Shown here one piece after another: positions 1 to 64,000 of a DNA stretch of 64,000 nt; positions within the stretch are counted from its first letter, which is position 1, and every line of letters starts with the position of its first letter. Location: assembly GCA_009914755.4 (NCBI GenBank), contig CP068257.2:40416001-40480000 (forward strand). Reading direction: 5' to 3'. The DNA comes from the human T2T-CHM13v2.0 reference genome, Homo sapiens. The notes beneath the pieces were generated by a model. The model was not told where the DNA came from, searched no databases, and saw nothing but the letters and a program-made list of their open reading frames with translations. The position numbers and the translations under genes are program-made.

Positions 1-648
1 ATGACAAATTGGTGCCCTGGACATGTTCGTCACACAGCCAATGTCCCCGCTGTGCCAGATCCATTTTGAACGTAAGCTGGACTGTCTCACCCTGACAGAG
101 TTTTCCAGTCCTCTTCCTCCCAGGTTCTCAGTGTGGCCAGTCCAGACATCTGCCTTGCACCACTGCCTCCTGGTGACCCCTCCTCACGGGACAGCTGGAC
201 ACAACCTGCCTGACTCGCCCTCAGACCCCACACCCCACATGGACTGTGCAGACCTATGCCCCAGTGACCCTTCAGTCACAGTGTGACCCCACGGAGCTCT
301 TGCCTGCTTGCTCCAGACCCACCGATTAGAACTCCCGTGGTAAACCTGCTTGGCTAACTCCTTGGTCCCCATAAAGGTGTTGGCCCCTGGGTCTCCCTAT
401 CTTTCCCCCTGCCCGATGGTTGAGTGTGCATGTCCCCAGTGGCTCCCCACTCCCGTCAGCCCTGCGAGGTGGGCTGCCCTCTCCTCTCGCGGCCCTGGGA
501 GACATCAGCTGCTTCTGAGCTCATGAGCTCTGCAGCACCGCCTCCTGTGTCTCAGCCCAGCTCGCTCCTGGTCAGGGCTAGAATTTACAGCCACTCTCAA
601 GAGAGACCTCAGGCCAAATTAGAAAAAAATTAATATTTACAAAACAGC

Positions 649-806
649 ATGTGTGTATGTGTGTGTGGGGTGTGTGTGTGGAGGGCTGTGTGGTGTGTAT
701 GTGTGTACATGTGTATGTGTGTGGGGTGTGGTGTGTATGTGTCTGTGGTGTGGGGTATGTGTGTGGGGTGGAATGCGTATATGTGTATATGTACATACAT
801 ATACAC
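649..806. repeat. Imperfect GT-rich simple repeat ((TG)n interspersed with GGGG and GGAG).
   Basis: The low-complexity tract can be read directly. The overlapping ORFs (MCVCVC.. on plus, HTHTH.. on minus) are artefacts of it. Confidence 0.9.
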
Positions 807-813
807 GTTTAAA

Positions 814-1070
814 GGTCAAGCTGTTCTTTAATCAACCAGAAAGCGTAGGACACACATATTTCTTAGTTTTTTCCAAACTGAGATAGAGAAAGGAAGATGT
901 TTTTAAGTATGTATAAATTCGTATTCATTTTATGAAGAGAGAAGGAAAGGCCCGCTCTGCCAGTGCCCCATTACAGCCCATACACCCTGCAGGTGGCTGG
1001 GGCATGAGAAACGTTGGGTTGCCTCTGGGTGACAGGGGGCCTAGAGCCCTTGCATCTTGGCTGTGTGTGT
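814..1070 (+). repeat. Direct repeat R1, copy 1 (about 257 bp).
   Basis: It is about 93-95% identical to 2639-2895 (ggtcaagctgttctttaatcaaccagaaagcgtaggacacacatatttc...cccttgcatcttggctgtg). Both copies give ORFs that start MGCLWVTGGLEPLHLGC. Confidence 0.85.
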
Positions 1071-2072
1071 AGTGTAGGGTGTGTGGGGTGCGCGTATGTG
1101 TGGTGTGTGTATGTGTGTGTGGCGTGTGTGTGTGTTGTGTGTGTGCTATATGTTTGTGTGGGAAATGGGTGTGTGTGTGTAGGGTGTGTGTGTGGTGTGG
1201 AGTGTGTATGTGTGTGTGGGTATGTATGTGTGATGTGTGTATGGTGTGGGGTGTGTGTGGTGTAGGGTGTGTGTGTGTGGTGTGTGTGTAGGGTGTGTGT
1301 GTGTTGTGTGGTGTGTGTGTAGGGTGTGTATATATGGTGTGGGGTGTGTGTGGTGTGGGGTGTGTGTGTGTGGTGTGTGTGTAGGGTGTGTGTGTGTTGT
1401 GTGGTGTGTGTGTAGGGTGTGTATATATGGTGTGGGGTGTGTGTGGGGTGTGTGTGTGTATGTGTGGTGTGTGTGTGGTGTGTGGGTGTGTGTGGTGTGT
1501 GGTGCGTTCATGTGTATGTGTGGTGCATGTGTGTGAGGTGTGGTGTGTGTGGGTGTGTGATGTGGGGTGTGTCTGTGGTGTGTGTGTGTGGTGTGTGTGG
1601 TGTGTGTGTGGTGTGTGTGTAGGGTGTGTGTGTTGTGTGGGTTGTGTTGTGTGGGGTGTGTGTGCGGTATATGTGTGTGTATGTGTGGCATGTGTGTGGT
1701 TTTATTTGTGTGTGTGGTGTGTGTGTGTGGTGTGGGGTGTGTGTGTGGTGTGGAGTGTGTGGTTGTGGTGTGTGTGTAGGGTGTGTGTGTTGTGTGGGGT
1801 GTGTGTGTGTGGCATCTGTGTGGTTTTTTTGTGTGTGTGATGTGTGGTGTGTGTGTGGTGTGGGGGGTGTGTGTGGTGTATTTAGGGTGTGTGTGTTGTG
1901 TGGGGTGTGTTATGCGGGGGGTGTGGGGGTATATGTGTGTGTATGTGTGGCGTGTGTGTGGTTTTGTGTGTGCGATTATGGTGTGTGCATGTGTGTTTGT
2001 GGTGTGTGTGTGGTGTGATGTGGCATATGTTGTGTGTTGTGTGGTGTGTGTGTGGGGGGTGTGTCACACGTA
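1063..2072. repeat. About 1-kb compound GT-rich minisatellite or microsatellite with higher-order periodicity of roughly 87 bp.
   Basis: The tract is continuous TG/TGG/TGGGG. Blocks such as gtgtagggtgtgtgtgtgttgtgtggtgtgtgtgtagggtgtgtatatatggtgtggggtgtgtgtggtgtgg recur at about 1258, 1345 and 1620. The many CV-rich and HT-rich ORFs here are artefacts. Confidence 0.9.
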
Positions 2073-2638
2073 TATTGGAATCTGAACCAGGTGCTGTTTG
2101 TCATCACTCTGCCTCTGTACTTTGCTGAAGCAGCCCACATGGACGATGGGGCCCTTCCCAGTGCTGCAGAGTCTTGAGCTAAGAGTTTACGTATTCCAAG
2201 ACAACGCACATGGGACATGGGACTTCCTCCCCCGTGCTCCTCCTGTCCTCCGCCTCCTTGATGAGCTGGACGTGCGGGGAGACCCCAGACCTGGCGCATG
2301 GCTGGTTTTGCTCTGTGCCTGCACAGACCGGAGATGCCCTTGGTGACGCCGTCTGCTCCTCCCGTGCTTTCAGACACAGTGAGCGCCCTGTACCCAAGTG
2401 TGTGTCACGCAGGGGTGCTGGGGTCCCTTTCGTCTCTATTCCCCATTAAACATCTTTCACCATTTTAACATGCAGGCATTTAGAAACTCTTTTTTCATAT
2501 AATAATTGTCTGAGCTCAGAAAAGCCAGCAGCGTTACTCACTGTCACCGAAGTCCAGATGGTATTTTTATTCTGTGCTCAAATTGGCTTCCTCATTTCTT
2601 TCCAGGCCCTGTAAGCAGCTTAAAATTTCCATTTTCCA

Positions 2639-2895
2639 GGTCAAGCTGTTCTTTAATCAACCAGAAAGCGTAGGACACACATATTTCTTAGTTTTTTCCA
2701 AACTGAGATAGAGAAAGGAAGATGTTTTTAAATACGTATAAATTCATATTTGTTTTATGAGGAGGGAAGGAAAGGCCCGCTCTGCCAGTGCCCCATTACA
2801 GCCCATACACCCTGCAGGTGGCTGGGGCATGAGAAGCGTTGGGTTGCCTCTGGGTGACAGGGGGCCTAGAGCCCTTGCATCTTGGCTGTGACCGT
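2639..2895 (+). repeat. Direct repeat R1, copy 2.
   Basis: It matches 814-1070. It is followed directly by R2 copy 1. Confidence 0.85.
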
Positions 2896-3140
2896 GGCCT
2901 TCGATCGAGCACAGTGGGTGAGGGCCTTCTGAATAAGAAGGGCACCGCCACACCCTGTGGGGCCGATGAGCAAGTCAGTTCCTCTAACACAAACTCTGCA
3001 TTCCTTGTGGCTCCCCAAAAAGGTCAGAGGACTTAGGAGATGGAGAGGAACCAGGAGGTCTTCTAGTTCAACTTGCTCACTTTTCAGATGCAGAGTTCAG
3101 TTCACCGAGGCTGGGGCAGCATCAGGATCAGAACCCAGAC
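2896..3140 (+). repeat. Local duplication R2, copy 1 (about 250 bp).
   Basis: It is about 85% identical to 3838-4100 (gaccgtggccttcgatcgagcacagtg..ttttcagatgcagag..caccgaggctggggcagcatcaggatcagaac.cagaccctttgacccc). It could be either a dispersed-repeat family or a local duplication. Confidence 0.7.
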
Positions 3141-3837
3141 CCTTTGACCCCAGGGCTCTTTGCCCGCAGCATAGGGAGGCTGGAGAGGGCCCTCTGCCTG
3201 TCCCCAGTCTTGGGAAAGTCCTTCTCTGTGCGGCGGTGAAATACTCAAAGAGAGGTGAAGGCGGGGCCTCTCTGGGAAGGTGACCTGGGGTAAGGAGCCT
3301 GGGTTGCAAGTCTCTGGGAGTCAGCGGGACCCTGCTGTGCCCTTGGCTTTTCCTCTATGGCCCTTCTCTAGCTCAGGAACTCTACTATGCTGTTCCTGGT
3401 GCCACCTGTCCCAGAGGTTGTGAGCCAGTACCGTGTTCTCTGCCCTCAAATATGACTTCCATCTGTTTCCTCCTCAGTATTTACAATGCAGACAGAGATT
3501 GCCTGATTCTGTGTTGCCGCCCTTCCACTCTAGGCTGCCTGGGTCAGCTGCGTGTCTGTTTCTGTAGATTTGGAGGGGCCTCATCCTGGGCTGGCTTTGC
3601 ATAACGAGAACAAACAAGAGCTGTCCAAACTGCTGTGGAACCAACTTTCCTTTCCTTGAGAGGAAGCTGGAATTCAAGGTGCTGAGTGAACCTACTTCCA
3701 GACAGGTGGTCCTAAATGGGAAGTGTTGCATGGATCTCAGAAAATGACAGTCCCTAAAATAAGTCCATTTGTTTTTCCAAAATCACCAAAAACCTGGGAG
3801 TGGAACGCAGTCACCTTTGAGACACAGCTTGACAGTG

Positions 3838-4100
3838 ACTGTGGCCTTTGATTGAGCACAGTGAGGGACAGACTTTTGATTAAGAAGGGCACCACCACAC
3901 CCTACAAGGCTGATGGGCAAGTCAGTTCCTCTAAGGCAAACTCTCCTTTCCTTGTGGCTCGAAAAAAGCCGGAGGACTTTGGAGATGGAGAAGAACCAGG
4001 AGGTCTTCTAGGTCAATTTGCTCACTTTTCAGATGCAGAGCTTAGCTCACCGAGGCTGGGGCAGCATCAGGATCAGAACTCAGACCCTTTGACCCCAGAC
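3838..4100 (+). repeat. Local duplication R2, copy 2.
   Basis: It matches 2896-3140. Confidence 0.7.
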
Positions 4101-4309
4101 AGGTAGTCCTGAGATTATTATAAGCTCCGTTTATTACAACTTCTGGGAGCCAATCATTTGAAGCAGAAGGTAATGTTTCCTGCTCTGGTGAAATGAAGAC
4201 TAGTTGAAGAAACAGTTTGCAGAAATATTGAAGTGTAGCTCCATTCAGCTCTGTCTTAAATAGTGTTTGTGGCAGCAGTCAGGCCTTGAGGGGTGTTAAG
4301 GGCTGAATT

Positions 4310-4672
4310 GCATCCACCCCAAACTCATATGTTAAAGTCCGAACCCCCAATACCTCCTGATGTGACTCTATTTGGAGGTAGAGTCTTTAAGTGAGTGAAT
4401 AAATCAGATTCACTAGTGTGGGCCCTAATTCAATCTGACTGTGCCCTTATCGAAAGAGGAGATGAGGACACAGACACTCACAGAGGGACGGCCACGTAAG
4501 GACATGGAGAAGTCACCATCTGCAAGCCAAGGAGAGAGGCCTCCTGGGGAACCAACCCTGCCGATGCCTTGATCTTGGACTTCCAGCCCCCAGAACTGTT
4601 ATGAAATAAATGTCTGTCATTTAAAGCCACCCAGTCTGTGGTATCTTGTTATGGAAGCCCTAGTAAATTGAT
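4310..4672 (+). mobile_element. MaLR-type LTR (MLT1-like).
   Basis: It shows the characteristic motifs tgtgactctatttggag..gtgggccctaat.caat.tgactg..cttat.aaagaggag..gacacagacac..ccagcccccagaactgt...aaataaatgtctgt..tttaaagccacccagtctgtggtat.ttgttatgg. The subfamily is assigned by recollection only. Confidence 0.6.
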
Positions 4673-6794
4673 GCAAGGGACAAGGCAGTCAGAAGTGGCA
4701 TTCGACTTCCAATTAGAAGTCTTACAAATGCTGTAGGCTCCAAGCCCAGGGTCAAGGTGGGAGGCTGTGTGCACTCGGGAAGTGCTAAATAAACGCCTGG
4801 TCACTACTGATTGGTCCACACATGGGGCCGTGGGTGCAGAAACTGCTGTTGTTTTTAGCAACACCCTCATAGACCTAGGAAACAATGCCATCATCACCAA
4901 CTACAACTCTGCCTCTCTTCACATGTTAACTTTGTAAATAGAGGAAGATAACTTTGATAATGATGGCCTATAAGGACTTTCTTTTGAACAGGATAAATCT
5001 CTGTGGCAGAGATCACTGGTTGCCACCCCCACATCCACCCTCCACCTTCCCTTCCTTCTTAGCAACAGAACTCTGCTTTATCTGGAGTGTTTAATGTGCC
5101 CAGCTAAAAGACCACTTTTCCCAGCCTCTTGTTCCTTTTGGCCCTCATATGATGTTCTGCCAAAAATATGTCCACGGAAATGTGCTGTGGGGATTCTGGG
5201 AAGTCTTCGTCAAGGGGAGGGGATATTTCTCTTGGATCCCTCTGCTTCTTTCCCTCTGTTGCCTGGAATATGTATGTCATAGCTGGTGCTCCAGCAGCCA
5301 TATTGTTCCTTGAGTTGCCTCTGAGAAGGGAAGCCACATGTGGTAGAACACAAAACCAGGAGCAGCCTGGGAGTCTGGTGGCTTCCATATTTTCCCTGAA
5401 ACACCTGCTTTCACACTCGTTTTATGTATGAGAATGAAACCTTTCTGTGTTTAAGCCACCACAGTAAGAGCTTTGCTACATCCAGCTGAGCATAATCCTA
5501 ACATTTTCTGTGGTTCAAGATGAATGAAGGCATCTTAGTCCAAAGAGGTTAAAAAAAGTACCTGAGTGTACATTTGGTGACTAGAAACGCCTCCCTCTTT
5601 TCTGGCCCTGAAGGGATGTGAGAACCTCTGGGTTACATGAATCTGGTGCACTCAGATACATGGTGTGTCCTTCTTGTTCCCAGATTGACGACTCTGCTTT
5701 CTCTTGGTCCGTGATGGAAGAGGAAGCCCGAACGCACGCCTCTATCAGCAACTCTGCAGCACCGCACTTGCCACTCGGAGAAAATGCTTTGAAAGCCCAG
5801 ACAGCCACATACCATTAGAAACAGGTAAGAGGGCTGCAGCTGGCAAAGACAATGCGTAGCTTTTTCCTTTCTTTTCACTTGTGTTTTCTTTTCTTGGCTT
5901 TAGCTTGATCTTAATCCATGTTAGCATTTCCATGTGTTTTCTCTGTAAAAGGAGCGACTTTGGAGCTTTGCAGATTGGAAAAATAAGTAGGGTGAAGGAA
6001 GGGTGAGACCTGGGTGAGCCCAGACCCGGGGGTCCAGGATCCAGGCCCTCAGCATGGACTGCCCATCCCCCAGGCAGGTACAAGCCCGGGGTTGGGGATT
6101 GGGTTCATGGAAGAGACCCTGAAGACACCCTGGAGAAGCAGCTGTGTGGTGCCTGGCAGCCACAGTGCAGAGACAAACTGCAGGAAACAATGGGGAACCT
6201 GGCCCAGTTACAAATGGGATCCGTGGGCACAAACAAGGGCAGAGCCCAGCAAGGAGGCAGCGAGCACTCTGGAAATAGCATTGTTGGCTGATTGAAGGTG
6301 TTTGTGGTTGAACCAGGTGGCCTATTTCAAAATAGCAACCTGACCAGGCGCAACTGGGCTCTCCTTCTTTCCTTACAGATGTTGTGAGGACCTAGAGGCG
6401 GGGCCAATCCAGTCACTTCCAGAGGCTGCTCTGGTCCATGCCCCAAGGGCAGGAGTTTAAGAGGTGGTCCCAGGAGGCAGTCCTTGGTCTCAGTCTGGCC
6501 TTTTGGGGTCCCTGCACTGGCTGAGGCTCAACACTGCAGGGGAAGGCTGACTCCATCTCCAGCCATCCTGGAATTTCCCTTCATATGCAGCCCATGACAA
6601 GCTGGACCCCACAACTCTCTGGAGTTCTGGCCCATGTTGGAGGTGCCACGCTGTCCTCAGAGGGGCTCAGACAGAGGAGCCTGCCTTTGAGGGAAGCAGG
6701 TACAAGCCCACCTCATTGCAGCCTCTTCTCTGCTGCTGTGTTTTTACCTACACTGCTCCAGACTTGGCCTTTGAAAGCTCATGTTGAAACATAG

Positions 6795-7217
<423 letters not shown>

Positions 7218-7890
7218 TGAAGACCCAGAAACCCCTCTGCCCTGCAGAAGGCCCCCTCTGGCCCAAGGTCTGTCTCATCTTGGCTTTAGATCAGGGTTCC
7301 CCTGGGAGCTTTCCAAAAGCCCAGTGCCAGGCCGCACCCCAGGCCACTCTGGTCCGTTCTCCTGGGGAGGGTGTGGGTGCTCCCCACCATCCCAGTGTTT
7401 GCCGGGGCTGAGGGTTGTTGCCAGATGTGGACACAGGGCACAGCCAGGGGCAGGTGGGTGCTGGAGCAAGGCCCTGCTGTCAGCTCAGGAAGCCTGACCT
7501 TTTGAGGGGCCCAGCCTTGCCAAGGGCAAGTGAGCTTCAGCCTCTGAAACTCAGGTTGCTGTGGCTCAGGCTGCAGTTAGAGACCTGGGCAAGCATGGGT
7601 CTTCACTGATTAGCAGCCTTGGGCACATCCTTGCTCTGAGCTATAGGGCCCTCCTGTGTACCCAGGGATGACAGCAGCCCCTTGCAGGCTCACTGTAAAG
7701 GTGGAGGCAAGAGCACTGGGGACCTTGCACAGTACTGGACCCACACCGCCCTGAGTCTCTTCCACTTGAACAATATGCACACTCAGATCTGGACGCTCCC
7801 TAGGCTGGCCTCCTCCTTTATCTGCTGATCTTCTGACAGACTTCCCTAGCTCCTAAAGTATGTTTTCTCCTTCTTCTTCAAGAGATTTTT

Positions 7891-8644
<754 letters not shown>

Positions 8645-9676
8645 TCTTCTCTGCTTTTTTCCCCTTCCACTGACATTTCACATTTCCTCAACCTGGCCTT
8701 TCTGCTTTCTTTAGGTCCTTCCCCCACTCTATGCTCTGTCCAGGTGAAGTTGTGGGTTAATTATAATAATAACCCTCTGTTTTGTCGCTATTTCCTCCCA
8801 GGGTGTTCTCTAATCAGCAGAACTTTTCTTCCTCTGGTTCTAAACCTTGGGCTAATCTGACCATGGTTTTCTGAGTGGTTTGGTCTGTGGACACTGAAAT
8901 CCCCTCTTGCTTGGCTGGGTCAGTTCACTGAGTACCCTGCCCATGGTTCCCTCTTGTCCTCCTAACCCCAGGGGGCCTTTGACAGCCCAGGCAGACAAGT
9001 CAATGCAGCGTGTGCTGGTGTGTGCATGTATGTGTGATGCGTATGCACGTGCATGCATCATAGTCTGTAATTTACACACAGTGAGTTGCTTCTCCCCTTC
9101 CGCTGGTCGTTGTTTCCTTCATTCCCTTGGGCCTGATGTTGCACAGTTGCTTGGTGGAATTCCCGCTCATTTCCCAGTGAGAGAGCAGAAGAAGTAATCA
9201 ATTGATCTCCGTGGGATTTGGTCTAAGTGAAGAAAGCACAAGTGAGAATTTTACATCACCCTTTGGGGAAAGGTTTTGGTCCAAGAATTTTATAATGACC
9301 GTGTTTGGGTGTGGATATTGTGCCCAGCAATGGGAAAACATGATGTTTTGATGAGGGGTTACGAAAACTGATTGTTGGATGTGTAGACACTAGCATTCAT
9401 GAATTGCCAGATTCCATGGTACGGTGACAGAAGGACCTTACCATCTTGGTTTAAGTGAAACACAGTGTATTAGTTCATTTTCACATTGCTGATAAAGACA
9501 TACCTGAGGCTGAGCAATTTACAAAAGAAAGGGGTTTCACTAGACTGACAGTTCCACGTGGCTGAGGAGGCTTCATAATCATGGCAGAAGGCAAGGAGGA
9601 GCAAGTCATATCTTACGTGGTTGGTGGCAGCAAAGCGAGAGCTTGTGCAGAGAAACTCCCATTTTTAAAACCGTCA

Positions 9677-9958
<282 letters not shown>

Positions 9959-9960
9959 CA

Positions 9961-10190
<230 letters not shown>

Positions 10191-10794
10191 ATCAGATCTT
10201 GTGAGACTCATTCACTATCAGGAGAACAGCACAGGAAAGACATGCCCCCATGATTCAATCATCTCCCACTGGGTTGCTTCCACAACATGTGGGAATTATG
10301 GGAGCTACAAGATGAGATTTGGGTGGGGACACAGAGCCAAACCATATCACATAGTCACGGGGCTGTGGAGGCCCAGGGTGGCTGCCTTCAACCCCACCGG
10401 GGCTGCTAGACACCCTCCTCCAGGATTTGAACTGATGCCCAGCACGATCGGGGGCAGGACCTGGGTGCAGCTTCCCCCACTCTTGTGCACGTCCTTAGAT
10501 AGTATGTGAAGCAAGGCGCTAGCCACAGGCTCCAAGAGTTGAGAGTGCTGGGGTGCCTCATCAGGAACTGTGGTGCCCCTGCAGCTCCTTTCTAGGAAGG
10601 CAGAGAAGGCACTCATGTCAGCACCTTTCAGCTGGTGTCAGGTCAGACAAAGGCACTGTCTCCACTGCAAACAAACACAATTCTTTTTTGATGAATCAGA
10701 AGTCAAGAAACCAGGCCTGCAACACAGTAGTGAAGAGGTAGAAACAATCCAAAAGTCCAATAACAGATGCATGGGTAGGCAAAATGCAGGACGT

Positions 10795-12215
10795 CCATAG
10801 AGTGAAATAGTATTCAGCCATGAAAAGGAATGGAGTACAGGTACATGCTACAGCATGGGTGAACCTTGGAAAAATTGTGCTAACGGCAAAAGAAACTATC
10901 ATCAGAGTAAACAGACAACCTACAGAATGGAAGAAAATTTTTGCAAGCTACCCATCTGACAAAAGTCAAATATCCATAATCTAGAAGGAACTTAAGCAAA
11001 CTTACAAGAAAAAAACAAACAACCCCATCAAAAAGTGGGCAAAGGATATGAACAGACACCTCTCAAAAGAAGACATTTATGTAGCAAACAAACATATGAA
11101 AAACAACTCATCATCACTGGTCATTAGAGAGATGCAAATTGAAACCACAATGAGATACCATCTCATGCCAGTTAGAATGGTGATTATTAAAAAGTTAGGA
11201 AACAACAGGTGCTGGCGAGGCTGTGGAGAAATAGGAACACTTTTACACTGTTGGTGGGAATGTAAATTAGTTCAACCATTGTGGAAAACAGTGTGGAGAT
11301 TTCTCAAGGATCTAGAACCAGAAATATCATTTGACCCAGCAATTCCATTACTGGGTATATACTCAAAGGATTATAAATCATTCTACTATAAAGACACATG
11401 CACACATATGTTTATGGCAGCACTATTTACAATAGCAAAGACTTGGAACCAACCCAAATGCCCATTAATGATAGACTGGATAAAGAAAATGTGGCACATA
11501 TACACCACGGAATACTATATAGCCATAAAAAAGAATGAGTTCATGTCCTTTGCAGGGACATGGATGAAGGTGGAAGCCATCTTTCTCAGCAAATCAGCAC
11601 AGGAACAGAAAACCAGACACCGCATATTCTCACTCATAAATGGGAGTTGAACAATGAGAACACGTGGGCACAGGAGGGGAACATCACACACTGGGGCCTG
11701 TTGTAAGGTGGGGGGAAGGGGAGGGAGAGCATTAGGACAAATACCTAATGCATGTGGGGCTTAAAACCTAGATGACAGGTTGATAGGTGCAGCAAACCAC
11801 CATGTCACATGTATACCTATGTAACAAACCTGCATGTTCTGCACTCGTAACCCGGAACTTTAAGTAAAATAAAAAAAATTAAATTAAAAAAGAAAAGAAA
11901 ATATTGGGCTAAGTAAAAGAAACAGATACAGAAGACCCAAAATTGTATGGCTCAATTTACATGACACGTCCAGAATATGCAAATTCGTGGAAACAGAAAG
12001 CAGATAAGTGGTTGCTTAGGGCGCAGGGTGACAAGGAGATTAGGAGGATTGAGGAAGTGACAGCTAAAGGGGCTTCTTTTTGGGGGTGATGAAAATGTTA
12101 TAAAATGGACGGCGGGGATGGTCACACAACTCCATGCTAAAAAGTGAATTGTACACTTTAAATGGGTGAATTGAATAGCATGTGCGGTATATCGCAATAA
12201 AGCCATTACAACAGA
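10795..12215 (+). mobile_element. Older L1 (L1M/L1P-type) 3'UTR fragment. It is split by a nested younger L1.
   Basis: Part a (10795-10885) reads atagtattcagccatgaaaaggaatgg..gaaccttggaaaaattgtgctaa. Part b (11897-12215) reads gctaagtaaaagaaacagatacagaag..ggttgcttagggcgcagggtg..aatgttataaaatggacggcgggg..gtacactttaaatggg. Both are typical of ancient L1 3' ends. Confidence 0.6.
10886..11896 (+). mobile_element. 5'-truncated L1 (L1PA-like): end of ORF2, 3'UTR and A-rich tail. It is inserted into the older L1.
   Basis: The 200-aa ORF at 11048-11650 is the L1 ORF2 C-terminus (..[80 protein letters not shown]). It is followed by the canonical 3'UTR (gggaacatcacacactggggcctgttg..acctaatg...tgtaacaaacctgcatgt) and an A-rich tail. 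Flanking imperfect TSDs read gaaaaattgtgctaa and gaaaatattgggctaag. Confidence 0.85.
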
Positions 12216-13465
12216 AAGAATCAAGGAACAAACAAAAGTGGCAGGGTTGGGAGGACGGGTCTGGAGGTAGCAGGGAGGGTCACAGTCCCCAGGGCCCAAC
12301 TGGGAGCTCTCCTGTTCCCCGGAAGACATGCTGCCACGGCCCCTCCCACCAGTTGTCACTTAATCTCAGGAAGAGTCTGCCACAAATGCCCCGTTGCAGC
12401 GGCTCTTCCCAGCAGAAGGGGAGAAAAAGAGGCCCGAGTCCCCGGGAGCTGATCAAAGGTCTGAGCTGTGCTGGCAGTGACCATTGTGCAACTGAACAAA
12501 TGCGTGGCAGGAATATAAACAGACTCCACCTTTCAGCATCGAGCTTGGTTAGGAACATGGCTTGACAGCCAGCTTCGTCTTCCTAAGCCGATGTTAAACT
12601 CCATCCATCACTTTCATTCTTTGCATGAATCTTGTTCTTTCTATTTGGAGCCATGTACTCTGGGTCTTAGAGAATGGAAACAGGCCCGAAAGCCTGTCAG
12701 ATGCACTTAGGATAAATGAGAAGTCATTCCTTTCGCCATGGCGTTAGGAAGATGACGGTGACCCTGCCGGTAGAGATGGCCTTCCAGAGTGTATTGCCTG
12801 AATCCTGCCTATATCCAAGCTGGTGAACCCTGGCTGCCTGCCGGCTGAATGATGGGGTCGTTCTCAATTCCACCCAGCTCCTAGCTTGCTGTTCTTTTCC
12901 TTCCCATTGGCCTGTGGCTCTCCCTTCCTTGGGTCCCCGGCCCCTGCCCTCAGCCCCACAATCCCGGAGCTGCATTCAAGCCCCTCACGGCCTTCTACAC
13001 TCTGACGTCTTGAGAACAAGCACACAAATGACTGTTCATTCTGTGGTAGACTGAATAAAGGCCCCCCAAGATGTCTGCATCCTCATCCCCAGATATGTGA
13101 CCCCAGAAGGCAAAGGCACTTGGGAGAGGTGACTAAGTGAAGGATCTTGAGCTGGAGAGATTTTCCTGGATATCCAGGTGGGCCCCAAATGTCATCACAA
13201 GGGTCCATGCAGGGAAAGAAGGAGGGCAGGAGGGTCATTGAAGGAAGTGGAGATCAGAGCTGGAGAGAAGTTTGAAGAGGCTGGCTGCCCTCTGGCCTTG
13301 AAGATGGAGGAGGGGCCACGAGCCAAGGGATGCAGGCAGCGTCTAGGAGCCAAAAAAGCAGGAAACGGATCCTCCCCTGAAACTCCAAAAGGAACACGGC
13401 GCTGCTGACACCTTGATTTTAGACTTCTGACATCGGGAACTGCAGGGTAACATGTTATTCTGCCT

Positions 13466-13815
13466 GGGCTGCTGTAACAAAACACCATAGACTGGGCAGT
13501 TTATAAACAACAGATGTTCATTTCTCACAGTTCTGGAGGCTGGGAAGTCTGAGATCAAGGCGCTGGCAGATTTAATGTCTGGCGAGGGCCACTTCCTGGT
13601 TTATAGCTGGCATCTTCTCACTGTGTCCCCACATGGTGGAGGGGGTGAAAAGTCTCTTTCTAGGGTCCCTTTTATAAGGGCATTAATGCCGTTCATGAGA
13701 GCCTCATCCCTATGAACTAATCACCTCCCAAAGGCTCCATCTCCTAATACCAGCACCTTGGGGGTTAAGATTTCAACACGTGAATTTGGGTGGGACACAC
13801 TCAGTCTGTAGCAGG
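13466..13815 (+). mobile_element. MaLR/ERVL-type LTR, family copy 1 of 5.
   Basis: It opens gctgctgtaacaaa..cacagactggg..gtttataaacaacag..cacagttctggaggctgggaagtc.gagatcaaggcgctggc. It ends ..tataagggcattaat.c..tcatgagag..cccaaaggc.ccatctcctaata..ggggttaagatttcaacacgtgaatttgg. The same consensus-like element recurs at 35183, 37167, 48366 and 61764. Confidence 0.65.
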
Positions 13816-15706
13816 TAATAAGCATATGTCCTGCAAGCCCTTGAGCTTGTGTGCTTTGTTACAGCAGTGACGGGAAACTGACACATGGGTTTTACCCTTG
13901 GCAAAGGCAGGGAAACAGGCAAGGTTTCACAAGAAAGGAAGCTGTAAGATCCCGAAAGTCACTAGTTCTGGAGGACACTGTCCTTCCCACAGTATCAACA
14001 GACCCAGGTCTGTTTTCCACGGTTCTTCTCTGACTCTCTGGTTGAAACTTATCCAGGGAGTTTCCCAATTCTTGTGTGTGTGGGGGGGTCATCTTGCCCA
14101 ACCCTGGCCAGGTTGGAGCTTGGGCCAGGTGCCCTGGGCTGGCTGCAGGGCGGCTGCTGGGGGTGTCCTGGCCACTAGTTCTGACGGAGCTCCAGCCTCT
14201 CCTCACCTGTCATGAGCAGGTGAGGAGACCTGCCCACATGACCTGCCCCTCCCCATCCTGAGACGCTGGATGCCCACGTTTTCTTTTTGCCGCCATTTCG
14301 GAGTCTGCTGGGGAGGAGGGCGAATGCCGTGGCCCCCCTTGTCAGGCGGCCCTGCTTATCTCTGCAAGTTGTCTCTGGATGTCTCACAGGAGCCTTCACA
14401 ACTCCAGGCCCTGGAGGTTGGCCGAGCCCTTGAAACTTCCCCAGCAGCCCTGGGGCCTCATTGCTGGGTTTCAGCCTGCCGCACTGTTCCCTGGGGCTCT
14501 GGCGCTGAGAGGCCCCTCCCTCTGAGGGGCTCAGTTGCTTGGAGTCTGTTCAGCAGCTGGAAGAGGAGGCGGTGCTTCTTCACTGAGGCTCTCTGCCTCA
14601 CGTGCTTTGCCATCTATGTTCTGAGTTGATGTCTTGACAAAGACCCCCTCCTTGGTCGTGAGTGACAGAGCAGGGGCCAAGCTCCCTGTATCTGGTGACC
14701 TTGAGCCCCTTCTGCCATGCCCAGCGGGCTTCTGTCCCTTTTGCTTCCAAGTCCCTGTTTTCCACGATGGTAGCTTTGAGCTCTCCACTCCTTTGAAACC
14801 CCGACCCTAATGATGCCGGAGGGAGCCCTCCATGCTCAGAGGACCAGCTGCAGCCACCTCTTCAAATTCCTTTTGACTCATTCTTGCGTCATCACTGGAT
14901 GCGTGGTTGAGTCCTTGCTTGGTAGCAGGGGCTAGGGATTCTGTGGTTATTCCGGCCCACTAGGAGTTTACAGTGTCATGGAGACTACCAAATACAGAAC
15001 TATGCAAACATCTAATTCCATTGTGATGAGGGGTATGATGAGAAGGTTCAGGGCAGCGCGGCAGGGCCCATATGGTTTCAGGGCCAGTGAGGCCATCCAT
15101 GAGTGTGATGTTTAGGCTGAGAGTAGACACCTGAGTGGCAGGGAATGGACTGTGTCTGTGTGTGTGCAGATGTGTATGTGCTTTTGCTTACCACAGGGCA
15201 GGACGCCACATTCCAGATACGTTTGAAAGGACGTCCGACTGCTCGTTCACTTATCTGTCTGGGAACTGCTCCTGGAGCACCACAATGCCAGGCCCAGGCT
15301 GGGGCATGAAGCAGTGTGGACTGAAATGGGGAGTGGACGCCAGCGAGTGGTCACTGCCTTCTCTCTGGAGGGAAGGAAGGTAGCAGCTTGGGCAAGAGCG
15401 ATGGCCAGGAGAGCAGGGAGGCTGAATGGAGAAAGAACGGAGAATGGTCAGAAGGTCCTGGGTGCCCCAGGGCCAGAGGCTGATTGAAAGTGCTGGAAGA
15501 GGCACAGGGCAGGCCCCAGGGGCCTCTAGTCTCCAGCATGAACAACTGGGAGACCTTGGGGTCCCTTGAAGGAGAGAGGCAGGCACAGAGAAGTGAGTTG
15601 TGGGGTCAAGGGGCTGTGAGCTCCTATTCCCGCTTCTCCTGGGGTGAGTGATGGTGGGGAAGCAGGGAGTGCAGCAGAAAGAAGGAGGGGCGCCTCAGAG
15701 AACCCC

Positions 15707-16120
15707 ATGTGACTGTTCTGTGGCCCTGATACGACTGTTCTGCGGCTCTGATGTGACTGCTCTGTGGCTCTGAAGTGACTCTTCTGTGGCTCTTATGTGT
15801 CTGTTCTGTGGCTCTGAAGTGACTCTTCTGCAGCTCCAATGCAACTCTTCTGTGGCCCTGATGTGACTGTTCTGCGGCTCTGATGCGACTGCTCTGTGGC
15901 CCCGATATGACTATTCTGCGGCCCTGATGCCACTCTTCTGCAGCTCTATGAGACTGTTCTGCAGCTCTATGAGACTGTTCTGCAGCTCTATGAGACTCTT
16001 CTGCAGCTCTATGAGACTGTTCTGCAGCTCTATGAGACTGTTCTGTGGCTCTGATGTGACTCTTCTGCAGCTCTGATGTAACTGTTCCGTGGCCCTGATC
16101 GACTGTTCTGTGGCACCCAC
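15707..16120. repeat. 21-bp minisatellite (VNTR) of about 20 units.
   Basis: There are near-perfect tandem units gcagctctatgagactgttct and variants ctgatgtgactgttctgtggct. The 223-aa minus-strand ORF (AAEQSHR repeats) is an artefact. Confidence 0.9.
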
Positions 16121-16592
16121 ATTCTTCAGAGCCACACTCAGATGGAAGCTTTGCTGTGTGCAGGGGATGAAACCAACTGTCATTCATCCTGCTGGAGGCC
16201 AGGATGTCTGCCACACCCCCCGGGGCTGCCCCCTGCCTGTCTTTCCTGAAGACGTTCTCTCTCTGGCCCTGTTCCCAGGGCAGGCTGAAGGACAAAGGAC
16301 AGGAAGGTAAGGTCCCAGGAGTGACCCCCAGTGTGGAGGATGAGAGTTGTTGGATAAATGTCCCAGCTCCCTCCTCCCTCCATGGGGCAGTTCTGGGGCA
16401 TGTTCTGCTCAGACCTCAATGCAGTCCCAGTGGGATGAACCGAAGTTCCCTCTGGCAGGGATCCTCTCTCTAGGGTACCTGCACTCCTGCCTTCACTGTG
16501 CTTCCTGAGATCACCCCCAAAATCAACTGCTTGCCCCCAAATCTTTGTCATAGGGTTTTCAAGAGAGGGACGTGAAGCAAAGACACTCATGA

Positions 16593-16985
<393 letters not shown>

Positions 16986-18971
16986 TAGGAATAATGCTTG
17001 GTGAAACATTTTATTGAGTCATAAAGGTTCTAATTTACTTATTTGGAGCTAGATTTTTCTGACATTTAAAAGCTTGTGTCTCAATTAATTTGCCGTGTAA
17101 AAACAACACGTGGCTGCACACTGCCGTCCCACCCAGGTTAGGTATGAGGAGGAGGAGGGGAGCAATCCCGCAGGCATGGATTTGGGGGCGGGGTGACCTT
17201 CCTAACATGTTTTAACTTACACCGTGGAGGCACCTTCAGCTGTGCCTGCATCTGAGGTCAATTCCGATTCCCACATCCACCCCGCTACACACACCTCTTC
17301 CCTCCATTCCATCCCGCTAGTCTCTCCTGCAGGGTGAGATCTGAAATAAACAGAAATACTGCAGATGTCAGAAAGCAGGTGTCTAAAGCACCCTGCGCTC
17401 TTGAGCCTGTGGCAGCTGCAGGTTTTTAAATTGATAGCAGGGGTGAATCAAGAAGGCAGATGCTTTGCTGTGGCCCCACCAAGGGCCAAGGACAAGCGGA
17501 GGCTCTGTTCACAGTCACTCTTCCTTCTAAGACTCCAGGTCTGTGATGTAATTACCACCAAAAGCAGAATCAAGCCAAGTTGTCCAATATGACTTAATTA
17601 ATTATATTTCACCTGTAACAGTGACTAACTGGTCCATACTTGTCGGGCCTGCTCTGGTGGACGGTAGGTCAGTCTCTGCTGGCCCCTTGATGCTCATCTG
17701 TGCTGCCTGAGGATGTGACAGCGGCCCATCCCGCTACGGGGCCCAGGTGTGCTGCTTGGGGGAGGCAGCAGGACTCTGAGGACCACAGATTTAAAAAAGC
17801 ACAATATTTTGGAGCATCTTTTTACCCTTTTGTTATGGAAAGGTTGTCCCATCCCTTGATCCTCCCACAGATCCCTCGTCTCAGTGCTTGGAACTTGCTT
17901 GGTTTAAGAAGTCAGAACAGGAGGGCTGTGATAATCACACGCTGATGATTGTGAGGCACAAGGGTTGGTGGTGTCTGCCTGAAGGGTGGGGAGGGGAATG
18001 TGCGAGCCGCAGGACGCCCACCAACGCCGAGGGGCGAGGCACAGGGAATTCTAACCTCCCAGCAGTGGGTGGTCAGCACGGGATCTACTTTAATACCATG
18101 AATAGTGTTTCCAATGACATTAACAGTGACAATGGCAACTAAAAGCACGCTCCGTTTTACAAAGTGCTTCACATCCATGGTTTTGTTTGATCCTGATGAT
18201 AGCTTGTGAGTGAGGTTTTCTTTATAAAGCCTCATTTCACCCAGGAGGAAGCTGGGGCTCAGAGAAGCTAAGTGCGGCCCTACCAGCCAGTAAAGGATAG
18301 TGCCGGGGCCCAGGGGACCTTCCGAGCCTCGTGGCTGGGCTCTGGCTGGGTTTGGTGACAATGGCTCTTTCTCTGGACAGTTGTGGGTGCACAGGAAGGT
18401 GGCCCCGTGGGCCTGGCTGCAGCAGCTCCATCTGTGAGTTCCCGTCCAGTCCCCAAGAGCCAAGGGCATCACTTGTCAGACGACCGACCGAGAGCCACGT
18501 GAAACCGTGGGCCTTCGCTGGTGTCCCTTTAGAAGCTCGAAGATATCCCGCATGTCTCACAGTTTTGGCCTGAGGCTTCCAGCCCACCTCACGTATCCCA
18601 TTCCACGCTCCTCACCACCCAGCCTGCCTCAGCTCGGTGTCTTCTGGGCTCCTCATTCCAGCCTCGGGGCACCTCCCTGCAGCCCCATGCCTGCCTCCTG
18701 TTCATTGTGGCTTTGAGCCCCCAGAATGGGTTTCTTTGGGAGCTGGTGGTCTCCAGCATTGGAGGTAAATCCTGCAGAAGTTGGACCCCCAACTTCCATC
18801 ATCAGATGGACTCGACGTAGCTGTTTATATCTTCAGCTGGGCAGCCACAGCATGGGTTTGGTTGAAGGGAGAAGAGAGAAATTGATTTCAAAAGTTGATA
18901 ATTAAATGTGTATGATTTTCTTATTTTTCTCTTTCTAACTTTAAGAGGATCTTCTTGGTCACAGATCCTGG

Positions 18972-19287
<316 letters not shown>

Positions 19288-19774
19288 TGAACACTAAGCC
19301 CAACCCTCCTCTGGCCCAGTCACCGGCTTTCACTTGTCCTCATGGGCCATCTCCCGCACCTCAGCCCTACCCGACCTGCTCCTCTGGTTCTGTTTAGTCT
19401 TGTCTGGGCCTCTGTCAGCCAGTGGCCACCAGAGGAGGTGAAGGCTGGGTCACACAGACTCCCTCCTCCCCATTGTCCCTGAGCCTCTCAGGCAGACCTG
19501 TTTTAGGGCTTGGGGGGTGTGGAGGTCTCCCTGGGGGCTGGCTAGGATGAGCCCAGGGAGGTGGCTGGGGATGGAGTGAAGGATGGACCCTGTAGAAGCA
19601 GATCCTCAGTCCTGACCATGCCCTCCTCCAGGACCCTGAACAGCTAGGCCGGGCACATGCCAGCGCCTTCCACTCTTCCTGCCTCTCGTCTCCTGAGGCT
19701 GTGTGGGTGGGGGTGGATGGGGCATTAGTACAAATTTTCCCACCTTCAGACTTTCAAGAGCCATGATTCCCATG

Positions 19775-19996
19775 TTTGTTTGTTTTTTGAGACAGATTCT
19801 TGTTCTGTCACCCGGACAGGAGTGCCGTAGCTCAATTTTTTGTTTTTTGTTCTGTTTTTTTTTTTTTTTTTTTGCTTTTTTTTTTTTTAGTAGAGATGGG
19901 GTTTCACTATGTTGGCCAGTCTGGTCTGGAATTCCTGACTTCAGGTGATCCACCCGTCTCAGCCTCCCGAAGTGCTGGGATTACAGGTATGAGCCA
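19775..19996 (-). mobile_element. Internally deleted or rearranged Alu.
   Basis: The right-monomer end (gagacagattcttgttctgtcacccgg) is followed by long T runs and then the left monomer (..ggtttcactatgttggccag..gagccacc). Confidence 0.7.
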
Positions 19997-21042
19997 CCCC
20001 ACCCCACCAAATCTCATGTTTTTACTGCCCTTCCCTTCCCAGATGACTGGAAGCCCATCTTGGGATAGTCCCCTTCCCTTCCTGTCCTACTTAGAACAGC
20101 TACATTCCAATGGTCCCTTGTAGTTGGCTGCGTGTCCTGGTGTCTGTCAGGGCACAGAATGCAGCTGAGGCACCTTGAGTCTGAAAAGTTGGAAGGACGG
20201 AGAATTCAAAATTGGCTTTGAGTTGAAAATGGAATTCAAATACAGTCAGCTCTTCTTGAGTATTGGAATTAGTGGTAGAGGGTGTATTGGAGGTACAGTA
20301 ATGATGTGTGTTTGAATGTCACCCCTCCACTCCGTCCCAGTGGTTCTGTATGTCTAACTCTATCTGACTTAAGCTCATATGACCCATATTACCCTCCCCA
20401 GACAACCCCCAAGAGGGTGTGCATGGGCGAGGGGAGGTGGGGGGGGGTTGCTGGCTGCTCAAGAGCGACATGGAGGACCAGGGCCGCACAAGCTCATTTG
20501 GAAGCAGATGGGGACAGTTACCTCTAACAGCTTCATGACTGAATGACACCACAACCACTGGTGTCCTTGGCCATCAGAAATCCCTTTCCCCAAGGGAGTG
20601 GGGAAGCTGCTACGTGAGCTAGCTACATAATATCAACTAGAATTAGAGGCGCTTGCTTTCCATGTTGAACTTAATCATAGTTTGTTATTACTTCCCATCC
20701 CCGCCTGGCTTAGTTTGTTCATTGTGCCCCTATAAAGAGTGCTGAGGCTGGGTAATTTATATATACATATATGTATGTACGTATGTGTATGTATACATGT
20801 ATAGTTTATTTGGCTCATGATTCCAGATGGCTGCAAAAGTCCATGGTTGGGCGTCTGCATCTGGGGAGGGCCTCAGGCTGCTTCCACTTATGGGGGAGGG
20901 CAAAGGGGAGCTGGGTGTGCAGAGACCACAGGGCGAGAGGGACCCAGCGGGAAGGAGGGGAAGTGCCAGGTCCTTTTCAGCAACCAGCTTTCTTGGGAAC
21001 TAATAGAGTGAGAACCCACTCAGCCTTAGGGAGGGGCGTTAG

Positions 21043-21432
<390 letters not shown>

Positions 21433-21867
21433 TAAAGGATCTGGACCTGGCAGGTGATCTGGCAGGTGACTTTAGGTCACTATGGGAGTCCTTTAACTTT
21501 TACACAACTGCAATCTCCACGTCCACCTCTGCTTAAATCACACGGAGGCCGGCTGCCCAGCAAGTTTGAGAGCAGCACTTTATGAGTTTTCTGCTGATCA
21601 TTCCCCTAAAGTGAAGTGCAGCCAGCCAAGGTAGTTATTCAAAACCTCGCTCAGTGCCCACTTGGCTTCCTCTGCCCAAGACAAGATGGCTTGCTCAGGA
21701 AGAAACACCTGCATCCCCAGTGGCAGCATTGTTGCAGGGCAAGGAGCAGCATCCACGACTCTTGTCCTTTCTCTGTGTCTCTAAATGCAAAGGCCAAACA
21801 TGGGACATTTCAACAGATTCAAGCCAAGGAGAGGGTGGGAGAATCATAGTCTTTAAAATTTGTTTTG

Positions 21868-22133
21868 GCCGGGTACAGTGGCTCAGGCCTGTAATCCCAG
21901 CATTTTGGGAGGCTGAGGCGGGCGGGTCACAAGGTTAGGAGTTCGAGACCAGTCTGGCCAACATAGTGAAACCCTGTCTGTACTAAAAATACAAAAATTA
22001 GCTGGGTGTGGTGGCACACACCTGTAGTCCCAGCTACTTGGGAGGCTGAGGCAGGAGAATCGCTTGAACCCAGGAGGTAGAGGTTGCAGCCAAGATCGTG
22101 CCATTGCACAGAGCAAGACTCTGTCTCAAAAAA
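21868..22133 (+). mobile_element. Alu.
   Basis: The sequence runs ggccgggtacagtggctcaggcctgtaatcccagc...ctctgtctcaaaaaaaaa. Confidence 0.9.
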
Positions 22134-22699
22134 AAATTGTTTTTAAAACAATAAGGCAGGATTTAGACATTGGTAACTGACTATCCCATGTTTATTTGAA
22201 GTACCATGGAATTTTAGTGGCAGTATTTATTCAAAACCTGTCTCAGTGTGAAAAAAATATTTGGTTTCCCAGAGACTGTGCTGGGGGAGGAAGAATTCCG
22301 GGAAGCCACAATTGGGCTTAAGCATCTCTAGTCCAAACAGTTGGGGAGCCATCGGTTTCCATGTCTGTCGGGTAATTGAATGACATCATTGGGCTGAATC
22401 CGGGGTGACTGTGCGGCAGGGGGCTTTCGGCTTCGAGGGAGAGAGTCTCACCATTTCTTACCTATAGGAAAAATACCCATTGCGCATCTGAGAATTTAGA
22501 GGGTAAGTAATGCCCAACACCAAGCTAGAATATTAGGCCTTGGGGAAATTTATTTTGGCTGAATGGGATTTATTTTAAGATTCTGAAGTCATTACCACTG
22601 CACTTTATTTTCTGAGTAATGTGCCTGTCTTGTAGACTCTCGGGAGGAAATGCTTCACTCCAGCTTTATTTAGGTCATTACCACAAGGCCAAAGCAAAG

Positions 22700-23100
22700 A
22701 CCACGTGTGAGGTCACTGACTGGCTGCTGCCAAGGGCAGGTTTATGACCGTGTAGTGGATGCCTTCCCGGCAGCCCCGCCACCAGGCTGGCTGATGCACA
22801 TGCCCAGCTCCCGCACGATGCTTTTTAGCCTACAAGGTGCTGGGCTGTTAAGGGGCGGAGGTTCGGGGAACAGGGGCTACGCCAACGCACAGGTAGATAG
22901 GGGCTGGTCTGCTTCCCCTGGGGCTTCAGGAAAACATTTGAATGTTTCTTTCTTCCCCAGTAACAATGAGCAGGTTGCTCGGACCACTTGCCGGGGGCGT
23001 CTAACCGACCTCTTCTACGCCAGGCATATTAGCCGCTTGTCACGGGTCAGTGACAGATGGAGTGGACGGTAGTAGGAATCTGTATCGGAAATCTGTGTCC
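22700..23100. other. CpG-dense patch (about 20 CpG in about 400 bp) within otherwise CpG-depleted DNA.
   Basis: CpG dinucleotides (ccgtgt, cccggc, ccgcac, ggcgga, ttcggg, tacgcc, aacgca, ctcgga, gccggg, ggcgtc, accgac, gccgct, cacggg, gacggt, atcgga, tccgac) were counted by eye. No recognisable repeat family. Confidence 0.4.
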
Positions 23101-23156
23101 GACCTTCCTTTACTGCTTCCTGGGCTTAAAAACCTTGATTAAAATGTTTGTCTCCT

Positions 23157-23497
23157 GGCTGGGTGCAGTGGCTCTCTAATCCTAGCATTTTGGGAGACTG
23201 AGGCAGGAGGATTGCTGGAGCCCAGGAGTTCGAGACCAGCCTAGGAAACAAGGCAGAAACCCCATCTCTACAAAAATAAAAATAAATTAGCCAGGTGTGG
23301 TGGCCTACGTCTGTAGCCCAGTTCCTTGAGAAGCTGAGATGGGAAGATCACTGGATCCTCCCACCTGGTTAAGCCCAACCAGGAGGTTGAGGCTGCAATG
23401 AGCTATGATTGCACAACTGCACTCCAGCCTGGGTGACAGAGCAAGACTCTGTCTCAAAAAAAAAACAAAAACAAAAACAAAAAAAGGGCTTCTTTTT
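23157..23497 (+). mobile_element. Alu with a long (A/CAAAA)n tail.
   Basis: The sequence runs ggctgggtgcagtggctc...gcctgggtgacagagcaagactctgtctcaaaaaaaaaacaaaaacaaaaacaaaaaaa. Confidence 0.9.
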
Positions 23498-25259
23498 TTT
23501 CCCCCTCATAAAAGGCATATCCTACACCAAGTTTTCCTCAAATATGAATAGGCCCAAGAACCACCTGTAGATCTTGTAGAGCTGCAGATTCGGATTCAGT
23601 AAGTCTGGGACAGGGCATAGGAGTCTCGCAAGCTCCCAGGTGACACTGATGTTGCTGGTCTGGGGCCACACTTTGAACAGCCGGGCCCCAAGCCTCTCTC
23701 GACTCCAGGAGACATCCAGGGCTGGCTTGCTCATTGCTTCTCCTTAGCATGGTGCGGTGCCCACTCTGGGTGCCGGGGTCCACGTCCCCATCATTATTAT
23801 GGTCAGCATATAGCTGTGACCTTTCTGACATCAATGTGGATGTGCGATAAGTCCATGTTTGCGGGAACCTAAGGAAAGACCCACTTACTCATCATCTATG
23901 AAGGTGTGGGTAGGAGACAAGAGAGCCGTGCAGAGAAACGAGAGTCAGGAAGAGAATGAGGAGCTCTGGGCATGGAGATGGACACCAGGGACCAGTGGGG
24001 AAGCTGAACGGGGCCTGGGCCTCTGCAAAGAGACCTGGCGGGGAGGGGGCAGAAGTGGGGTGCTCACCTGTTGGCATGTCCAGGGCGGGGTGGTGGCAGA
24101 TTCAGGCTGAAGTTCAGGCTGAGCCCTGGAGACCCAGGCAGAGTTGACCCTGCCTCCTGGGGACCAAGGAGCCTTCAGTGAACTGTCACCCCCTACTGCA
24201 GAGCCCAGGACGTGCAGACAACATGTTTTGAATGAATGGAGTGGAAGTCAGGTACAAATATGAGACAAGGGCCTGATGCTGTGTGTAATGCTGGGTCAGA
24301 CCCGTGGGCAGGTGAGCAGTGCTTGCTTAGAGGGGACCTTGGGCCTGGTTTCCCTTGCTCTGTGGTCCTGCTTCTGAGCTGAGTAGCTGTGGACCTATCG
24401 TGGGGAGGAGGAACTCAGAATATGCCCAGCTCAGAGTCTGGGTCTTAGAAGAGAGAAACTGGGGGCGTGGTGCAAGCCCTGAGGGCATTCAGCTGTGTGG
24501 TCCAGGGGAAACCACCATAGCTTTGGGGGGTCAGACTGTGAGGCTCAGAACCAGGCAGCCGGCCCCGCCCGTGTGTTCTACTCCACACACGCCGTGTGAG
24601 TTGCTGTTCATGTGGTCCAGGGCACTGCCTCACCCTGAGCATTTCATCCACTGGACACTGGGTATTTCTCATCGCAGAGGAGCCTGCACAGGCTACAGAG
24701 CACGACCAGACTGAGAGCTCTGAGAGGGGCCCTGGAGGAAAGAATTTGCAGCATGATGTGCCCAGTCCTTAGACCCTCTGTCCCCAGGTGTGTGGCCTGC
24801 AGCATACCTGTGCATTCTGTGGGTCACCGATGTCTCCAAGAAGGGAGCATTTTCTCCGGAACCCAGCAAGGAGCAGCTGATGAAGGCCTGCTGACTGCTT
24901 TTGGCTTTGCGAGTGCTCTTGAAACCCGTGTACTCCCCAGGAGCTCTGGGCAGCTGCTTCGGCTGCAAGAAGCCTTCACTCACAGATATGGATGCGTCCC
25001 AGGGCACCTCACTCCTGCCTTTATTCTTCCAGCCACACGCCAGGGGTCCCCAGGCCACCTCCACTGAGATTAGGCAGTGTGTTTCTATCATGATTCACAC
25101 ATTAGCCATTGTGATATACAATTTTAGCCTTAGAAAAAAGTTGCAAGAATAGTACAAAGAAACGTTTGTACACTTCAACCAATTCATTAATTGTGAGCAT
25201 TTTGTCTCATTTGCTTAATATCCTCTCTCTAGTATAATCTCTATGTATATATCTTTTCT

Positions 25260-25530
25260 TACATGTATATAGTATCATCTCTGTCCATGTACATATCTTT
25301 TCATATATATGTGTGTATATATGTGCATATACATAGATGTGTATGCAAATATATGTGTGTATGTATGTGTGTATGTAAATATATGTGTGTGTGTGTATAT
25401 ATGTGCATATACATATGTGTGTGTAAATATATGTGTATGTATATGTGTGTTTATATGTGCGGATACATATGTGTATGTAAATATATGTATGTATATGTAT
25501 GTTTGTATATATGTACACACACATAGATTT
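25260..25530. repeat. (TATG/TGTG)-type simple repeat or low-complexity tract.
   Basis: The tract reads atatgtgtgtatgtatgtgtgtatgtaaatatatgtgtgtgtg..., which can be read directly. The ORFs here (CVYMC.., YIHTY..) are artefacts. Confidence 0.9.
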
Positions 25531-26539
25531 TAGGGCAAGAACTATTTAAAGAGGTTGTGGACATCAGGTTTCTTTTCCCAAGTGCTTTGGTGTGTATTGC
25601 TAGGAATAGTCATTCTCTTATATCACTGACATTGTTATATCCTACCCTTGAACCCATCATCCTTATTCAAATAGAATGCCCTTTGCAACCACGTTTTTTC
25701 CGGTTTAGGATCTTTTCTCAAATTCATGCTGTATTTGCCTTCATGATCTTGATGATACTGAGGGAAGGATTATTTTCATTTTCTTTAGTAAAGAAAGTGC
25801 AAAACTAGAACCAACAACATCAAAGTCGCTTTTATTGAAAGGCTTGGAATCCACATCGATGGATCCTTCCCATCGATCAGCAAAATCCAAAAACCTATCT
25901 GCTGGGTGGATCTCCGCATGTGGCTGACCTCCAGGGAGCAGGTGGGCACGGTGGCCTGTTTTCAGGTTTGCAGTGTATGAGGCGACACCATCTGGATACT
26001 GGCCTCCTCCGAGTCTGTCTGACCGAGAAGGCAGCCCCTGGTTCTCCAGTCTTGACTCTGGTTTCAGATGCTGCTCTTGGATTAAAAAGCAGATTTCTGG
26101 CCACGCTCTTTGATCACAAATTTAATTACAAAATTTGCTCTAACCCCAAAGGAATGAAAACTTACCAGCTAAATGAAAGCTGCAAGTTGCTAGATTTTGA
26201 CTTGATCAGCCTGTCTTTCTGTAACCAAATAATCATTCTTTGTCCCGATGCGATGTTGGTCACCCTCAACATCAAAGCCCTTTTGTGGGACGCCTTTATC
26301 TCTCTGAGGGCCTGTGTGGTGCAGATAAGGGGAGTGAGAGGAGATGATGTGATCACCCTTGGCCCTACTCTTACATCCGGAGCCAGCGGTGGGACTTAGA
26401 CCGCAGCATCCTGACCTGACTTCCAGGCTCTGCTTCCAGCGGGAGAGCTTCTCCAGCAGGCTGAAGACACATGCAAAATTAAGATACACTTTCAGGCTGG
26501 CTTTTATGATAAAAACCCCAACTTAAAATTTTTTTCCAT

Positions 26540-26895
26540 AAGTTACTGGGGGGCAGGTGGTATTTGGTTACAAGAGTAAGTTCTTTAGTGGTGCTTTGTA
26601 AGACTTCGGAGCATCCATCACCCGTGCAGTATATACTGCACCATGTTTGTAGTATTTTATCCCTCGCCCCCCTCCAACTCTTCCCCCTAAGTCCCCAAAG
26701 GCCATTGTATCATTCTTATGCCTTTGCGTCCTCATAGCTTAGCTCCCACGTATCAGTGAGAACATATGATCTTCGGTTTTCCATTCCTGAGTTACATTAC
26801 ATAGAATAATAGTCTCCAATCTCATCCAGGTCACTGCAAATGCTGTTAATTCATTTCTTTTTATGGCTGCATAGTATTCCATCATTGTATTATGA
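26540..26895 (-). mobile_element. L1 3' end fragment.
   Basis: It is the reverse complement of the L1 ORF2 end and 3'UTR. The 81-aa minus ORF contains MEYYAAIKRNE..FAVTWMRLETIIL..QEWKTEDHMFSLIRGS. Plus-strand motifs include ggttttccattcctgagttac..atggctgcatagtattccat. Confidence 0.8.
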
Positions 26896-27439
26896 AAATT
26901 TTCAAACACACAGAAAAGTGGAAACAATTGTAAAGTAGACACTCTAGGTTCTACAGTTAATATTTGCGGTACTTTATCACACATCTACCCACCCGTTTAT
27001 CTCTCATCCATCAACCCTTGGCATCTTGTGTTTAATGCATTTCAAAGTAACTTGCGGACCTCCATTTGTTTCCCTAAATATTTCACCTGGCGTATCATTA
27101 ATTAGAGCTTCATATTTGTTTACAGTCCTTTTTTGAGGTAAGATTTAGATACAGTGTTATGTGCAAATGCTAAGTGTACATTCATTGAGTTCCAACAAGT
27201 GCATAAACTTCTTTCAAGGCTTAGAACATCCCCAGAACCCTAGAAGTTTCTCTAATGCCCTTTCCAAGCAATACCCCCTTCAATCTTCAGAAGCAAGCAC
27301 TGCTCTTATTTTTTCTTCACCACAGATTTGTTTTGCCTGTTCTAGAACTTTATAGAAATGAAGTCATGTCGTATGTAGTCAGTTCTGTCTGGCTCCTTCC
27401 GTTCAGTGTGTTTTGTGCTATATTCATGTCATTTGTGAC

Positions 27440-27760
27440 GTGCTGAGGATTCATTTCTTTTTGTTAGTGAGTAGTATTCCATTTTAAGAAGATATAATTT
27501 GTTTTTACATTCTCCTCTTAATGGGCTGTTTCTGGGTTTTGGCTATGATTCATAAAACTGGTGTGAACAAATATTTTTGTGGACATAAATTTTCCTTTAT
27601 CTTGAGTAAATATCGGATTGAAATGGTTGGGTCTGGGGTAGGTGTATTTTCGGTTTTATAAGAGACTTCCAGGCCCTTTTCCAGATGGTTGCACCACTTT
27701 ACATCCACCAGCAATGCTTGTGCGTTCCAGTTGCTCCACAGCAGCACCACTAAAGTCTTT
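27440..27760 (-). mobile_element. L1 ORF2-region fragment of an older subfamily.
   Basis: The plus strand reads ..tagtattccatt...ttccagatggttgcaccactttacatccaccagcaatg, the reverse complement of the L1 sense sequence cactgttggtgggaatgtaaa..caaccattgtggaa. The roughly 550 bp between this and 26895 is some other unclassified repeat. Confidence 0.6.
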
Positions 27761-27856
27761 TTAAAATGTTAGCGATTCCCGAGTGCAGCATGTATAACCT
27801 TCCAAAAAATTCAACATCATCTTCCGCTGTGTTTCCATCCATCTGAAGCCTGTTAG

Positions 27857-28381
<525 letters not shown>

Positions 28382-30803
28382 TGAGTTTGTCATTGGATCA
28401 CCTCCCTTGGGAGGAAGTCTTGCCCTGGGGATGTAGGAACAAGAACTAACATGCTCAGTGCCTCCTAACAGCCCCACTTTACCTAGTGTGTCAATTCCCC
28501 ACAGACAAGTAAACTGAGGCCCAGGAAGCATCGTTGCCTGAGGTTGCCGAGTTGATAAGCAAAGGTCTCAGTCCCTGTGGACTCAGAGCCTGGGCTTCTC
28601 CCCTGGGACCCTGCAGCTCCACCGGCAGTTATTCCAATTCTTCCTCAGGTGTTGGAGGCTTGTATGGAAACTCCTTGCTTCTGTCTCTCGCTCAGCCCTT
28701 AGAAAACCTCCAAGAGATGGCCACTCCTGCCTGTGGTGCAGAGAACGCCCAGGCAGAAGACCCTTGGAGGCTCAGACAGAGAACTCACTGCACTTTCAGT
28801 CATCCTGGGCTGGCTCCCCGGCCCCTCTCACGTTCTTTATGGATTTGACCCAAAGTCTTCCAGATGGATGGAGCTGTGGGCACTGAGTCTGGGAATGTCT
28901 CAGCCCACCTTGGCTCCCTTCTCCAGCAGGAGTGGAGGTGTGTGATGTCAAACAGGCCCAGCCTCTCTCTCAGACCCGGTTCTGGGCCCACACAGCCCCT
29001 TCTTCCTGAAAGCAGAGGTGGCAGTAAGAGGATGGCTTTGGCCTTTGAATGTTCTCAAGCGATCCAAGTTCAGAGTATACTGTTGCTGTCCTCTGTCCCT
29101 GAAGCTTCTCTCCTACTCCTTGGACAAACTCACTTCTCCCCTCAGGGACTTCTCTCATGTAGCAGAGTGTACACCTGCTGCCCCAGCAAGGCCTTCACAA
29201 TGATCCAAGCCTGGCCTGTTGCTCCAGCTTCTGGAACCTCCCATGGCCTTCGGTCTACTTGAATGCTCCTGAGGCCAGGTAGCTCATCACTGCCGGAGGA
29301 CCTGTTGCCACTCACTTCTAGCCACAAGAAATGTCTGCCTGTCCTGAGCAAAACCCACCTTGGAGGAACTTCTTTACTCCCTTGTTGAATTTTTGGCTCT
29401 ACCAAATAAACATGAATTGCTTCCCTGTGAAAGACCTCCAAACACTTTCCTCTGCCTGTGTGTTGTTCATCAGTGGTGTAGCCGAATCCAGGGCGAGGAG
29501 GACCTGCATTTTAGCTGGTGTTAACCAGAGTGGAGGGAGGATTAGGAGTGGCCTTTGGGTGGACAGGAGGTATGACAGGCTGCAGATGGTGGACCAAGCC
29601 TTGCTGTGCCCCCGACCCAGCTCGACATGCACACGTGGGTGGTTCTGGCTCCCTGGGTGGGAAGAATGGTGGGGTGGGTGGGCATTGTGAGCCTGGCAAC
29701 CAGACCCCACGGAATAGCAGGGAGGAGGAGGAAGGAGGACGCCCTCCAAGAAACAGTGGAGTGAAACCTTAGTGCCTACTTCACAGCCCATCTGGGGTCT
29801 CTCCCTGCTTGCTTCTGGGCAGAGGGTGTCCATTATACCACAAGCACAACCTTGAAATGTGCTGGAGCAGGAAGTCGCGCAGGACCTCATTCCCCAGGAC
29901 TTTCCATACATGAGGAATGCAGGGCTGAGCAGGTGAGATGCGGCGGTGGGAGGCATGCCGCCTGCTCCCTCTCCTGATTCACTGGGGTTTTGGGCTGCAG
30001 GCAGTCAGAAGGTCTCATTTTGGGGGGTTCTCAGCAATAGATGGGGATACAGTAGGAGGGCAAAGTCACAGAAATTCTCTGCTGGAACTCCAAGACGCAG
30101 GGGCTGGGAACCGTCTGCAGGACCCAGACCCAGAGTTGGACCAGGATTAAAGGTGGTGGGGGGTGTGGGGTGCCGAATGTGAAGAACAGAACGGAAGTGC
30201 AGGAAGACAGCCCGACCTCCAGGAGACACCATCACTCTCGGTGTTTCCCTCCCTGTGTTTCTTTCTTCCAAGAAAGGGTATTTCCAAGAGGACAGATTGG
30301 TTGACCAAAAGGCCATTTTATTTCTACTTTATAAAAATAGATGAAAGGAGACTTGAAATTATTTTGCCTCTTACATCACTGGGTTTGGGTTCTGGAAGTC
30401 CCTGGAGGGTGCGCCTGTAGCCCAGACTTCACAGGTAGACATGGAGGTCATGCAGGTCACATGGCTGGTTGACACCTGTAAAGCTATGATGGCCAAGCAG
30501 AACTTTGCCGGGTATCTCTGGTCCTATTCCCTCCCCCGGGTCATCTGCCTCCCTCCTGGAATTGATTGATTAAGTGCTATCCCTCCATTTCGTCTAATAG
30601 ACCACAGGAAGGATAGGCCAAACAAGAAGGGCCTACTTCAACTTACAAGTCAAGTCACGGTTTCAGAACACCTTATCTCCAACCTCTGTCCTCACCACAA
30701 GCCAGCCCGACAATGTCCTCATCCGATTTTCTCAAAAGAGTTTGGGCGATCTTGAGGGCAAATCCCATTAAATATCTGTACCCAGTCTAGCATCCAGAGT
30801 TGT

Positions 30804-30897
30804 CAGCGTTCGTGAGCAAACAGATCTCAGAGGCATCAGTGTTCGTGAGCAAACAGATCTCAGAGGCGTCAGCATTCGTGAGCAAACAGATCTCATT
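30804..30897. repeat. 33-bp tandem repeat, about 2.8 copies.
   Basis: The unit cag(c/t)gttcgtgagcaaacagatctcagaggc(a/g)t is repeated. Confidence 0.85.
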
Positions 30898-32626
30898 CTT
30901 AGTGAGAGTGCTTCTCCTCTGGAAGCTCTTGAGGAGACACCCTCCTTACATCTTCCAGCTGCAGGTGTTACCGGCAAACCGTGGTGCGCCTTGGCTCACA
31001 GCCACATCTCTCCAACCTCTGCCTCCTCGGAGTCCTTTTCTGTCACTTAGAAGGACGCTGTCCCTGGATTCGGGGCAATGCTAGGGCAGGATGATCTCAT
31101 CTCTGACCTTACATCTGCAACAGCCCTTTCCAAATAAGGTCCCATCCTAAGATTCTGGGTGGACATGAATTTTGAGGAGACACCATTCGAACATATCTTT
31201 GTATCTCTTCCTTCTCAGGGTGTGTCCTACCCCCTCACAGCTTATTCTTTTTCCCTTCAAACACTCTGTTGAGACCCTTACACGAGGCGGTTTCCCCAGA
31301 CACCGCACAGATCTCTCCTCCCTAACGAGTTCCGCAGACTCTCTGGAAGTCTGGCTGGAAATGCTGCTCTCCCTTTTTCCTTCTGGGATGGAAAAACGCT
31401 CCCAATGGCTCCACCAGTCAGTCAGTGAGACGTTCCAAACCGGTCTTTCCACTTGGGCTTCCTCATCTGTTTATCTTTTATTTATACAAGCCTCAAACCA
31501 CTGAACACTGCTTGGTAAACATTCCCTCATTTACTATGCAAATGTTAGCACGGGGGCCCACGCCCGCCCTTCCCCAGGAAAGCCACTGAGTGCTGAATGC
31601 GGATGGACTTTCTTCACATTCTTTGGGGTTTTCGGAAAGGGTATGTTTTTCCTAACGTCACTTCAAATGTATTTCTTAACAAAAACCTCCTAACCTTTGG
31701 AAAATGGAAAAGAAGTTACTCATCTGAAAGGAAACTCCAAGTTTTTAGGACCTCTACCAAACCCCTGAGTGACTGCGGTCACCTCGCCTGCCAGCATGCT
31801 AAGAAGGCATTGTCTTGCCACAGGGCTGGGTTTCTGCCAGCGATTTCTGCAACATGTTATGTCTGGGTTATGTATTTGAATTCCCGGCCAGGATTTTCTG
31901 GTGGGTCTCCCTACCCTCCATGAAAGAGTCCCTGTGCAGTGCCAGCCCTGCATCATGGTTCTTGCAACGACTGAGCATTCTGCACGCCTGGAAATGTGGA
32001 GCAGCCGGGAGGATGAATGGCCGTCAGCTTCTGAGTCCCTCCTCATCTTTACAGTGCAATAGTGAGAGTCTTTTTCTAGGTCAGTGGTTTGTAAAATGGC
32101 CAGCTTTAGAGGGAACCACCACCCTTCTAAGAATTGTAACTATATAATCACATGGCATTTAAATATATTACCAAGACCAAGGGCATCAGAGGGCATCAGT
32201 TTCTCAGCTGGGAGTGACTTCCTCACACTCCTGGATTCCCTTGGCAGGAGGCAGATGAAGAGAGCTGCTGAAAAAGTGACTTTCCTGGTTTGTGATCTCC
32301 ACAGGAAAGAACATGCGACCCGTCTGAGCCTTGAATGTCGGAATGAAGTGTTTTGCTGCTGGTCACGGCTATTCTGGGAAGCACGGCTGTGGGTCTGTGA
32401 GACCATAGAAGAGGTCCTTAAAATAATATGCACGCCCGGGAGTTGGGAGCGATGAGCGGCTGTGGGGAGCCCTCTTCTGCCTGCTGCTTCCTGGTCCTAC
32501 CCTAATGTGTATGTGGGCTGACCCCAGGCCATTCAACAAGCACTTATTGAGTACCTACTGTATGCCAGACATGGGCTGGGCCCCAGGAGGAAGTAGTCTT
32601 AGGTCCTGATTCCTCCTTTTGTTTTT

Positions 32627-32938
32627 GTTTTGTTTTGTTTTTGTTTTCGAGATAGGGCCTGGTTCTGCTGCCCAGGCTGGAGTGCAGTGACCTGAACAAG
32701 GCTCATTGTAGCTTAGACCTCCTGGGCCCAAGTGATCCTCCTGCCTCAGCCTCCCGCATAGCTGGGTCTACAGGCACACACCACCACGCCTGGCAAATTT
32801 TTTCTTTTGTATTGTTTTGTAGAGACAGGGGTCTCACTATGTTGCCCACGCTGATCTCAAGCTCTTGGTGTGAAGTGATCCTCCTGCCTCAGCCTCCTAA
32901 AGCACTGGGATTACAGGCGTGGGTCACCGCGCCAGGCC
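32627..32938 (-). mobile_element. Alu.
   Basis: A (ttttg)n tail is followed by an antisense Alu body that ends ggtcaccgcgccaggcc. Confidence 0.85.
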
Positions 32939-33106
32939 CTGACTCCTCCCTTTGTGCTGCCCATCACCTATCAGGGCAGGGGAGACCTTCACTCACATTG
33001 TCACAGAATAAAGGGACCAATGACCTCAGAGAAGCGACAGCGAAGTGCTGTTTTAGGTGTCGGGAAGTGGGATGGCAGTGGGCCGAGGACTGAAGGGCAG
33101 CAGGGA

Positions 33107-33205
33107 GGAATGAGAATTTGAATTGGCGCTGAGTGGGATGAGTGTTTGAATTGGCACTGATTGGAATGAGTATTTGGATTGGCGCTGAATGGGTCAATAT
33201 TGGTT
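33107..33205. repeat. Tandem repeat of about 30 bp, 3 copies.
   Basis: The sequence reads gaatgagaatttgaattggcgctgagtgg / gatgagtgtttgaattggcactgattg / gaatgagtatttggattggcgctgaatgg. Confidence 0.8.
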
Positions 33206-34879
33206 CTCCCCTTTTGGGTTGATGCTGATTTGTGGCCCTAGCGTCCCCCAGGCAGGGCCCCAATTGTGTTGCTTGAACTTGGCCTCTGACCCCAGGCTGA
33301 CGTGGACCCTGGGTTTAGCTGCTGCTGCTCGTGGGTTTAGCTGCTGCCGCTCGGCTCTGCTTCTGTTGCATTCTGGTTCTGGTCATCTGCTCAGTGGCTC
33401 AGCCCCTCTGGGGATGGCTCTTGCCATGTTTAGTCCCAGTGTCAGGAGTTTCTGGTCCTGGAGTCAGCCCTGCCACTCCCTGGAGGACCTTCCCGAGGCC
33501 AGCTGCCTAATCCCCAGCCCCGATCCCCTGTCTGTGGCCTTGTGTCGTTGTGATCCACACTGTCCTGCCCACCACGCTGTCACCTGCTTGCCTCAACGCT
33601 GGCCAGCTACTGCTGAACACCCTTGGAAGCCCTGACCTGGCCCAGGCTTAGTGTCCCCTCCCCTGACCATTTGTGGGGACAGCTCCTCCAGCACTGGCCG
33701 GCTCTCGTCGGGGTCCATTGGGGGCCACTTCTAGGCTAGACCCTCACTGCCTGCCTGTCTGTCCCTAGAGACCACCAATGGCAAGGAGTCCATCTGGCCA
33801 GTGGTCCCATGGACAGTGGACCGTGGACAGTGACAGCAGGTTGGACAGTGACTGCGGTGGACATGACACAGCCCTTTCTTGCAGGGAAGGTTGATTTCAG
33901 GGTCACTCTTGCACTTGATCTTCCTAAAGAGGAAGCAAGGAAGCCAGCCTCTCCAAAGCACTGATTGCATCCTGGGGTCTCTGAGCAAGCTGGCTCAGTT
34001 GCCACCTGTGGGCATGCACTATTCTTCCACTTGCAGATTAGATGCCAGGACAAGTGTCTTCCAAAGGCCACCTAGAAAGCAAACGTCAATGAATCTGGGG
34101 TTAGACCTGGCTCTGCAAGGACCCAAAGGTCATGGCAGCCCTCTTCCTCCTCGTCGTCCTCAGCGGTCAGTGGCTTCTGATGTCTCTGTTCCCCAGTCGC
34201 TGCATACTTGTGCCTCAGAGCTGAGCTTCTTATCTACCCTCCACTGACGCTGCCCACTCGGGAAGGAGCCTCCCTTGCTCTGAAGCTGCCACTCAGGTAC
34301 GGAGGCTGGAGGGCCCCATAGGGGACAGACAGGGTGGGTAGGGGAGTGCTGCCTGCCTGGCAGATTCACCCAATGCCAGCATTTCTCATCACAGCACCTC
34401 AGACAAGGCAGCCTGACACTTAACAGCCCTCATTATCTGACCTAAATTCCTGCTGAAATTGAGGTCGGCCTCTTCTGATTCTGCCCCAAGTGATCTGGAG
34501 GCCTCGGTCGGTCACCATGCCCCTGTGAGGGGACACACCCTGTGCACGGAAACTGATGGTGACCGGGGCCACGTTCGCTGGTGCCCTGCCTTGATGCCCA
34601 CTTCTAGAGAGGCAGAGCTCTCAGCACCTACATTGTCCTGGGGGCCGGGCAGGCCGGGACCTGGCGTGTGGCTGGAAGGGTGGAGTGATAGGGCAGTGGA
34701 AATGCATCTTGTGCCCTGTGCTCCGGCGTCCCTGCCCTCTGCATGGGTTCCTGGGTGAGGCCAGCTCCCGGCCCCAGCCTCTCCGGAGGGCCCAACTGAC
34801 CCTTCTCCCTTCAGGCTTCAGTGTTGGTGCCACGGACCCTGTTGTCTGGGCATAATTGGGCGTGGGATTATGTTTAACC

Positions 34880-35140
34880 TACAGGTGCACACCTGTAGTC
34901 CCAGCTACTCGGGAGGCTGAGGTGGGAGGATTGGTGCCCAGGAGGTCGAGGCTGCAGTGAGCCCAGATCCTGTCATGCACTCCAGCCTGAGTGACAGAGA
35001 GAGACCCTGTCTAAAGAAACAAACAAACAAAAAAACCAGCCAATTAACAAACAAACAAAAAAGCAGTGAGGGTCGGACATGGTGGCTCATGCCTGTAATC
35101 CCAGCACTTTGGGAGGCTGAGGCGGGAGGATTATGTTTAA
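34880..35140 (+). mobile_element. Alu fragments. A right monomer with a (CAAA)n-rich tail is followed by a 5' Alu stub.
   Basis: The first part reads tgcacacctgtagtcccagctactcgggaggctgagg..ctgtctaaagaaacaaacaaac. It is followed by gtcggacatggtggctcatgcctgtaatcccagcactttgggaggctgaggcgggagga. The flanking sequence gattatgtttaacct occurs on both sides. Confidence 0.7.
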
Positions 35141-35182
35141 CCTGTTTAACATCTTCCCCTTTAGACTCTGTGTGAGTCGGCT

Positions 35183-35580
35183 TGGGCTGGGAACAAAGCA
35201 GTGCAAACTGGGAGCTTAAACAACCGACGTTGATTCCCTCACAGTTCTGGAGGCCGGAAGGTCAAGATCCAGGTGTCTGGACAGAGCCCTCCTGGCCTGT
35301 GCTGGTGTGGGCGGAGGCGGTGGTCCCTGGTGTGCCCTGGCTGCAGCCGCCTCGCTCCCCCTCCACCTCTGTTGTCTCATGGTACTCCCTTCTCCATTCA
35401 TTTGCATCCAAATGTCTCTCTTTTTATAAGGACATATTAGATTTAGGGCCCACCCTACTCCAATTTGACCTCATTTTAACTACACCTGCAAAAATCCTGT
35501 TCCCAAATACAGTCACATTCACCAGTTCGGAGGGGTAGGACTTCAACATATCTTTTTGAGGGACACAATTTAGCCCCCAA
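35183..35580 (+). mobile_element. MaLR/ERVL-type LTR, family copy 2.
   Basis: The sequence runs ..gggagcttaaacaacc..cacagttctggaggccggaaggtcaagatccaggtg......ttataaggacatattagatttagggcccaccctactccaatttgacctcattttaact..atacagtcacattcaccagttcggaggggtaggacttcaacatatctttttgagggacacaatttagccc. Confidence 0.65.
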
Positions 35581-36933
35581 GAGACTTTAAGGCTTTTGGA
35601 GGCCATGAGCGGGTCCCACTGAGGCCCCAGGCTGGCCTGCAGCAGGCAGGGCCGGCAAATGTGTGTGGAAGGAGTGGGGCAGGGCAGAGGCCGGCTCTCA
35701 GATAGGCAGCTGAAGAAAAACCCGGCACATCCGCGGGGAGTTCGTGCTGGTGTCTTCTCTCTCTCTTTTCCTCTCCTTTCTTATATGTTGGGTTCTTCTC
35801 AAATGTGAATTTTCTGTATCAGCGTCCCGCCTGCCTGCCCATACCCTCCTCCCACCACCCAAGTCTCACTTCCTGTTTTCGGCCTTTCGCCTGAACTGCT
35901 TCAGAAGTTGAAACCCCACAGGGCTGGGCCTGCCCCTGCGAGGCATGTTTTTTTCTGGAAGGAGGAAGCGGCAACGGGTTACAGGCTGGAGGCTGTCCCT
36001 GTGCTCAGATCCCACACACGTCCCCAGCAAGCCCCAGCCCCTGCCCTGCGGGAAGTGGGGTCTTGAACACTGCCCCGTGGGGCTCTCTCAGGGGCAGGTG
36101 AGGCAGCGTCTTCTCGCGCCCTCATTTCCCTCAACTTATCTCCAGGGCAAAATCCTATGCAGTGGCACCCAGTGGCCGGCCCTGACTTTGATCTTGGGTG
36201 CTTTCTTCTCCACCCAAAAGGCTCTGAGGTCATCTCTGTATCAGAAAATCAGCAAGATCTGCAGCTGGACAGTGGGGACTGATGGCCACTGTCATCAGCA
36301 TCATGGTGAGCACTTGAGCTGTGGTTTCCTCAGGACAAATTGGCCTTCCCCACGTGAACTCGCGGCAGGCAGAGAATCTAGGTTGGGACCCTGGACTGCA
36401 CCCGGTGCTGGGCTCCTGGCCTTTTCCCTCTCCGCCCTGCTAAGGCTGCTGTGCCGAGCCCTGGGACCATCCAACAGGGAGAAAGGCCTTGGGACAAAAA
36501 TGACACTTTCTCAACATCACCCACTGTTGAGGTTACAAGAAGCAGAGAGTGTGAGAACGTTTCCAAATGAAAGTGGGGGAAGGATCGCAAAGAAGCAAGT
36601 TAGTTAGGGCTGTGCCCGGCCAGCGCCAGTGCCAACGCCGAGCCGCCTCTGCAGGGGAAACCGAAGCAGATGTGGTGAGATAATACATCCAACCCTGAGT
36701 GCTACTCTAACCTGCCAGAGGCGGAGGGTTCTCAGTGAGATGAAAGCATTACAGATGCGTTAGATCTAAGGGAGGGGCCTGCAGAGGCGCAGCTGGCAGA
36801 GAAACCAGGGAGGGGCTGAACTGTCAGTCGCGACCACCAGGGATCTGAATCAGTTCACCGACAGCCTTGGGGACATTCACCTTGGGCTCCACAACCTGTC
36901 AGAAATGCCCCCAAGCCCAAAGGCGTCGAGAGA

Positions 36934-37130
36934 ATGGCCAGGTTGTTTCAGATTGACACATATCCTAATGTACAAGTCAGCCCACACACCCCACGTGCAC
37001 TGAGCGTCTCTTGTTGTTCACCCCAAATAAACTCTGCCGGAACTGGGGCGGGACTCGCAGGGGCGGAGAAGGGGGGAGACGGGCAGAGGGCAGAAGTGGA
37101 TGGTGAGAAGAGCCAATGGAGGGGCCCCAT
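36934..37130 (+). repeat. Inverted-repeat arm A.
   Basis: Arm A (ggccaggttgtttcagattgacacatatcctaatgtacaagtcagcccacacaccccac..caccccaaataaactctgc..gggcagagggcagaagtgg) is about 90% identical to the reverse complement of 38130-38350. Two ORFs, 36934-37335 on plus and 37972-38418 on minus, read MARLFQIDTYPNV... and ...ITARLFQIDTHPNV... respectively, which confirms the pair. Confidence 0.75.
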
Positions 37131-37166
37131 GAGAGTGAGCAAGGCTGCACCCCTAACCGACGTCCT

Positions 37167-37580
37167 GGGGCTACTGTACAAACAAAGAACCACAGGCTGG
37201 GAGGCTGAACAACAGACCTGCACTCTCTCGCAGCTCGGAGGCTGCAGGTCTGAAATCGAGGGGCTGACAGCGCTGGTTTCCTCTGGAGGCTGCGAGGGAG
37301 AAACCGTCCCCTGCCTCTCCCAGGCTCTGGGGTGAGCCCTTCCTGGCATCCCGGGCTCATTGTAGATGGATCACTCCAATCTCCATGGCTTCTCAGGGCT
37401 TCCCTCCATGCACCTCAAATCTCTCTCTCCTTCCTTTTGTAAGGATGCCAGTCATTGGATTTAGGTTCACCTTAAATCCAGGATGATCTCATCTAAATTA
37501 CATCTGCAAAAAGACCCTTTTTCCAAGTAAGTTGACATTCACAGGTACCTGGGGTTAGGATTGGACATATCTTTTGCAGG
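37167..37580 (+). mobile_element. MaLR/ERVL-type LTR, family copy 3 (more diverged).
   Basis: The sequence runs ggggctactgtacaaacaaagaaccacaggctgggaggctgaacaacag.......cttttgtaaggatgccagtcattggatttaggttcaccttaaatcc..acatctgcaaaaagaccc..gttgacattcacaggtacctggggttaggattggacatatcttttgcagg. Confidence 0.55.
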
Positions 37581-38129
37581 GGTGCAGGGGGCTGCCACTC
37601 AGCCCGCTGCACAGGGTGACCTGGGCCAAGGGCCCTTCACTTTGACTTCCTCATTGGCAAGCTGCCCTGTGTTTGGACTGGGTCGAGGCTGTCAACCTTG
37701 CTGCCCCTCGGAGTCCCCCCTGGTGTCCCCCAAACAGATTCTAAGCTGCTTTCCTGGGGCTGGAGGCCAGGCATTGGGATTTTTTAAAGAGCTTCCCAGC
37801 AGGTGAGCAGCCTTTCATGGGTATCAGGAGACCTTCCTGGCAAATGTGGTGAAGGTCCTTCCTCCTGAGCGATGCCTTAGACCCAGGAGCCCAGGGAGGC
37901 TGCTCACCTGATCGTTAGGACAGGAGCAGTGGAAACCTCTGGCCTCAGACCCCCTGGAGGAATCCCTCCCTCTAAGACTCTGGGACTGGTGCACGCAAGG
38001 AGCTATCGTGAACATTGCTCCCAACTGGCCGCTTGCTTGTCCCCCGGCTCCCCTTGGCCCCAGTGGCGGCTTTGCCTGAATTAGAGGGCGTGAGAGCCAC
38101 CTGTGTCTCAGCACTGCAATTAAAGCAGG

Positions 38130-38350
38130 AAGCCCTTTCGGAAGCAGCCGTGTGCACCAGCCTCCCATGGGTGGAGCAGAGCAAACCACCCACTTCTGCC
38201 CTCTGCCCTTCTTCCCTTTTCTCGACACCCTGCGGCCCCCCAGTTTCAGCAGAGTTTATTTGGGGTGAAAAACAAGAGATGCTCAGCGCCTGTGGGATGT
38301 GTGGGCTGACTCGTACATTAGGATGTGTGTCAATCTGAAATAACCTGGCC
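38130..38350 (-). repeat. Inverted-repeat arm B.
   Basis: It matches arm A at 36934-37130. Confidence 0.75.
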
Positions 38351-38359
38351 GTTATATGG

Positions 38360-38770
38360 ATGCCTTGGGGCTTGGGGGGTTTCTGGCAGTCTGTCGAGCC
38401 CGAGGTGAACGTCCCCAAGGCTGCTGGTGAATCAGATCCCTGGCGTTCTCCGTTGGCAGTTCAGCCCAACAGTTTCTCTGCCGGCCGTGCCTCTGCAGGT
38501 CCCTCCTCTGATCTGATTGGATTAATATTTGAATCAATAGACTGAGTCAAGCAGAATGTGGGTGGGCCTCATGCAATCAGCTGAAGCCCTGAAAAGAGCA
38601 AAAGGGCTGCCCCTTCCCCCGAGGAGGAGAGAACCCCTCCTGCCGGACGGCCTCCGAACTGGAACATCAGCTTTTTGCTGCCTTTGGACTTGAACTGAAA
38701 CATTACCTCTCCCTGGGTCTTGAGTCTGCCTACGTTGGCACGGGAACTACACGTTGGCTCTCTTGGGCCC
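38360..38770. mobile_element. Ancient interspersed repeat (MER/LTR-like, family uncertain).
   Basis: Motifs include ctgattggattaatatttgaatcaatagactgagt.aagcag...gtgggtgggcctcatgcaatcagctgaagccctgaa.agagcaaaagggctg.cc..cccccgag.aggag...ctcctgcc.gac.gcct.cgaactggaacatcagctttttgctgcctttggacttgaactgaaacattacctctccctgggtcttgagtctgcc. The family name could not be recalled with certainty. Confidence 0.45.
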
Positions 38771-38850
38771 CAGCTTGCTGACTCACCTTGCAGGTGGTGG
38801 TGGACTTGTCAGCTCCGTAACTGTGTGAGCCAATTTCAATTTCTTAGAAT

Positions 38851-39190
38851 CACAAATTTCTTTCTTTCTTTTCTTTTTTTCTTTTGAGACAGAGTTTCGC
38901 TTTAGTTGCCCAGGCTGGAGTGCAAAGGTGTGATCTCGGCGCACTGCAACCTCTGCCTCCAGGTTCAAGCGATTCCCCTGCCTAAGCCTCCTGAGTAGCT
39001 GGGACTGCAGGCGCCCAACACCACACCTGGCTAATTTTTGTATTTTTAGTAGAGATGGGTTTTTGCCATGTTGGCCAGACTGGTCTCTAACTCCTGACCT
39101 CAGGTGATCTGCCCGCCTCAGCCTCCCAAAGTGCTGGGATTACAGGCGTGCACCAACATGCCCGGCCCACAAATTTCTTTCTTTTCTTTT
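38851..39190 (-). mobile_element. Alu (body 38874-39167) with an intact target-site duplication of about 23 bp.
   Basis: The TSD cacaaatttctttc(tt)tcttttc is present at 38851-38873 and 39168-39190. A T-rich tail precedes the antisense Alu body, which ends catgcccggcc. Confidence 0.9.
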
Positions 39191-39720
39191 CTTTTTTTAA
39201 AATCAGTTTTCTGTTTCTCTGGAGAATCCTGACAAAGAGCGCATATCTGAGAATTTTAAAATCATTTATTGGAACTATTGAATCTGTTGTATTCTGTTTT
39301 TACTTTTGAAAATCCTTGCGGCTGGGGGAATGTACACCTTCTCTCTTTTCCTCTTAAACATTAAAGCCTGATTCGAGGTAGAGGCAACTCACTGTTGTGA
39401 TGTCCTTTTATCCCAACCTCAGCCCCGGCAGAAAGACTCCGCGCCTTGGGACATTGGTGTTTTCCAGGAGTGACTGTGCTGGGGCAGCTGCCTGTTGCGA
39501 TGAGGGCTGGCGGGGAACGATCCCCTCTGAGTTTGGCGTCACTTATTTGGAACCCTCCAGCAGAAAGCTTTCTAAGATGCCACACTATAAACTCATTCAT
39601 GCAGTTATTGCGTTTCAGTTCAGATTCTATTGCTCTTGCTTCATTATTTCAAAGCCACATGATGATATCCATTACTGGGTGCAGAATGGCCCTGATGGGT
39701 CTAGAAGCACCGTGGTCTGA

Positions 39721-40143
<423 letters not shown>

Positions 40144-40540
40144 TGCACCAACTTTTACAGACAGGCTGGAGTCCTGTCTAGAAGTCAGGACACCAGGCCT
40201 GGCTGGCACCCTATTCTCCAGACCACGCTGCCCTCCGCAGCCAGGTCCCAGGACCCAGACATAGGTGGATTTTTGTTTCTGCCTTGCATTCGCTCTTTTA
40301 CATGAACCGTGAATTCTTTGTCCTAACGTTATTGTTAGGGCGACAGCATTCCTGATCGTGGTGCTAATGCTGTTATCAATAGGCTCCAAAGCTTATCCTT
40401 GATGCTCACGATCTCAGAGTTGGAAGAGGCCCTGGCAAGCACCCAGGCCAGTCTTCTCTGGTAAGTGCCCTATGCCCTTAAAACCACCTCAGGATTTCAA
40501 GGACAGAGACAAATTAAAAATAGAGGCTTAATTCTCCTGA

Positions 40541-40907
<367 letters not shown>

Positions 40908-41280
40908 TAGTTGATCTTGCTCCAAGCTGCAAAACCACCTCCTGTCATGAAGATAGGAGTTCATTCTTCTTCTAGATACAGACAATTAACAAACACAGAT
41001 GGTAACCCCAGTGACCAGGTGGTTCTGGGGTCAACGGTGTGTGACAAATGGCACTGTCAGGGCCTCTTCCTTAAGGACTAGTTATTGTTTATGTTGAAAA
41101 CACGCATGCAGTTAGTTGTACCTGTTTGAGTCTTTAAAAGGATAAGATCCTTTCTTTGCAGTCTCTCAGCCATTGCTTGTGATGCATATCATCTTCTGGC
41201 TTAACGGTTATTCAATAATGAAACTTTTCTTTCTTTTCCACCTTTGTGGAGAGGTTTCCTGGGTTTAGAGCACACGTCTT

Positions 41281-41582
41281 TTTTCTTTCTTTTTTTTTTT
41301 TTTGAGATGGAGTCTCGCTCTGTCCTCCAGGCTGGAGTGCAGTGGCGCGATCTTGGCTCACTGCAACCTCCGCCTCCTGGGTTCAAGCAATTCTCTGCCT
41401 CAGCCTCCCAAGTAGCTGAGATTATAGGCATGTGCCACCACACCTGGCTAATTTTTGTATTTTTAGTAGAGATGGAGTTTCACCATCTTGGCCAGGCTGG
41501 TCTTGAACTCCTGACTTCGTGATCCACCCCCCACCCCTCCCAAAGTGCTGGGATTACAGGCATGAGCCATTGTGCCTGGCCA
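41281..41582 (-). mobile_element. Alu.
   Basis: A T-rich tail plus antisense Alu body ends gagccattgtgcctggcc. Confidence 0.85.
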
Positions 41583-52845: not shown

Positions 52846-55800
52846 GTACTCTCATTGGTTCCCTAGAGGGCCACTGGCAGGACAAGCCTATGCCTTGGCC
52901 ATGCTGCTCAGGTGCTGGTCTAAGGAGACCCTTCCTGTCCTGATGCCTGGCCCCATTTCCACTTTCTTCGAGGGCCACACACACAGAGGGGCCTGCTGAG
53001 CTACAGTTGCTGCTGTGCAACAACTCCACTCCTAGGGGATAGCGGGGGGCCATTAGGACACAGGTGCTGGTGCCACGGCAACTCGGTTTAGAGCATGTGG
53101 GCTTTGCAGTCAGGACATGCCCTGTCCTGTCCAGTCTTACCTGTGAAGGCCACACCTCTTCCTACCTGTTGGCATTGTCAGGACTAGTGAGGGGAGGAGG
53201 CCCTGGGGGAGGCTGATCAGCAGCCCCTTCCTGCTCCCGCTCTGCAGGGCCACACCAGCCCCACCCATGCCCACCATCACCTTCTGTAAGAGACCCTGGC
53301 CTGCTGCAGCAAACAAGTTAATTCCCTCCCAGAAGATAGGGAGGCCTCTCCCCACCACCTGCCCTGCATCCTCCTTCACAGACCAGCCTCCAGGAAGCGC
53401 CTCTTGTTGGAATCAGCCCCACTTTTAGAGTGTTAACACCTTTAATTAGGGACTCACCAGGGCGATGCCCTTGCAGTCAGGGAGTCCCGTGGGTGAGAGT
53501 GGGCTGCCCTGGGGAGCTGCAGGGAGTGGAGAGTGAGGCCACAGGGAGGGACGTGAGGCATGAGGGGAGGTGGACTCAACCTGTGGGCCCTGAGCCCCTC
53601 AGTAATGGCCCCTCAGGTTCTAGAAGGCTCACTCTGGCACAGTGAAGAGGGGGCAGATCTAGAAGGAGGAAGGAAGAGAAGAGGGAGGGAAACAGGCACT
53701 GCCTGAGTGCATTCTTTCTAAGAGGCCAGGGCAGGAGACCCTCCAATCCCTCGGGCACCAAAGGAATGAGTATCCCTGGCTCTGCATGTGGGGATCCAGG
53801 CTAGGGGAGGCCCGCGCCTCCACCACCATGGCACAGTTCCAGGAAGGCAGGCTGGGGATGTGGACCGGGGCTCTCTGACCCCCAGGCAGATTTTTGGGGG
53901 TTTACCAAGCTGCACTTTAGTATAAGGGAGTTTGTGGCATTTGAGTGCTGTGGCTGTGGCGACTGTGGGAGGAGGAACATTTCAGGGCACTGAGGACACG
54001 GAGTTCTTTCTCAGAAAGGTCCCTGCCTGTGCCGGGGCCTGGTGAAGGGCACAGCCCACGAGGCTTCTGCAACTCCTGCCGCTGGAGGGCCTGTATCCCA
54101 TTTCTTCCCAGCCCCACGGTCAGAGACACCATGCTGGTGGTGTGAAGGCGCCTGTGGTGGGCGGATTTACACCCCGGATTTTGGCAGCGCGAACTTCTCC
54201 ATGCTTGCACAGCTCTTTTGATCAAAGCCGCCTTTTTCTGGGATGCCACACAGCAGGTTGGCTCCTTGGAGCTGGATGTGAGATGGTTTCAGTAAGTGAC
54301 CTGTTGAGCACCGTGACTCTGATTTGTACAGAACGAAGCAGGGCCCGAAGCTGGACCTGGCAGATGTTGGAGGCCCCTGGAAATACTGGGAAGCGTGAAG
54401 GGCAGGAGATGCTCCTTCCTCTGTGGCGGGGCCTCCAGGTCACCCGAGTGTGGGTGACTCACACCTCAGCTACCCGGGGGTCTGCGCCTCGGAGTCCTAT
54501 CCCCCAGACAGTGGTAAAATGCCAGACATGTTTCCTCCTTTCTCCTCCCACTCAATAATGACTTATGCAAAAAAGGGAAGGGAAGCATGGACACACACGT
54601 GATATGACTTTCAGTGACTTTTTCAACTTTTTCAGTCCAGCATTTGGAATGCGATGACAACTGGTGCATTATTTTAAGTTTTTAAAAATATAATTACAGA
54701 AATGAACACACGAGCCATACAGAAAATTTGGAAACACAGAAAAGAACAGGAGGAGGAAACGATCCCAAGCCTGCTGCTCACGAATAACCACCTTTCACAT
54801 GTTCTTTATCCAGGGCAGACATTTCACAAGAGGATGGCCACTGTGTCCAAGACATTTGTAGCACGATTTTACCACTCAGCAATGTATCCACAGCAGCTTT
54901 CATGCCTGTGAACATGACTCCACTGCATGCTTTTACGGCCACATGGCATTACCTCATACGCACATCAGCATTCATTGAGCAAGCTCTTGCCACTTAACTG
55001 TCAGTTGTTTCCAATTACTCATTATCATACATAATGCTGTGATGAACATCATACCGTACAAACACGACTGTGCACAAGTTGGATTATGCGCTGAGGATGA
55101 ATTCTGAGAAGTGGAACCCAGCATCTTAGCTGTGCTCTGTTAACTCCAGTGACACCCCAGCTCTGCACAGGATCAACCTCCTGGCAAACTCAGCCTCGTT
55201 AGGCAAGTCCAGGACCCCCAGAGGACCAGGAGACTCCCCAAAACTTCCTGTCCCCGCATGCTGATGACCAGGGGCCCTTTGGTGAGAACCTCCTGTCCCG
55301 ACCAGGCGAAGAGGCCCCGAGGAAGGAGGAGGGAGACAGGAGCGACTCCTCCTCAGCCCACCCAGTCCTCAGCCCTGGGAGCCTTGGGTTTTGTTGCTCA
55401 AACACAAAGCTCCCCTGTTGCCTCACTGGACCATGACTAGCAGTGTTGCCAGGAGCTGAGCAGTTCTGTTTTATTGTTTGCATTGAGTTAGGGACGAAGG
55501 AGATTTGTGACTTTCTACCAAGTTGGACTTGTTCAGCGTTCTCAGGGCACTCAGTCAGCTGGCCAGCTCCAAGGGATGGAGGGGCTTCCCGGCAGTAGCC
55601 AGTTAAGATGCAAACCTTTCACTTAAAAACACGCCTCTGGTGATTAGGCAACTATTTTTAGAAGCCAGTTTTGGGGGGATTGTTTCTATTTAAATAGGCT
55701 TTTAGTTTAGAATAGTTTTAGATTTGCAGGGAAGTTGCAAAGATAATGCAGAAAGGTCCTGTACCCCCCAACCCAGCTTCCCCTAACGTTAGCATCTTAC

Positions 55801-57795
55801 AGCTCTCGGGACTACTTGTCCTAAGGAACTGACACTGGGCATTGTCGGGAAACTCCATAGTTTATTTGGATTCCCCTGTTTTCCCCTGAATGTCTTTTTC
55901 TGTCCCAGGAGCCCACCTTCCATTTAGTCCGCATGTCTGCTTAACCCTGAGGCCTTTGCTTTTTGCACTGGGAGACAAAGCAGAGACCTTCGGATTCTCA
56001 GCAAGCCTCCACCAGGCTCCTGGCGTTGCCCTCCTCGAGCTGCACCCAACGTTCATTTTTCATGCACGGCCATCGGTAGAGCTGCCTGGATGATGAGGAG
56101 ATGAAGAGTGAGTCAGGGACAACGCAGGAAAGAGAGTGCGGCTGAGAGGAATGCCCACAGCAAGGCCGGGCGCCAGGCAGACAGGGCTGGGTGAGGAGAG
56201 CGGGGATGCAGGCTCTCTGCATATTCCGTGACTCTGGCTGCCCCTGCTCTGGCCAGCTGAGCAGTGTCCTTGGTGATGTGGTCCCAGCAGAAGCCAGGGC
56301 CGCCACCTCTTTCTTCGTTGCAGAGTGCTCTGCAGAGAACTTGGGGGACCCGAGAGGCCAGTCCCTGGGACTGCAGCCTGCTGAGGCTGCCCTTCCGCTT
56401 GGCCAATCCCACGAGTTTTCCCCACCCTCGCGGGGGTGAGTCCAGGACCCAGTTACCAGCTGGCCTCCTCTAGTCTTCTGGGCTCTGAGAGGTCTTGAGC
56501 TGTGCTCCTAAACATCCCCGGGCCATAGACACACAAAGCTTGCCATGTATCTGGGCATGAACTGGACAGCTCTGAGTAAAGCCCCAGGGGGGCATGGCAC
56601 CCACCGTCAGGGTGGCTGGCTATGGAGGCCACAGAGCTGGGCAAGCCTTCTCTGGGGCCCAGCACTGGGGTCCCTCCTCCCTCTGTGTCCTCCTCATGGC
56701 TGCCCTCAGCCTCGTCCTGGAGCTCCCATCTTCTCAGCTTCCTTCCGTCCTGGGAGATGGGGTCATCTCCTGCCCTGGGCCCACCTCTGCCGTCTTGGCA
56801 AAGGCACACTGCAGGCTCTGCAGCATCGGGCACACGCTCTGCTGTCTCCTGACCCCTGGGGTTCGGTTTCTTCTCCTTGCCCTCCTCTTGTGCTTCTTGG
56901 AGCCCTGAGCATCAGCCTCCGGACTCCTGACAGCTTCCCTTTGGGTGGATTCTCAGACTCCTGCAGTGCTTTCTGAGACCTCTATAAGCCCTTTTCTGGA
57001 AAGCCCACCGTGGCCTCCCCCTGCAGCCTTGGCTGAGGTCTGGTCCCCAGGACCAGCACACCTCCCATGGGGACCCCACCGGGTTGGCCTCTTGCCTTCC
57101 TCATCTTTGCCTCCTGCAGAGGCTGGCCGCGTTTCTGTGTCTAGAGCTGCATCGGAGCTGCACTCACACTGTGAAGGGCTGGGGAGCTGTGCAGCCAACA
57201 GCCAGCGGGCTGGCCTCAGGGGCCACCTCCAGTGCCACTCTGCCATGCGTCTCCACATGGGCGAGCAGTGGACATGTCCGACTTCACATTTGCACTGCCA
57301 CACTCCTGGTCTACACCAGGCCGTTCTTCCCGCAGCTTTCCCCAGCTCAGGAATGAAGCCCCAGGGATGCCAGACCCGAAGCCTGGGAGCCTTCCTGAAG
57401 CTTCTTCTTCTCTTACACCCCATCCCGTCTGTCAGCACATCCTGTGGACGCCCCCACCTGATCTCCCCAGGGACCCATGCTGCACTCACCTGCACTGTCA
57501 CCTAGGTCGGCCCCCACCACACCCCACACCAGGCCTGTACCTCGCCTTGTGGGCGCCAGGGCTGATGTCTGCAGAGCTGCTCCGAGCTCCCCTCTGCCCA
57601 GCCTAGGCATGAGCCCCTCTCCAGAGTGTCCTTCCAATCCCCCACACTGCTTCATTCCCTGAGGCTCTCACCCCATCTGAATATCTGTAGATCTCCTTGC
57701 ACTATTGTTCCCCCACTGGAATATAAGTTCCCTGAAGGCTGGGCCCTGGGCACCCGGCATTGTGCCCGGCACATAGCAGGTGCTCAACAAATATT

Positions 57796-57821
57796 GAATG
57801 AATGAATGAATGAATGAATGA
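57796..57821. repeat. (GAAT)n microsatellite of about 6 units.
   Basis: The tract reads gaatgaatgaatgaatgaatgaatga. Confidence 0.9.
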
Positions 57822-58147
57822 GCTATCAGGACTTGAAGCAGCAAGGGGCCCTTTCAGGGGGTGGTGGAGCCCCCTGGACCTGGACTTCTGAGGCCTAGAG
57901 GAAACAGAGACACCTAGGACCCCAGCTGAAGCTGCCCTGGAAGGACAGATGGGCAGAGGATATGAAAACCAAAGCCAATGGCCCTCCAATGGGGTGGGTG
58001 TCTGCCCAGGCATGGGGATGGGCCCCGAACAGGCCACAGACCTACAGGCAGAATTCAGCACCAGGAAGCACCGACGTGAGGTCCCCGTGCAGCAAATCAG
58101 GTTTGTCTTTTATCGCCAGTATCATTAATTGTATCATTTTCTCCCAG

Positions 58148-58309
58148 CCCTGAATCAGTCCGGGCAGTTCACGTCAAGACCCGGGGCCTGCCCCGCAGAG
58201 GGGCCTGAACCATCCACCTCCCCCTGCAGCTTGGACATCGACTGTCCTGGACTTGAGAAGTGCTGCCCCTGGTCAGGGGGGCGCTACTGCATGGCCCCTG
58301 CACCCCAAG
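58148..58309 (+). CDS. UMODL1: Coding exon 3: WAP-like four-disulfide-core module (PLNQSGQFTSRPGACPAEGPEPSTSPCSLDIDCPGLEKCCPWSGGRYCMAPAPQ).
   Basis: The acceptor (atcattttctcccag) ends at 58147 and a donor GTAGGC starts at 58310. The exon is phase 1-1 and in frame with exon 2. The motif D-x-D-C-P-G-x-x-K-C-C closely matches the elafin and SLPI WAP signature DTDCPGIKKCC. Confidence 0.55.
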
Positions 58310-58784
58310 GTAGGCTGCTGCGGGCCATGCTTATGGACAGGCAGCAAAGGCGGGTCTCGGTGAGGCCTGATCTGTGTGAAGGTGTGGGGGGGAGTGTGTT
58401 TCTAGGAGCAGTGACCGATTTCATCAGGAGCCCCCACCGTGTGCACAGGCAGCACCTGCTCTTAGATAATTTCTTAGTCAAAATCTGGCCACTGAACTCT
58501 CGGGGGAGAAATCTCATGGCGCTCTTAGGGGCCCTGAAATGGGAAGACACTTCTGGTGGAGCAGAGACCCGGATTTCCCAGTTTGCCTGGAGAGGCCAGG
58601 AGCTCCAGGTAGATTAGTTGCAGGTGTGGAGCTGGCTGTGCCTGCAGTGCCACAGGGGCCTGACGAGCGCCACAGCACCCGTAGGCAGGCCCTGCCACCT
58701 CAGATATGCGCCTGCTGGTCTGGAAAGTTCTCTTTTGATTGGGGTCTGCATCCAGGAGAATGGGAGAATGGGATGGCCTATACA

Positions 58785-59045
58785 TATATATATATGTATA
58801 ATGTTACATATTATTTAATATTTAAAATATTATATATTATAGCGTTAGTATGGTATGCAGTAATAAAGCAATAGTATACATAATATCAGATATTATTATA
58901 TGATAATACTATATCATTATACTACATGCTATTATATAGTATATATCATATTACATATGATTATACTATCCAATATTTGTAGTATCAATAAAATAATGAC
59001 AAAGTATAAAGTAATTTTCTATATCAACATACTATGACAGTATAA
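58785..59045. repeat. AT-rich low-complexity region with (TA)n and atta/tata motifs.
   Basis: The tract reads tatatatatatgtataatgttacatattatttaatatttaaaatattatatattatag... It lies in the intron between the WAP exon and exon 4. Confidence 0.85.
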
Positions 59046-59359
59046 TGAGGCTGATAGGCTCTATTTACCTCCTAAGCAGATCTCTTCAAGGGAAGGCCTG
59101 CTGCTGTGGGTCCCAGGCCCAGCTCACCTCTGAGCAGGGATCGGTGGTCTTCAGGGACATTAGGATGGAGAGGAGCGAGGGGCGGGCAGTGAGGACATCC
59201 CCCGTCTCCTGTGGTAGATGTCTTTTTGCAGGGAGGTAAATGCAGAGCAGGGCCTCTCATGGCCTCTGGTTCCCTCTCCTGCCCCCTCTCCCACCCCAGC
59301 AGCTTTTGTGACTTCAACCTGTCCTGGGTCCATAATCATCAGTGTTTTCCCTTGTGTAG

Positions 59360-59481
59360 CTCCAGAGAGGGACCCTGTGGGCTCCTGGTACAACGTCACC
59401 ATACTGGTGAAAATGGACTTCAAGGAACTCCAGCAAGTGGACCCCAGGCTCCTGAACCACATGCGCCTTCTGCATTCCTTG
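59360..59481 (+). CDS. UMODL1: Coding exon 4 (APERDPVGSWYNVTILVKMDFKELQQVDPRLLNHMRLLHSL).
   Basis: The acceptor (ttttcccttgtgtag) ends at 59359, so the exon enters in phase 1, consistent with exon 3. Using the GTAGGT donor at 59482 gives a phase-0 end that joins in frame to the next exon. An alternative donor GTGAGA at 59486 would break the frame. The exon contains an N-glycosylation sequon (NVT). Confidence 0.45.
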
Positions 59482-60752
59482 GTAGGTGAGACAGACGGGG
59501 GCTGCCTGCACCCTCCTTGTGGCAGCTGCTCAGGCAGACCCAGGTATGGGGCCGTGGAAGGGACCTGGGGGTTGGGGAGGGTGATGTTCCCCAAATGGCC
59601 CCAAATGACTGACTCTGAACGAAATTCTAGTTCTTAAAAAATCAGCTTCAAAGAGGTATGATTTACATGCAACAAAATGCACACAACTGAAGCGTGTAGT
59701 TGGCTGAGTTGTTATGTGTGTACCCTCATAGGCCCGCCTGTCGTGGTGGAGAACGCGGATCCCTAAGCTTGCAGGGGTCTGCAGTCCCAGCAAAGACAGC
59801 CTAAGCCCCGAGCTCTTCCCTCACCACCCTCAGTCCCAATTTCTTCAAGTTCTGGCTCCTGCTTCGTGGAAGCCAGCACCAACCTGGGAGTGCTGAGATG
59901 GGAACCGTAGCCCAGGGCTGGAGAGCACCCTGGGGTCTGATGGTTAGCAGCGCCCCTGGCCTCTCCACACAAGTCAGAAGCACACCCCAGGGTGGCATCC
60001 AAAACTGTCTCCAGACGTCGCCCACTGTCCCCTGGGGATAAAAACAAACACCCTGGCTGACCCTTGCTGATGACACAGGTCATGCTTTCTGGCCCATCAG
60101 CAGTGATTACCAACCAGGATGTCTTCTCCAGCTCAGGCCACCATCAGTCTCGGGAATCCCAGTGTGGACAGGGCGCTGCGTGTCCCCAAGGCTGCCGCGT
60201 GTCCCCAAGGCCGCCCTCCCTGGGGGATGGTCTGGCTTCAGGACCGGCTGCTGACAGGGGCTTGTGCTCAGAGGGGCCTCAGCTTGGTCTAATGTGCTGC
60301 TGTTGCCTCTGGAAATGCCGAACACTTTTCAGACAAGGGGCCCCGCATTTTCCTTTGGCATCTGTGTAGCTGTTCTGTGCTTCAGATCTTTTGTGTGTCC
60401 CATATGTCCCTGGGTGTCTTGGTGTCAAACCCAGGGTTGGGTCGCTCCTTGGCCGTTAGACTAAGCTGGCTGGCAGCCCAGATCAGATGGTGCACACCTC
60501 ATGTTGTTCTGGGCTGCTGGCCAGTGAGCTGCTAGACAGGTAGTCTGCAGCCTCGGCCTTAACAGCCCGGGCTAGGAGTGATTCCTGTTTCCTCTTAGCT
60601 TGTTAAGGGGACTGCCCAATTGGCCAGTAAGAAACTAGCTCTGAAGCCACACTGCCTGGCCCTAGTGTTGCCACTCATCAGCTGTGTGACCTTGGGTAAG
60701 TCACTTAACCTCTCTGTGCCTGAGATACCTCCTCCATTAAACATAAATAATC

Positions 60753-61068
<316 letters not shown>

Positions 61069-61763
61069 CATAACCCTGCCTGAGACAGGGCCATGAGCTT
61101 AAATCATACATGTAAAGAGCTTGAGATGGTTCCTGAGCTTCCTGATGCGTGTGGGGCCTGAGATGTTGTGGTTGTTGTGTTTTCAATATTGCTGCGTGAC
61201 ACCTGCTGTCTCCTCGTGCATGTAGGTTTCATGTCTCCAACCAGCCCATTACCCCCTGCAGAAGCGCCTGCCTTGCACAGGGGTCAGGCACCAGCAGGGG
61301 CTGGTCTCTGAGGCCTGCTTCTGCTGCTGAATAAGGGGTTCCGATGAGGTCGGGGCTGGTTCCCAGTTCTGTATGCTAAATTATGAGCTGCATCTCCTCC
61401 CAGGAAGGGGCTTCAAGTGTGTATCGGAGGACTCCTGCTCTCCCCAAACCTCCTTTGGAGTTCCCAGTGGAGGCTTGGGGGTTTGCTGGCAAAGTTTGTT
61501 CTGGTGACCACTGGTCTGGCTGTGCAGCTGCCAGTTCACCTGGCTTCCCAAGGGTTGAGATTTCAAGATATTAAGCTGAAATAAAAATACTGCATATGAA
61601 ATGAGGAAAGTGATCATTAAACCTCAGAAAAATAATTGGATGTGTACAACAGGAGACCGTGGCTTTTGATCTCTAATTGTCTAATTCTAGTTCTAATTCT
61701 CTGTTGTCAGCTGCAAGAGACCTGCAGTCTTGGCAAGGGCAGAAGACCGAGGGTCCTGGGTCT

Positions 61764-62156
61764 GGCTGCTGTATTAGTGTCCTGGGGCCACTGTAACCAA
61801 GGACCACAGACTGGGGGCTTCAAACAACAGAAACTTATTCTGTCACAGTTCTGGGGGCTGAAGAGTCTGAAATCAAGGTGTCGGCAGGGCTGGTTCCTCC
61901 TGAGGCCCCCAGGCCTCTCTCCTTGGCCTGCAGACGGCTGTCTTCTCTGTCTCTTCACACTGTCTTCCCCCATTCATGTCTGTTTCTGTGTCCAAATTTC
62001 CCCTTTTTGTGAGGGCACCAGCCATATTGGATTAGAACCCACCTTCACTAATTATATCTGCAGTAACCCTATTTCCAAATAAGGTCACATTCTGAGGTAC
62101 TGGAGGTTAGGACTTCAACATATGGATTTTAGGGGACAGAATTCAGCTTATCACAA
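61764..62156 (+). mobile_element. MaLR/ERVL-type LTR, family copy 5. It sits immediately upstream of exon 5.
   Basis: The sequence runs ggctgctgtattagtgtcctggggccactgtaaccaaggaccacagactgggggcttcaaacaacagaaacttattctgtcacagttctgggggctgaagagtctgaaatcaaggtgtcggcagg....ccagccatattggattagaacccaccttcactaattatatctgcagtaaccctatttccaaataaggtcacattctgaggtactggaggttaggacttcaacatatggattttaggggacagaattcagcttatcacaa. Confidence 0.7.
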
Positions 62157-62362
62157 CTGGTACTGAAAGGTACTGATAGTTCCGGTTTGTAGGACTTCTA
62201 TTGGGATAGTGATGGATAGATAAGTACTGTAGAGGTTCTTTGCTGAAGAGCAGAATGGTACGTGTGTGTGGACAGTTCATTTCAGCTCTGCGGGCCTCAG
62301 TCTCCTCGTCTGTCTGACGGGGTGTCCTTCTGCTGTGTGACACTCTGATTCTGCCTTCACAG

Positions 62363-62542
62363 GTCACCAGCGCCCTGCAACCAATGGCCTCCACCGTCCA
62401 CCACCTGCACTCAGCCCCTGGGAACGCCTCCACCACAGTGTCGCGGCTGCTACTGGGCCTGCCACGGCCACTGCCTGTGGCTGACGTCTCCACCCTGCTG
62501 GGTGACATTGCGAAGCGTGTCTATGAAGTGATCAGCGTCCAG
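62363..62542 (+). CDS. UMODL1: Coding exon 5 (VTSALQPMASTVHHLHSAPGNASTTVSRLLLGLPRPLPVADVSTLLGDIAKRVYEVISVQ).
   Basis: The acceptor (ctgccttcacag) ends at 62362. The exon is an open 60-codon phase 0-0 unit ending at a GTGCAA donor at 62543, which is a weak donor. It carries the NAS sequon. It is continuous with exon 4 only if the 59482 donor is used. Confidence 0.4.
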
Positions 62543-63094
62543 GTGCAAGGTTGGGCTTCCCTCAATCCTCCCTCTGGGGAGGCTGCAGGGTGGTGCCTGA
62601 ACAGCCAAAATGCAAGGTGGACGCTAAAGCCAGACCAGTCCTTTGTCTTTTAAAGGAGGTTTAAGTTCAGGAGCAAAAGAATAACTGGTTCAAGTGTGTT
62701 CATCCCACAGGTGTGGGACCCATCTTCAGCTCACCCTGTAAATTCCAAGTCCCCAAGTGCAGACCTCTAGAACTTATTTTGCCCCCCATTTCCCGCCCCT
62801 CTCCTCTTCCCTCCATCTCTCCTCGGATCCCTCTGGCCTCCTGCCCCCTCGGCAGGCTTCTCCTTCCATCCTAGTGGACACTGGAGTGCAAATCCCAGAG
62901 CCACACACAAAGAACTTGTTTCTTCATTTCTTTGGTTTCCTAAATTTCCCTCTCGCCTCTTTCCCACCCTTGCCAAGGACATCCTTGTACTCCAAAGGCT
63001 CCTTCAGCACAATTTGTCTAAAGTTGAATTTGTATCTGGCAAAGCACATAGACGTGGCCTTGTTTCTGGAAGAAATTACCTATTCTTTGTTGTT

Positions 63095-63215
63095 GTTGTT
63101 CTATGTCAGGAATTGGCAAGCCTCATCTAAAAGGGATCAGATAGTAAATATTTTTGGCTTTGCGGGCCCACGTGGTCTCTGTCTCAACGACTCAGCCCTG
63201 CTGTTGTAGTAGTCA
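63095..63215. mobile_element. Possible ancient DNA-transposon (MER/hAT-like) fragment.
   Basis: The motif gatcagatagtaaatatttttggctttgcgggcccacgtggtctctgtctcaacgactcagccctgctgttgtag resembles a common repeat consensus (ggccagatagtaaatattttaggctttgcgggcc...). The family name is not certain. Confidence 0.3.
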
Positions 63216-64000
63216 CAGACAGTCCGCAAGCAAACCCCTGGGCTCCCGTACGGCTTCCTGTACCCAAGCAGGAGGCAGCCAGGCTAGTCTGCTGCTCCCA
63301 GGGCTTTGCAGGAGGGTGGCTGCCTTGGTGAAGCCTCTTCTATGACACTGAGGAGGCACGTGACAATGCCAGGGCTCAGAGCCGTGTGAAAGCTCTAGTG
63401 ATTGCATTGATCTCCCTTCAGATCCGCACATGTTCTGCAGAACCAAGCTGCATTGCTCTAGTGCCATTAAGCAAAGTGCTCGTTCTGTCATCTGCTCTGT
63501 CAATGACCTTTGGCCAGAGGTTGCAGGAGCACACCTGTGGGTGGACCAGTTGAGTTTATTATTCGAGGCAGCGAGGGAGAACCCACACCATGGAGAACCA
63601 TGTGGTTTCTCAGTAGGAGATTGTTAGAAAGAACCTGTTATAGGATGTGGGTTTTGATTGGGTGGTTTGGGGAGGGTCTAGGGAAGTGTGATTTTGTTCT
63701 GAATTGAATGCCATCAGAAAATGGAGGCAACTCCACGACTGGGAATGTCAATACATCTAAGCAAAAGAGATGGGAACAATTGCATAAAGATAAGCCATAG
63801 TTTGTAAAGAACTAATAATCACTCATTTGGGCCAAGGGAGGGGCATTAGTATTTTGTGGGTGACACATGAGCTTATCGCGCTGTCTGTACTTAGACAGCA
63901 TTATGAAGAGGCCCTGTCTGAGGCTGGTTGCTGTGAGATGGTTCTGTTTGGGAGGCCTGGGCCAGCCTCAGAACGTCAGGGGTGGCTCTGGGTTTCCTTG

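What the first reader, a model, noticed from the sequence alone, without database searches (positions are those of the whole stretch)
58148..58309. WAP-like module with a reduced cysteine set
The exon has the diagnostic D-x-D-C-P-G-x-x-K-C-C core, which is almost identical to elafin DTDCPGIKKCC. Within the exon I count only six Cys, against the eight of a canonical four-disulfide core. The C-terminal CGxxC of a standard WAP is replaced by GGRYC, and one N-terminal Cys seems to be absent. Either the domain is a degenerate three-disulfide variant, or part of it is encoded elsewhere.
Basis: partly seen in the sequence, partly recalled or inferred. Interest (0 to 1): 0.5.

Follow-up and report, generated by a model that had tools for sequence, protein, structure and literature searches.

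The report
Six-cysteine WAP domain exon of UMODL1
This is the exon that encodes the WAP domain of the known gene UMODL1 (uromodulin-like 1, also called olfactorin); the domain lacks one of the usual four disulfide bonds, a loss shared by orthologues from fish to mammals, so the finding is correct but ordinary.

Summary
Window 58148-58309 (+) is a 162-nt exon bounded by AG and GT, in phase 1-1. It encodes a complete WAP domain: Pfam PF00095, 43 bits against a cutoff of 20.8, covering profile positions 1-41 of 41.

It has six cysteines. Alignments to elafin, omwaprin, anosmin-1, nawaprin and SLPI show that canonical C2 and C7 are the two missing, replaced by Ser and Gly. C2 and C7 are partners in one disulfide. 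In 414 other WAP domains they are present or absent together (odds ratio about 730).

The exon is exon 3 of UMODL1. Four neighbouring exons, including the EMI domain exon, lie in the window. The closest homologues are named "uromodulin-like 1". The cysteine numbering matches that published for human Q5DID0.

The six-cysteine pattern is invariant in the 32 aligned UMODL1-type sequences. The sequences that carry a source name come from manatee, vole, snakes, amphibians, sturgeon, bowfin and teleosts. It is therefore a stable three-disulfide variant, not decay, and no part of it is encoded elsewhere.

The lost bond is the one that pins the protease-binding loop in elafin. In UMODL1 that loop is short, acidic and proline-rich, variable in length and poorly conserved. 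I infer a binding or scaffold module rather than a canonical protease inhibitor.

The same six-cysteine variant is already described in whipworm WAP proteins. Interest is low.

The parts
58148..58309 (+). Exon 3 of UMODL1. It is 162 nt, in phase 1-1, and encodes the whole WAP module (residues 107-160 of the spliced product).
   Evidence: AG/GT boundaries; Pfam WAP at 43 bits covering 1-41/41; homologues named uromodulin-like 1.
58189..58191 (+). Cys121, canonical C1, within the RPGACP WAP motif.
   Evidence: Alignments to elafin and omwaprin; invariant in alignment A1; the paper pairs Cys146 with Cys121.
58213..58215 (+). Ser129 (TCC), at the position of canonical C2. No Cys here.
   Evidence: Ungapped alignment to omwaprin puts its C2 opposite this Ser; 39 of 45 UMODL1-type domains have no Cys in either the C1-C3 or the C6-C8 interval.
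58225..58227 (+). Cys133, canonical C3.
58243..58245 (+). Cys139, canonical C4 (D-x-D-C-P-G).
   Evidence: the paper pairs Cys154 with Cys139.
58261..58266 (+). Cys145 and Cys146, canonical C5 and C6 (K-C-C).
58276..58278 (+). Gly150 (GGG), at the position of canonical C7. No Cys here.
   Evidence: All five solved WAP structures have Cys opposite this Gly in the alignments.
58288..58290 (+). Cys154, canonical C8.
45629..45704 (+). UMODL1 exon 1 coding part: the ATG and the signal-peptide-like N-terminus MLRTSGLALLALVSAVGPSQASGFT.
   Evidence: tblastn of the recalled N-terminus at 100% identity; donor gtgagg.
50324..50566 (+). UMODL1 exon 2, encoding the EMI domain (six Cys of its own).
   Evidence: The Pfam EMI match is 17.6 bits, below the cutoff of 25. 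The sequence is conserved in manatee and vole uromodulin-like 1.
59360..59481 (+). UMODL1 exon 4, the start of a conserved stretch without cysteine that follows the WAP domain.
62363..62549 (+). UMODL1 exon 5, continuing the cysteine-free stretch.

Best explanation
The exon is exon 3 of the uromodulin-like 1 gene (UMODL1, olfactorin), most likely human or a close primate. It encodes, on one symmetric phase 1-1 exon, a complete WAP domain that has lost exactly one of the four canonical disulfides, C2-C7 (C2 to Ser129, C7 to Gly150). The other three remain: C1-C6 (121-146), C3-C5 (133-145) and C4-C8 (139-154). That part is shown. The loss is old and fixed, since it is shared by UMODL1 orthologues of mammals, reptiles, amphibians, sturgeon, bowfin and teleosts. 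What follows is inferred. In elafin and SLPI, C2 sits at P2 of the protease-binding loop, and its disulfide ties that loop to the beta-hairpin. In UMODL1 the loop is untethered, short (11 residues between C1 and C3), rich in Pro, Glu and Ser, variable in length and the least conserved part of the domain. The domain therefore probably does not act as a standard-mechanism serine-protease inhibitor. It more likely acts as a small, disulfide-braced spacer or binding module between the EMI domain and the rest of the ectodomain of this ZP-domain matrix protein. The N-terminal fragment of that protein has been reported to have anosmin-1-like, FGFR- and heparan-sulfate-dependent activity.
For: Identity and anatomy:
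- Pfam WAP above threshold, full length.
- Splice sites and phase.
- Five exon blocks matching the UMODL1 N-terminus.
- HMMER hits at residues ~85-175 of 850-1800 aa proteins that their sources name uromodulin-like 1, with the architecture WAP, EGF, SEA, fn3, EGF_CA, ZP.
- Cysteine numbering 121/139/146/154 identical to that published for human Q5DID0.

Which cysteines are missing:
- Ungapped omwaprin alignment and elafin alignment.
- Profile A1 against PDB hits only WAP structures, always with Gly opposite C7 and no Cys opposite C2.

Pairing of C2 with C7:
- Among 414 non-UMODL1 WAP domains, 135 lack both, 265 have both and 14 are discordant (odds ratio 730; collapsed by protein 46/63 against 10, odds ratio 121).
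- This agrees with the established elafin bond Cys23-Cys49, which I cite from my own knowledge.

Conservation:
- Six Cys invariant in 32 sequences.
- 39 of 45 UMODL1-type domains have no Cys in either interval, and none has one in both.
- Eight further fragments show the same pattern.

Fold:
- AF2 with the alignment gives pLDDT 69.6 overall and 73-81 in the core.
- The top six Foldseek hits are all WAP structures.

Function:
- The elafin inhibitory loop is Leu20-Leu26 with P1 at Ala24, and is stabilised by a disulfide (PMC10098471). Cys23 is the only Cys in that loop (sequence).
- The antiprotease cysteine spacing C1-6-C2-8-C3 occurs only in the C-terminal domain of SLPI and in elafin (PMC11408880).
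- Mean column identity in the UMODL1 loop is 0.39 against 0.67-0.72 elsewhere, and the C1-C3 spacing varies from 11 to 19.
- Anosmin-like activity of olfactorin is reported in PMC8874799.
Against: - The disulfide connectivity of the six cysteines was not measured, and I could not read it from model coordinates.
- The AF2 model has only moderate confidence, and the structural match scores are weak in absolute terms because the domain is small.
- The covariation sample came from hits to a query that itself lacks C2 and C7, so it is enriched for that type. Domains within one protein are also not independent.
- Non-inhibition is inferred, not tested. Whipworm six-cysteine WAP proteins are classed as SLPI-like inhibitors (PMC5012510), although their activity is unknown.
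- The role proposed in the literature for the WAP domain in FGFR binding rests on homology modelling and docking only.
- The species and the gene name rest partly on my recollection of the human sequence. That recollection is backed by the names of homologues and by the published numbering, not by a direct database match to human.
Confidence: 0.78

Rival explanations
1. The domain is still a working protease inhibitor. The freed, flexible loop acts as a binding loop for some protease, as is assumed for the six-cysteine SLPI-like proteins of whipworms.
For: It is a true WAP homologue with an intact core. Whipworms keep dozens of secreted six-cysteine WAP proteins that are classed as serine protease inhibitors, and these lack the same C2/C7 pair.
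Against: C2, which is P2 in elafin, and its tether are gone. The loop is acidic and proline-rich with no evident hydrophobic or basic P1. It is the least conserved and most length-variable segment. The cysteine spacing associated with antiprotease activity is absent. No inhibitory activity has been reported for UMODL1 in the papers I read.
Confidence: 0.12
2. The module is a decaying, functionless relic of a WAP domain that is drifting after losing two cysteines.
For: It has fewer cysteines than canonical WAPs. The exon is symmetric, so it could be skipped without breaking the reading frame.
Against: Six Cys, P11, G12, D29 and K37 are invariant, and the DxDCPGxxKCC core and the N-x-S sequon are strongly conserved, in 32 aligned sequences. 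The named orthologues run from teleosts to mammals. The Pfam score is twice the threshold.
Confidence: 0.03
3. The two missing cysteines are supplied by neighbouring exons, so the domain is split, or they were missed through a positional error and all eight are in fact present.
For: None was found. The upstream exon is rich in cysteine.
Against: The full WAP profile 1-41/41 lies inside the exon. Ser and Gly occupy the C2 and C7 columns in alignments to five solved structures. The upstream exon has six Cys, an even number, and belongs to the EMI domain. The downstream exons have none. No second WAP-like exon exists in the window.
Confidence: 0.02
4. The six cysteines pair in a non-canonical way, giving a fold isomer rather than a WAP fold minus one bond.
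For: Connectivity was not measured here. The AF2 confidence is only moderate.
Against: The retained cysteines are exactly the three canonical pairs. C2 and C7 are gained and lost together across the family. The predicted fold matches elafin only. The published homology model keeps 121-146 and 139-154.
Confidence: 0.05

Closest known systems
UMODL1 / olfactorin (uromodulin-like 1; human UniProt Q5DID0), WAP domain
   Same: This is that domain. The exon order is signal peptide, EMI, WAP. The closest homologues are named uromodulin-like 1. The cysteine numbering is identical to the published human numbering.
   Different: Nothing differs. [quoted passage not shown]
Elafin / trappin-2 and the C-terminal domain of SLPI (inhibitory WAP four-disulfide core domains; PDB 1FLE, 6ATU, 2Z7F)
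   Same: Best sequence and fold matches. They share the KPGxCP start, the C-x-x-D-x-D-C-P-G-x-x-K-C-C core and the beta-hairpin.
   Different: Those have eight Cys. Their C2 lies at P2 of a 15-residue inhibitory loop tied down by the C2-C7 bond, with C1-6-C2-8-C3 spacing. UMODL1 lacks C2 and C7 and has an 11-residue acidic, proline-rich loop.
Omwaprin (snake waprin, PDB 3NGG)
   Same: Same length, and it aligns without any gap over 42 residues.
   Different: Omwaprin has Cys where UMODL1 has Ser129 and Gly150. It is a free-standing venom peptide, not a module of a large matrix protein.
Six-cysteine WAP domains of trichocephalid nematodes (SLPI-like proteins of Trichuris and Trichinella; Foth et al. 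2014)
   Same: The same two cysteines, C2 and C7, are absent, and the CC-x7-C spacing is the same. These proteins are the top-scoring non-orthologous hits to the exon.
   Different: They are tandem arrays of up to 9-12 domains in secreted parasite proteins, an unrelated architecture. The shared loss is most simply explained as convergent. The paper called the pattern an 'apparently novel trichocephalid adaptation', which the vertebrate UMODL1 domain shows is not exclusive to that group.
Anosmin-1 (ANOS1) WAP domain (PDB 1ZLG)
   Same: A WAP domain followed by FN3 domains in an extracellular matrix protein of the olfactory system. An anosmin-like chemoattractant effect has been reported for olfactorin. 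The profile match has E = 1e-3.
   Different: The anosmin-1 WAP domain keeps all eight cysteines (alignment). The functional analogy at the level of the domain rests on docking only.

Membership tests
WAP domain (Pfam PF00095 / 'four-disulfide core') | Profile HMM score above the curated gathering threshold over the full domain | tested here: met
   43 bits against 20.8, E = 5.6e-11, profile 1-41/41. The same domain passes in manatee, snake and sturgeon orthologues.
WAP domain (Pfam PF00095 / 'four-disulfide core') | Eight conserved cysteines forming four disulfides | tested here: not met
   Only six Cys are present. C2 is replaced by Ser and C7 by Gly. It is therefore a homologue of the WAP family but not literally a four-disulfide core.
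WAP domain (Pfam PF00095 / 'four-disulfide core') | Core signature C-x-x-[DN]-x-x-C-x5-C-C (PROSITE PS00317, recalled from memory) and an N-terminal K/R-x-G-x-C-P motif | tested here: met
   C133-S-L-D-I-D-C139-PGLEK-C145-C146 and R-P-G-A-C121-P, read directly from the translation. These positions are invariant or nearly invariant in alignment A1.
WAP domain (Pfam PF00095 / 'four-disulfide core') | WAP fold: a central beta-hairpin braced to the outer segments | tested here: met
Inhibitory WAP domains (elafin / SLPI-C type, MEROPS I17) | Constrained binding loop with C2 at P2, C1-6-C2-8-C3 spacing, tethered by the C2-C7 disulfide | tested here: not met
   C2 is absent. The C1-C3 spacing is 11 in human and 11-19 in orthologues. 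The loop is PAEGPEPSTSP. The criteria come from PMC10098471 and PMC11408880.
Inhibitory WAP domains (elafin / SLPI-C type, MEROPS I17) | Measured inhibition of a serine protease | not testable with these tools
   This needs recombinant protein and enzyme assays.
UMODL1 (uromodulin-like 1) orthologue group | Closest homologues are UMODL1 proteins, with the WAP domain at the same position after an EMI domain | tested here: met
   Single-stretch hits at residues ~85-175 of proteins named uromodulin-like 1 in 19 of the 20 clusters looked up; the twentieth, and two MetaClust-only entries, carry a UROL1 label or no name. N-termini are colinear with the spliced window product.
UMODL1 (uromodulin-like 1) orthologue group | Full architecture EMI-WAP-(EGF/SEA/FN3)-EGF_CA-ZP-TM | tested here: inconclusive
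   The window ends after exon 5, so only the signal peptide, EMI, WAP and the following stretch can be seen. The full architecture is seen in orthologues.
Six-cysteine WAP variant (described in trichocephalid nematodes) | Exactly six Cys, lacking the C2/C7 pair, with the core spacing kept | tested here: met
   UMODL1 and the Trichuris, Trichinella and Soboliphyme domains fall in the same class, with no Cys between C1 and C3 or between C6 and C8. Common descent of the variant was not shown.

The most novel reading that the evidence does not exclude
The UMODL1 WAP domain would represent a vertebrate-wide, more than 400-million-year-old subclass of three-disulfide WAP domains. It would have arisen independently of the whipworm six-cysteine WAPs. 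Loss of the loop-tethering C2-C7 bond would have turned an inhibitor scaffold into a non-inhibitory ligand-binding module, for example an anosmin-like co-factor for FGFR and heparan sulfate. That would make concerted C2/C7 loss a general, recurrent route by which WAP domains change function.
Probability: 0.3. Interest if true: 0.35.

Novelty: already known. Interest (0 to 1): 0.17.

Why it matters
It matters little beyond careful annotation. The gene and its WAP domain are already annotated and studied. Three modest points emerge. First, the UMODL1 WAP is a clean three-disulfide variant that lacks exactly the C2-C7 pair and has been fixed since before teleosts and tetrapods diverged. This argues against assuming protease-inhibitor activity for it, and it should be taken into account when modelling it on anosmin-1. 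Second, the six-cysteine WAP pattern published as an apparently novel whipworm adaptation also exists in a conserved vertebrate protein. Third, the strong co-occurrence of C2 and C7 across hundreds of WAP domains recovers the disulfide pairing from sequence alone.

Tried and rejected
- The word-indexed protein search with the exon peptide found nothing. With alignment A1 it returned only 18 short fragments. That index appears to miss the long vertebrate proteins, which the exhaustive HMMER search did find.
- The single-sequence AF2 model (pLDDT 64) gave a meaningless Foldseek result. I replaced it with the model built from the alignment.
- Literature searches for an explicit statement of C1-C6/C2-C7/C3-C5/C4-C8 connectivity in WAP domains failed. 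The pairing therefore rests on my own knowledge of elafin (Cys23-Cys49), on the covariation count, and on the two pairs given in PMC8874799.
- I considered and rejected a second WAP exon in the window, coding on the opposite strand or in other frames, an Rfam RNA anywhere in the window, and protein domains in the large ORFs upstream.
- I could not read Cys-Cys distances from the model, because coordinates are not exposed.

Full report
**1. The observation**

Window 58148-58309 on the + strand is preceded by a polypyrimidine tract and AG (attttctcccag|CC) and followed by a consensus donor (CCCAAG|gtaggc). It is 162 nt long, and both the incoming and outgoing phase are 1.

Read from 58150, it encodes LNQSGQFTSRPGACPAEGPEPSTSPCSLDIDCPGLEKCCPWSGGRYCMAPAPQ. 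The other five frames carry stops or nothing recognisable.

The motif DIDCPGLEKCC is present and matches elafin's DTDCPGIKKCC at 8 of 11 positions. There are exactly six cysteines.

- Pfam's WAP model (PF00095) matches at E = 5.6e-11 and 43 bits against a gathering score of 20.8, and the match covers the whole profile, 1-41 of 41.
- tblastn of the peptide against the whole window finds only this site (E = 6e-34; the next best is 0.45).

**2. Which cysteines are missing**

phmmer against all PDB sequences finds elafin (1FLE, 6ATU), omwaprin (3NGG), anosmin-1 and nawaprin.

The omwaprin alignment has no gaps over 42 residues. It places omwaprin's second Cys opposite Ser (codon 58213-58215, residue 129 of the spliced product) and its seventh Cys opposite Gly (58276-58278, residue 150). 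In the elafin alignment, the four residues C-A-M-L, which contain C2, fall in a gap, and S-C-G aligns to S-G-G.

A profile built from 32 orthologous domains (A1) hits only WAP structures in the PDB:

| Structure | E-value |
|---|---|
| elafin | 6e-8 |
| omwaprin | 6e-6 |
| anosmin-1 | 1e-3 |
| nawaprin | 2e-3 |
| SLPI | 6e-3 |

Where the alignment was printed (elafin, omwaprin, anosmin-1, nawaprin), the structure's C7 faces the family's Gly, and its C2 faces an insertion or a column without Cys.

The retained cysteines are therefore C1, C3, C4, C5, C6 and C8, at residues 121, 133, 139, 145, 146 and 154.

**3. C2 and C7 are partners**

From established knowledge of elafin (disulfides 16-45, 23-49, 32-44, 38-53), the WAP pairing is C1-C6, C2-C7, C3-C5 and C4-C8. 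I could not find this written out in the paper library, so I tested it indirectly.

I built an HMM from canonical domains and aligned 496 WAP domains from the 132 proteins returned by the exhaustive HMMER search. Among the 414 non-UMODL1 domains that keep the six core cysteines, the split was as follows:

| State | Domains |
|---|---|
| No Cys in either the C1-C3 or the C6-C8 interval | 135 |
| Cys in both intervals | 265 |
| Discordant | 14 |

- At the domain level the odds ratio is 730 (Fisher p = 2e-90).
- Counting each pattern once per protein gives 46 and 63 against 10 discordant, an odds ratio of 121.

The sample is biased towards sequences that resemble the query, and domains in one protein are related. 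Even so, the signal is what a lost disulfide pair predicts.

A published homology model of human olfactorin independently keeps Cys146-Cys121 and Cys154-Cys139, that is C6-C1 and C8-C4 (PMC8874799).

**4. What gene it is**

My recollection of the human UMODL1 N-terminus aligns to the window in five blocks at about 100% identity. All five have canonical splice sites and compatible phases:

| Exon | Coordinates | Content |
|---|---|---|
| 1 | 45629-45704 | ATG and signal-like peptide |
| 2 | 50324-50566 | EMI domain |
| 3 | 58148-58309 | WAP domain |
| 4 | 59360-59481 | cysteine-free stretch |
| 5 | 62363-62549 | cysteine-free stretch |

A recollection is only a lead, so I looked for independent support.

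- The exhaustive search of 1.84 billion representatives returned 132 hits. About 45 of them are single-stretch matches, many of them at residues ~85-175 of proteins 850-1800 aa long.
- Their sources name them "uromodulin-like 1" in manatee, snow vole, two newts, a caecilian, four frogs, corn snake, sturgeon, two shads, mackerel, a remora, a mormyrid and Lepidogalaxias. The bowfin entry is labelled "UROL1 protein".
- Their N-termini are colinear with the spliced window product.
- The three full-length orthologues I scanned (manatee, corn snake, sturgeon) carry WAP, EGF, SEA, fn3, EGF_CA and ZP domains.
- The cysteine positions in my spliced product (121, 139, 146, 154) are exactly those published for human Q5DID0.
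- Alu-like repeats in the window fit a primate origin.

**5. Conservation of the reduced set**

In alignment A1 (32 sequences) the six cysteines are invariant, as are P11, G12, D29 and K37.

Of the 45 UMODL1-type domains, 39 have no Cys in either interval. Six have a lineage-specific extra Cys on one side only, and none has both. Eight further fragments, from cobra, pike, arowana, cichlids and others, show the same pattern.

The named mammals are manatee and vole, plus the window itself. With all the sampled reptile, amphibian and ray-finned fish orthologues in the same state, six cysteines is the ancestral condition for bony vertebrates. This is a fixed three-disulfide variant, not decay.

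The alternative that part of the domain lies on another exon is excluded:

- the full profile lies inside the exon;
- the upstream exon is the EMI domain, with an even set of six cysteines of its own;
- the downstream exons contain no cysteine.

**6. Fold**

The single-sequence AF2 model was poor and uninformative.

With A1 as the alignment, pLDDT rose to 69.6 overall and to 73-81 in the core, with a beta-hairpin at residues 37-41 and 44-48 of the exon peptide.

- Foldseek's top six PDB matches are elafin, omwaprin and half-SLPI, with TM 0.55-0.67.

The scores are small because the domain is small, but the specificity is clear.

**7. How it probably works**

The following is shown. The domain is a complete WAP module that lacks only the C2-C7 bond, and it sits between the EMI domain and a conserved cysteine-free stretch at the N-terminus of a ZP-domain membrane and matrix protein.

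The following is inferred.

- In elafin the inhibitory region runs from Leu20 (P5) to Leu26 (P2'), with P1 at Ala24, and the loop is stabilised by a disulfide (PMC10098471). The only Cys in that loop is Cys23, which is C2 (sequence).
- A review notes that the antiprotease-associated spacing C1-6-C2-8-C3 occurs only in the C-terminal domain of SLPI and in elafin among human WAP domains (PMC11408880).
- UMODL1 has no C2 and an 11-residue loop, PAEGPEPSTSP, with no evident P1.
- That loop is the least conserved segment: mean column identity is 0.39, against 0.72 for the N-terminal part and 0.67 for the core. Its length varies from 11 to 19 residues.

I therefore consider a standard-mechanism inhibitor unlikely, about 0.12. 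I favour a disulfide-braced spacer or binding module.

Experimental work reports that olfactorin-conditioned medium has an anosmin-1-like chemoattractant effect that depends on FGFR and heparan sulfate, and that an N-terminal fragment containing the WAP and FN3 domains is secreted. The specific role of the WAP domain there rests on docking only.

**8. Comparison with what is known, and novelty**

The gene and the domain are already annotated and studied.

A six-cysteine WAP variant has also been described. Foth et al. 2014 reported that nearly all WAP domains of Trichuris and Trichinella have exactly six cysteines and called this an apparently novel trichocephalid adaptation (PMC5012510). My classification shows that those nematode domains lack the same C2/C7 pair. 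The same class also appears sporadically in turtle papilin-like and barnacle proteins.

The papers I read on UMODL1 do not state that its WAP domain is this variant, and the WFDC review does not mention UMODL1 at all.

The only new elements are small:

- the precise assignment, C2 to Ser and C7 to Gly;
- the conservation of that state across bony vertebrates;
- the fact that the "trichocephalid" pattern is not exclusive to that group.

**Verdict:** the finding is correct and well read by the first stage, but it is an ordinary, already known feature. Interest is about 0.17.

Noticed in passing
window 52433-52835: A 50-bp minisatellite with 8.1 copies that are 97% identical (consensus unit CAACACCTCCATCACCAACAGAAACCAGGCGGGGCCAGCTGACCCCAGAG). 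It lies in intron 2 of the UMODL1 gene model, between the EMI and WAP exons. The high identity between copies suggests a young or actively homogenised VNTR.
   Followed up: no
window 1062-2064: About 1 kb of impure (TG)n / TGTGTGGTG microsatellite. It accounts for the extreme GC skew (+0.42) and AT skew (-0.43) of the first 2 kb.
   Followed up: partly
window 15707-16114: A 22-bp minisatellite, 18.8 copies at 80% match (ATGTGACTGTTCTGCGGCTCTG), in the region upstream of UMODL1. The 223-aa ORF that overlaps it has no Pfam match.
   Followed up: partly
window 59360-59481 and 62363-62549 (spliced residues 161-263): The roughly 100-residue stretch after the WAP domain has no cysteine and no Pfam match at E <= 0.01. 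It is nevertheless clearly conserved from shad to manatee (WYN[VA]T..VK.D...L...D..LLNHMRLLHS.VT.AL). It looks like an unannotated, possibly SEA-like, module.
   Followed up: no
proteins P0002, P0004, P0006, P0007, P0008, P0012 (Trichuris, Trichinella, Soboliphyme): Every WAP domain classified in these clade I nematode proteins (5-12 per protein) lacks the same C2/C7 pair as UMODL1. The whipworm genome paper called the six-cysteine pattern an apparently novel trichocephalid adaptation, but a conserved vertebrate protein shares it.
   Followed up: partly
P0085 and P0089 (Alosa uromodulin-like 1), residues 85-141: The shad orthologues carry two extra cysteines in the WAP exon region (LNCS... and ...GSHCASQPQC...). 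The total is back to eight, but at non-canonical positions and still without C7. This may be a lineage-specific new disulfide.
   Followed up: no
window 1-45000: No Rfam family reaches its gathering score anywhere in the window. None of the seven ORFs of 169-223 aa that I tested has a Pfam domain. An Alu-like dimer lies at 9747-10173. The 45 kb upstream of UMODL1 exon 1 looks like repeat-bearing intergenic DNA.
   Followed up: partly
window 62450-62460 (exon 5): The window encodes ...LHSAPGNAS..., whereas my recollection of the human protein had ...LHSAGGNAS.... This is either a memory error or a polymorphism or species difference. I did not resolve it.
   Followed up: no
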